Source of the DNA: a virus
Taxonomy: Duplodnaviria > Caudoviricetes
Virus record (IMG/VR): IMGVR_UViG_3300032257_000567
Coordinates: 1-43,144 of that record
Length of the DNA: 43,144 nt
Reading direction: 5' to 3' (one strand)
How positions within the stretch are numbered: the stretch's first letter is position 1; every line of letters begins with the position of its first letter. Under the pieces are notes generated by a model. That model searched no databases, had not been told where the DNA came from, and saw only the letters and a program-made list of their open reading frames with translations. Below are positions 1 through 43,144 of this stretch, one piece after another. Position numbers and translations under genes: made by a program.

Positions 1-33
1 GTGCTTATAATTAATAGAGCAAAAGGAATTGCG

Positions 34-369
34 ATGGCTTATACATCAATAGTGCTTGAAAACCCCAAGACAGGCTCAATCAAGCAGGCTCCGGTTGGTT
101 TTTCGTGGACGACGTTGTTTTTTGGTTTTTTTCCTCCGTTATTTAGAGGTGACTGGAAATGGGCAATTATAATGTTAATCCTGGCAATTATAACCGTAGG
201 CTTTAGCGGCCTGGTTTTTATGTTTATCTACAATAAATTATATATAAAAGATTTGATTGGATCAGGATATAAAGTTAAGTCCGTTGCGGATGGGGATATT
301 GAATCGCTCTCCCTAAAATTCGGCATGCAGTTACCCGTGCTAAAATCTGATTTGGAATTTTTAGATTAA
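34..369 (+). CDS. Small integral membrane protein (DUF2628/HrgC-like)
   Basis: AAAGGA RBS before ATG at 34; motif APVGFSWTTLFFGFFPPLFRGDW followed by hydrophobic helices. Converges on int; may be a host gene or phage moron. Confidence 0.6.
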   Translation: MAYTSIVLENPKTGSIKQAPVGFSWTTLFFGFFPPLFRGDWKWAIIMLILAIITVGFSGLVFMFIYNKLYIKDLIGSGYKVKSVADGDIESLSLKFGMQLPVLKSDLEFLD

Positions 370-382
370 TAGTGGTATTGAT

Positions 383-1579
383 TTAAATTGCTAAACTTAG
401 CCAATCCCCTCCACGTATATCATCATATTTTTTAGTCATTCTTTCATCTTTATGGCCCAATAATTCTTGGGTGTTGATTCCTTGTTTTTTGTATAGACGT
501 TCTGATAGTGATCGGATTTCGTGGAATGTGGGTGGTTCTTTTCCCATCCATTCTAGGTTGGTTTTGTTGCGACATCGGGTGAACATTCGTGAAATTGTGT
601 CTTTCCATACAGGATCACCTGGATTGCTGGTGGAGTAGTTGCGGGTGTGGTGGATGAGGTGTGGGGAGATTATGCCGGTTCGTTTGCATAAGCCTATTAC
701 GTCGCCCACTGATAGCCCTATGGCGTCCAGGGTGAGGTTGAGGGGGATTTTGATCATGGCTCCGGTTTTTTGCCGTGTGGCGTAATAATAATTATCTTCT
801 ATGAAAGAGTAGGGCATTAGTTGGCTATCACCTTCCAAATATTCTCGCCATTGTTTGTGCCAGTCTGCTTTTCGCTTGAATTGAGCCAATGCCAGGTCTT
901 CTCGTGCCTGTCCTGTGGTAATCGCTAGTAACATTACGTTTTCTTGCCATAAGTCTTTTGGTGAGGCGTGTGTACGTATTGTGTTGAATTCCTGAATGTT
1001 GGTTATTCTTGCGCGTTTTACTTTGGCTTTTGGGTTTCTGGTAGTTTCCCAGACGTTGGGATGATCGGGTGGTAGCGCTCCCTCTGATTTTGCGTCTTTC
1101 CATACGTCGATCATTGTTGATCGTATTACCTGCGCCATACGATGTTTGTTTTGTTCGGTGTAGGTTGTTAAACATGCATTTGCGTGTTTGACTGTAATTA
1201 AATCAAGTGGGAGATTTCCTAAATTTTCAACGACATTAATGAGTATATTTTTTTTGACTTTTAGTGTGTTGGATTTGAGTTCGCGTGATATGCATATTTC
1301 GTTATAGCGATCTGCAAATTTTTTAAGGTTTTCACATTTTGATTTCGGCGTGGTGTTGGTGGCGATGGCATGCACTCTTGCTTCGGCTACTTGTGCGTAA
1401 ATAATTGCGTTGAGCTGTTTTGCGCGGGACTTTGCTAGTTCTGCATTTGAACCCAGACCGTGAAATGTGCCCGTGCGAATGTCTTTGTATTGATAGTAGG
1501 TTTTGTTTGTGCGTTTATCCAGGCTTGAGTAGAGATTGTCGATAGCATCTTTTTTGTTGTTTCGTGGGCGTGGTGACAT
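383..1579 (-). CDS. int: Lambda-type tyrosine recombinase (integrase)
   Basis: N-terminal arm-binding-like region (NLY...YYQYKD..TG.FHGLG); catalytic motifs TGQAR, FHEIRSLSERLY, LLGHK..MT.KY. Confidence 0.95.
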   Translation of the reverse strand: MSPRPRNNKKDAIDNLYSSLDKRTNKTYYQYKDIRTGTFHGLGSNAELAKSRAKQLNAIIYAQVAEARVHAIATNTTPKSKCENLKKFADRYNEICISRELKSNTLKVKKNILINVVENLGNLPLDLITVKHANACLTTYTEQNKHRMAQVIRSTMIDVWKDAKSEGALPPDHPNVWETTRNPKAKVKRARITNIQEFNTIRTHASPKDLWQENVMLLAITTGQAREDLALAQFKRKADWHKQWREYLEGDSQLMPYSFIEDNYYYATRQKTGAMIKIPLNLTLDAIGLSVGDVIGLCKRTGIISPHLIHHTRNYSTSNPGDPVWKDTISRMFTRCRNKTNLEWMGKEPPTFHEIRSLSERLYKKQGINTQELLGHKDERMTKKYDDIRGGDWLSLAI

Positions 1580-1594
1580 GGCGGTTCTCTTTTT

Positions 1595-1822
1595 TTAAGC
1601 AGCTTTAACGCTTTGTAGTATTTTATTGACGATTGGGTCATCAATTTCTGTATCTGATTTCCGAAGTCCTATATATCTGGCTGTATCTTCGACCTGGTAT
1701 TCTCTGCCTACTTTAATTGGAGGCGGGTAGATTTGGCCGGTGCGTGCCCAGCTTCTTAACGTTCGCAGGCTGTGTGCCTTGCTGAATGTTTTTTTATCCC
1801 ATTCTTGTAGTGTGATAAGCAT
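1595..1822 (-). CDS. xis: Excisionase
   Basis: TLQEW...TLRSWARTGQIYPPPIKVGREYQV, lambda Xis-like; directly upstream of int. Confidence 0.9.
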   Translation of the reverse strand: MLITLQEWDKKTFSKAHSLRTLRSWARTGQIYPPPIKVGREYQVEDTARYIGLRKSDTEIDDPIVNKILQSVKAA

Positions 1823-1858
1823 ATTGATGCCTTCTTGGTTTTTGACGCCTATTTATAG

Positions 1859-2551
1859 TTAGATGCTTAATGATAAATTCTCTTCATTTTCGATTTGTCG
1901 ATCAAGCGATACGTTTTTCGCGTCATTTACGCCTTTCATAGTTGCTAATATTTCGTCTGGATTAGGTTTTCTAATATTAGGCTTTCTTGCATTTTTTAGA
2001 TTGTCAAAATGCGCGTCAACAAGCTCTCGCTTGAGTATTACTAGGCTTTTACCGTCAGAAAAATGTAAATCTACTTTTCTTTCGGAAACTATCAAAGCTA
2101 TTCGCCTTGAAATTTCTTTAGCAAAACCTAGTCGATAATAATTTTTATTCGATACACCTTTAATATCTGCTCGGTTAAGCAGCCTATCGCAAGTCTCAAT
2201 TAAATAGTCATGCGTGTATTTAGCAATTATCGCGTCAGACGTAAAACCCCTAAACTGGAAAGTGACTTCTTTATATGCGATTTTAACAACAGCTTGGGAG
2301 TCGTTTAGATGGGCAACGCTTGCCGCAATTGCTGATACCCACACTGGTTTTCGTGGCGGCTTAAACTTTCCATCAGAAGTACCAAATGAATCATTATCAT
2401 TAAACAGCAAATCTTCTTTGCCAATCTGGTATTTATCCATCATGGTTCTAGCGCGTTTAGCGGCAATCATTGCCTCGTTTGGGCTGGATGAATCACTAGC
2501 CATATCTAGTAAGTTTTTTATTCTTGAAAGTATTTTTTTATCTTTACTCAT
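1859..2551 (-). CDS. DUF2786 domain-containing protein (cassette 1 ORF)
   Basis: KILSRIKNLLDMA...SPNEAMIAAKRARTMMDKY N-terminus typical of DUF2786; stop codon lies within GTTAGATGC. Confidence 0.8.
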   Translation of the reverse strand: MSKDKKILSRIKNLLDMASDSSSPNEAMIAAKRARTMMDKYQIGKEDLLFNDNDSFGTSDGKFKPPRKPVWVSAIAASVAHLNDSQAVVKIAYKEVTFQFRGFTSDAIIAKYTHDYLIETCDRLLNRADIKGVSNKNYYRLGFAKEISRRIALIVSERKVDLHFSDGKSLVILKRELVDAHFDNLKNARKPNIRKPNPDEILATMKGVNDAKNVSLDRQIENEENLSLSI

Positions 2552-2578
2552 CCCGATTCCTTATTAAGTTAAACTCGC

Positions 2579-2663
2579 ATCTAACAAAAACATAGAACAG
2601 ACGCGGGTAAGCGTTGTTTGTTTTCTGTTGTTGTGGCGCGCTGTTCATGTAATGTCGTTATGT
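2579..2663 (+). other. attC-like recombination site 1
   Basis: R'' ATCTAAC, 5-nt spacer, L'' CATAGAAC, AG(A)CGCG, loop, CGCGCT, L' GTTCATG, 7-nt spacer, R' GTTATGT; two unpaired bases on the left arm. Confidence 0.8.
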
Positions 2664-3080
2664 GTTCGTCTGGGCTTGTTCAAATATCGAGTTAAAATCT
2701 GGCTTTATAAAGTGTGTCCAGTATTTTTCATCAAATACATTATCTAACGGTGATGCACAACAAACGCTTGGCGGTTCTTCAAAATTATTAAAATGAAAGA
2801 ATAAGCAGTCACCTATGTCTTCGTGCCAATCTTCTGTTTTTTGTAATTTAGGGTTTTTGCATTCATAGCTAGCGCCAGCTAAAAATGCTTCACGAATTCC
2901 CCAGCCAAACCAAGCGTAGGCGTCTTTGAAGTCACTTGTATCTAATACTGAATCAACATAATCATAAGCCGCGTTTACGTCGGGGTGTATAGGGTTGTCA
3001 CTATCGTGATCATTTCCACGCTTACTATGTTCTGGTGTTAAATCCTTTTGTGGGTATTCTTTTCCAGTTTTCTTAATCAT
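2658..3080 (-). CDS. Phage hypothetical protein (cassette 2 ORF)
   Basis: GGAG RBS before ATG at 3080 (the track start at 3113 lies inside attC2); WHED...EEPP...PLD...THF motif resembles small phage early proteins. Confidence 0.7.
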   Translation of the reverse strand: MIKKTGKEYPQKDLTPEHSKRGNDHDSDNPIHPDVNAAYDYVDSVLDTSDFKDAYAWFGWGIREAFLAGASYECKNPKLQKTEDWHEDIGDCLFFHFNNFEEPPSVCCASPLDNVFDEKYWTHFIKPDFNSIFEQAQTNT

Positions 3081-3098
3081 TTTGTTCTCCAATGTGCC

Positions 3099-3160
3099 AC
3101 ATAACCACAACATTAAACGCGATCTCCGCTAGCGCTGCGGCTTATGTATGGACGCTATAC
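3099..3160 (+). other. attC-like recombination site 2
   Basis: R'' ACATAAC, 5-nt spacer, L'' CATTAAAC, GC-rich centre, L' GCTTATG, 7-nt spacer, R' GCTATAC (GTT changed to GCT). Confidence 0.65.
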
Positions 3161-3493
3161 GTCTTCATTTAGTAACTTGATTGCATCATCAATCAGCTGT
3201 TTGTGTTCTTCTTTATCGAGTTTCGCAATGGCTAACCAAAGTAGCTTTTCCAGCTTATCAAATCTTTCAGGGTAGTTGCTTCCGAGGCCGCATTGTTTTG
3301 CCATGCTTTCGCCCCATTGCTCAATAATATTTGGTAGCTCAATTCCATAGTTATCTTTAACGTGTAGTTGTGCGATTCGGTGCAATTCCGATAGTGTGAG
3401 GTGATTTCTATCTGTGTATCCAGCATCAAATGCCCCAATCATTGTGCTAACAAGGTTATTAATAGCATCTGCTTTAATCTGGTTTTCTGTCAT
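3155..3493 (-). CDS. Phage hypothetical protein (cassette 3)
   Basis: GAGAGGA RBS before ATG at 3493 (MTENQIKADAIN...); an in-frame upstream start at 3607 with its own GAGGA is also possible. Confidence 0.65.
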   Translation of the reverse strand: MTENQIKADAINNLVSTMIGAFDAGYTDRNHLTLSELHRIAQLHVKDNYGIELPNIIEQWGESMAKQCGLGSNYPERFDKLEKLLWLAIAKLDKEEHKQLIDDAIKLLNEDV

Positions 3494-3635
3494 AGTGATT
3501 CCTCTCGTATAAGCTTGTACAGTTTTTCCATTATTGCTATTCACATAAGCCCATGCAGTTAATTTAGGTTTTGTTTTCTTGTGACTGCATTGCATTAAAT
3601 TTTTCATGGCTTTCCTCAATCTTTACGCCTAGTAG

Positions 3636-3773
3636 TCACATCAATTTTAAATGGCTTAACAGCCAATAAGCCCATTCACCAATTTGATACACTCCTAACA
3701 ATGCTAAAGGGATAAGTAATTTTATTGTTTTTTGAAATGCCTCGATAATTTTTGAGAAATCTGGAACAATCAT
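3636..3773 (-). CDS. Small single-TM hypothetical protein, 45 aa (not in ORF track)
   Basis: Read by hand: MIVPDFSKIIEAFQKTIKLLIPLALLGVYQIGEWAYWLLSHLKLM; starts 2 nt after the stop of the upstream ORF. Confidence 0.55.
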   Translation of the reverse strand: MIVPDFSKIIEAFQKTIKLLIPLALLGVYQIGEWAYWLLSHLKLM

Positions 3774-3775
3774 AT

Positions 3776-3919
3776 TCAGTCACTTTTACCGTTTAGCCAG
3801 TGAACTCGTTGAGATGCTTCCTCGGAGCTGTCATGATCACTTTCAGCAATAAACTTCCCGTCTGGATTGTAGAACCCAACAGTCCACAAATGTTTTTCTG
3901 ATTTTATATAAACATACAT
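3776..3919 (-). CDS. Small phage hypothetical protein, 47 aa (not in ORF track)
   Basis: Read by hand: MYVYIKSEKHLWTVGFYNPDGKFIAESDHDSSEEASQRVHWLNGKSD; strong AGGAG RBS; resembles a recurrent small phage protein. Confidence 0.7.
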   Translation of the reverse strand: MYVYIKSEKHLWTVGFYNPDGKFIAESDHDSSEEASQRVHWLNGKSD

Positions 3920-3936
3920 TTCTTTCTCCTTTTTAC

Positions 3937-3988
3937 GTCTAACAATAAAATTAAGCAGGTAAATCTAAGCACCTGGGTAATCTTATTC
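3937..3988 (+). other. Degenerate attC-like site 3
   Basis: R'' GTCTAAC, 5-nt spacer, L'' AATTAAGC, then AGGT...ACCT stem; right arm eroded (CTTATTC in place of GTTRRRY). Confidence 0.45.
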
Positions 3989-4043
3989 GCATTTTAAATG
4001 CTTAAGTAACGTGGCTTTAAAATTGTCGTATCCATCGGCGTTT

Positions 4044-4103
4044 TCAAAGGCGCTCCATTTGTGCGAATAGGTGATTGTTTAGGTCGATAAGTTTGTTTTT
4101 CAT
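4044..4103 (-). pseudogene. Truncated phage gene (N-terminal 19 codons only)
   Basis: GAGG RBS, then MKNKLIDLNNHLFAQMERL-stop, which I recall as the N-terminus of a longer common phage protein. Confidence 0.55.
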
Positions 4104-4168
4104 TTTGCACCTCTTTTTAAGATTGTTTTCTTACTCTGCCGGCGGCAAGTTGCTTTTGTTGTGATTTG

Positions 4169-4534
4169 TTAATTCCGGGTTTCCGCTATTTCTTCAAATG
4201 TTTTCTGATAAACAGACGTTATTGTGCAGCCTTGGATAGCTACATGACTTCCATTCACGCCAATGCCTGGGCCTCGATATTCTGCATCAGCGAAAATAAC
4301 TAAGTCTAGATTGTTTAAGTTGCCACCATGACAGTTAAACGTAACTGGTTCTGTAGTTACAACATCATGTGCTTTGCAATCAGAATTAAATTTATTGTAA
4401 TGATATAGGTCTTCTATTTCTTCACCGGATATATAGCCATCTTTATATCCTAAATCGTGTCCAGTTTTATTTCCTATAAAAAAACCAGAAATAAGAGATG
4501 AGCAAAAAACTATTATTATTGCTAGATATTTCAT
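4169..4534 (-). CDS. Hypothetical protein with N-terminal signal or TM segment
   Basis: MKYLAIIIVFCSSLISGFFIG hydrophobic N-terminus; ATGA overlap with the upstream gene. Confidence 0.65.
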   Translation of the reverse strand: MKYLAIIIVFCSSLISGFFIGNKTGHDLGYKDGYISGEEIEDLYHYNKFNSDCKAHDVVTTEPVTFNCHGGNLNNLDLVIFADAEYRGPGIGVNGSHVAIQGCTITSVYQKTFEEIAETRN

Positions 4535-5040
4535 ATGACATACCCAATACGGTCAATTTCCCTTGTGTTATTTGATTTATTTTTTTTAGGAAATTTTGGG
4601 TTATTTTCCATTTCTTTAAGTCGCTTTAATTTGAATTCTTCCATCGTCATTAGTATTTTTGCTGGGTTGCCTGCGCAAACAACATTAGATGGAATGTCTT
4701 TTGTTACTACGGAACCTGCGCCGATTATGGTGTTGTCTCCAATATGTACGTCGGGTAGGATTATTGCGGCAGCGCCAATATATACGTTGTTGCCAATGAT
4801 TGTTTTTGCTATTTTTGTTGCTTTGAGAGATTTAGCTGTACTCGCGTCATGAGAAAATATCATCGCTCTTGGTGCCAGTGTTACATCGTCGCCAATTTCA
4901 ATGTGACTGGTATGGCCTTGATCGATGAATACGCCTGGCATCATGGCGAAGTTTTTACCTACTTTTAGCCCTTTTTTCTTGAGCGCTTTTATTGGATTTC
5001 GGCGATATAAAATACGCTCATATGATTTTTTAATATTCAT
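4531..5040 (-). CDS. Hexapeptide-repeat (left-handed beta-helix) O-acetyltransferase
   Basis: IEIGDDVTLAP, IIGNNVYIGAAAIILPDVHIGDNTIIGAGSVVTKDIPSNVVCAGNPAK. Confidence 0.9.
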   Translation of the reverse strand: MNIKKSYERILYRRNPIKALKKKGLKVGKNFAMMPGVFIDQGHTSHIEIGDDVTLAPRAMIFSHDASTAKSLKATKIAKTIIGNNVYIGAAAIILPDVHIGDNTIIGAGSVVTKDIPSNVVCAGNPAKILMTMEEFKLKRLKEMENNPKFPKKNKSNNTREIDRIGYVI

Positions 5041-5147
5041 TTTTTTACCAGTTCAAATTGATAGTTTTGATAAACAAGTGAGAATCCGGCGTCGATTATT
5101 TTATTTAGGTCGACGATTTTTGTGTTTGGGTCGATTTTGATTGTCAT
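5037..5147 (-). CDS. Small hypothetical protein, 36 aa (not in track)
   Basis: MTIKIDPNTKIVDLNKIIDAGFSLVYQNYQFELVKK; GAGG RBS; ATGA overlap with the acetyltransferase. Confidence 0.45.
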   Translation of the reverse strand: MTIKIDPNTKIVDLNKIIDAGFSLVYQNYQFELVKK

Positions 5148-5148
5148 G

Positions 5149-5307
5149 TTATGCCTCGATAAATTTGTTGTTTTCTATTTCGATACTGATATTGATTTGA
5201 ATCGTTTTGTTGTGTGTTAATGGTATGCTCAAAATGTTGATTTCATTTCCGATGAACAACTGTGCGCATAGTTGCACAGTTGTCCATAGCGCTTTGATTT
5301 TTTGCAT
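5149..5307 (-). CDS. Small hypothetical protein, 52 aa (not in track)
   Basis: MQKIKALWTTVQLCAQLFIG...KFIEA; GGGGA RBS; fills the operon gap. Confidence 0.4.
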   Translation of the reverse strand: MQKIKALWTTVQLCAQLFIGNEINILSIPLTHNKTIQINISIEIENNKFIEA

Positions 5308-5366
5308 CTTAGTATCCCCGCATTCCGTTGCGTTGGCTTTTCGCCTATTATTTTTATGATTAATGT

Positions 5367-5401
5367 CGCAAATCCTAATGTGTCAGTTGTTAGGATTTGC
5401 G
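5367..5401. terminator. Perfect 12-bp inverted repeat (terminator or RNA-processing hairpin)
   Basis: CGCAAATCCTAA-11 nt-TTAGGATTTGCG just downstream of the DUF2303 gene; no clear U-tract. Confidence 0.4.
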
Positions 5402-5411
5402 TGTACATGGT

Positions 5412-6224
5412 TTAAAGTTTTGCTACTAAAAATAAGCCGGTGTTCATGGCTCCGCGGACATTTTCTATTATGTCGCTGACTGCTGCTTCGTGGGTTACAT
5501 GTGATTCGATGAGTTCGTACCACATTGTCAGTTGGCCTTCGCCAGTAATGCGGTAGCGAAATAGGGCGTCAAGTTTGTAGGCATCACCGTTTTGAAATAA
5601 GCGAACACCGATGGTGATTTGCTGCGGAATTTTTAGTTTTCCGCTTTGTCCTGCTTTACTTGAAATGGTTTCTTCGAAAACAAATTGTGTTTCGCCATTG
5701 TCGAGGCGGGTGCCAGATTTGAAATTCACTGTTTTGTTGCTTTCGAGGGTTTTTGTCATTTCGAGCATGTCAGCGCCGACTGGATCGATGATGGTTTTTT
5801 GGTTTTGTTCGATGAAGCGTGCGAAATTAACCTGACTCATTTCGCGTCCATCGTTTTCTTTCCAGTTTTTCCATTCTTCGGTCAAGGGGCAGTTGTATGT
5901 GGCTTTGTGGTCACGGTTATCGGCCTGGCCGCTGATTTTGTGGTAATCGATGGTGGCGAGAAATTTGGCTTTGTCGATGTCGCATTCGATTATTGAATCT
6001 TCGGTGGCAAATCGGTTGTAGTAGGCGATAAAACTTTCTACATCACCTAAAACTCGATTTGCTTCAATGCGTAATGGGCGTTCGAGCAGTTCTTTGTGTA
6101 GGTCGATTTTTAAATCTTTGTGATACATAAACGCAGGTATGCCGTTTATTTCGAGCTTTTCGAATTTGCTTGCTGCACCGGCTCTCATGCAGGTTTCTGC
6201 AATGTTTGGATTTTCCTGTTCCAT
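5412..6224 (-). CDS. DUF2303 (YfdQ-like) phage protein
   Basis: SFIAYYNR, TEEWKNW...MSQVNFARFIEQN, FKSGTRLDNGETQF, KIPQQITIGVRLF motifs. Confidence 0.85.
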   Translation of the reverse strand: MEQENPNIAETCMRAGAASKFEKLEINGIPAFMYHKDLKIDLHKELLERPLRIEANRVLGDVESFIAYYNRFATEDSIIECDIDKAKFLATIDYHKISGQADNRDHKATYNCPLTEEWKNWKENDGREMSQVNFARFIEQNQKTIIDPVGADMLEMTKTLESNKTVNFKSGTRLDNGETQFVFEETISSKAGQSGKLKIPQQITIGVRLFQNGDAYKLDALFRYRITGEGQLTMWYELIESHVTHEAAVSDIIENVRGAMNTGLFLVAKL

Positions 6225-6602
6225 TTAGTTTGCCTCCTGGGCGTTTTTAAATTGCGTTGGTTGATTGTTTGGAATTGTGGTGAATTCCAATGTTTGTTGA
6301 TTTGGATCGTTGCGTTGCAAGTTGCCTTGCGGTGTTCCAAAGAAGATGGTTGATGCGGCTGGGAACTGAGGTATGTCGCCTTTTACATCGCCGCGCAGTT
6401 CGTATTGGCCGCTGGCGCGACCAATAGGTGCGACATTGATTTTGAGGGTTACGGAACCTTGTTTGCCAACTTCTCGTACGGCTTGTACGACCTGGCTAAG
6501 TAACTCGGATAGTTCGGATTGTGTGCGACCTTCACGTAGTTCTTTGACGGTGTGTTGGAATAGGTCTGGTCTGCATTGTGAATCTGGTGGTGTTCCTGGC
6601 AT
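6225..6602 (-). CDS. Conserved phage protein usually paired with DUF2303
   Basis: AGGAG RBS before ATG at 6602; ELREG...ELSELL..VV.AV.E.GKQGSVTLKI...IFFGTPQGNLQRNDPNQ; first gene after PL. Confidence 0.75.
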   Translation of the reverse strand: MPGTPPDSQCRPDLFQHTVKELREGRTQSELSELLSQVVQAVREVGKQGSVTLKINVAPIGRASGQYELRGDVKGDIPQFPAASTIFFGTPQGNLQRNDPNQQTLEFTTIPNNQPTQFKNAQEAN

Positions 6603-6643
6603 GTTTGTGCTCCTGAATTGTAGTTGTAGACGCAACAATCAAG

Positions 6644-6690
6644 AGAATAGTCCCAAAAAGCGTCTATGTCAACGCAAAATGCAACATTTC
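6644..6690 (-). promoter_or_regulatory. PL-like sigma70 promoter with operator
   Basis: Minus strand TTGACA (6672-6667), 17 nt, TATTCT (6649-6644), overlapped by TGTTGCATTTTGCGT, which matches the OR motif. Confidence 0.75.
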
Positions 6691-6757
6691 AAATCGAGGA
6701 ATTTTGTGGTTGATTTTTGTTCTTTTGTAATTAGATCGGGATCATTGTGTGGAAATG

Positions 6758-7261
6758 CTAATTAGAAACGTGTGCAATTACTAGCACATCGGATTGTAAT
6801 CCCCTTATTACAACTGGGACTATTCCGGTGACTTTGTATAAGCCCATGTCTAGATAAGAGTCGCGAGGGTAAATTTTATTAGAGTCTCTTTTTATTGCGA
6901 CAGCTTCCAAGTCGTTTGAGTCTTCGAGTGTGTACACAATATAATTTGATAGAGCGCCACTCATTATCCACTCTGAATTTGAGCTGTATAATTTTTTATT
7001 CGTCCAAGCTAGGGGAGTACCGTCTCGGATATCGTCAATTAAGTTTATTAACCAGCCTCCATAGCCATCAAAGCCGAGTTCTTTAACTCTCTCAAGCATT
7101 AGCTCATGTGTTGTTCTTATGGGTTTATTTATGTTTGCTGGAGATGCAGAATTGGCAGTTTCGATGGTAATCGTTTCGATATTAAATTCGGGCGCTCTTG
7201 GTTGTTTTTCTGCGCACCCGAAAGTGATAAAAGTAATTAATAAATAGCAGTATTTTTTCAT
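6758..7261 (-). CDS. Putative lipoprotein co-transcribed with cI
   Basis: MKK, hydrophobic stretch and ITFGC lipobox-like Cys; occupies the rex/sie position downstream of the repressor. Confidence 0.65.
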   Translation of the reverse strand: MKKYCYLLITFITFGCAEKQPRAPEFNIETITIETANSASPANINKPIRTTHELMLERVKELGFDGYGGWLINLIDDIRDGTPLAWTNKKLYSSNSEWIMSGALSNYIVYTLEDSNDLEAVAIKRDSNKIYPRDSYLDMGLYKVTGIVPVVIRGLQSDVLVIAHVSN

Positions 7262-7278
7262 AAATGACCCTTATATTC

Positions 7279-7923
7279 TTATTTTAATATTCGCCTATGC
7301 TCAATGACCGGACCAATGAGTTTACCTGACTTGTTATTGACGAAGTTAAATTCAGGGTAGTCACTATTGCTTGGAGATAATATGACTTGAATGTTGCCAT
7401 CTTCTTCATAGCCTTGTAATTTATATTTGGCTATAAGGTGCTGGTTTGGGTTGGTTAATTTTGCCAATATTGTGTCGCCTGGTTGAGATTCTAAGTCTGG
7501 GTCTATTATGACTATGTCTCCCTTAGTAATACTAGGTGCCATTATGTCGCTGGCAGCTATCAATGCAAATGTGTTGTTAGATACGTTTCGTTTTGCGGCT
7601 TCTTCCATGTATATATGTGCTGTTCCCGGTGCTGATTTTCCGATATTTGGTTCATTTAAAAGCGGGATTTCCGCTACTTTGTCGCCGTTTGAGGAAACTA
7701 AATGTGCTTCGTTAATTTTTGAAAAATATTCCGGGTTAATATCGGCGGGCGATAGCATGTGATTGATCGCGCCTAGTAAGTTGGGTATTTTTTCTAGTGG
7801 AATGCTTTCGCGGGCAAACCAGCTTCGGATGGTGCTTTCGCTTTCGTTCAATTTTGCGGCTAATTCCTTTGTCCCGCCACATATTTTCACGATTTGTTTA
7901 ATTTTTTCCCAATCTGGTTTCAT
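7279..7923 (-). CDS. cI: CI-like repressor (HTH plus S24-like C-terminal domain)
   Basis: HTH ELAAKLNESESTIRSW; C-terminal GDIVIIDP..PGD...LSPSNSDYP...LIGPVIEHR; divergent from cro. Confidence 0.85.
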   Translation of the reverse strand: MKPDWEKIKQIVKICGGTKELAAKLNESESTIRSWFARESIPLEKIPNLLGAINHMLSPADINPEYFSKINEAHLVSSNGDKVAEIPLLNEPNIGKSAPGTAHIYMEEAAKRNVSNNTFALIAASDIMAPSITKGDIVIIDPDLESQPGDTILAKLTNPNQHLIAKYKLQGYEEDGNIQVILSPSNSDYPEFNFVNNKSGKLIGPVIEHRRILK

Positions 7924-7935
7924 ATTTTTACCTTA

Positions 7936-7985
7936 ATGCGTTGACAATGTTGCATCATGCGTCTATTCTGTTGCATTATGAGCTG
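7936..7985 (+). promoter_or_regulatory. PR-like sigma70 promoter with tandem operators
   Basis: TTGACA (7941-7946), 17 nt, TATTCT (7964-7969); repeats TGTTGCATCATGCGT and TGTTGCATTATGAG. Confidence 0.75.
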
Positions 7986-8256
7986 TGAAGTACAAAAATT
8001 AGCAACCAGGGCTATGCGGAAGGCATTTAGTGATGCTGGAAATATTAAGGCCTTGGCTGAGCGACTTGGTTATAGCTACAGCCGCGTGCGTAGTTGGTCT
8101 GCCCGTGGTTATGTTCCTGCGAATGAATGCAGAGCTGTTTCTAATGCGCTTGATCATTCGGTATCTGTATTAGCTCTGTTGGGTTGTGAGGATGTAGGAG
8201 CCGATAGTGCTTCAAACGTATCAAGCACCGGCCAAAGCACTGCCGCATGTTCTTGA
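7978..8256 (+). CDS. cro: Cro-like HTH regulator
   Basis: KALAERLGYSYSRVRSWSARGYVP HTH; divergent from cI. Start uncertain (7978 or 8013); the track start at 7957 lies inside the promoter. Confidence 0.75.
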   Translation: MSCEVQKLATRAMRKAFSDAGNIKALAERLGYSYSRVRSWSARGYVPANECRAVSNALDHSVSVLALLGCEDVGADSASNVSSTGQSTAACS

Positions 8257-8429
8257 TCTGCGCGTTCAGCTTTGGCTTTGAGGTTGTTGATGAAGTTTTT
8301 TTTGCACAGGGGCGGTAGTTCGGCTGCTGCGTCTGTGAGTGAGCCAATAATAAAGTAGAGGTGGCGGCTGTCGTGTTCTAGTTCAGCTATCCGCTCAGTG
8401 GGGGTTTTGTTGTAAATTTGATCGGTCAT
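8154..8429 (-). CDS. Hypothetical protein antisense to the 3' end of cro
   Basis: AAGGAG RBS before ATG at 8429; helical-looking 91-aa product. Confidence 0.55.
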   Translation of the reverse strand: MTDQIYNKTPTERIAELEHDSRHLYFIIGSLTDAAAELPPLCKKNFINNLKAKAERADQEHAAVLWPVLDTFEALSAPTSSQPNRANTDTE

Positions 8430-8529
8430 AGGGTGCTCCTTCGTGACTACAATTTTTAACTTTGGCGAGTTTGATTGTAGCGCGTAGGCGCTCTCTTTTA
8501 CAAATTAACCCATTGGAGGGGTTTGAGCC

Positions 8530-9153
8530 ATGAAGCCTGTTACTCAGTTATTCGTACCCAGTGAAACTCGGACGATTACGATTTTGCGGCATGTTACGAA
8601 TTTTTTATTTTCTACCTCTACTACGGATTCGGCTTTTGCGATGAGTGTGGTTGAGGTTTATCACCAGCGTGTACCCGTTCGGGCGGCGCGTATTTTTGAT
8701 TTTCATGAAACCAATAATCCTGTTAAGGATATGAAGGCTAACACGCAGTTGGTGAGTCGCATTTTGAATCGTGTGACGCGCATGCCTGCGGATTTGGAGG
8801 AGGCGTTTGTTTTGGCGATGCCTGCGCCTTTTCGTGAGCCTTGTATGCGTGATTTAGCGGAGCGTTATGGTTTGTTGGCTGTGCATATTCCGGTTGCTGA
8901 GCCGAGTGAAGATTTGGCAAATTTGCAACGGATTTTAAAGGAAACGGGTGAGGCGATTACGGCGCTTGGGCCGATTTTGGCGGATGGCAAGATTGATTCG
9001 TCTGATGGTCCTTATGCAAAACATGCTTTGCAGCAAGTGCATGAGGCGCAAGCCGCGTTGCTTGAGATGAGTGTTCGTATTACGGCTATTCTGCCGGAAG
9101 ATCAGGAGGTTGTTCATGGCGCAGGAGGGTGCAATGTCTCTCGCATTGGATGA
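8530..9153 (+). CDS. CII-like phage regulatory protein
   Basis: GGAGG RBS; position after cro; C-terminal KETGEA...LADGKIDSSD typical of CII-family phage regulators. Confidence 0.6.
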   Translation: MKPVTQLFVPSETRTITILRHVTNFLFSTSTTDSAFAMSVVEVYHQRVPVRAARIFDFHETNNPVKDMKANTQLVSRILNRVTRMPADLEEAFVLAMPAPFREPCMRDLAERYGLLAVHIPVAEPSEDLANLQRILKETGEAITALGPILADGKIDSSDGPYAKHALQQVHEAQAALLEMSVRITAILPEDQEVVHGAGGCNVSRIG

Positions 9154-9286
9154 GTCAGATGCGGTTGTTGATTTGTCTGTGGGTGATTGTGAGTTGTGTG
9201 GCTGGTGGAGTTCTGATTTGATTTTGCTGGTTTGTGGTTGTTGTCGTGCCAGGTACGGTTTGGATAAGGAGGTTGTTCATGAGTGA
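9134..9286 (+). CDS. Small Cys-rich (zinc-finger-like) protein
   Basis: AGGAGG RBS; MSLALD...CELCG...CGCCR. Confidence 0.55.
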   Translation: MSLALDESDAVVDLSVGDCELCGWWSSDLILLVCGCCRARYGLDKEVVHE

Positions 9287-9923
9287 TATTTTGATTGGGC
9301 TTGCTGGTCAGGCTGGGAGCGGTAAGGATACCGTCGCTGATTATTTAGCATCGGATTTTGGGTTTTCTCGTTTTGCGCTTGCAACGCCGATTAAGTCGCA
9401 TTTGCATGGGGTTGTGGGTTTGTCTGATGAGCAGTTGGATGGTGATTTGAAAGAGGTTGTTTTGCCGGCGTTGGGTAAATCGCCCCGGGAAATGATGCAG
9501 GATTGCGGGGATTCGTTTCGGCGATATTTTGGTGATGATGTGTTTGTTTCGATTTTGTCTCGCCAGTTGGATTATGCGCGGGGTTGTTTTGCTTCTGGCT
9601 CTTTGCGGTATGGCAATTTGGGTGGGCCGGAGTTTAGTGTTGTTGTGACTGATTTGCGTTTGAATAATGAGGCTGACTGGATTCGTTCACAGGGCGGTAC
9701 GGTTTTGCATATTGTTCGTGATGCGGCTGCTCCGGTGCGTGAGCATGTGACTGAGTGTGGTATTGCATTGCATCGTGATGATTTGCAGGTTGGTAATAAC
9801 GGTTCTATTGATGATTTGCTTAAAAAAATCGATACGATTGTTTTGGATGTGTTTGAAGGGGATCGTGTTGTGCCGGTTTGTGATGGTGTTGACGAACGTG
9901 CGGTTGCATTCGGTGCGATATGA
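9279..9923 (+). CDS. Deoxynucleoside monophosphate kinase
   Basis: AGGAGG RBS; IGLAGQAGSGKDTVA P-loop, SPREMMQ, VVTDLRLNNEADWIR, H.TE.G, NNGSIDDL. Confidence 0.88.
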   Translation: MSDILIGLAGQAGSGKDTVADYLASDFGFSRFALATPIKSHLHGVVGLSDEQLDGDLKEVVLPALGKSPREMMQDCGDSFRRYFGDDVFVSILSRQLDYARGCFASGSLRYGNLGGPEFSVVVTDLRLNNEADWIRSQGGTVLHIVRDAAAPVREHVTECGIALHRDDLQVGNNGSIDDLLKKIDTIVLDVFEGDRVVPVCDGVDERAVAFGAI

Positions 9924-10105
9924 CGCAGGCGCTTTACAATGATCCCACATTGGAAGCTGCGCAACGTTTGGAAATTCAGGAAAAGCGTTGTGATGTTTGT
10001 GAGCGTGCGATTTGGTTGTCTACGGGTGGCTCGGTTTGTTCGCAGGGTAAGAAGTTTCCTTTTTGTAAGAGTGATCGTAAGCATGGGTTTAGGTTGATTT
10101 CTTAA
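9920..10105 (+). CDS. Small Cys-containing hypothetical protein
   Basis: CDVC...C...FPFC; ATGA and TAATG coupling on both sides. Confidence 0.6.
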   Translation: MTQALYNDPTLEAAQRLEIQEKRCDVCERAIWLSTGGSVCSQGKKFPFCKSDRKHGFRLIS

Positions 10106-10998
10106 TGGCGATTAAGCTGAATAATGCTGAGCTAGAGCGGTTGCGCGGTGTGCGTCATGAGGTGTTTGTGTTGTATGTGCGGTTGCGTGAGCGTATGGAT
10201 TACGCGACGGGTCTTGTTGGGCAGCGTCACGGTTGTGGTGTGTCCTGGCAGGGCTTGCGCGAGGATTTGTATGTTGAGCCGCATAAGGGTTATGAGAGTG
10301 GTAGTCCGAGTAAGGATGCTTTGCGACGAATGGGGGCGGCGTTGGTAAGGTTGGGGTTGTTGCTTAATTTAAGTGTGGGAAAACGATTAATTTTTAAGTG
10401 TGTTTTGGCTGATGCGGATTATTCCGCAAAAAATAAAGCCGCCACTAAGCCGCCATACCCTGACACCATAGAAGCCGACACGTTGAAAACCAGTGAGCAT
10501 GCGGGTTTAAATGGTGAAGCCGCCACAGAAGCCGCCATACCACAAACAGCAAAAGCCGCCACACATCCGGTATCCGGTAAAACAAATAATAACTCAACAC
10601 GCGCGCGAGGTTCTGCTTTTCAATCGCCCATTGATGATTCGTTTCAAGTTTCGGCAGCTTTGGAAATGTTTGTTCGCTTAAAGTTGCAGCCTGATCCGCC
10701 TGATGTTGAATTGAATCGATTGTTGTTTATTGAGCATTTCAGTGGGTTGATTGATGAAACAACAAAAAAACCATTTGTGGCGGATGAAAAGGGAAAAGAG
10801 AAGCTTTTTCGAAAGTGGTTGTTACGCGCTAAGCTGATTCAGCAGCGTGATGAACAAAAGCGGAATATTTCGCCTGGGAATAAAGTTCATGAAAACAGTA
10901 GATCTTTGAGTGTCTTTGAAGAAATTGAGAAAGCGAATTCTGGGGCGAGAGATTCAGAAATCAATTCAATTATTGAAGGGGAGCATGCCAGTGAATAA
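10105..10998 (+). CDS. Replication initiator (O-like)
   Basis: Position; N-terminal wHTH-like region; central iteron repeats in the coding sequence. Confidence 0.7.
   Translation: MAIKLNNAELERLRGVRHEVFVLYVRLRERMDYATGLVGQRHGCGVSWQGLREDLYVEPHKGYESGSPSKDALRRMGAALVRLGLLLNLSVGKRLIFKCVLADADYSAKNKAATKPPYPDTIEADTLKTSEHAGLNGEAATEAAIPQTAKAATHPVSGKTNNNSTRARGSAFQSPIDDSFQVSAALEMFVRLKLQPDPPDVELNRLLFIEHFSGLIDETTKKPFVADEKGKEKLFRKWLLRAKLIQQRDEQKRNISPGNKVHENSRSLSVFEEIEKANSGARDSEINSIIEGEHASE
10436..10561 (+). repeat. Iterons of the putative phage replication origin
   Basis: AAGCCGCCA at 10436, 10447, 10517, 10529 and 10553, plus AAGCCGACA at 10472; A-rich tract follows. Confidence 0.75.
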
Positions 10999-11626
10999 TA
11001 TCGATAAGTCAGACATTGAATGGTTGTTTACAACTTTGATGCGTTTGGTTGGTGCGCTTAAATGGCGATCGCAAAATGGTGTGAAGGACGATGGCACCTG
11101 GTTGACGGTGTTGCGCGGGATGTCCAGAAATCAAATTGAATTGGGTGTTCGTCGGTTTACTGCGCTGTGTAATTCGAACAGCAGGGGAGAAGTATGGGCG
11201 CCAAGTGCTTTGGACTTCCGTGATTATTGTTTTCTCAGTGTTGCAGAATTGAATATACCTGGAGTTGAGGAGGCGTATAGCGATGCGGTTAATCGTATAT
11301 GGGATCGCCATCCGATTGTTTATCTAGTGAATGAGAAAATGTCGAATTCAAGAGGTAAACCTGGTGCTTATGTGAATTGGCGATTGAAATCAGAGTCTGT
11401 GACACGGCCTTGGTTTGAGCGCATTTACAATAAATTTGTGGAGCGAGCGAGGAAAGGTGAAAAGCTTGTGTTGCCCATGCATATTATTCGAGATCATCGT
11501 CGTATTTTGGAGAATCAATCAAACAAAACATCGGTGGGCGTTAGTGTTCAGGCTAGCGTGCAAGAACATCTGAAAAAGATGAGAGCGAAGATAAACGGGG
11601 AGCCGCGTAAAACGGGTACGAATTAA
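10985..11626 (+). CDS. Replication protein P-like helicase loader
   Basis: W...LRGMSRNQIELG...WAPSALDFRDYC...IPGVEEAY...HPIVY motif; GGGGAG RBS; follows the O-like gene. Confidence 0.7.
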   Translation: MPVNNIDKSDIEWLFTTLMRLVGALKWRSQNGVKDDGTWLTVLRGMSRNQIELGVRRFTALCNSNSRGEVWAPSALDFRDYCFLSVAELNIPGVEEAYSDAVNRIWDRHPIVYLVNEKMSNSRGKPGAYVNWRLKSESVTRPWFERIYNKFVERARKGEKLVLPMHIIRDHRRILENQSNKTSVGVSVQASVQEHLKKMRAKINGEPRKTGTN

Positions 11627-11659
11627 ATTTTTAACGTCACAGTTTGAGAGGGAAGTTAC

Positions 11660-11998
11660 ATGGCGGAAATTAGTACGGATATTTATCGAGCAGAGTTGGC
11701 AATGGAAAACTGGATGGCGTGGCAGAATGACAGTGTGTCATACAGACTAAATTTGGATGGATCATCTGGAAAATATCGGATGGTGTTTGTCAATGAGAAG
11801 GAAGCCTTGAAGATTGAGGGAATTTTATTGCGATTGAAAGCTTACAATCGAAATACGTACAAGGCTTTAGTGACATATTTTGAAAACAGGGATCATAAGT
11901 TCTTAAAATCTATAGCAGAAATGCTAAATATATGTGATGACACATTGCGTTCCAGAGTAGATTTTGGGCTGGAATACGTTGCTGGTGAATTAATCTAA
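11660..11998 (+). CDS. Q-like late antiterminator
   Basis: MENWMAW N-terminus and C-terminal HTH (IAEMLNICDDTLRSRV); followed by a promoter and terminator. Confidence 0.6.
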   Translation: MAEISTDIYRAELAMENWMAWQNDSVSYRLNLDGSSGKYRMVFVNEKEALKIEGILLRLKAYNRNTYKALVTYFENRDHKFLKSIAEMLNICDDTLRSRVDFGLEYVAGELI

Positions 11999-12020
11999 AT
12001 GAAAAAAATAAAAATAATGT

Positions 12021-12049
12021 TTGACGTCTTCGGCTTTTTTTACTATAAA
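12021..12049 (+). promoter_or_regulatory. PR'-like late promoter
   Basis: TTGACG, 17 nt, TATAAA immediately after the Q-like gene. Confidence 0.65.
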
Positions 12050-12079
12050 TTCATTAGCCTTGGCAAATTTGCGAGGCAA

Positions 12080-12112
12080 GAAACCCGAACCAGAGATGGC
12101 TCGGGTTTTTTT
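12080..12112 (+). terminator. tR'-like intrinsic terminator
   Basis: AAACCCGAACCA-GAGA-TGGCTCGGGTTTTTTT. Confidence 0.75.
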
Positions 12113-12248
12113 GTTTGCGCAGAAGCCTGTCGGCACACTGGCGAACAAGTTTTTTCATCCTCCTTGATCGGGCAGCTTTCCCTCCCTTGCTGCCCGTTCT
12201 TTTTCTGCAGCGCTAAGCCTTTTTATTTACAAAACAGAGAGTAAAAGT

Positions 12249-12599
12249 ATGAATATGAGAAAGTATATTTTTTTAACTGGAACGTTAATTTCCTTATCGT
12301 GTTTATCAGTTGGTGGTGTTGTAGCTGATACGCTCGATGGTTACGTTACAAGTGATATATCTATTGCATCAGCTAATGCTGTAACAACAAAGGCTAGCGA
12401 TAAGTCAACAAATGATTTATCTGTTGTGTTTGGTGGTGTTGATGGTGACGGTTTGGTTCGAGATATTGCGGTAATAAACTTGAATATGTTTGCTGATACA
12501 GGTGGTAGCAATATTTACCAGTCAGATAATCTAAAAAAGAATATTGAAAATATGGCATGCAATTCATGTCACGCAATAGATCGAAGTCAACCGGGTTAG
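12249..12599 (+). CDS. Secreted protein with a C-terminal CxxCH motif
   Basis: Signal-peptide-like N-terminus ending VVA-D; CNSCH near the C-terminus; own terminator downstream. Confidence 0.6.
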   Translation: MNMRKYIFLTGTLISLSCLSVGGVVADTLDGYVTSDISIASANAVTTKASDKSTNDLSVVFGGVDGDGLVRDIAVINLNMFADTGGSNIYQSDNLKKNIENMACNSCHAIDRSQPG

Positions 12600-12622
12600 G
12601 TTGGTCTTGATCAGAGAGCACT

Positions 12623-12647
12623 AAAGCCAGTCAACGCGACTGGTTTT
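12623..12647 (+). terminator. Intrinsic terminator
   Basis: AAAGCCAGTC-AACGC-GACTGGTTTT. Confidence 0.6.
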
Positions 12648-12686
12648 ATATTCTTGAGTTTTTGCAACAAGATTATGTCTTTTTCG

Positions 12687-12732
12687 GGGTCCCTATCATT
12701 TCACTCAGCCCCACGGGGGACGATGGCCGCGG
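12687..12732 (+). other. Lambda-like cos site (cosQ plus cosN)
   Basis: GGGTCCC, then ACG^GGGGACGATGGC^CGCGG, parallel to lambda GGGTCCT...ACG^GGGCGGCGACCT^CGCGG; lies upstream of the small terminase. Confidence 0.7.
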
Positions 12733-12892
12733 AAAGTGGGTGGAATTTGAGTTTCCTATGGTCTCGGCATCAGGGTTTGGTGTAAGTGGTTTTTGTAAAA
12801 GTGCTTTGTAAGTGATTGTTATTTTTAATTAAATTATGAGTTTGTTTTTTACTATGAGGATTTTTGAAAAATAAGCCGAGAGTGGTGATTTT

Positions 12893-13423
12893 ATGAGTGC
12901 TGATGTTGCGAGTATTCAAGATAGATATTTGTATAGCCTCTCGCAGCTGGCAACAATTTTTGGTATTGCTCGTGAAACTGTCAGTAAACGGTTGCAGCGA
13001 CAAAGTGTTGTTCCGTCGGATGAGCGGCGAGGGCATCCGGTGTATCACATAGCCTCGGCATCACGTGCGATTATCGAGGGTGAAAATCCTGAGACGAATT
13101 TTGACTGGAATTCAAATCCAGAAAAAATGCATCCGAAAGATCGTAAGGACTGGTACCAGTCCGAAAAATTTCGCAAAGAGCTAGAAAAAGAAGACAAGAT
13201 TACAATTCACAGTGCTGAGCATGAATTGGTTCTAAGTGATATTTTAAAAATTCAACTTCGGGTGATGGATACGCTTGAGGACATGCTTGAACGTGAAGGT
13301 GTTGAAGTTGATGTGTTGGCTAAGGTGAGTCGATCTGTTGATAAAGCCAAAAATGATTTAGCCGATAAGTTGGAAGAATATGAATTTAAGCGGGGTGACG
13401 TCGACCAATCCGAATCGGGGTAG
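12893..13423 (+). CDS. Terminase small subunit (DUF1441/Nu1-like)
   Basis: SLSQLATIFGIARETVSKRL wHTH; PEKMHPKDRKDWYQSE. Confidence 0.85.
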   Translation: MSADVASIQDRYLYSLSQLATIFGIARETVSKRLQRQSVVPSDERRGHPVYHIASASRAIIEGENPETNFDWNSNPEKMHPKDRKDWYQSEKFRKELEKEDKITIHSAEHELVLSDILKIQLRVMDTLEDMLEREGVEVDVLAKVSRSVDKAKNDLADKLEEYEFKRGDVDQSESG

Positions 13424-15527
13424 ATCGGGTTATGCCGATCCGGGTATTGCCGTTCGCAACCTATCTGCCATGGCGCGTCCACGGGCGAAAATCCATGTCA
13501 GTGAAGCGTCTGCAGAATACGTTTGGGTGAAAACGCCTGGTGGTGGTTATGATCGATGGAATCCATTGGTTGTTCCATCGCTGATTGAGCCTATGAACTT
13601 GCTCACCAGTAGGAAGTTTGAAGCTGTTGTTTTTGTGGGTCCTGCTCGCGATGGCAAAACACAGGCGTTAATCGATAACGCGTTGGCGTATGTGATCAAG
13701 TGCGATCCCAGTGACGCGTTTGTTGTGCAGATGACAAAAGCAAAAGCTGGAGATTTTGCCAAGTTGCGTTTGCAACGAATGATACGCAATAGTCCAGAGT
13801 TAAAGCGACAATTAAGCGGTCGTGCTGACGACGATAATGTTTTTCAGAAATTCTTCAAGAATGGCGCATTCATCAGTATTGGTTGGCCCACGGCTAATCA
13901 GTTTGCATCCAGTGAATATAAATATGTTTTCCTTACTGACTACGATCGTATGCCGCAAGATATTGGCGGTGAAGGTAGTCCGTTTGTGCTTGGCAAAAAA
14001 CGAACAACCACGTATTTATCGCGAGGAATGACAGCGGTAGAATCGTCGCCGAGTTTTGAATTATCTGATCCATCCTGGGAGCCGAGTACATTACATGAAG
14101 CGCCTCCAGTTAAGGGGATTATGTCACTTTACAATATGGGTGATCGACGTCGTCTGTATTGGTGTTGTCCGCATTGTGATGAATATTATATGCAGGCTCC
14201 CGGGATAGAAGGGTTTGTCTTTCCGCATAATAAAGATTTGTTTGGTTTTACGGATTCAGAAATTCGCGGCGATGTCGGTGTGCTTTGCACCAATTGTGGT
14301 GCTGTTATTACTGAAAACTATAAACCTCAAATGGGTGAAAATTCGATTTGGGTTCCAGAGGGTGTCCACATTGAGCGCGAAGGCAAAGAATACGGTTTAG
14401 TTGGTAACGCCCGTCAATCAAAAATCGCGAGTTATTGGAAGTCAGGTGCTGCGGCAGCGTATCAAAATTGGCGTTCAATTGTTCAGGGATATCTAAACGG
14501 CTTAGTCACGTATGAAACTACGGGTGATGAGGAAGCACTGAAAACCGCAATTAATGTGGATATGGGTGCTGTGTATATCCCTCAACGGCTGGTGGATGGT
14601 GCTAGCAAGATTGCGTTAAAAGATCGGGCAGAGAAAATAACTGAACGTTATTACGTGCCGGATGAAGTGCGTGGTCTAGTTGCCACGGTAGATGTTCAGG
14701 GCGGAGAAAATCGTCGTTGGGATGTACAGGTGCATGGCATAGGTGTTGGCAACCAGAAATGGATTGTCGATCGATACAGCATTACCGATTCAAAACGTGC
14801 GCTGGAAAATGGCAAATTCGACCGTGTAAATCCCGCTGCTCACATTGAAGACTGGAATTTAATAACTGAGAAAGTTGTCAATTCAACATACAAGCTCGGT
14901 GACGGTCGTGAAATGCGAGTGTATCGGGTTGGTATTGATACCGGTGGTGAGGCTGGTGTAACTGAACGGGCCTATGAGTATTGGCGAAGTTTACGGATGA
15001 ATCATTTATCCGATCGCGTACGGCTCGTAAAAGGTAGAGATGGTTTAGAGCAACCAAAGGTTAAGTTATCTTATCCAGATAGCACGAATCGTAAAGATCG
15101 TAATTCAGGCGCTCGTGGTGATGTGCCAGTGTTGATGCTCAATACCAACAAAATTAAAGACAATTTACAAAACGATCTTGAGCGAGAAATATCAGGTCCT
15201 GGTTTCATACATTTTCCGGACTGGCTGCAAGACTGGTTTTATAAAGAACTGCAAGCAGAGCAACGTGGTGACGATGGCAAGTGGTTTAAAATACGTTCCA
15301 GAAATGAAGCGTGGGATTTGCTGGTTTACTGTTACGCATTGCTAATTGAATTGGGCATTGTTAATACCCGAATTGATTGGGATAGGCCGCCAAACTGGTT
15401 AAAGCCCTGGGATGATAATTCTGAGGTGATTACGCGTGAACAACGTATAGCGTTGCAGGATGACAGTAAGGCGCTTGCAAAAAAACGGGTTCCACAAAAA
15501 CGACAAACAAGGTTTCGATTTAATTAA
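13380..15527 (+). CDS. Terminase large subunit (lambda GpA family)
   Basis: VFVGPARDGKT Walker A, LTDYD Walker B, ESSP, CPHC/CTNC zinc motifs, VDVQ, RNEAWDLLVY; exact start uncertain. Confidence 0.95.
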   Translation: MNLSGVTSTNPNRGRSGYADPGIAVRNLSAMARPRAKIHVSEASAEYVWVKTPGGGYDRWNPLVVPSLIEPMNLLTSRKFEAVVFVGPARDGKTQALIDNALAYVIKCDPSDAFVVQMTKAKAGDFAKLRLQRMIRNSPELKRQLSGRADDDNVFQKFFKNGAFISIGWPTANQFASSEYKYVFLTDYDRMPQDIGGEGSPFVLGKKRTTTYLSRGMTAVESSPSFELSDPSWEPSTLHEAPPVKGIMSLYNMGDRRRLYWCCPHCDEYYMQAPGIEGFVFPHNKDLFGFTDSEIRGDVGVLCTNCGAVITENYKPQMGENSIWVPEGVHIEREGKEYGLVGNARQSKIASYWKSGAAAAYQNWRSIVQGYLNGLVTYETTGDEEALKTAINVDMGAVYIPQRLVDGASKIALKDRAEKITERYYVPDEVRGLVATVDVQGGENRRWDVQVHGIGVGNQKWIVDRYSITDSKRALENGKFDRVNPAAHIEDWNLITEKVVNSTYKLGDGREMRVYRVGIDTGGEAGVTERAYEYWRSLRMNHLSDRVRLVKGRDGLEQPKVKLSYPDSTNRKDRNSGARGDVPVLMLNTNKIKDNLQNDLEREISGPGFIHFPDWLQDWFYKELQAEQRGDDGKWFKIRSRNEAWDLLVYCYALLIELGIVNTRIDWDRPPNWLKPWDDNSEVITREQRIALQDDSKALAKKRVPQKRQTRFRFN

Positions 15528-15544
15528 CTTTCGGTTTTATAAAC

Positions 15545-15751
15545 ATGGCATTTACTCAATCAGATTTGAACGCAATAAACACGGCTATTGCCAGTGGTGT
15601 ATTGGAAGTTGAATTTGAGAATGAACGCACTAAATACAATTCGATTGGTGAGCTGATCAAGGCAAAAAAAGCCATTCAGGCTGAGTTGGATAGTGTTGGT
15701 GGTGTTCGAAGACCCTTGGCTGTTGTTAGTCGCTATAAGCGGAATCTTTAG
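15545..15751 (+). CDS. gpW-like head-tail joining protein
   Basis: MAFTQSDLNAINTAIASG...Y.SIGEL; lies between terminase and portal. Confidence 0.85.
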   Translation: MAFTQSDLNAINTAIASGVLEVEFENERTKYNSIGELIKAKKAIQAELDSVGGVRRPLAVVSRYKRNL

Positions 15752-15753
15752 GT

Positions 15754-17208
15754 ATGAATCAAACTAAACAGGTTTTGCGTTGGCGCGGTGGTCAACTTGT
15801 GAATCATGCTGCTGCACCGGCTTATAACGGGGCAAGTCAATCCGTACGGTATGCATCCTGGAACGCGCCAAGCTCTGGGCCTAATCGGGCATTGTTGGCA
15901 AACTTGCGAGTGTTACGAAATCGTAGTCGTGCTGAGGTGCGAAATAATCCCTGGATCTCTCAAGGCATTAGTCGCCTTGTTTCGAATGAAATCGGTGTGG
16001 GCATTACGCCACGGTCTCGGGCAAAAAATCAAGAATTGCGCGAAGCGTTAAATAACCTGTGGTCTAAGTTTGCCGTTGAGGTTGATTCGGATGGTGTATT
16101 TAACGTTTACGGTATGCAAGCGTTGGCGGCTCGTAGTCGTCGAACAGCGGGTGAAGTATTTTTCCGTCGTCGTCGTCGCAGTTTGGGTGATGGTTTAACG
16201 GTTCCTTTGCAAGTGCAAATTCTTGAGGCTGATTTTGTGCCGCTGGAATTGAACAAGAAACTGAACAACGGGAACCGAATTGTCGCTGGTGTTGAATTTG
16301 ATTTGATTGGTCGTCGCGTGGCGTACTGGATGTTTCGAGATCACCCGGGCGAATCTAGTGGTTTTGATTTCAATAAACTTGTGCGGATACCTGCGGGTGA
16401 TGTGATTCATCATTTTGAGGCTAAGCGACCAGGGCAGGTTCGTGGTGAACCGGATACCGTGCAAGCGTTACCCAAAGCGCATGATTATGACGAATATGAC
16501 GACGCGGAATTAAAGCGTAAAAAAGAACGTGCGCCCTATACAGGATTTATTTCGCGTAACGAACATCCGGAGGATCACAAGTACGATCCAATCACCGGCG
16601 CACCTATTGGTGATGAGGATGAAGGTCCACCGACGGTTGATGTGCAGGGTGGAACGATTCTATCGGGTTTACCTGGTGAAAATCTTACCTTGTTTGATGG
16701 TGACAATACCGGTGCCGGTTATGCGGAATATCAGTGGTTAGCGAAAAGTGCAATTTCAGCTGGACTAACGCTGCCCTATGAAATTATGTCTGGCGATTGG
16801 TCCCACGTTAATGATCGGTTGGTACGTGCGATAAATAATGAATTTCGTCGTCAAATTCGAATGGACCAACAGCATTTGGATATTCATCAGGTTTGTCGTC
16901 AACTGCGAATATGGTTCATTGAAGGCGTTCAATTTCTCGGTTTGACTTTGCCGGGTTATGCGGAAAACTTTGATGAATATCACGCGGTGGAATGGCAACC
17001 GGAAGCGTGGGCTTATACGAACCCTGAGCAGGATGTGAATGCCAAACTTAAGGCTATTGAAGGTGGTTTAACCAGTCGTCAAGCTGAAGTGGGCCAGTTG
17101 GGTCGTGAAGTTGAAGAGGTCGATCGACAAAACGCGGAAGATGAGGCCAGAATAATTGAAGAACGAAAAAAACAGAATTTAGACACTATTAACAACGAGG
17201 CCGCTTAA
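15754..17208 (+). CDS. Portal protein (lambda family)
   Basis: LRNRSR..VRNNPW, PLQVQILEAD, GVEFD..GRRVAYW, RPGQVRG. Confidence 0.95.
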   Translation: MNQTKQVLRWRGGQLVNHAAAPAYNGASQSVRYASWNAPSSGPNRALLANLRVLRNRSRAEVRNNPWISQGISRLVSNEIGVGITPRSRAKNQELREALNNLWSKFAVEVDSDGVFNVYGMQALAARSRRTAGEVFFRRRRRSLGDGLTVPLQVQILEADFVPLELNKKLNNGNRIVAGVEFDLIGRRVAYWMFRDHPGESSGFDFNKLVRIPAGDVIHHFEAKRPGQVRGEPDTVQALPKAHDYDEYDDAELKRKKERAPYTGFISRNEHPEDHKYDPITGAPIGDEDEGPPTVDVQGGTILSGLPGENLTLFDGDNTGAGYAEYQWLAKSAISAGLTLPYEIMSGDWSHVNDRLVRAINNEFRRQIRMDQQHLDIHQVCRQLRIWFIEGVQFLGLTLPGYAENFDEYHAVEWQPEAWAYTNPEQDVNAKLKAIEGGLTSRQAEVGQLGREVEEVDRQNAEDEARIIEERKKQNLDTINNEAA

Positions 17209-17220
17209 GCGGCCTTTTTT
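17198..17220 (+). terminator. Intrinsic terminator
   Basis: Palindrome AGGCCGCTTAAGCGGCCT plus T-run. Confidence 0.65.
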
Positions 17221-17238
17221 ATTTTACGGAGAGTACAA

Positions 17239-18264
17239 ATGTCCTGGTTTACGATGATGAATGGTGAAGGTTCAAAGCCTGCCAAAATTGACATCTTTGG
17301 CCCGATTGGATCTAAAAATTGGTTTGATGATTCGGGTGTAACGTTGAGTGAATTTAAACTCTCCTTGGATGGTCTGGGTGATGTGACCGAAATCGATGTG
17401 GATATCGTAAGTGAAGGCGGCATTATTTCAGCGGGTGTGCCAATGTATAACCTGCTTCGTAATCATCCTGCAAAAATCAATATGCGTGCGGTTGGTGAAG
17501 TGTCTTCAATTGCATCCGTGATATTTTTAGCGGGCGATACGCGAACCATGCCTAGCAATATTGTCAGTCTCATTCATGACTTGGGTAGTGTTTTGATGGG
17601 CGTGTATAACTCTGCAGAGTTGACAAAAATTATCGAAAATATGGGTGTCACACGTGAATCCATTTTAAATATCTATGAAGACAGACTAAATATTTCGAGA
17701 GATGAAATACACGAAATAATGAAGGCTGACACATTGATGACAGCTGACCAGGCGTTAACCTGGGGTTTTACCACTGAGACAGCTGAACCCATGGAAATGG
17801 CGGCATCGGCTGAAATGGTAATGTCTGATCATAAAAATTTGGTCCTAATGGCGCAATACAAAGCCAGTCAAACAGAAATATCATCATTAAAAGATCAGCT
17901 GGCAGAATATCAAAAACCACCAATGGTTGCTGAGGCCACACGTGTCATTGAGCTGTGTGAGTCAAGAGGTTTAGAATCTTATTCTGCGCTTATGATCAAA
18001 AACAAATTCACGGAAAACGACGTTACTCAGCGTTTAGAGTTAATGAGTAAGGTTAAAGATGTCTGTATGGCGGCTAAGGTTCCCGTGGATGCTGTGCTGA
18101 AACATATTAACAGCGTATCAGATATGGTGCGTGTTGGTATTAATGAGGCACTGGCTGCAGCGGATGTGAATATCGATGGCAGTTTGCCGATGGGTGGTGA
18201 AGGTGGTCAATCTTCGGTAAAAGTTATCAATCACAACAAAATTTATTCTCAACGTAAATCGTAA
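17239..18264 (+). CDS. ClpP-like head maturation protease with scaffold-like C-terminus
   Basis: IVSEGG, SSIASVIFLAGD, LIHD, MTADQALTWGF. Confidence 0.88.
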   Translation: MSWFTMMNGEGSKPAKIDIFGPIGSKNWFDDSGVTLSEFKLSLDGLGDVTEIDVDIVSEGGIISAGVPMYNLLRNHPAKINMRAVGEVSSIASVIFLAGDTRTMPSNIVSLIHDLGSVLMGVYNSAELTKIIENMGVTRESILNIYEDRLNISRDEIHEIMKADTLMTADQALTWGFTTETAEPMEMAASAEMVMSDHKNLVLMAQYKASQTEISSLKDQLAEYQKPPMVAEATRVIELCESRGLESYSALMIKNKFTENDVTQRLELMSKVKDVCMAAKVPVDAVLKHINSVSDMVRVGINEALAAADVNIDGSLPMGGEGGQSSVKVINHNKIYSQRKS

Positions 18265-18276
18265 AAAGGAAAAACT

Positions 18277-18909
18277 ATGTCGTTAACAAAAGTTACAGAA
18301 GGTCGCCATACAGGTGAACATATTATATCTGAGGTTGCTGGTTTATCTCGATTTGGTGCGGTTATAACTGCCATGTTGTGTGTTGTAGGGCAGGTTATGG
18401 GGCGCGTATTGTCGGCGACTGTTACAGCGGCCGGTGGTAATACGGGTGACGGCGCTATGGGTGCTGTGACATTTGGTGCCTTAGCAGATATTGGTATCTA
18501 CAAGTTGGTTTGTATTGCTGCCTCGGCGGACGCAGGAACTTTTCAAGTATTTCGACCCGATGGTTCATTGCTACCTGATTTGACGGTGGCAACAGCGTAT
18601 GCGGGTGATCATTTGAATATGACGCTGGCCGATGGTGCGGCTGATTTTATTGTGGGTGATTCGTTCACGATTGAAGTAACGGCTGATAAATACACGGCAC
18701 ATGATCCGGCAGCAACTGATGGATCGGCAAGGGCTGTGGGTATTCTATATGGTCAGGTTGATGCAAGTGTAGCTGATGCAAACGGTGTGATCAGTGATCG
18801 CTTGACTGAGGTACAGGGTGATTCGTTAACGTGGAAAACGGGAATTTCGGCGGCTGATAAAGCGGCTGGTATTGCGGCAATGGCAAAACAAAGTCTGTTT
18901 ATTCGTTAA
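18277..18909 (+). CDS. Head decoration protein (gpD-like, with an internal extra domain)
   Basis: EGRHTGEHIISE...DPAATDGSARAVGILY...LTWK; lies before the capsid gene. Confidence 0.8.
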   Translation: MSLTKVTEGRHTGEHIISEVAGLSRFGAVITAMLCVVGQVMGRVLSATVTAAGGNTGDGAMGAVTFGALADIGIYKLVCIAASADAGTFQVFRPDGSLLPDLTVATAYAGDHLNMTLADGAADFIVGDSFTIEVTADKYTAHDPAATDGSARAVGILYGQVDASVADANGVISDRLTEVQGDSLTWKTGISAADKAAGIAAMAKQSLFIR

Positions 18910-18954
18910 GAATAAGTTGTTTTTGTAGAAATTATATTTTAGGAGCGAATAGAT

Positions 18955-19959
18955 ATGGCAGAGTTAAATATTTTTGAAAATGATGCGTTTGGCGTACAAA
19001 CTTTAGTAGCGTCGATAAACGAATCACCAGAAGGACAAAATGTTCCTTCATCGGTAGATGGGTTGTTTCAAGAAGATGGTATTACCACTACAGTGGTTTC
19101 GATCGAAAAAGAGGGCGAGACATTAGCGTTGGTTCCTGCTAAAGAGCGTGGTGAGCCGGGTGCTACTTATGCGAAAGGTAAGCGTGAAAAAATTCCGTTC
19201 CAAACAGTACATTTACCTCAAATGGGTGGACTAGACGCGGATGAAGTTTTAAAGGTCCGTGCTTTTGGTTCTCAAACCGAGGAAGAGGCGGTAATGAATG
19301 TGGTTAATCGTGAGCTTCGTCGTATGCGTCGTCGCCTGGATGCAACTATTGCATTTCAACGTATTTGTGCGATCAAAGGTATTGTTTATGATGCTGATGG
19401 TTCAACTCCTTTGCTTGATATATTTAATCGTTTTGGTTTATCGCAACAAACTTTGGGTATGGCGTTAGGTACACCAGGTACCAAAGTGCGAAACAAGGCT
19501 GTTGCAGCAAAAAGAATGATTGAAGATAATATTGGCGATGCGGGTGTGATCTCTGGATATACCTCATATTGTGGGCGTAACTTTTTCGACGCGTTTGTTT
19601 CTCACGCTGATGTTGAGGCTGCCTATGCGCGTTGGCAAAACGGCGAAGCATTGCGAAGTGATGTCCGTGAAGGGTTTGTATTTGCGGGTATTACCTGGAA
19701 AGAATATTACGGCAAAGTTGGTAGTGTTACTTTTATCGGGGCTGATGACGCGTATCTTGTGCCAGAAGGTGTTGATGATATGTTTATCACACGTTTTGCA
19801 CCGGCTAATTACATGGAAACTGTAGGAACCATGGGTCTGCCATATTACGCAAAACAAGAAATGCGCAAGTTCAATAAAGGTGTTGATTTGGAAGCTCAGT
19901 CAAATGTGCTTAATTTAAACACCCGTCCTCGCGGAGTGATTAAACTCACTAAAATCTAA
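18955..19959 (+). CDS. Major capsid protein (lambda E family)
   Basis: FQEDGITTT, TLALVPAKERG, FAPANYMETVGTMGLPYY, EAQSNVL..NTRP. Confidence 0.93.
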   Translation: MAELNIFENDAFGVQTLVASINESPEGQNVPSSVDGLFQEDGITTTVVSIEKEGETLALVPAKERGEPGATYAKGKREKIPFQTVHLPQMGGLDADEVLKVRAFGSQTEEEAVMNVVNRELRRMRRRLDATIAFQRICAIKGIVYDADGSTPLLDIFNRFGLSQQTLGMALGTPGTKVRNKAVAAKRMIEDNIGDAGVISGYTSYCGRNFFDAFVSHADVEAAYARWQNGEALRSDVREGFVFAGITWKEYYGKVGSVTFIGADDAYLVPEGVDDMFITRFAPANYMETVGTMGLPYYAKQEMRKFNKGVDLEAQSNVLNLNTRPRGVIKLTKI

Positions 19960-20282
19960 TGATTGATTACGAACGACACTTCGCTGTCAGCCTGGCGGTG
20001 CATGGTGAAATAATCCAAACACCTGTGGGTGACATGCGAGGTATCGTTCGTATTCGTCGTGAAGATGAGGTTTTGAATTCAAAAAGCAGTATTGAGCTTG
20101 ACATGGATCACTCGCGATTATCGTTGAGCGAGGAAGATGCTGCATTGCTGCAGAAAGGTCAAAGTATTACAGCACGGGGTAAAAGTTACGATTTAGGTAA
20201 GCCGATTCCACGTAATAGCCATGTTCAGTTTTTGTTGGTGGATACACAGATAAACAATCCGTCGCAAGGTAATTGGAAATAG
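19959..20282 (+). CDS. Head-tail joining protein (FII-like)
   Basis: Position and size; TAATG coupling to the capsid gene. Confidence 0.55.
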   Translation: MIDYERHFAVSLAVHGEIIQTPVGDMRGIVRIRREDEVLNSKSSIELDMDHSRLSLSEEDAALLQKGQSITARGKSYDLGKPIPRNSHVQFLLVDTQINNPSQGNWK

Positions 20283-20842
20283 TGGGTGTTACCCGGCAGA
20301 CTGATTATTTAACTTTTTCAATTGATGATTCTGAGTTAGATAAATTTAAATATGCCTTAAATTCCGCGCAAATTGATCGTGCGCGTAAACGTGCGGCAGA
20401 TGAAACAGCGCAGTGGTTGATGACTCGTTTGGTACGACAAGTTAGTACTAACATGGGAATCAAACAAAAATTATTACGTAGTCGTATTAGGCGGTTTTCA
20501 TCAAGTCGTGATCCTCAAAAAAAGCGCAGTGCGGCTTATGTCTGGTTCGGCCAATACAATATAGAACCAAAGCGTACAGGGCGGATTGAAGACTTTGCGA
20601 AAGGCGCGTTTGGTGGTGAGTTTTTTTTTGATGGTGGATTTGTAGCAAAAATGCCATCTGGCCATGTTGGAATATTCAAACGTAGAAACCAAAAGCGATT
20701 AAAGATTGATGAGCAATATATTGAGATCAACCAGGTTGTAGATGAAACGCTTGCTCGGTTGATTCCCAGAGCAGAAAAAGAACTGATTCGAAAAACGGAT
20801 CAAAAGATTCGTTTTGAGATGGAAAAGGTATTGGGCAAATAA
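20273..20842 (+). CDS. Minor tail protein Z-like
   Basis: Basic protein; FVAKMPSGHVGIFKR motif; start uncertain. Confidence 0.7.
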   Translation: MEIVGVTRQTDYLTFSIDDSELDKFKYALNSAQIDRARKRAADETAQWLMTRLVRQVSTNMGIKQKLLRSRIRRFSSSRDPQKKRSAAYVWFGQYNIEPKRTGRIEDFAKGAFGGEFFFDGGFVAKMPSGHVGIFKRRNQKRLKIDEQYIEINQVVDETLARLIPRAEKELIRKTDQKIRFEMEKVLGK

Positions 20843-21364
20843 ATGGAAGTTGATATTGAGCAATACCATGATGCCATTATTAACGCATTGAAGCTTGAGT
20901 TCGCCAGTCGTGTGAATACGATTGATCGTTATGAGCCAAATCAAGAAAACCCGATTGATACGCCGGCTATCTTACTTGAAATGGAATATGCCGATGAGGG
21001 CTTTGATCAGGGTGACGACAAAATTCCTTTATCATGCAAAATGACGTTGCATGTATTGCTTGGCAATCAAACGCCAAATATCAAACTTGAAATACGTAAG
21101 TTTGCGGTTCAAGTATTTGTTTTAGTGCGTAGTAATCAATTTGGTTTGAGTGATGTTGAAATACCATCTGGTTTGAACATGGGGCCCGGAGATTTTAAAG
21201 TTGGTAAACATGGCTATGAAGGTTGGTTTATCAGTTGGGATCAAAATATTTTTCTCGGGTCTTCTGTGTGGGAGCCGACAGGTTTTGTGCCTCAAACCGT
21301 TTTTGTTGGTCATTCTCCAGATGTGGGTATTGATCCAAATACTTATGATGAGGTTACGGAGTGA
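20843..21364 (+). CDS. Tail completion/terminator-like protein
   Basis: TPAILLE, W.Q..FLG.SVW; lies before baseplate V. Confidence 0.6.
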   Translation: MEVDIEQYHDAIINALKLEFASRVNTIDRYEPNQENPIDTPAILLEMEYADEGFDQGDDKIPLSCKMTLHVLLGNQTPNIKLEIRKFAVQVFVLVRSNQFGLSDVEIPSGLNMGPGDFKVGKHGYEGWFISWDQNIFLGSSVWEPTGFVPQTVFVGHSPDVGIDPNTYDEVTE

Positions 21365-21543
21365 GTGCGCCCGATAAAATGCCGGTTGATGCGCAGTGCC
21401 GCATTGATGGTTTGTATTATAAGATCGGTTTACACGGTAGAGCCTTTTATTGGTGTGGCTCCGAATGGTTTAGTAGCGCAAAGAGCGTGAGCGTGGTTAC
21501 TCGTAATATTACTTCTACAGAGCATTCATTGGCGAATCCCTAA
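21361..21543 (+). CDS. Small hypothetical protein
   Basis: Coupled at both ends (GTGA, TAATG); YYKIGLHGRAFYW. Confidence 0.55.
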   Translation: MSAPDKMPVDAQCRIDGLYYKIGLHGRAFYWCGSEWFSSAKSVSVVTRNITSTEHSLANP

Positions 21544-22148
21544 TGCAACAACTTCTTGAATTAGCCGCACGCGTTGCAGACCTGGAACGTCAAATTCTCA
21601 ATGTGATGAGAATTGGCACGATTGAATCGATTGACTATACAGCTGCATTAGCCACGGTTCGACTGGAACCCGATTTGATAGTCACGGACATTACCTGGAC
21701 GACGCGTAGAGCACACGGTGATGTTGAATGGTGGGCACCCGAAGTGGGTGAGCAGGTTGTGGTGTCATCGCCAGGTGGTGAATTATCTCAGGCAGTAATT
21801 GATCGATGTCTTTATCAAAACAGTTATCCAGCGCCAGAATCACTGGAAACTGTGCATAGTGTAACGTATGCAGACGGTGCAATCATATCATACGACCGTG
21901 AAAATTCAGTTCTCAGTGCGATATTGCCCGCTGGTGCGACCGTGGAGCTCACAGCAGATGGTGGGATTAACATTGCCGGTGATGTGAGTGTAACGGGTTC
22001 AATTAGCGCTACAGAAGATATAACTGCAGCGGGTGAAATTAGCGATACTGATGGCGAGTTAAGTCGCTTACGTACAAATTATAATAGTCATAAACATGTG
22101 GGTAACCTGGGTAATCCAACAAGTCCGTCGGATAGTTTGGATCAGTAG
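21543..22148 (+). CDS. Baseplate assembly protein V (spike)
   Basis: WWAPEVGEQVVVSSPGG, YADGAIISYD, C-terminal HKH. Confidence 0.92.
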   Translation: MQQLLELAARVADLERQILNVMRIGTIESIDYTAALATVRLEPDLIVTDITWTTRRAHGDVEWWAPEVGEQVVVSSPGGELSQAVIDRCLYQNSYPAPESLETVHSVTYADGAIISYDRENSVLSAILPAGATVELTADGGINIAGDVSVTGSISATEDITAAGEISDTDGELSRLRTNYNSHKHVGNLGNPTSPSDSLDQ

Positions 22149-22173
22149 TGTATTTAATCTCGGAGGTGCTGAC

Positions 22174-22338
22174 ATGGCCTGTGATAAATGCGTTTTACCT
22201 TACTCGTATCAAGAATTATTTGAACTTAAAACGTTGCACTCGTTGCATAAAGAAAACCTGCGAAAAGCAACGGAAGAAATGCACAGGCGTGCGATTAAGC
22301 TAGGTCGGTTTGAAGAAAAATATAAGCGAATATTATGA
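22174..22338 (+). CDS. Small hypothetical protein
   Basis: GGAGG RBS before ATG at 22174 (MACDKC...); ATGA coupling downstream. Confidence 0.55.
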   Translation: MACDKCVLPYSYQELFELKTLHSLHKENLRKATEEMHRRAIKLGRFEEKYKRIL

Positions 22339-22859
22339 CACTAAATGCAAGTAGTGGTGCCAGTGCTGCCAATAGTGCGTTACAAGCTCAGATTACAAAG
22401 CTTGAAAATAATCAAACGCTAAAAAGCCCTACTGATATGGGTAAGGATTTTGCGGCTGCGTATCACGACTATGCGAAATCCAGTATTTTGCCAGGGGCGG
22501 ATATGTCGGCAGGTGGCACTTTGTCAATTCTGGAGTCTGCATTTGTTAGTGATAACACCAGCGGCATGGCTGCTCAAATTGCGCAGGGGATTTGTGATTA
22601 CTGGTCTAGCTTCGCTGTGCCTGGTGTTCCTGCTCACGGTGGCACTAGCGTTGTTTCTGTGGTGGTTGATGGGGCTAGTGTCATTGCGGCAATGACAGCG
22701 GCAGTACAAAGTTTGATTACCGACGTAGAGCAAGCCGATGGTTGGCTTAATCTATATCAAGATACAGAAGCTGTTGTGAAAACGATTCCATGTGTCATTA
22801 CTGAAATGATACCAGGTACTCCTCCGGTACCGACTCCATTTCCTGAAACCATTAGTTAA
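22335..22859 (+). CDS. Hypothetical baseplate-region protein
   Basis: 174-aa Ala/Gly-rich ORF in the operon. Confidence 0.65.
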   Translation: MTLNASSGASAANSALQAQITKLENNQTLKSPTDMGKDFAAAYHDYAKSSILPGADMSAGGTLSILESAFVSDNTSGMAAQIAQGICDYWSSFAVPGVPAHGGTSVVSVVVDGASVIAAMTAAVQSLITDVEQADGWLNLYQDTEAVVKTIPCVITEMIPGTPPVPTPFPETIS

Positions 22860-22868
22860 AGGCAGATT

Positions 22869-23177
22869 ATGAAAGACTATATTGTACAAAAAGATTTTCA
22901 TCATGACGGTAAATTCTATCGGGCAGCTACTGAAACAAGCCCTGCTGATGAAATATCATTAAATGATCGACAGGCGAGAAGTTATCGAATTGGCAATTTT
23001 ATTAGTGAAAAATCGATTGCTACTACAGTTGTAGAGTCTGTCGAGCCGGTGGTAGATACAATTCCTGATACCGTTGAAGTTAAGGAAGTATTAAAAAAAG
23101 ACATGGCTACTAAGCCAAAACTGGTAAAGAGCGATCCATCAAAACAAACGCGTCATTCAAAATCGAAAGTCGACTAA
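22869..23177 (+). CDS. Hypothetical protein
   Basis: ORF in the operon; low-complexity Lys-rich C-terminus. Confidence 0.55.
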   Translation: MKDYIVQKDFHHDGKFYRAATETSPADEISLNDRQARSYRIGNFISEKSIATTVVESVEPVVDTIPDTVEVKEVLKKDMATKPKLVKSDPSKQTRHSKSKVD

Positions 23178-23180
23178 TTC

Positions 23181-23531
23181 ATGCGTGGCATGTCTCGTAC
23201 CACGGGTAAATATCTCGAAGGTCTGGATCACGCAGAACAACGCCTGATTGATGTGCTCACAACCTCAAAAGTATCGCGGGTGATGAATCGCGAATATGGC
23301 GCGGGGCTTATGGATCTGGTTGATAAGAATGTCAACGAATCCTGGGTTGTGCAGGCCAATGCAGCTGTTGCGGAAGCGATTAACAATCCGGTGAACGGTT
23401 TAAGTGACTTGCGATTGGTGAGGGTAGTTTTAGAAAAGTTTACTGATAGTAATATTGAAGTGAATGTTGAGGCGGACTATTTGCCAACGCAAGAACGTGT
23501 TTTATTTAACGGGATTAATATCAGCGCATGA
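23181..23531 (+). CDS. Baseplate wedge protein W (gp25-like)
   Basis: GMSRTTGKYL...DVLTT...RVMNREYG. Confidence 0.9.
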   Translation: MRGMSRTTGKYLEGLDHAEQRLIDVLTTSKVSRVMNREYGAGLMDLVDKNVNESWVVQANAAVAEAINNPVNGLSDLRLVRVVLEKFTDSNIEVNVEADYLPTQERVLFNGINISA

Positions 23532-24418
23532 GTACACCCATAGATTTATCAGCCTTACCAGCGCCGGAAATTATTGAACCTCTCGATTTTGTAACGATTC
23601 GCGATGCCATGCTCACTGATCTTAGGGTGCGTGATTCGTCTTATACGGCGCTGGTGGCCAGTGATCCGTTGTACAAATTCATTGAAGACGTTGCTTATCG
23701 TGAGTTGTATTTGCGACAGCGGATTAATGATGCTGCCTCTGCGGTTATGCTGGCTCATGCTGTGGGTACGGATCTGGACAACTTAGCTGCATATTTTAAT
23801 GTGCCGCGCTTGGTCATTGATCCAGGTAACCCTAATGCGATACCGCCAGTTGATCCAACATATGAAGCGGATAGTGATTTAAGAGCACGAATATTGTTGG
23901 TGTTTGATAGTAACAACACAGCAGGCTCGGCTAATGGCTATGCTTATTATGCAAAAACGGCAAGTGGTAGTGTAAAAGATGTCCTGGTTAAATCGCCCAG
24001 CGCGGGAAATGTAACTGTCAGTATCCTATCCACAACGGGTGATGGGGTTGCTGATGGTGCATTGGTTTCCTTAATTGATTCTGCGTTGACCGCTGATGAT
24101 GTTCGCCCATTGACAGATAATGTCACGGTGCAAAGCGCAACAATTGTTAATTATTCTGTGACAGCTCAGTTGTATGTTTACAGTGGGCCTGATCAAACAG
24201 AAGTGTTGTCAGCATCTCAGGCATCAGTACAAGCTCACGTTGACGCAATGCATAAGATTGGACGTGATATAACTTTGAGCGGCTTGTATGCGGCATTGCA
24301 TGTGTCTGGCGTGCAGCGAGTGGTGATGTCTCTGCCAGCATCAGATGTGGCTATCACTGATGAGCAAGCAGGATATTGCACAGCTAAAACCATCACAATC
24401 GCTGGAATTGCAGAATAA
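23528..24418 (+). CDS. Baseplate J-like protein
   Basis: IDLSALPAP.IIE.LDF, AYRELYLRQRIN, VRPLTD.V.V. Confidence 0.93.
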   Translation: MSTPIDLSALPAPEIIEPLDFVTIRDAMLTDLRVRDSSYTALVASDPLYKFIEDVAYRELYLRQRINDAASAVMLAHAVGTDLDNLAAYFNVPRLVIDPGNPNAIPPVDPTYEADSDLRARILLVFDSNNTAGSANGYAYYAKTASGSVKDVLVKSPSAGNVTVSILSTTGDGVADGALVSLIDSALTADDVRPLTDNVTVQSATIVNYSVTAQLYVYSGPDQTEVLSASQASVQAHVDAMHKIGRDITLSGLYAALHVSGVQRVVMSLPASDVAITDEQAGYCTAKTITIAGIAE

Positions 24419-24948
24419 TGTCTTTATTACCATCAAACGCGACTTTAATGGAAAAAGCCTTTGATGAAATGTTGCAGACCAGGATTAGTGATCTTGCAAT
24501 AGAATCTCGGCATCTCTGGAATCCAGATTTATGTCCAGCGGGATTGCTGAGTTGGTTGGCGTGGTCCATGGGTGTTACTCATTGGGATGGTACCTGGTCA
24601 ACCGCTGTTAAGCGTCAAATGATTAAGGACAGTGTGCAGTTACGTTTTAAAGCAGGCACAGCCTGGGCAATTGAAACGGCCATAAAAAATATCACAGCTC
24701 ATGATTCTGTATTCTGCCATGAGTGGTTTGAATACGAAGGAAGTCCATATCATTTTACATTGAATATCGATCTAGCTGGTGCGACGCCGGGCCAGGCGTT
24801 GTCTGAACTTGTTAATCAATTGATTGCGGTTTACAAAAATGCACGCAGTGAATTGGATAATGTTTATTTTTTTGAAGCGCAGCAAAGTCCTGCTTATGTA
24901 GGGGTGCAGGTAATGCATGGCGGCGTGATAACTATTAAGGCACAATAA
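24418..24948 (+). CDS. Tail protein I (P2 I-like)
   Basis: SLLPSNAT..E, LWNPDLCP..LL.WLAW, EWFEY.G.PY.F. Confidence 0.92.
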   Translation: MSLLPSNATLMEKAFDEMLQTRISDLAIESRHLWNPDLCPAGLLSWLAWSMGVTHWDGTWSTAVKRQMIKDSVQLRFKAGTAWAIETAIKNITAHDSVFCHEWFEYEGSPYHFTLNIDLAGATPGQALSELVNQLIAVYKNARSELDNVYFFEAQQSPAYVGVQVMHGGVITIKAQ

Positions 24949-24954
24949 AACGCG

Positions 24955-26628
24955 ATGGCTTACTTTGTAATTTTAACTGACATAGGCGTAGCAAAATTTT
25001 CTGCAGCATTAGCAGCCAGTAGTAGTTTACAAATAACCGATATGGTGTTGGGTGATGGTGCGGGTAGTCCTATAACGCCATTAGCAACCTGGACCTCGTT
25101 AACTAACCAAATTTGGCAAGGTACAATTAATCGAGTTTATCAGTCGCCGGATGAAGTCGACGTGTTTGTTGCAGAAGGACAGGTACCCAAAACTGATGGT
25201 GGCTGGACAATTCGCGAAGTGGGTTTGCTAGACGGTGCGGGTGATTTAATCGCAGTGGGTAGTTTTCCGGAAAGATATAAGCCGCTAGAGTCTGAGGGTG
25301 CTTATGAGGATACGTATATTCGAGCGGAGTTCAAACAAAGCAATACTAGCACCGTAACGATTGTTGATAACCCCAGTGCAGTGATGGCTACACGACAATA
25401 TGTAGATGAAAGCGCTGCGAGTATAATGAATTCACATCATCCTTACTATTTATATTTGGCGCTCGGTATTTTACCGAAATTTCCAATGGGGAATGAAAAA
25501 AAATTAACGATTTCACCGCCAGCGGCTGGTGCGTCGTATGGCAAAGAATTGTCAATGTCTGCAAGCGGAAAACATGTCGCAGTGTATGGGTCTAAAACAA
25601 TCCATGTGTTAACACGGGGTAATGATGGTGTTTATGTTGTGCAGGATACGATTGTGCAAGCAAATATCACCTATGGACCGATAAAGATATCGGGTGATGG
25701 AAGAACAATAGCGAAGTGTGATAACAATGTAAGTCCAGATTCGGTTGACATCTATTACAAGAACAGTGCAGGGATCTGGAGCTTGCAGCAGCGAATTAGT
25801 AATCCGGGGGCTTTTGCATTCTTTGCGGAAGATATTGAGCTTTCGGCCACTGGCAGAAAATTGATCATTAATTCAATTATTGAAGATGATGGCGCTGTCA
25901 TTTCTGCGGGTGCTGTGTATGTCTTTGAGCGTGATGATGCAGGAGTATGGACTCAATCTCAACGTATTGTAGCTGATACGCCGATTGCTGGTGAGGGCTT
26001 TGGTAGTAGCTTGGCTTTGTCTGCAGATGAATCGACACTCGCTATTGGTGCAAAATACCATGACGGGACGCTAACGGGCCAGGGTGCGGTTTATGTTTTA
26101 ACGCTAAACTCCGGGGCTTATGGCAGCGAAACTCAGTTGATATTAGCGACACCAGGTACTAGCGATGAACTGGGTGATAGTGTCTCATTGTCAGCAACAG
26201 GTGATACATTGTTGGCGTGTGCATCGGGTGATGCGGCTGACAAGGGTGCAGCAATTATTTTTGATCGTGATGGCGCTGGTGTATGGACAGAAAATACAGC
26301 ATTGGTTGGTGCTGATTCGGTTGCCGGTGATCAGATCGGGTTGAAATGCAAGATTTCTGCAAACGGCAAAGTGGCGTTAATCGCTTCGGAATTGGCGGAT
26401 GTTGGTGCGAATAATTGGCAGGGAGCTGGTTACTTGTTTCAATGTGATAGTGCTGGGACGTGGTCGCAAGAAGTTAAACTGATTGCATCAGATGGCGCGG
26501 CAGATGATCGATTTGGTGTACGTATTGAGATGAGTGCAGATGCAAACTTGGTTTTAATGGGTGCATATAAAGCAAATGTTGGTGGTAATTCAATTCAGGG
26601 TGCCATGTATTCCTACCATCGAATATAA
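24955..26628 (+). CDS. Tail fibre (P2 H-like N-terminus) with FG-GAP-like beta-propeller repeats
   Basis: ILTDIG, GGWTIREVGL, MATRQYVD; repeats FGSSLALSAD..TLAIGA...GAVYV. Confidence 0.85.
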   Translation: MAYFVILTDIGVAKFSAALAASSSLQITDMVLGDGAGSPITPLATWTSLTNQIWQGTINRVYQSPDEVDVFVAEGQVPKTDGGWTIREVGLLDGAGDLIAVGSFPERYKPLESEGAYEDTYIRAEFKQSNTSTVTIVDNPSAVMATRQYVDESAASIMNSHHPYYLYLALGILPKFPMGNEKKLTISPPAAGASYGKELSMSASGKHVAVYGSKTIHVLTRGNDGVYVVQDTIVQANITYGPIKISGDGRTIAKCDNNVSPDSVDIYYKNSAGIWSLQQRISNPGAFAFFAEDIELSATGRKLIINSIIEDDGAVISAGAVYVFERDDAGVWTQSQRIVADTPIAGEGFGSSLALSADESTLAIGAKYHDGTLTGQGAVYVLTLNSGAYGSETQLILATPGTSDELGDSVSLSATGDTLLACASGDAADKGAAIIFDRDGAGVWTENTALVGADSVAGDQIGLKCKISANGKVALIASELADVGANNWQGAGYLFQCDSAGTWSQEVKLIASDGAADDRFGVRIEMSADANLVLMGAYKANVGGNSIQGAMYSYHRI

Positions 26629-26651
26629 ACAGTTAAAACATTTATAAACAG

Positions 26652-26673
26652 GAGCCAGTCGGCTCTTTTTTTT
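26652..26673 (+). terminator. Intrinsic terminator
   Basis: GAGCC-AGTC-GGCTC plus T8. Confidence 0.6.
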
Positions 26674-26714
26674 CGCCAGAAATAAATTAAAGTGGTTAAC
26701 AACAGGAGATAGTA

Positions 26715-28127
26715 ATGACATTTTTGCACGGCGTAGAGGTGATACAAATCAACAAGGGTGTGCGGCCAATACGTGCTGTGCGTGCGTCTGTGATTGGTCT
26801 GGTAGGTACTGCTCCAAAAGGCCCAATAAATGTGCCGACATTGATTACTGGATCACGAGCGGAAGGAATCACTCAATTTGGATCGAGTGTGGGAACAATA
26901 CCTGATGCGCTTGATGGTATTTTTGATCAAGCCGGTGCAATGGTGGTTGTGATTAATGTACTTGATCCAGCGGTTCATAAAAAAGCTATCGCCGCAAAAA
27001 ATTATACGTTTGATACCACAACTGAAAAGTTAACCGTTGATGAAAAATATGTATTAAGTCCGGTGGTGAAAACTACGGATGATGTGACTACCTATGTGCT
27101 AGACACGGATTATACGTTTGATAGTGATACTGGTGTTTTCACACGTTTAACTACTGGGGCAATTGCGGCCTCGGGAACGGTAAAAATTAATTACGATGTG
27201 CCGGATGAAACGGCTGTCAGCAATAGCGATATCATTGGTGCCATTGATGCAACAACGGGAAAATACACTGGATTAAAAGCATTACTCTCCGCTGAAAGTG
27301 ATGTGGGTGTACAGCCTAAGATATTGATTGCGCCAAGCTTTACGGGTGTAGTCGTAAAAACGGGTGATGTGGTTACGGGTGTGCCAGTAACGACCGAAAT
27401 GGTGTCCATTGCAGACTCATTACGTGCAGTCATTGTTGCCGACGGACCAAACGGGAATGATGCCAATGCCATGGAATATCGTGGTTTGTTTGGTAGCAAG
27501 CGAGTGTACGTGATTGATCCCTGGGTGAGTGTTCTTGATGAGACTGGCGCGGTGGTGGCTGAATCAGCAAGTGCCCGTGTCGCAGGCGTAATTGCGCGTA
27601 ACGATGCTGATGCTGGATATTATACATCGCCTAGTAATCAGATTATTAACGGCATCATCGGTACGACGCGAGCTATTGATTTTACACTTGGTGATGCAAA
27701 TTCACGTGCTAACTTATTAAACGAAAACGAAGTCGCAACCATCATTCAAAAAGATGGTTATCGCTTGTGGGGAAATCGCACTTGTTCCGGTGATGCGAAA
27801 TGGGCGTTTTTGTCACATGTGCGACTCGATGACATTATTATGGAAAGTATTCTACGCGCCCATATGTGGGCAGTGGATAAAAACATTACAAAAACTTACG
27901 CAGCCGATGTGTCGGATGGTGTTAACGCGTTTCTGGCTCAGTTGCAAGGTGTAGGCGCAATTTCTGGTGGTAACTGTTGGTATGATGAAGATTTAAATAC
28001 AGCAGCCACTATGGAAAATGGTCAGGTCTATTTCAATGTGGATTATGGTCGTTATGGGGTGGCAGAAAATGTGAAATTTCGGGCTGCTGTAAACAGTGAT
28101 TATACCATCGATCGATTAACGGCATAA
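26715..28127 (+). CDS. Contractile tail sheath protein (FI-like)
   Basis: FLHGVEV, VIGLVGTAP, SPSN, ANLLNE, GYRLWGNRT. Confidence 0.95.
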   Translation: MTFLHGVEVIQINKGVRPIRAVRASVIGLVGTAPKGPINVPTLITGSRAEGITQFGSSVGTIPDALDGIFDQAGAMVVVINVLDPAVHKKAIAAKNYTFDTTTEKLTVDEKYVLSPVVKTTDDVTTYVLDTDYTFDSDTGVFTRLTTGAIAASGTVKINYDVPDETAVSNSDIIGAIDATTGKYTGLKALLSAESDVGVQPKILIAPSFTGVVVKTGDVVTGVPVTTEMVSIADSLRAVIVADGPNGNDANAMEYRGLFGSKRVYVIDPWVSVLDETGAVVAESASARVAGVIARNDADAGYYTSPSNQIINGIIGTTRAIDFTLGDANSRANLLNENEVATIIQKDGYRLWGNRTCSGDAKWAFLSHVRLDDIIMESILRAHMWAVDKNITKTYAADVSDGVNAFLAQLQGVGAISGGNCWYDEDLNTAATMENGQVYFNVDYGRYGVAENVKFRAAVNSDYTIDRLTA

Positions 28128-28156
28128 ACGAACAGCAGCATAAAGGAGTTTGTAAA

Positions 28157-28663
28157 ATGGCAACACCAGAAATTTTGAAAAATTTTAATGTCTTTGTTGA
28201 TGGGCTTGGTTACGCGGGTAAAGTCACCGAAGTTGTTCCTCCGAAATTGACAGTTATTACAGATGAGCATAAAGCCGGTGGTATGGATGCAGGCATTGAT
28301 ATTGATATGGGTATGGAAAAACTTCTGTGGGAATTTACCACGGCAGAAATGTCAGCATCGATTCTAAAGCAATTCGGCATAATAAAAGGCGCAAATATTC
28401 CTCTAACACTTCGCGGTGCTGTCCAGGGTGATGCTGGTGTGGTGGTGCCTATTGTGATTAATAGTCGCGTGATGATTGTTGAAGTTGATAAAGGCACCTG
28501 GAAGGCGGGTGAAAAATCTCAAATGAAAGTGAGCCTTTCATCACGAGCATATAAAGAGACACATGCTGGGGAAGTATTGATTGATATTGATGTGGACAAT
28601 ATGACGCGCGTGATTAATGGTGTTGATCAACTGGCCGATCAGCGTGCCGCGATTGGTTTGTAA
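28157..28663 (+). CDS. Tail tube protein (FII-like)
   Basis: LKNFNVFVDG.GY.G, PKL, GGMD, INGVDQLA..RAAIGL. Confidence 0.95.
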   Translation: MATPEILKNFNVFVDGLGYAGKVTEVVPPKLTVITDEHKAGGMDAGIDIDMGMEKLLWEFTTAEMSASILKQFGIIKGANIPLTLRGAVQGDAGVVVPIVINSRVMIVEVDKGTWKAGEKSQMKVSLSSRAYKETHAGEVLIDIDVDNMTRVINGVDQLADQRAAIGL

Positions 28664-28691
28664 AATAGTCAATACTTTGTTGTAAGTAGCG

Positions 28692-28713
28692 GCCGCTTTA
28701 AGCGGCTTTTTTT
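28692..28713 (+). terminator. Intrinsic terminator
   Basis: GCCGCTT-T-AAGCGGC plus T7. Confidence 0.65.
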
Positions 28714-28737
28714 ATGTGAAAATTGATGGGTGATTGT

Positions 28738-29061
28738 ATGTCAAAAGCGTTAGTTGAATTTGGTGATTTAGACGGTGGTGATAAGACAGTTGACAAAGAT
28801 AATCCATTGCCAGCGGAATCGCCAAAGTCAACAACACAAGTGTTGGTGACACCAAGTAACGACACAGTATTAGCGCCAACTCCGAAAAAAATCCGAGTCG
28901 AAGGAGTAGGAAATATTGCGCTAGTTGGTGTTGGGGATGATGACTCTGCAGTGCAGATATGGAGTATTGCAGGAATGGAAGTGATTGACGAAATTGAGGT
29001 TAAGAAAGTCATGGCAGCGGGCACTGATTCTGGCAATTTGAAAATTATTGGGTTGTATTAA
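28738..29061 (+). CDS. Head-spike base protein-like (RcGTA Rcc01079-like)
   Basis: VTPSND..L...KIRV.G.GNIAL...VKKVMAAGT...IIGLY pattern, matched from memory of the family. Confidence 0.6.
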   Translation: MSKALVEFGDLDGGDKTVDKDNPLPAESPKSTTQVLVTPSNDTVLAPTPKKIRVEGVGNIALVGVGDDDSAVQIWSIAGMEVIDEIEVKKVMAAGTDSGNLKIIGLY

Positions 29062-29063
29062 TT

Positions 29064-31736
29064 ATGTCAATGCCGTTCGTTGGTAAACGTAATAAAAAAC
29101 GTGATAATGTGGTTCTTGCTGCGCCTTTGACGTATTTTTCTACAGCTGTTCGCGGTCAATTATCATCGATCAATTGCTCAAATCCAGCCACAGTTGATTA
29201 TTTAGGTAGAAAAAAAACATTACATGATAATGAATCGGCTCATTTCGGGGCTAGAGCTGAAGATAATTTATTAGCGGGTATTTGCTCAAGTAACGATATC
29301 AACGATGGAAAATGGAGTGCAGTGAATAGCGCGACCATTATTGATCAGACTACGTTTACAACCGGCGATACAACATCATACATTAGAGTACCTCAATTAG
29401 GTCAGCCATTAGCCGCTGGTGAGTCAATTGTCGTTAGAACAAAAATAAGAACAGATAGCGAGACAGCTGGAATTCGTTACAAGATGACCGAATCAGACGG
29501 CTCAACAACAGCTGGTTCATATGTAGTAATAGGGACAACTAAGAAAATTTTTTCTCAGGAATTAACAGCGGTCGGTGATGGGATAGATCTTTGGATCTGG
29601 ATACAATGTGATACATCCGGCGTAACCATCACAGTAGAAGATATTGCAGTGCATAATACAACTGGTGAAACCGACACCTCACTACCGCCTGAGTTTATCA
29701 GTGCAAATGTTGGGTTGGGAAGTGAGTTAGTTAGCAATGGCACGTTTGATAGTAATATCGATGGGTTTAGCGCTAATGATGCAGAAGCGGTAGTCTCTTG
29801 GGACTCAGGCACTATAAAAGTTTTCAATAGCGATGCATCAGTGTCAGAAGCAAGAACAACTATCAACACAGTTGTTGGTCATCAGTACATATTTAAAGTG
29901 GATTATATTAAGGATATAGCTGGCGGCGTAGTTAGACTTGGTTCATCAGCAGGTATTAATGATGTAATGGATTCGGGCAATATTTCAGAAACACAAACAT
30001 ATGTTGCAATATTTACAGCAACATCATCTGTCACACATATTTCACTGAAAACCAATTCCCCAACAATAAATTTATATACAAATTGGGATAACCTATCTGT
30101 GAAAACACTATCACATAATGTGGGTGGAAACGGGATTAAATGTTTTTCAACAACCAAAAAACACATTAATGTAAATTCAAAAAGTGAAGTGAGTTATACA
30201 GATTTTAATCACCTAGAAGTTCATTGTTGGGGTGATAGCATGATAGGCCAGGGTTCGCCAAACACATTGTATTCTATGGCCGAGGATTATTTTGACACTG
30301 CATACAATGGTGGAGTCGGCGGCGAAACATCGACACAGGTTAAAGCTAGATTTGATGCTGATAGCAATAAATCGACAAGAGCGCAAATCATATGGGCGGG
30401 TCGAAATAATTACGGTGATCCAAATCAGGTTATCGCTGATATTGAAGCAATGATCGCAGATATTCCACATAACAACTTTATCATTGTATCGGTATTTAAT
30501 GGTGATTACGGAGGTTACGATATACCTGGTGGCCCAGGCTACATAAACATGACAACGATCAACGATTATTTTAATACTAATTATCCTCAACATTACGCTG
30601 ATGCTAGAACAGAAGTTGTCAATAGTTATGATCCGCTACAAGCTCAGGATGTTATAGATTTTAACAACGATACACCACCAGCATCTTTACGCGTAGATCA
30701 ATTACATTTAACTAGTGCAGGTTCGTTGATTGCAAACAATAAAATATTGGAAGTGCAACAATCATTAGTTAACTATCAAACTCAAATTGATGAAGGTGAC
30801 TTGAAGGGTTTACAGTGTGCGCCGGGATCAACAAATAAATGTACTAATTATAATCTTAATCCAGATTCCGCACTTACGCTGATTGGCGTTGAAAGTGGAA
30901 CAGGGACACTCTCAAGAGTTATTGATAACACTAATTTAAGTGCAGACTTAGATGGTGAGCTAGATTTGGCGTGTAACAGTGGTTATGTTTTTAAATACGT
31001 AGCTTCTGCGGATAGTGTGATTTTGTTTTATGGGTCGTGCAACAACACTAACATACACACAGGGTCGATTTACGCGAAAATTTCAGGGGGAAATGGCGAG
31101 TTGAGATTGGCGACAATTAAACTCGCGGATATAACATCACCAACATATAAACGTGTGTGGGGCACTTCTAACCCACTATCTTCAGTAAATATTTTAAAAC
31201 TATTTGTGCCCGCCGGAGAAACTGCGCATTTTGTTGGCAATCAATTGGAAGAATTACCATTTGCTACATACCCCATAGAAACACTGGGCGACACTGGTTC
31301 GCGTGGACCAATGGTTTACGCATATGATTGGTTTTCAGGTTTTGTAAATAGATTTGGATTAAAATTAAAGTTTTTTTATCAAGGTTACAATGACGATGTA
31401 AGCTCCTATATTTTCGGCATTGGCACAGCAACAGACAGGTTAGAAGCGTTTATTTCAGCGTCAACGCAGAAGTTAGCACTTGTAGCACGTGTTGATAATG
31501 TAGCGTATGTAATACAAAGTGACGCAGCTTTGGTCGTTGGACAAACATATGTATTTGAACCGATTTATAAAAATGGATTATCAATGAAAATTGACAACGT
31601 GATGCAATCTGATACCGACTCGATATCAGATGATTTTGGCTGGGGCGATACAGAAATATTTTATGTTGGCGGAAATTATCAGGGTGTCAATAATCAATTT
31701 TGCTGTATTGAGGGTTTGGTGGCTCAAATATTATGA
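29064..31736 (+). CDS. Head-spike-fibre-like protein with carbohydrate-binding-like modules and an SGNH/GDSL esterase domain
   Basis: GL...PGSTN and GNQLEELPFATYPIET spike-fibre-like motifs; ELVSNGTFDS module; GDSM, NGGVGGETS, AGRNN, DQLH; LamG-like C-terminus. Confidence 0.7.
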   Translation: MSMPFVGKRNKKRDNVVLAAPLTYFSTAVRGQLSSINCSNPATVDYLGRKKTLHDNESAHFGARAEDNLLAGICSSNDINDGKWSAVNSATIIDQTTFTTGDTTSYIRVPQLGQPLAAGESIVVRTKIRTDSETAGIRYKMTESDGSTTAGSYVVIGTTKKIFSQELTAVGDGIDLWIWIQCDTSGVTITVEDIAVHNTTGETDTSLPPEFISANVGLGSELVSNGTFDSNIDGFSANDAEAVVSWDSGTIKVFNSDASVSEARTTINTVVGHQYIFKVDYIKDIAGGVVRLGSSAGINDVMDSGNISETQTYVAIFTATSSVTHISLKTNSPTINLYTNWDNLSVKTLSHNVGGNGIKCFSTTKKHINVNSKSEVSYTDFNHLEVHCWGDSMIGQGSPNTLYSMAEDYFDTAYNGGVGGETSTQVKARFDADSNKSTRAQIIWAGRNNYGDPNQVIADIEAMIADIPHNNFIIVSVFNGDYGGYDIPGGPGYINMTTINDYFNTNYPQHYADARTEVVNSYDPLQAQDVIDFNNDTPPASLRVDQLHLTSAGSLIANNKILEVQQSLVNYQTQIDEGDLKGLQCAPGSTNKCTNYNLNPDSALTLIGVESGTGTLSRVIDNTNLSADLDGELDLACNSGYVFKYVASADSVILFYGSCNNTNIHTGSIYAKISGGNGELRLATIKLADITSPTYKRVWGTSNPLSSVNILKLFVPAGETAHFVGNQLEELPFATYPIETLGDTGSRGPMVYAYDWFSGFVNRFGLKLKFFYQGYNDDVSSYIFGIGTATDRLEAFISASTQKLALVARVDNVAYVIQSDAALVVGQTYVFEPIYKNGLSMKIDNVMQSDTDSISDDFGWGDTEIFYVGGNYQGVNNQFCCIEGLVAQIL

Positions 31737-34660
31737 AATTAAAACGCTGGTTATCAGTTTTATTTATTGGTATGTCGTTTCTGTTGGCGAGTGGTACTGC
31801 AAACGCAACAATGTACTATGTTAGCTCTACAGGTAATGATGACAATACTGGTACGTCTGTCGGCGCGTCATGGCGGACGGTTGCAAAGGTTAATAGCACG
31901 GTCAATACAAATGGTGACGATGTTTATTTTGAATGCGGGGCGTCATGGAAAGAGGCATTGAAGGTTGACTGGGGCGGTGTTGATAACGCGAATAGAACAG
32001 TGATTAGTTCGTACTATGGCGCAACACCAATAATCAGCGACTGTGCGTCTGGTGGGTTTGAAAAACCGCAACTGGTTGGCGCTTATGGAGACGATCCGTC
32101 GCTGTATGGAATAATGACTGGCGCAATCCCTGTGGGATGGTATACGGGTTTGATACATGTGCAGAAGAGTTACGTCACAGTGAGTGACATGTGGGTATAC
32201 AATTCATCAAATGCGCAAATATATATTGATGGTACGGACAGCGGTAATCAGGCTGATTTTGTTATTATAGAAAATAACATTGCACAGGATGCATGTGGAC
32301 AGGGCATTATTGCTAAACGTTTCACTGATAGAATAATTATAAGAAATAATCAGCAAAGCGGTGGTGCATTATGTGTTAGAGATGGTGTGTGGAAAAAAGT
32401 CAACAATCACCCGGTTGTTAATGGATTTGTCGAGTCTGATCAGGGGATATTTGAATCTAATATCATCCATGGTAATTATGGCGAAAACATCACGACGTTT
32501 GAGGGCGCAACATATAATATTATTAGAGATAATACCGTTTTTTGTTCTAATTGGACGTATTTTCAAACAGATGCCAGCCGGAACAATGTCTGGGAGCGCA
32601 ATGTTGCTATCGGTTGTAGTGATCCCGAATTTTTAGAAACCGGCGGTTATGCGCGACATGCATTTAATATAAATGTGGAAAATAATGGTGTCGGGGGTAA
32701 TTCAACGGGGAACCTGATACGCAACAATATTATTGTTGGTTTTAATGCCTGTCTGAATATTACAATGCAGAAAAACGCGAGGAGTTTGCTACGTCAAGTT
32801 GGTTTTGATTTTTTGGGTAATACTTGCGTCGGTAATAATTACACATTCAGGAGCTCTTTTTTAACAAACGCGCTGATTGAGCCATCAACAATAAAAAATA
32901 ATATTTTTACAGAAAATGCATCCGATTGTTTTGTTGTTCCAGGTGGCACTGAGTCAGCTATCGACAATACTGTTAATTTATCAGAGATAGACGCTAATTA
33001 TAACCACTGGGATCTCGGCGCAAACGTCACAGCTAACACAATATCATTTACCAATGCGACAAACACAATAGATGACTCGGCAAATGGTTTTGGATCATTT
33101 GCAAGTGGTATGGCGATACGAGTCTCAGGCACTGTCAGTAATAATGGCATTTATACGACCAGTAGCGCGACTGCAGGCAGTATTATTGTTAACGAAACAT
33201 TGGTTGATGAATCAGCAGGCGGCAGCTTTACTATCGAACAAACAACGGATGATCTGGATTGCGTCGGGTTAAATGATGTCAACGGTGATCCGTTGTTATC
33301 TAATATTGACTGGGTTAATCAGTCCGGTGCTATCACAAATTCATGGGTGTCTCCCCAGGCAGGTAGTGGCGCACTAGATGCCGGTGTCGATATTTTTTCT
33401 ACGGCATTAACTGCGGGTGATTATCCGCAAACGTCCGATCTATTGGATAGTGTTTTAGATTTAACGTATTTATCAACAGACTTTTTAAAAAATGCCCGCG
33501 TGACAACGACAATGGGCGCGTTAGAAGGGGCAATATCCGAACCTGTTGAAATCAGTGTTTTCCCCGCAAAATATGAGGCCGGTACCGGTGCCGATGTTGT
33601 TGTAGCGTCTGGCACATGGAAACAGGAGGACTATCGCGATGCAGATACCTCAAACACAAACAATACAACAAATACAATTATCGGCACCGTTGATCAGGAT
33701 TTACACAATACATGGCGACAATGCAATTGTGATGTTACGTATCAAATCAGGTTGCCCAATGGCAACTATGATTTTACATTTACGGGACAGGAGCCATACC
33801 ATGGGATTGCAGCAAACTCAGGCATATGTGATTACTCGGGATCATACAGAACATTTGATTATCAGGTTCAAGATAAGCCGCGCGTTTCCGGTTTTAATTA
33901 TTGCTCCATAGCTGGCGCGCCGAACAAATTAGTAACAACCGTTGTTTCAAACGTTAACGTGACTGATAACTATTTAACGTTTAAGTTGTTTAAGGTGGGC
34001 GATGCAGGTAAGCCGCTGTGGACATCATGGAAAGTTACAACAGCAGCACCAACAGGAAACACAATAACGGTAAACAATCCAAATATTTCTATTAGTAGAG
34101 ATAATATTAATGGCAATGATATTTATATAGATCCGGTTGTACTGTGCCAGGTAAACAGCACGGCGGTTGATCCGTTGTATATTTCAAGCATAACAACAAC
34201 GGGATTGACATCAGGATCAGCAACAATAGATCCTGATGATAATTCATTATTAATTTATTACCCCGCTAGTGGCTCGACATTCGGCAATGTAGGGTCAATC
34301 ACAAGCATCACATTTGCGGACGGCGAGGACACAGATACCTGTGATATCGATGACCTGACATTAACGCAGGTCGCAATCGGTACTATTAGTTTCACAGCAC
34401 AGGCCCACAACGGCACTGGGCGCGTAAAAATGACGAGTCAAACCGGCATCAATTATTGGCTGATTAACCTGTCCAGGGATGCTGTGCCCATCGATGGAAT
34501 TGATGAAACAACCGATGTGAATGGTGTGTTTGAGTATTCTGCAGAAAACGTGATACCCGGTGATAACTATCGTGCGGTGTTAATGATTCCAGGTTGGTCA
34601 ACATTCGGCACTAATACCACTCACAATCGAATACATACAAGAGAATTTACGGCTCAGTAA
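31733..34660 (+). CDS. Signal-peptide-bearing right-handed beta-helix protein with a malectin-like domain
   Basis: ANA-TMYYVSSTGNDDNTG...WRT..KVN start; repeated IIENN/IIRNN/IIRDN; YQIRLPNGNY...EPY...RTFD...VTDNYL. Confidence 0.75.
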   Translation: MKLKRWLSVLFIGMSFLLASGTANATMYYVSSTGNDDNTGTSVGASWRTVAKVNSTVNTNGDDVYFECGASWKEALKVDWGGVDNANRTVISSYYGATPIISDCASGGFEKPQLVGAYGDDPSLYGIMTGAIPVGWYTGLIHVQKSYVTVSDMWVYNSSNAQIYIDGTDSGNQADFVIIENNIAQDACGQGIIAKRFTDRIIIRNNQQSGGALCVRDGVWKKVNNHPVVNGFVESDQGIFESNIIHGNYGENITTFEGATYNIIRDNTVFCSNWTYFQTDASRNNVWERNVAIGCSDPEFLETGGYARHAFNINVENNGVGGNSTGNLIRNNIIVGFNACLNITMQKNARSLLRQVGFDFLGNTCVGNNYTFRSSFLTNALIEPSTIKNNIFTENASDCFVVPGGTESAIDNTVNLSEIDANYNHWDLGANVTANTISFTNATNTIDDSANGFGSFASGMAIRVSGTVSNNGIYTTSSATAGSIIVNETLVDESAGGSFTIEQTTDDLDCVGLNDVNGDPLLSNIDWVNQSGAITNSWVSPQAGSGALDAGVDIFSTALTAGDYPQTSDLLDSVLDLTYLSTDFLKNARVTTTMGALEGAISEPVEISVFPAKYEAGTGADVVVASGTWKQEDYRDADTSNTNNTTNTIIGTVDQDLHNTWRQCNCDVTYQIRLPNGNYDFTFTGQEPYHGIAANSGICDYSGSYRTFDYQVQDKPRVSGFNYCSIAGAPNKLVTTVVSNVNVTDNYLTFKLFKVGDAGKPLWTSWKVTTAAPTGNTITVNNPNISISRDNINGNDIYIDPVVLCQVNSTAVDPLYISSITTTGLTSGSATIDPDDNSLLIYYPASGSTFGNVGSITSITFADGEDTDTCDIDDLTLTQVAIGTISFTAQAHNGTGRVKMTSQTGINYWLINLSRDAVPIDGIDETTDVNGVFEYSAENVIPGDNYRAVLMIPGWSTFGTNTTHNRIHTREFTAQ

Positions 34661-36378
34661 TGGCGTATCAATTCGGTGCAGGATCCCAGCTCACAACCAC
34701 GTTAGATACAACAAATACATTACGCTCGTATGTTTTTCGGTTTTATCAAATTGGTAATGGAGGCAGCAATAACGGACGCATATTCGATAAGCGTGAAAGT
34801 GGCGATCCGGCACGAGAAAGATTTTATGCGGCAAGTACAACACTAAAGTTTCGACGAGAATATACAACAACAGCGGGTGAATGGGCAGTTGATCAGCCCT
34901 CATTAAACGAGTGGCATCATTGTGTAATTACTTATGATGATTCAAGTACGGCAAATGACCCTATTATTTATATCGATGGGGCATTAGTAACGGTCACAGA
35001 ATCAATCACCCCTGTTGGTACATTGCGCCCAGATAATACATCAAACTATGTTTGGGGCAACGATGGCACAGCAACAGATTATTACTGGGATGGTTATTTA
35101 GCAGAGTGCGCAATCATTGACGGCATTGTATCTGCTGAAGATGCTATGTTGTTGTATGAGGGGCTGCTACCATCAGAGGTCGGTACAGTGGCGAGTCACT
35201 GCCCGATGTTTGATAGCCCTGTAGATTTAATTATTACCGATGCAACAGCAACAAACCTAACAGTTGTTGATCATCCAGGGATTACTGGCGGGGTTGGGAT
35301 TGGTGAAGCAGAACAGATTAATCTGTCTGTGGGTGAGTTGAATGCTCAGGCAAGTTTGTATGATGTCCAATCGACATATAGTGTCGATCTTAGCGTTGCT
35401 GCTTCACTCGTTACAGCCCTGAGCGATTCGGTGGCTGTTGAGTCTGATTACAATTGTGTAAACTCTGGTTTAGTTTCTAGTTTTGTGACGGTTTCCGGTT
35501 CAGTTGTCCAGGAAAATTATTGTTCAGTAAATATGATTGAAGCGGTTATGGTTGACACTTCTTTTACGCTTCCTGATGTGTATACTGGGGTGTTTCAATC
35601 ATTGCTATGCCTGAGTGATTTGCCCTCTGTATTGCTAACTTCTTCAAGTAATTTGGCGACAGACGGTCTAACTTCGAAATCTGTTTTGCCTGGGTTTAGT
35701 TTGAATGTTAATCAAAATCTGTCAGTTGATTATTTAACCTCAGTTGTTTCGATAAGTGGTGCTCAAAGTAGTTATGCATTTTCCGCGAGTGTTGATTCGC
35801 TAGTTTCATTACCCACTTTATCATGGTCAACCGTCACCATAGATGGGTTGCTGACTATGGTGCCAATTGATGTGACTGCTAGCTTAGCAGGCGGAGTTGT
35901 TGGTCAAGAAATAAACCCATTAATATCTAGTTTAGTGGGTGATGCATTTTCTCAGGAAATATCGTTAGAGCAAACATTTATAGCAAGTGCTGATGAACTT
36001 TCTGTATTTACAGATATTGGCTCTTTGTCAATAGATCAGTCGTCTCAATTAAGTGTGGTTGATCTTAATTCAAATTTGATGTTGAACATGGCATCTATTG
36101 TTCAGCTTAGAAGTGCGGTTGTAGATGAGTTGGTGGCGGCTGGCGTAATAGCTGAGGTGATCGCTTCTCCAGATGGTGTACGAATTTTTCCGGCATTATA
36201 TGCATTTACAGAAAGTTATATTGATGATGTTGGTAAATCATTAAGTTTTAGCGTTGATAGTCTGTCCGCAATGGCGGTAACAGAACGGGCGCTCATTAAT
36301 AATTTGCCGCATTTTAAAATTCATTCTTCGGGTATTTTCTCGATTACTCAAAAGACTGGCGTTCAGTCGGTTCATTAA
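34660..36378 (+). CDS. LamG/concanavalin-like N-terminal domain plus a repetitive Ser/Val-rich stalk
   Basis: LNEWHHCVITYD...IYIDG...WDGYLAE; periodic 'LSV..L' beta-strand repeats. Confidence 0.7.
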   Translation: MAYQFGAGSQLTTTLDTTNTLRSYVFRFYQIGNGGSNNGRIFDKRESGDPARERFYAASTTLKFRREYTTTAGEWAVDQPSLNEWHHCVITYDDSSTANDPIIYIDGALVTVTESITPVGTLRPDNTSNYVWGNDGTATDYYWDGYLAECAIIDGIVSAEDAMLLYEGLLPSEVGTVASHCPMFDSPVDLIITDATATNLTVVDHPGITGGVGIGEAEQINLSVGELNAQASLYDVQSTYSVDLSVAASLVTALSDSVAVESDYNCVNSGLVSSFVTVSGSVVQENYCSVNMIEAVMVDTSFTLPDVYTGVFQSLLCLSDLPSVLLTSSSNLATDGLTSKSVLPGFSLNVNQNLSVDYLTSVVSISGAQSSYAFSASVDSLVSLPTLSWSTVTIDGLLTMVPIDVTASLAGGVVGQEINPLISSLVGDAFSQEISLEQTFIASADELSVFTDIGSLSIDQSSQLSVVDLNSNLMLNMASIVQLRSAVVDELVAAGVIAEVIASPDGVRIFPALYAFTESYIDDVGKSLSFSVDSLSAMAVTERALINNLPHFKIHSSGIFSITQKTGVQSVH

Positions 36379-36408
36379 TTTAATTGTTGTTTAACAAAGG
36401 AGTGCGGC

Positions 36409-37050
36409 ATGTCGCAAGATTACCACGTGGATGTTTATGATAAAGGATTGGAGCAGATTTCTAACTCTGCGAATTGGGGTGGTGGTGTGCTTAAGATGGT
36501 TATGTGCATGGCAAAACCGGCTGATGATACAGAAGCTTCGACGTTATACCCTAGTGGCAAGCGAGTGAGCGGTGTTATAAACATGGCTGGCGGTGACTTC
36601 ACTCTGCAGAATAAAGCCGGGGGTGGGCGTGAGATTGTGACGGCGGTGAAGGTCGACGCTGCTGGTGTAACTGTGGTGAGCACGGAAAATGGCACGGCAG
36701 AAAGTGGTTCGGCAGCAGCGTTGGTTGATACTAATAAAGCATGGACTGTTGATGCGTGGAAAGGCTGGGTTGTTGAGATTACTGCTGGTACTGGTGCGGG
36801 TCAAAAGCGAGTGATTAGTACAAACTCGGCAACGCAGTTGACGCCAGAAACCAATTTTACCACTGCGCCGGATGCTACATCGGTTTATAAAATTACGCCA
36901 GATTTATGCATTGTGCTTTATGATGCGGGTGGATCTCCGCGTGTTTTGGCTGTGGTTAATGAAGATCAGAATGGTGATGTTGCGGAAAACTCAGTTCTGA
37001 ATATACCAAGCTTAACTTTGGGTATTTCGGCGCCAGCGTCTGCAGCGTAG
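36409..37050 (+). CDS. Putative virion structural or fibre-anchoring protein
   Basis: AAGGAG RBS; DVYDKGL...GGGRE; inserted module AWTVDAW.G..VEITAGTGAGQ.R.I..N.AT. Confidence 0.6.
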   Translation: MSQDYHVDVYDKGLEQISNSANWGGGVLKMVMCMAKPADDTEASTLYPSGKRVSGVINMAGGDFTLQNKAGGGREIVTAVKVDAAGVTVVSTENGTAESGSAAALVDTNKAWTVDAWKGWVVEITAGTGAGQKRVISTNSATQLTPETNFTTAPDATSVYKITPDLCIVLYDAGGSPRVLAVVNEDQNGDVAENSVLNIPSLTLGISAPASAA

Positions 37051-37059
37051 GTTTAAAAA

Positions 37060-37380
37060 ATGATACGTGAGCAAATATTTCCTGGTTTAGAAAATTCCAT
37101 TGATTGGATTTTGACAAGCCAGGAAACGCCATTGTCTCCCACGCGCAACTTCAATATGGATGATGCCGGAGTTTCGAAAGTTGAGATTCACGTGGGTGAT
37201 GCGATCGTTAGTTCTGTAGGTAACACAAACCTGTCATTTAACGGCACGCGTATTACGGCAAGTTTGGGTTTGGCGCTGCCAACGTTAGCTGCCGGAAAAT
37301 ATGATGGAAAGCTGGTTTTGTTTTCGCCGGATTTTCCATTGGGTAAGTTGTGGTTTGATCAAATAGAATTTAGGGTGTGA
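37060..37380 (+). CDS. Hypothetical (Ig-like/adaptor) protein
   Basis: Beta-rich, L.AGKYDG.L pattern; coupled to the next gene. Confidence 0.5.
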   Translation: MIREQIFPGLENSIDWILTSQETPLSPTRNFNMDDAGVSKVEIHVGDAIVSSVGNTNLSFNGTRITASLGLALPTLAAGKYDGKLVLFSPDFPLGKLWFDQIEFRV

Positions 37381-37382
37381 TT

Positions 37383-37655
37383 ATGAGTAAGAGTACAAAT
37401 AAAATTGTGTTTCGATTTCCCGTAAAAGATGCAGGAATTGAAGTTAAAGAGGTGACTATGCGTCGCGCAAAAGTTAAAGATATGCGTATTGCGACGGAAA
37501 TATCAGATAGTGACGGATCATATGAAACCATTCTCCTTGGCAATCTATGTGGTTTGTCGCCAGAGGCGATGGATGAAGTTGATCAGTATGATTACGCTGA
37601 GATGCAAAGTGTATATAAAAGTTTTTTAGCACCGCCTGCAGTTACGCAGGAGTAA
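37383..37655 (+). CDS. Tail assembly chaperone (P2 gpE / FluMu gp41-like)
   Basis: VTMRRAKVKD...L.NLCGLSPE..DE.D..DY..Q; lies before the tape measure gene. Confidence 0.88.
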   Translation: MSKSTNKIVFRFPVKDAGIEVKEVTMRRAKVKDMRIATEISDSDGSYETILLGNLCGLSPEAMDEVDQYDYAEMQSVYKSFLAPPAVTQE

Positions 37656-37783
37656 GGCAGGCCTGTTGTTTAGTGATGCATGCTTTCCATCAACCCTTGC
37701 CTGTGTTGATGGATATGGATGTGGTTGAGTTGTTTCAGTGGGCGGAAGACGCTGAAAAATTGTTAAAATCCCTTAATCCTTAG
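37621..37783 (+). CDS. gpE'-like extension reached by -1 frameshift
   Basis: G TTT TTT AG slippery site; -1 frame is open to TAG at 37783 and encodes ...AFHQPLPVLMDMDVVELFQWAEDAEKL. Confidence 0.7.
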
Positions 37784-37791
37784 AGTTTCTC

Positions 37792-39852
37792 ATGTCAACA
37801 AAAAATACCTCAGTCGGCGTACTCATTGGTGGTGCTGTTGGTCCGAGCCTGGGTAATAGTTTTCGCACTGTTACTGAGCAGCATAAACGTTTGGGTGATG
37901 CGCTGCGTCGATCGCGCATAGGTCAGGGTGTTACTAAAGATGTCATTCGATATTCCAGTGAATTGGCTAAGTTGCGTCGGCAACAAAAAACCACTGGTGC
38001 TGACAGTGCTGGTTTGGCTGGTAAAATTTCTAAGGCTGAGTTGGCGCTTAAACGTGCGGAAAAACAGGCTGGAAAATATGGTGTAACGCTGGGTAATGCG
38101 ACACGACAACAGCGCCGATTTGAGCGCTCTGCACGGGACTCTGAGCGCGCCATTGAGCGTTTGGGTGCAAAGGAGCGTAATCGTGCGCGGTTGGGTGGTT
38201 TGCGTGGTAAGGCGCTGGGTGTTGGTGCGGCGGCTTATGGTGCTAGTCGTGCTTTGCGTGGCCCGTTGGACTTCGAGCGGGCTAGTACGCGTTTGGAGAC
38301 AGTACTGCCGGATAAAGATATCGAAAAGAATTTGCTAAAGGCGAAAAATCACGCGGTTAATTTTGCACGTAAAAATATTACCAATGAAACAGAAATGTTG
38401 AATATTCAGTACGCGCTAAATAGTGCAGGGCTGGGTGCTGCAGCTTCCCGCATTGGCTCTGAGATTGTGGCTAAGACCTCGGTTATTACGAACGGTGTGC
38501 CGGAAAGAGTGGCTGAGGTGGTGGCGACGACATTTAATAATCTGGGTGCTAGCCTGGAAGGGTCAATGGGTGACAAGCTGGTGACCATTGGTGATCTGCT
38601 AACAAAGACACAACTTAAGTTTCAGCTTCGGGATTTTAATCAGTTGGGGGAGTCTATGAAAACCGCTGCGCCCACTTTGGCGCAATATAACGTGGATCTT
38701 TCTCAGGCTGTAACACTGTTGGGTCAGTTAAATTCAGCTGGTTTGCAAGGTTCTGAGGGTGGTACGGCATTTAAAGCCACGATGCGAAATATGTCGAAGG
38801 CCTCTGATGAGCTGGGTTTTGAGTTGATGCGTAATGATCGCGGTGGCTTAGATGTTATTGAAACGTTCAAGGCAATGTCTGATGCGATTGGTGGTTTTGA
38901 AGGCATGGATCAGGAGACGAATGACGAGCTCCAAAAACTGTTTGGTGATGAGGGTATTGCTGGAGTGATTTTGCTGGGGCAAAAGCTTAATGACTTAGAG
39001 GCTGCACAAAAAGATGTAAATCAAAGTTTCAAAGGCGCTGTTGATACACAGTATGCCAAATTTCTGGATGATTTTGGTGGTCAATTGGACGTATTAAAGA
39101 ATCAGGCGGGGCAGTTGGGTCGGGTATTTGTTGAAACGTTTATTCCTGCTTTACAGTCGAGTATTGGTCCGATTACTAATATGCTGGGTAATACAGCTCA
39201 GATGATTCAAGCAAATCCAGAATTGGGGAAAACAATATTGGGTGTCGCTGCAGGGTTTTTATTGCTGAAAAGTTTTAGTATGGTTGGGGTGTTGGGGCTT
39301 ACAGCGATGTCGTCTGGTGTGATTGTGTTGGGTGGATTAATGCGATTTATGAAAGGTGGGATAGGTTTGGCGGCTACAGCAATAGGTCTATTAGGTCGTG
39401 CATTATTTTTGAATCCAATTGGTATGGCTGTAACTCTCATTGCTTCGTCGGCTGCGCTTTTGATTAACAATTGGGAGCCAGCGCGTGATTTTTTCATGAA
39501 ATTTTGGGAGCCAATTAAACGGGTGTGGGGTTCTGCTGTTGATTGGGTAAGTAAGAAGTTTAACATTGTTGCTAAACCATTAGGATTTGTTACGGATACG
39601 TTTGACAAGTTGGTTGATGCGGCTGATCCGGAGGGGTCAATTCAGAAAAAGATCGAACAGTTTTTTTCGGGTGAATCTGGTGTTAAAGCTGGATCATCGT
39701 CAAATAAGGTTGATATGAAGTTTGATGCACCTATCACAATACACGCTGCACCTGGGATGGACGTACGAGAGGTGGGTGAGCAAGTGAAATATCAACTTGA
39801 TGAGATGATGCAGCAATGGCGCACGGAATGGGGTACGTCTGCCAATGGCTGA
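37792..39852 (+). CDS. Tail tape measure protein
   Basis: TP901-type core (LGESMK.AAP...G.L..AGLQGSEGGTA), NPIG repeat, W-rich tail. Confidence 0.92.
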   Translation: MSTKNTSVGVLIGGAVGPSLGNSFRTVTEQHKRLGDALRRSRIGQGVTKDVIRYSSELAKLRRQQKTTGADSAGLAGKISKAELALKRAEKQAGKYGVTLGNATRQQRRFERSARDSERAIERLGAKERNRARLGGLRGKALGVGAAAYGASRALRGPLDFERASTRLETVLPDKDIEKNLLKAKNHAVNFARKNITNETEMLNIQYALNSAGLGAAASRIGSEIVAKTSVITNGVPERVAEVVATTFNNLGASLEGSMGDKLVTIGDLLTKTQLKFQLRDFNQLGESMKTAAPTLAQYNVDLSQAVTLLGQLNSAGLQGSEGGTAFKATMRNMSKASDELGFELMRNDRGGLDVIETFKAMSDAIGGFEGMDQETNDELQKLFGDEGIAGVILLGQKLNDLEAAQKDVNQSFKGAVDTQYAKFLDDFGGQLDVLKNQAGQLGRVFVETFIPALQSSIGPITNMLGNTAQMIQANPELGKTILGVAAGFLLLKSFSMVGVLGLTAMSSGVIVLGGLMRFMKGGIGLAATAIGLLGRALFLNPIGMAVTLIASSAALLINNWEPARDFFMKFWEPIKRVWGSAVDWVSKKFNIVAKPLGFVTDTFDKLVDAADPEGSIQKKIEQFFSGESGVKAGSSSNKVDMKFDAPITIHAAPGMDVREVGEQVKYQLDEMMQQWRTEWGTSANG

Positions 39853-40351
39853 GGTATTAGGGACTTTAAGTGATGGCGCGGCTGATCTTAGTAGTGCAGT
39901 TCTGTTGGCTGAGGCGGTTGTTTATCATTTAAAATTTGATAGCCCGATTCAGTTTGCTCTGGGCCCGTTTATTTTTTCTCTGGATACAGCTGCACCGCAA
40001 AACACTGGCCGTAAAGATCGATATAACTGGGTGTCAGTACCGCGAGTGGGCCGTGAATCTGCACAGCAATATACGGGAAAAGGTGATGCCACATTTAATT
40101 TGAATGGCATTATTTATCCGTATTATAAGGGTGGTTTGGGGCAGTTGGAGTATATGCGTTTGCTGGCAGGGATTGGCAAACCATTAACGCTGATAGATGG
40201 CCGTGGTGTGTATTACGGTACCTGGTGCATTACGGACATCGAGGAAAAAGGGAAGCATTTTCACAGCAACGGCACACCGCGAAAAATGGACTTTTCTTTG
40301 GGTTTAAAATATTACGGCAGGTATAACGATGTCCCTAAGTTACCGTTCTAA
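39845..40351 (+). CDS. Tail protein U (P2 U-like)
   Basis: ALGPFIFSL.T, QYTG.G, L.G.IYP, G.WCI..I.E, FSL.LK.Y. Confidence 0.88.
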   Translation: MAEVLGTLSDGAADLSSAVLLAEAVVYHLKFDSPIQFALGPFIFSLDTAAPQNTGRKDRYNWVSVPRVGRESAQQYTGKGDATFNLNGIIYPYYKGGLGQLEYMRLLAGIGKPLTLIDGRGVYYGTWCITDIEEKGKHFHSNGTPRKMDFSLGLKYYGRYNDVPKLPF

Positions 40352-40538
40352 ACAAGGCGAGACGCTGGACTATATTTGTTTTAAGCGTTATGGGAAAACC
40401 AATGGTGTTGTTGAGCAGGTGCTGATTGCCAATCCTGGGTTGGCTGAAAAAGGGATTGTTTTACCCTTGTCAACACTGGTGACTTTACCCGACATCGATG
40501 AGCCAAGTGCATTTAATGTTGTGAGGTTGTGGACGTGA
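40329..40538 (+). CDS. Tail protein X
   Basis: QGETLD.IC..RYG...VEQVL.ANPGLA..G..LP...V.LW. Confidence 0.9.
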   Translation: MSLSYRSKQGETLDYICFKRYGKTNGVVEQVLIANPGLAEKGIVLPLSTLVTLPDIDEPSAFNVVRLWT

Positions 40539-41503
40539 AGCCAAGTTTTAAAGTTATCGCGAACGATAAAAATATTACGGATTTGATTGCTGATCGATTT
40601 ATTGAATTGCGAATTACGGATGAGGTGAATCAGAAATCGGATTTACTCTCTATTCGTTTGGACGATGGTGATAACAAAATTGTAGTGCCTAGTAATGATG
40701 TAGAGCTTACGGTTGAGCTTGGCTATGATGGCAAGCTTGAAAAAATGGGTGTGTTTTCGGGCCTTGAGTTAGTGTTTTTAGGTCCACCGGATATTGTTGT
40801 TATTCGTGCAAGTGCCATGAATTTGCGGAAAGGTATGAAGGCTAAAAAAAGTCGATCTTTTGAAAATATTTCGTTTGGTGATTTGATGAGTACGATTGCT
40901 AATGAACATGGATATACCGCATTAGTAGATGATTTTATCGCTTCGATTGTGTTTCCTTACATTGCACAAACAAATGAAACGGATTGGCAACTGATTAATC
41001 GTTTAACTCGTGACTATGACGCATTTATAAAAGCTTCTGGCGGTAAGTTAGTGGTGGCGATGCGTGATGGAAAAAAAAGCTTAGCGACACAAGGGCAATT
41101 ACCCGTTGTAGAGGTCGATCGAAGTGATGTTGAGAAGTGGGATATAAAACATAACGATAAAACGAAAATAAAATCGGTTAAAGCGAAATGGTACGATAAA
41201 GGGTCTGCGTTGATGAGTGTTTATGAGGCCGGTAGTGGTGAGCCGAAAATTGAGTTGAAAAAGACTTATGATTCTGAGGCGCAGGCGAAGCTTGCTGCAG
41301 AGGCAAAACTTAAGCGAATGCATCGTTTAGAAAAAACCGGACGTGTGACGATGGCGGGTCGTACTGCGTTGGTTGCCATGGGAACTTTGTCATTAAAAAA
41401 TGGCTTTCGTGAAAACTTGAAGGGTGAATATACCTTGAATCGTGTAGATCATGTTTTGTCTGCAAGTCGTGGGTATCGGTGTGAGTGTGATATTGAGGTT
41501 TGA
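40529..41503 (+). CDS. Late control / baseplate hub protein D (P2 D-like)
   Basis: KSD.L.I.LDD, LGY, GPPD, QTNETD...RL; start may be GTG at 40535. Confidence 0.9.
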   Translation: MDVKPSFKVIANDKNITDLIADRFIELRITDEVNQKSDLLSIRLDDGDNKIVVPSNDVELTVELGYDGKLEKMGVFSGLELVFLGPPDIVVIRASAMNLRKGMKAKKSRSFENISFGDLMSTIANEHGYTALVDDFIASIVFPYIAQTNETDWQLINRLTRDYDAFIKASGGKLVVAMRDGKKSLATQGQLPVVEVDRSDVEKWDIKHNDKTKIKSVKAKWYDKGSALMSVYEAGSGEPKIELKKTYDSEAQAKLAAEAKLKRMHRLEKTGRVTMAGRTALVAMGTLSLKNGFRENLKGEYTLNRVDHVLSASRGYRCECDIEV

Positions 41504-41703
41504 TTGGTATATAGACGTAGCAGTTATATTATCTAGTTCCATAAACATTATACGAAATAACGTAAATCATTAAAGTTAGCGTATAAAGTTGCCGTTTAAG
41601 TATGTGTATTAATAAAGGTTTTACTATTCAAATGTTAGATATAACAATAACTTAGTTAAAACTGTGTTGAGTTTCTCATTTTTAATGGTGTTGAAAACTT
41701 GTA

Positions 41704-41725
41704 ATTATATAAAATATTATATAAT
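41704..41725. promoter_or_regulatory. Palindromic operator candidate upstream of the HTH antitoxin
   Basis: ATTATATAA-AATA-TTATATAAT. Confidence 0.4.
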
Positions 41726-41760
41726 GTAATACATGTTACATAAGCAATTTGGAGCCGCAC

Positions 41761-42045
41761 ATGGCAATTAAATACTACGATACTCCGTTTCATGTTAATC
41801 ATGATGCCGAAACAGCAATTAATATGGCTATGAAAGTAGATCTGTCTATTAAAATCGCAAAGCTAATTAAAGAGCGTGGTTTAACTCAAGCGGATGCTGC
41901 AGAAATGTTGGCTGTTCATCAATCAAGAATATCAGAGCTTGTTAATGCGAAAATTGAAAAATTTACGATTGACACAATGGTTGGTATGCTAGATAAGCTT
42001 GGGTTTCAGGCACAAATTGTCATATCAGAAAAGCAGGTGGCTTAA
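41761..42045 (+). CDS. XRE-family HTH protein (HigA-like antitoxin)
   Basis: GGAG RBS; GLTQADAAEMLAVHQSRISELVNAKIEKFTID.M..ML.KLG. Confidence 0.82.
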   Translation: MAIKYYDTPFHVNHDAETAINMAMKVDLSIKIAKLIKERGLTQADAAEMLAVHQSRISELVNAKIEKFTIDTMVGMLDKLGFQAQIVISEKQVA

Positions 42046-42374
42046 ACGCCTAGTTCTAACTTGAGCGCTTGGAGGCGCTTGCCGGCTAGTCTCATCGCTT
42101 TTACATCATTGCCGTTGGTTGTTTTTTCAAATGAATGCAGAACAAAAACAGTGTCTTGATACTTGGTTATATATAGACATCTAAACGCTGGGCTGCCATT
42201 AATGATAAGTTCAATAACACCTGGGCCAACGCTATTTAAGTGTTTGATCGGTAATTTAGGGTCTTGATCGAGCTGAATAAGCATTAGATTGAGGCCAAAA
42301 TCATCCTGAATCTCATCAGGAAACTCTTTATATTCACGCTCAGCGGCATCGCTGGCAAATGCGAAGTTTTTCAT
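42042..42374 (-). CDS. RelE/ParE-like (phage Gp49-type) toxin
   Basis: EFPDEIQDDFG..L..IQ, VGPGVIEL, FRC.Y, VFVLHSFEKTT. Confidence 0.82.
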   Translation of the reverse strand: MKNFAFASDAAEREYKEFPDEIQDDFGLNLMLIQLDQDPKLPIKHLNSVGPGVIELIINGSPAFRCLYITKYQDTVFVLHSFEKTTNGNDVKAMRLAGKRLQALKLELGV

Positions 42375-42398
42375 ACCACAATTATTTTTGGGGTGGAG

Positions 42399-42824
42399 TT
42401 ATTTGGCATCTTTTTTCTCGGAAATCAATTCATCGACTATCTGATGAAGTAGCTTTTTATATTCCTCAGTATCTTGCTCCATTTTTGTAAGTCGATGTTT
42501 AAAAGAGCTGGCTTCAATATTTTTCAATCGGCTTGATAGTTTCTGGCTGGAAGATTGGGTATTGCTATCTGGGGCTATGCTTTTTGTATCGAGCCCAAGC
42601 TGAGCAGCCATGCGAACGATCATTTCAGCTAATTCGTGATTGCTGATTTCTGTTTTTGCGGTTTCACGTTCATTTTTTACGGACTCCTCTAATCTCAACT
42701 TGATTTCACTGTTTAGTGATATTCCGCTTTTGTTGGCAGTGGTTTCTAAATACGTTCGTAAATCAATAGGTAAGCGAAGCGGGTAAGGCCTGTCTTTGTG
42801 TCTGTCTTTTTCTTTATCGTCCAT
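42399..42824 (-). CDS. Arc-family ribbon-helix-helix regulator with C-terminal extension
   Basis: YPLRLP.DLR..L...A...G.SLNSEI..RLEES. Confidence 0.85.
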   Translation of the reverse strand: MDDKEKDRHKDRPYPLRLPIDLRTYLETTANKSGISLNSEIKLRLEESVKNERETAKTEISNHELAEMIVRMAAQLGLDTKSIAPDSNTQSSSQKLSSRLKNIEASSFKHRLTKMEQDTEEYKKLLHQIVDELISEKKDAK

Positions 42825-42868
42825 CGTTCGATTATGATTTCAATTTCGAGTCAATACAATGATTTCTC

Positions 42869-42896
42869 TTGACTCTATATATATCAGTACTATAAT
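42869..42896 (+). promoter_or_regulatory. Sigma70 promoter for the rightward Arc-like gene
   Basis: TTGACT, 16 nt, TATAAT. Confidence 0.6.
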
Positions 42897-42976
42897 TTAC
42901 AATAGATACAAAATGAATCCACACATATTGCATCAAAAAGACGAGTTATCCACAGGATAAATAAAGGAAATTTATT

Positions 42977-43144
42977 ATGAGTACAGAAAAAGTTAGTCAA
43001 ATACGACCAATACCAGTAAGGCTACACCCAAAATTTAGAGCTAAGATCGAGAGTGAGTGTAGAAAAAATCGATGGAGTTTGAACACTTGGTTAGTCGTTG
43101 CGGCGGAAGAAAAAATTGCCAGGGACCAGGAGAAAGCTGCATGA
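42977..43144 (+). CDS. Small Arc-like RHH protein, 55 aa (not in track)
   Basis: AAGGA RBS; MSTEKVSQIRPIPVRLHPKFRAKIESECRKNRWSLNTWLVVAAEEKIARDQEKAA. Confidence 0.7.
   Translation: MSTEKVSQIRPIPVRLHPKFRAKIESECRKNRWSLNTWLVVAAEEKIARDQEKAA

Follow-up and report, generated by a model that had tools for sequence, protein, structure and literature searches.

Inverted integron-type gene cassettes beside a likely attI core in the leftward early operon of a lambdoid prophage

Genome context of the array

The window analysed here is a complete virus record of 43,144 nt (IMGVR_UViG_3300032257_000567) and corresponds to a lambdoid prophage with contractile-tail genes, of which an identical copy (L002) lies within a host contig, next to serS and crcB-like genes. 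The closest host relative was chosen by its SerRS, the 76 % identity of which was the best among 400 gammaproteobacterial genomes scored. The window also carries replication, terminase, portal and capsid gene sets, and iteron-like repeats in the gene preceding the P-like helicase loader that are likely to represent the phage origin (Table 1). The array described below is situated in the leftward early operon of the prophage. Its DNA has a GC content of 37–39 % with negative skew, that of int–xis and the late genes being 43 % with positive skew. An Rfam search of positions 1500–5500 returned nothing at an E-value of 5, and a promoter scan gave matches at the level of chance (13 vs 18).

Table 1. 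Features of the cassette array and of the surrounding prophage (window coordinates)
Feature	Position	Strand	Remarks
Integrase, lambda-type	383–1579	−	PF09003 arm-binding, PF00589; not IntI
Excisionase (xis)	1595–1822	−	PF07825; just outside the attI-like core
attI-like core	1847–1864	+	GCCTA as L box, 6-nt spacing to G^TT; crossover 1858/1859; putative entry site
Cassette 1, intact	1859–2657	+	Between crossover points; 9/9 ends; closed by attC site 1; GC 37 %
DUF2786/DUF7168 gene (phrog_421), inverted	1859–2551	−	TAA stop is the reverse complement of R′
attC site 1	2579–2663	top strand +, recombinogenic bottom strand −	R″ 2579–2585, L″ 2591–2598, L′ 2643–2649, R′ from G2657
Cassette 2	2658–3154	+	8/8 ends; inverted ORF 2658–3113, likely start 3080
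attC site 2, decayed	3099–3160	+	GCT replaces GTT; weak inner stem; no model match
Cassette 3 body	3155–3943	+	7/9 ends; inverted ORFs 3155–3619, 3636–3773, 3776–3919
attC site 3 remnant	3937–3990	+	R″ and L″-like box, without matching right arm; local hairpin
Repressor	7279–7923		
Iteron-like repeats in gene preceding P-like helicase loader	10435–10565		Repeated AAGCCGCCA words; right of the array
Helicase loader, P-like	10910–11626		

Three cassette-like units and their attC sites

The window contains three cassette-like units, yet only one intact attC. All six core sequences named in the original prediction are present in place, and the complementarity claimed for the unit ends was recovered at 9 of 9 positions in unit 1, 8 of 8 in unit 2 and 7 of 9 in unit 3; in each unit the R′ at the start complements the unit's own R″, as expected of a gene cassette. 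The combination of a G, a stop codon and such an inverted repeat is seen at only two of the 56 genes called in the window, those of units 1 and 2. The identification of the three units as integron-type cassettes is supported. Assembled contigs of one sequencing run, from which this DNA may derive, showed no joints, a result that carries no weight in either direction.

The gene of cassette 1 belongs to the DUF2786/DUF7168 family, which has members of about 30 % identity in 317 phage records, and a viral scan with the unit 1 protein itself retrieved zero relatives. Homologues of the N-terminal half of the cassette 2 ORF product adjoin an integrase in genome G044; this ORF had matches in none of 50,697 phage records and in one of 401 genomes, with only a half site at the matching locus. 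Searches of Pfam and PHROG with the cassette 3 ORFs gave no family.

Site 1 consists of R″, a 5-nt spacer and an 8-nt L″ on its left side, and the two extrahelical bases that had been predicted are located at 2594 and 2601. With a covariance model trained on 24 attC from intI-linked bacterial arrays and run on both strands, it scores 37.9 bits (E-value, 2×10−6) on the minus strand only, the next best score in the window being 9.8. It is also the sole match in a geometry scan of the 43 kb, for which 100 shuffles gave 0.2 matches per shuffle and 0.02 in the score class of site 1, and all ten of its R/L pairs are retained. Folding of the minus strand of 2579–2663 had been put forward earlier as a check. 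The probability of the recombinogenic fold (0.097) is inside the range of the reference sites; when folded without constraint, sites 1 and 2 are not stabler than shuffled sequences (z −1.2 and −0.2, respectively). The right spacer between L′ and R′ is 7 nt long, a rare length (6 of 239 attC), and the first extra base is an A on the top strand, which is likewise rare (5 of 239). By the structural definition site 1 is an attC, albeit one that is atypical in these two respects.

The other two closing sites had also been proposed to be attC, and for these the proposal is not supported, since both are decayed and fall below the model; neither is among the 11 covariance-model matches extending down to 7.4 bits, neither has the attC structure with invariant GTT/AAC, and the probabilities of their recombinogenic folds are 2×10−5 (site 2) and 2×10−10 (site 3). 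Site 2, which had been predicted to continue through a stem, L′, spacer and R′, has a weak inner stem and has GCT in place of the invariant GTT (Table 1). Site 2 differs from the expected R′ at two positions, affecting a Val codon and the stop codon of ORF 3; because both differences are silent, this suggests that the site decayed while the ORF 3 protein was kept. Site 3 retains five of ten R/L pairs, and its hairpin (3956–3975) is terminator-like on the minus strand.

Polarity of the cassette genes

The attC top strand is the plus strand and all ORFs of the three units are on the minus strand, so that the genes are inverted with respect to attC. The arm nearest the start of each gene carries the 5-nt spacer together with the two extra bases, and the stop codon of the last gene in each unit is the reverse complement of R′. 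An ordinary cassette inserted backwards through its top strand would have the extra bases on the opposite arm, so these cassettes are built in inverted form.

This polarity was surveyed in viral contigs picked by an attC pattern that takes no account of ORFs. Ninety loci were obtained and 74 were used, the exclusions being the repeats L229, L230, L239, L248, L250 and L251 and the last ten of the 90 loci. Units were defined as lying between consecutive model matches, and polarity was called by scoring starts, ribosome-binding sites and stops, not from gene-caller ORFs. Among 144 viral units, which include those of related phages and are therefore not independent events, 104 are inverted, 10 canonical and 16 ambiguous, with 14 left without a call. 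The control set of five intI-linked arrays has 26 units, 2 of them inverted and 19 canonical; the Vibrio and Pseudoalteromonas stretches (L194–L196) yielded almost no cassettes for it. Counted per viral locus (n=49), 36 loci are inverted only, 6 mixed, 4 canonical and 3 ambiguous or uncalled. A cruder first count of polarity was weaker and noisy (20 inverted, 13 canonical, 17 ambiguous). We note that neither the inverted polarity nor the attI-like core described below figured in the original prediction.

An attI-like core at the end of the array

No attC is present in the window to the left of G1858, and the segment at 1847–1864 is likely, from its sequence, to be the attI entry core of the array. 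For comparison, the G^TT that complements the R″ of the first cassette was taken as the attI of each of 12 bacterial integrons, and nine of the 12, those with 6-nt spacing and including six from a single genus, were used for a profile. With this profile, which was built after the motif had been noticed, G1858 ranks first of 1,764 GTT sites in the window (9.5, with 6.2 for the next), and the right arms of attC score at most 2.4. A C precedes the G in 22 of 22 attC right arms as against none of eight phage entries. The core is identical at 10 of 12 positions to the attI of the Methylomicrobium genome G020, but agrees with eight attI of the closest host relative's family at only 1–5 of 11 positions.

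Loci obtained later, and thus out of sample, show an L box score of at least 6 at 8 of 24 entry junctions, compared with 0.46 % of 4,814 GTTR sites, an enrichment of about 70-fold (33 % vs 0.46 %); the same score is reached at one of 170 inner attC junctions. At 13 of the 24 entry junctions there is no L box at a score of at least 4.

Related phages and a variable slot

Scans with the integrase and DUF2303 retrieved only L001/L003 and the identical prophage L002. Phage L001 has 75 % DNA identity to the window over int–xis and over 4538–6613, with unrelated genes between, and its slot holds five attC of the same polarity as those of the window. Their scores (35.9, 20.9, 33.8, 21.6 and 21.6) do not fall steadily with distance, the ends of the units are complementary at 10, 9, 10, 8 and 7 of 10 positions, and several of the genes begin inside an attC loop. 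The comparison supports the view that the array region is a variable slot. It had been anticipated that breakpoints in relatives would fall at G^TT. The alignment with L001 breaks at 1825 and 4538, away from the crossover points, and no close relative with gain or loss of the units at G^TT was found.

Inverted cassettes also lie upstream of related xis–int genes in L096, L122 and L094, three of 160 loci with related lambdoid integrases, and attC matches occur at L163 and L173, in settings that may differ. No attC was found at 114 others of these lambdoid int loci, including all 40 from Enterobacterales.

The recombinase

The window has no match to TIGR02249 (the NCBIfam integron-integrase model), and no IntI match was found by tblastn in the window or in L002, in agreement with the original view of integron-type cassettes in a phage that lacks IntI and has a lambda-type integrase. 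An IntI is encoded by phage G439, one of five records searched for this enzyme, with a score just above the TIGR02249 cut-off (267 vs 265 bits). This 53 kb genome is 99 % complete, with terminase, portal and capsid genes, and 55 bases separate its IntI gene from the entry site of an inverted array that includes two methyltransferase genes. Inverted cassette genes are also found in bacterial chromosomes. In Methylomicrobium sp. Wu6, cassettes 1–3 of a chromosomal integron with metabolic flanks carry inverted genes, and the product of cassette 1 is 41 % identical to an L001 cassette protein (pairwise E-value, 10−23), both belonging to phrog_4856; in G020, of the same genus, an inverted Tad2-like gene is in position 1 of the integron.

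IntI is encoded in 10 of 18 genomes carrying related prophage integrases and in 11 of 16 genomes of the closest host relative's family; the genome of L122 has no IntI and that of L096 a partial IntI only, and both of these genomes may be incomplete. It had been proposed that the phage gains cassettes through a host IntI or some other recombinase. Our analysis favours IntI over another recombinase at these sites, because G439 has the same layout with an adjacent IntI gene and because inverted cassettes of this kind also occur in chromosomal integrons.

Proposed mechanism and alternatives

The array probably works like an integron array, although it is not a complete integron. We consider it probable, at roughly 70 %, that the locus is an integron platform without its own enzyme, in which a likely attI core next to xis received three inverted cassettes inserted by a host IntI. 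In this scheme a circular cassette would have its bottom strand folded, and IntI would recombine this strand with the attI core at G1858^T. New cassettes would then enter beside xis and push older ones outward, which fits the gradient from an intact site 1 to a remnant at site 3, and old cassettes may become fixed, their attC decaying while the protein is conserved. The leftward early promoter is likely to read the array from its far end, so that only cassettes with reversed genes would be expressed and retained. An SOS response, which also triggers prophage induction, could induce IntI and the prophage together. The inducibility of intI by SOS has been described (available text of PMC8876359). 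Since the likely origin is to the right of the array, the bottom strand would probably serve the leftward fork as its lagging-strand template, an orientation expected to favour recombination; excision is reported to be raised when the bottom strand is so placed (available text of PMC13108822).

It is conceivable, though unlikely, that there is no true attI, the first cassette having entered an ordinary GWT (attG) by off-target action of IntI, with later ones following by attC × attC recombination and the L box simply marking a GWT that IntI prefers. Insertion of cassettes at genomic GWT sites by IntI has been described (available text of 10.1101/2022.09.11.507474), and both the entry junctions without an L box (13 of 24) and the mismatch between the core and the attI of the presumed host family are in keeping with this explanation. 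It does not account well for the enrichment of the L box at entries, nor for G439, where a junction of this type occupies the normal attI position beside intI; moreover, several of the entries lacking an L box resemble missed attC arms.

Somewhat less likely again is that the array is a fossil, left by a phage that once owned an intI beside the core or that acquired a block of cassettes by ordinary recombination, and is now inert, with homologous or illegitimate exchange between phages as its sole source of change. In its favour are the existence of a phage that encodes an IntI of its own (G439), the decay of two of the three sites and the position of the L001 breakpoints away from G^TT. Set against these observations are the complete pairing of site 1 and the persisting complementarity of the unit ends, the distance of only 35 bases from the crossover to the start of xis with no remnant of intI between them, and the intact chromosomal integrons in which inverted phage-type cassettes come first.

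That a different recombinase is responsible, either the lambda-type Int beside the array or a Xer-like enzyme, seems very improbable. The int–xis genes do occupy the usual place of intI and point in the same direction, here and in L001, L096 and L122, but the sites score on the covariance model made from IntI-linked attC and show the strand asymmetry of that model, and for most arrays an IntI query detected no tyrosine recombinase in the fetched flanks. Lambda Int as the catalyst was rejected on the fit of the IntI-linked model together with the lack of attC at all 114 other lambdoid int loci.

The idea that these are ordinary cassettes flipped by top-strand recombination, which is known to invert cassettes (available text of PMC5027507), or chance hairpins or terminators between early genes, as the site 3 hairpin and the insignificant free folds of sites 1 and 2 might suggest, can be dismissed almost entirely, since after top-strand insertion the extra bases and 5-nt spacer would be beside the following G^TT whereas here they are beside the gene start, which rules it out, and chance is ruled out at site 1 by its E-value and by its being the only match in the geometry scan.

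Wider implications

Integrons are viewed as bacterial devices in which cassettes face one way for reading from Pc. If a reversed phage form with an entry core is common, phages would be tapping IntI to renew their early genes, probable counter-defence genes among them. We would go further only tentatively, our own estimate being that the following is more doubtful than probable: phages of integron-bearing bacteria may run a mirror-image integron, consisting of a minimal attI core and a pool of reverse-polarity cassettes drawn from phage genes (the types named being methyltransferases, MazG-like, Tad2-like anti-defence and DUF2786 genes), worked by a host IntI or by the phage's own and spilling over into bacterial integrons. 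If true, new cassettes would arise in the early operons of phages, among other places, and the machine with which bacteria stock anti-phage defences would be in use by phages too.

The layout would explain a class of short, uncharacterized phage genes and provides a marker by which they can be recognized. A further bearing is on the origin of cassettes, in that families of resident phage genes are also met in cassette form, their stop codon lying within the core site. The copy in the window is partly decayed; it is valuable because it shows the phage layout clearly, together with a likely entry core, an enzyme-bearing phage of the same layout and chromosomal integrons that hold the same cassettes.

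Comparison with known integron systems

Clusters of attC in phages have already been published. Among 10,705 phage genomes, Qi et al. (2023) report 17 CALINs, three complete integrons and one In0, and IntI1 recombined five of the six phage attC tested (available text of PMC9892861). As described there, phage CALINs resemble the array of the window in consisting of small attC-bounded genes in a phage without intI, and the phage attC tested have the geometry of site 1 and score 24–42 bits on the present covariance model. From the available record, inverted genes were already there in the PH101 array, in which attC are on the plus strand and the three annotated CDSs on the minus strand; the TJE1 array, as far as it is given, has canonical polarity, unlike the window. 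The available text of this paper, figures aside, does not remark on inverted genes, nor on an attI core in the arrays of virulent phages. Neither the inverted layout nor the attI core was found in the literature searched, which lay outside subscription journals, figures and bioRxiv supplements, and reversed phage cassettes are not described in the available portions of PMC4889954, PMC8352920, PMC11551772, PMC13676570, PMC12901181, 10.1101/2024.07.02.601686 or 10.64898/2026.03.17.712381.

A CALIN has at least two detectable attC on one strand and no intI. In the window one of three sites passes the covariance model, so that by this model the array falls outside this class; L001, with five attC, would qualify. 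The array resembles SALINs and insertions at attG in having a single model-positive attC without an integrase, at a place where IntI may act outside integrons, but unlike these, so far as they are described in the available text of 10.1101/2022.09.11.507474, it has three units in tandem, an L box in addition to the GWT consensus and a fixed slot common to other phages.

The likeness to sedentary chromosomal integrons, as these are presented in the available parts of Cury 2016 (PMC4889954) and Nivina 2016 (PMC5027507), extends to the attC structure, the match of R′ to R″, the attI-like core at one end and the outward direction of a tyrosine recombinase gene relative to the array. Such integrons have their own intI, whereas the window has none adjacent to the array and its genes are not co-oriented with attC, and for these reasons it is not a complete integron. 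A further difference from the sedentary integrons, to judge from the same sources, is that expression here would come from the far end, so that the newest cassette would be read last.

Genes of the prophage outside the array

Several features lie close to the cassette array or at the far end of the record (table). The hexapeptide-repeat acetyltransferase gene of the early operon is also kept in L001, a relative with 75 % DNA identity on both array flanks and different cassettes. The short ORF next to site 3, the decayed attC remnant, looks like a phage gene carrying a frameshift. At the right end, the HTH and Gp49/DUF891 genes face each other in an arrangement resembling a toxin-antitoxin pair. 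Immediately outside the array entry the bases are identical between L001 and the distant prophage L122, which has inverted cassettes upstream of xis-int, and the gene preceding xis-int is common to the two.

Coordinates of features in the window and in the loci compared
Feature	Location	Strand	Remarks
19-codon ORF, early stop	window 4010-4103	-	alternative frame extends into site 3
Hexapeptide-repeat acetyltransferase gene	window 4531-5040		early operon, outside array
HTH and Gp49/DUF891 genes, convergent	window 41749-42374		right end; Arc-like gene adjoins
Gene preceding xis-int	L001:6435-6752; L122 about 9680-9990		
Inverted phage-type cassette, chromosomal integron (G006)	L199:921-1840		adjoins attI
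Inverted phage-type cassette, chromosomal integron (G020)	L214:208-587		adjoins attI
attC sites and integrase gene, Vibrio penaeicida	L173:1578-3826		
Opposite-facing attC-like hairpin	L197:65-127; L215:18230-18292; L216:3473-3540; L331:2235-2309		7-nt spacer
CALIN, Pseudoalteromonas phage H101	L203:30918-32987	attC +, annotated genes -	four attC; already published
attC array, 89-kb viral contig	L007:1675-5117		11 attC within 3.4 kb, single polarity; genes inverted
IntI and inverted cassette array, phage G439	L241:55-4308		intI immediately past array

Cassettes in bacterial integrons and in other viruses

The inverted attI-proximal cassettes of the two chromosomal integrons, G006 and G020, carry a MazG-like gene, common to L001, and a Tad2-like anti-defence gene, respectively. 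Vibrio-type attC sites adjoin a lambda-family integrase gene in a V. penaeicida contig, apparently within a superintegron or at its edge. An attC-like hairpin facing opposite to its array recurs in four loci, adjoining a transposase-like operon in L215; these hairpins were excluded from the training set of the covariance model.

Two units of the phage H101 array have their first 90 bases and attC in common and differ in cargo. A search of the 89-kb viral record found no IntI. Phage G439 (53 kb) encodes its own IntI (TIGR02249 score, 267 bits), transcribed in the same direction as the cassette genes, and this locus is a complete, phage-borne reversed integron.

Follow-up and report, generated by a model that had tools for sequence, protein, structure and literature searches.

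The cassette locus

The window, the whole 43,144-bp stretch of virus record analysed here, is classed as a provirus and is 76% complete. It is the genome of a lambdoid temperate phage, with a repressor (7279–7923) and cII-like, P-like loader and Q-like genes, and with morphogenesis genes for a lambda-type head and a contractile tail. The array described below occupies the distal end of the leftward early operon, from a hexapeptide acetyltransferase gene (4531–5040) to xis (Table 1), and annotated phages gave one 56-bp match. Transcription of the array presumably originates at the PL-like promoter, which is mirrored at 7941–7969 within a 37-nt inverted repeat around the repressor region; the hairpin of remnant 3, terminator-like when read on the − strand (3975–3956), would lie in the path of such a transcript. 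On the + strand between 1500 and 3800 there is no promoter-like match and no Pc, and the genes face the opposite way. GC skew is about zero or below between 2000 and 4000, the rest of the phage being G-rich on + in both gene directions, and this low skew would be in line with recent acquisition. Outside the array, convergent HTH and Gp49/DUF891 genes (41749–42374) form a probable toxin–antitoxin-like pair, and an Arc-like gene lies at the right end of the window.

Table 1. Features of the array and its surroundings in the window (↓, crossover point).
Feature	Position	Strand	Basis
Lambda-type phage integrase (context)	383–1579	−	Arm-DNA-bind_1 and Phage_integrase (Pfam)
Excisionase xis (context)	1595–1822	−	Pfam Exc, E 2e-18
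Putative bare entry site: CTA 1849–1851, crossover G1858↓T1859, R' GTTAGAT	1849–1864	+	complements R'' 2579 exactly; without hairpin
Cassette 1, mobile unit TT...attC1...G, gene inverted	1859–2657	+	7/7 complementary ends; boundaries set by comparison with homologous cassettes
DUF2786/DUF7168 protein, 230 aa, stop TAA in R', RBS AAGGA 2558–2562	1859–2551	−	Pfam, PHROG
attC site 1	2579–2663	top strand +	covariance model 31.8 bits on + only; constrained fold
Cassette 2, gene inverted	2658–3154	+	7/7 complementary ends; L001 DNA likeness starts at R'; L002 homolog
ORF2, 140-aa protein, stop TAA in R', RBS GGAG 3087–3090	2658–3080	−	three viral contigs hold relatives
attC site 2, degenerate, R' GCTATAC	3099–3160	top strand +	11/11 pairs on minus strand
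Probable decayed third cassette, R''-like GTATAAGC at 3507–3514	3155–3514	−	sequence; inferred
47-aa ORF behind remnant 3, RBS GGAG	3776–3919	−	no family match
attC remnant 3: R'' GTCTAAC, 5-nt spacer, hairpin, no R'	3937–3985	+	sequence; below model detection
PL-like promoter TTGACA-17-TATTCT	6644–6672	−	consensus match only; 13 matches vs 18.6 expected in shuffles

attC sites and the direction of the cassette genes

Site 1 has the attC consensus (R'' RYYYAAC, R' GTTRRRY, paired L boxes). Its left arm consists of R'' ATCTAAC (2579–2585), a 5-nt spacer and L'' CATAGAAC (2591–2598), its right arm of L' GTTCATG (2643–2649), a 7-nt spacer and R' GTTATGT (2657–2663); the R/L positions pair 11/11, and A2594 (inside L'') and A2601 are unpaired. 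The unpaired bases and the spacers of 5 and 7 mark + as the attC top strand. A heuristic attC score leaves the polarity undecided (31 on +, 29 on −). A covariance model trained on 56 bacterial attC sites (two misaligned rows retained) found site 1 as the sole match in the window at E ≤ 5, on + only, with E 1.5e-4. The canonical reading of the array, with the minus strand as the top strand, was considered and is ruled out by the covariance model together with the positions of the unpaired bases. A repeat finder and a loose attC scan were also tried and proved unspecific, the latter giving 24 matches in the window.

All ORFs of the array lie on the attC bottom strand (−), where a canonical cassette has its ORF on the top strand, upstream of attC. 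The preliminary description had claimed this opposition of genes and attC polarity, together with stop codons inside R' and a ribosome-binding site (RBS) after each R'', and had likened the cargo to ordinary phage early genes; the layout is borne out, and the cargo is of phage type. The stops at 1859–1861 (TAA), 2658–2660 (TAA) and 3155–3157 (TAG) lie inside R' boxes and simply mirror the usual stop in R''; AAGGA, GGAG and GGAG stand on the − strand between the R'' boxes at 2579, 3099 and 3937 and the start codons. The DUF2786 protein falls in phrog_421 (E 4.6e-34), and ORF2 matches phrog_34095 weakly. The viral contigs searched hold no relatives of the DUF2786 protein or of cassette 1, and none of ORF3, the ORF of the probable third cassette, which has 112 aa (3155–3493) or, from an in-frame start at 3607, 150 aa. 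A further 34-aa ORF (2544–2648, −) starts in L' of site 1, 12 nt past the ORF2 stop, and its end overlaps the DUF2786 start codon; translational coupling through the hairpin is possible.

The minimum-energy fold of site 1 within the array is not the attC fold (z −1.8 and −1.5), and a competing hairpin occurs; the constrained attC fold, whose probability in the array is 0.083, dominates at the junction of the excised circle (0.73). In the array form the bottom strand folds with higher probability than the top strand at both sites (site 1, 0.083 vs 0.029; site 2, 2e-5 vs 2e-6), while the skews of site 1 (GC +0.26, AT −0.20) run against a purine-rich bottom strand. An Rfam search returned no match. 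Site 2 has the layout of site 1, and its pairs reach 9/11 on the plus strand, against the full set on the minus strand; with its R' GCT it requires two G–T pairs. Its attC fold has a probability of 2e-5 in the array and 0.013 in the circle, and it is probably a poor recombination substrate in place. It went undetected in the covariance model scan of the window, and its heuristic score of 21 is at chance level (14 matches of at least 20 in 15 shuffled 6-kb stretches). The surroundings speak for site 2: the R'' at 3099 complements the R' at 2657 exactly, as the R'' at 2579 does the lone R' at 1858. The two complements occur 8 and 11 times among 200 surveyed R'' boxes, jointly about 0.002, and random R'/R'' pairs drawn from the survey agree 7/7 in 6.9% of draws. 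Set against the definition of a CALIN (at least two same-strand attC within 4 kb, no intI), the window holds two sites by anatomy and one by the covariance model. Cassette 1 with site 1 would be the newest, still foldable unit, with sites 2 and 3 decaying.

The same locus in related phages

The viral contig L334 encodes an Int 76% identical to that of the window and shares window 377–1825 and 4538–6173, with no gene between them in common. It has five attC sites, all of inverted polarity as in the window (model scores 14.7–34.2 bits). The two phages keep both flanks and hold different inverted cassettes, which marks the locus as a place where cassettes are swapped. L001 and L002, too, have ORF2 homologs next to inverted sites: in L001 the DNA match starts exactly at R', and in L002, whose array has nine left arms of inverted polarity, both R boxes are identical. 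Collapsed attC sites are present in all three relatives.

Several details of these loci deserve mention. The stop codon of the acetyltransferase gene lies within a G↓TTAAC box in L334 (1618–1646) and L001 (about 2240–2260); in L334 a collapsed attC precedes this box on the top strand, and the box marks the far end of the array. The ORF2 homolog at L001:2662–3429 has lost its attC and forms an in-frame fusion with an upstream gene, which in L334 is a separate gene. A 98%-identical tandem copy of a cassette at L002:4747–5401, its ends palindromic, is set among three different attC centres. This duplicate is an exception that a single crossover in R' leaves unexplained; it hints at exchange in R'' or at circles of attC that carry no gene.

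Crossover position and recombining strand

A cut at G↓TT in R' makes the hairpin move on the start side of an inverted gene, whereas a cut at AA↓C in R'' makes it move on the stop side. In L006, L028, L105, L117 and L119, contigs picked because they have it, one cassette family bears its hairpin on the start side, and a bare G↓TT is all that stands at the stop-side end in three of the four copies where that end is visible; L076 has lost the hairpin. The likeness of L015 and L076 begins at R', with 95% identical cassettes in different contexts, and tandem duplicate cassettes are 98% identical. Array ends were counted in 53 viral loci, after leaving out 4 duplicates and 7 canonical or IntI loci, with 6 edge loci on each side. 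A bare exact partner stands at 28 of 47 5' ends and at 10 of 47 3' ends (p = 3e-4), several of the latter being missed left arms. Homologous cassettes and array ends together place the crossover at G↓TT in R' (by comparison, G2657↓T2658 in site 1), and the recombining strand is most likely the mRNA-like one. The chemistry would then be standard bottom-strand recombination, with that strand as the coding strand, as the preliminary description had supposed.

Six phage attC sites were assayed with IntI1, and five recombined, bottom strand above top (PMC9892861). Among them are attC1 and attC2 of PH101, whose annotated genes, re-read here, lie on the bottom strand, in favour of recombination by the mRNA-like strand; two PH101 cassettes also contain convergent plus-strand ORFs of 50 and 82 aa. 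P12002L attC2, which recombined, is canonical relative to its genes on our re-reading, and attC1, the single failure of the six (PMC9892861), is inverted, which counts against our reading. The ctTUS972 array, which is not among the sites assayed there, is inverted. In PH101 (L344:31120–33190) two cassettes have near-identical non-coding ends, and a fourth attC at about 32509 was missed by the covariance model.

The proposed mobile unit would run from the G↓TT of one R' to the G↓TT of the next. Each attC would move with the start-codon side of its gene, the folded and cut strand would be the mRNA-like one, and every cassette would carry its own RBS and be read within the phage early transcript.

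A putative simple entry site

The 28 bare 5' ends share a short motif whose offsets were picked after viewing the data, and two of these ends resemble missed right arms. With that limit, TA stands at −10/−9 in 19 of the 28 against 9.8% of 1081 control GTT sites, and CTA in 11 of the 28 against 1.6% of controls and none of 176 attC right arms. The window site has CTA at −9. TA at −10 is also found in L014, a true integron within a viral contig, and in the Shewanella attI printed in PMC9892861. We read the bare 5' ends, including 1849–1864, as probable attI-like simple sites. Cassettes would enter the window array there, beside xis and at the end far from the promoter, an arrangement opposite to that of bacterial integrons.

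Gene direction in viral and bacterial arrays

The tabulation of ORF direction against attC polarity that the preliminary description called for was carried out on loci selected by two left-arm patterns, which are not an unbiased genome sample. The first pattern supplied 128 of about 520 viral and 142 of about 10,000 bacterial loci. Of the viral loci, 71 went through the covariance model, after exclusion of 48 with short flanks and 9 that were duplicates or coding repeats; of the bacterial ones 75 did, after loci with short flanks and 4 that overlapped had been set aside. Before counting, echoes on the reverse strand, duplicates by overlap and two partial matches were removed. The model was trained on sites from the surveyed bacterial loci, which influences detection and not the call of gene direction.

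Direction is non-random, with an excess of inverted genes in viral loci and of canonical genes in bacterial ones. Among the loci listed, inverted, canonical and unclear cassettes number 32, 11 and 32 in viral (n = 75) and 4, 61 and 27 in bacterial loci (n = 92; p = 7e-14). The second pattern, modelled on site 1 and covering all 61 of its viral loci, gave 14, 9 and 14 (n = 37). Counted by contig, again among the loci listed, 18 viral contigs are inverted only, 5 canonical only, 6 mixed and 9 without a call (n = 38), and the corresponding bacterial figures are 0, 14, 4 and 8 (n = 26); the contrast of 18/5 with 0/14 gives p = 2.4e-6. Polarity tends to be uniform within one array. Viral cassettes are also shorter among the loci listed (median 269 bp vs 497 bp), and viral inverted cassettes bear attC sequences nearly identical to bacterial ones.

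Viral arrays of canonical polarity exist as well: L274, L286 and L306 hold phage-like genes, as does the phage array of TJE1 (L342:1–1520). Inversion in phage arrays is the majority, not the rule. The idea of a distinct, phage-adapted cassette class is supported with a qualification: inverted cassettes are enriched in phages, but 5 of the 38 viral contigs and TJE1 are canonical. A literature search, in which most subscription papers were beyond reach, found no published report of systematic gene inversion in phage cassettes, and the inverted layout is apparently an undescribed, phage-enriched variant of integron cassette arrays, of which the window array is a real, small and partly decayed example.

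The recombinase

The Int of the window, its only PF00589 match, has no match in NCBIfam, including TIGR02249, at E ≤ 0.001 and is not an integron integrase. Searched by tblastn with an IntI query, the window gave no remnant of such a gene, and no intI lies beside the array. Of the 15 inverted-array records, PF00589 was matched in 5 and absent from 10; the matches of G006, G011, G014 and G017 are placed at Pfam level. Three inverted-array phages without PF00589 are 100, 96 and 100% complete (G005, G016 and G019). Since the window has no IntI and these three near-complete phages have no tyrosine recombinase, a host integrase probably acts in trans, and host IntI is the simplest reading. Beside the L015 array, a 179-aa ORF with a tyrosine-recombinase catalytic domain (L337:872–1411) converges on the inverted array.

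Interpretation and alternatives

We consider it likely that the locus is an integron-type cassette array in a lambdoid early-left operon, with its genes on the attC bottom strand and its cassettes shuffled by host IntI in trans. It is improbable, in our judgement, that a phage-encoded recombinase, either the lambda-type Int beside the array or an Xer-like enzyme, makes this a self-contained phage system. Arrays lie directly upstream of xis–int in the window, L334, L001, L002 and L060, as such a system would have it, but the window Int carries an arm-binding domain and lacks a TIGR02249 match, two thirds of the inverted-array records have no PF00589 domain at all, three of them essentially complete, and the unpaired bases of the sites are of the IntI type. 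We give very little credence to the proposal that the hairpins are RNA-level elements (terminators, processing or translation control signals) that merely resemble attC. The remnant at 3937 does look like a terminator on the mRNA strand, and hairpins stand immediately upstream of ribosome-binding sites; against this, complementarity of boxes 440–720 bp apart is useful only to an excised circle, homology breaks at G↓TT, folding energies are unremarkable and Rfam is silent, and a model of bacterial attC recognises site 1. The array might also be a dead relic, made by an integrase and now fixed, with slippage and homologous exchange as its sole sources of change. Decay has reached sites 2 and 3, sites have collapsed in the three relatives, and no joint was seen in the one DNA contig examined, possibly the source of the window, which is uninformative on excision. 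Site 1, however, retains all its R/L pairs, its fold probability is within the range of chromosomal integron sites (PMC5371416), and near-identical cassettes stand in different contexts (L015/L076 and the tandem duplicates); we rate the relic as improbable too.

The cause of the inversion is a separate question. GC skew in the window and its two relatives suggests that the attC bottom strand is the leading-strand template; a replication-strand cause was nevertheless set aside as a general one, since the skew corrected for gene direction, taken over 18 inverted-array genomes of which many are partial, had a positive sign in 8 and a negative one in 7 and lay near zero in 3. Another origin, which we think unlikely, is that ordinary bacterial cassettes had their gene segment flipped between R' and R'' boxes when top strand recombined with bottom strand, so that there is no separate pool. 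The 7-bp inverted repeats that bound each gene, the low-frequency top-strand recombination of some attC sites (PMC5027507), the L002 duplicate that moved without a fixed attC centre and the occurrence of both polarities in phages would all suit a flip. On the other side, in a small sample of 145 cassette proteins none of the inverted ones had a canonical match at E ≤ 1e-3, viral cassettes are the shorter, and the seven distant relatives of the DUF2786 protein that turned up among 400 genomes from a single bacterial class have no attC nearby. Nor can a flip between R boxes yield the start codons that lie inside long viral attC sites: an RBS and ATG are found within the hairpin in 9 of 22 such sites against 1 of 61 bacterial ones. 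The hairpin-internal ATG on the bottom strand reads through the arm into the gene, the arm becoming an N-terminal peptide. In four long sites the RBS and ATG are in the loop (L334:4038–4166, 4565–4690 and 5045–5174; L001:3424–3553).

These start codons fit cassettes that may have formed around phage genes. The preliminary description suggested that the array may bear on how cassettes are created; this is still a hypothesis, and the start codons in long viral attC point that way. Our best guess at a cause, put forward with considerable reserve, is that inversion keeps phage and host cassette pools apart: many host cassettes are anti-phage (10.1101/2024.07.02.601686), and an ordinary host cassette would land antisense and stay silent. 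The canonical phage arrays (L274, L286, L306 and TJE1) mean that isolation cannot be obligatory. Put together, phages may run a mirror-image integron, in which an attI-like entry site and attC cassettes built around opposite-strand phage genes are shuffled by host IntI, apart from the host anti-phage pool, and hairpin-trapped RBSs and start codons would be footprints of DNA-level cassette birth at the 5' ends of phage genes. This fuller picture we hold only tentatively, as somewhat more doubtful than not.

What the inverted layout implies

To our knowledge, the origin of integron cassettes is an open question in the field. The reverse-transcription model of cassette creation derives cassettes from first-strand cDNA. 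If the recombining strand is the sense strand, this argues against a first-strand cDNA origin of the inverted cassettes. If the mirror-image arrangement is true, the RBSs and start codons in viral attC hairpins allow a test of how integron cassettes arise. Placement of the gene on the attC top strand has been treated as a rule without which integrons would not function (PMC5027507). The large phage pool departs from this rule, most likely with bottom-strand chemistry kept, and indicates that gene direction is set by selection or by cassette making, not by the recombinase. This pool would offer a site-specific mechanism for rapid turnover of small genes in lambdoid early operons, and the inverted layout likely enables phages to swap their own genes with a host-borrowed enzyme. 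Phages may thereby use the SOS-induced host enzyme that also shuffles anti-phage cassettes (10.1101/2024.07.02.601686).

Comparison with known systems

Among known systems, the phage-borne CALINs of Qi et al. (2023; PMC9892861) are similar in being attC clusters without intI and with small cargo genes; gene direction relative to attC, an attI-like entry site and an excess of inversion are absent from the accessible text of that paper. SALINs and attG insertion (10.1101/2022.09.11.507474) are alike in relying on IntI supplied in trans, which places cassettes at short GWT sites elsewhere than in integrons; such secondary-site insertion can seed small CALINs. attG insertion as described there uses GWT only and has no strand bias, whereas the phage entry sites have the extra TA at −10/−9, and it would leave the direction of a gene with respect to its attC unchanged, unlike what is found in the phage cassettes. 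The integrons of Treponema and others with an inverted integrase (PMC4889954) likewise depart in orientation from the standard integron, but there it is intI that runs against the array, while the phage lacks intI and has its cassette genes reversed with respect to attC.

Classical cassettes and their attC sites (PMC2727003, PMC5027507) share with the phage array the R''–5 nt–L'' (unpaired base)–VTS–L'–spacer–R' anatomy, the G↓TT crossover in R' and complementary cassette ends. In the phage array, by contrast, the bottom strand carries the gene, attC adjoins the start of the gene and the stop lies in R', and the first unpaired base is T on the phage bottom strand against the usual G. Relative to classical integrons, its entry site is promoter-distal and it has neither intI nor Pc. 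The window array would work like a CALIN served by IntI, departing from the classical integron in gene orientation and in lacking an intI of its own.
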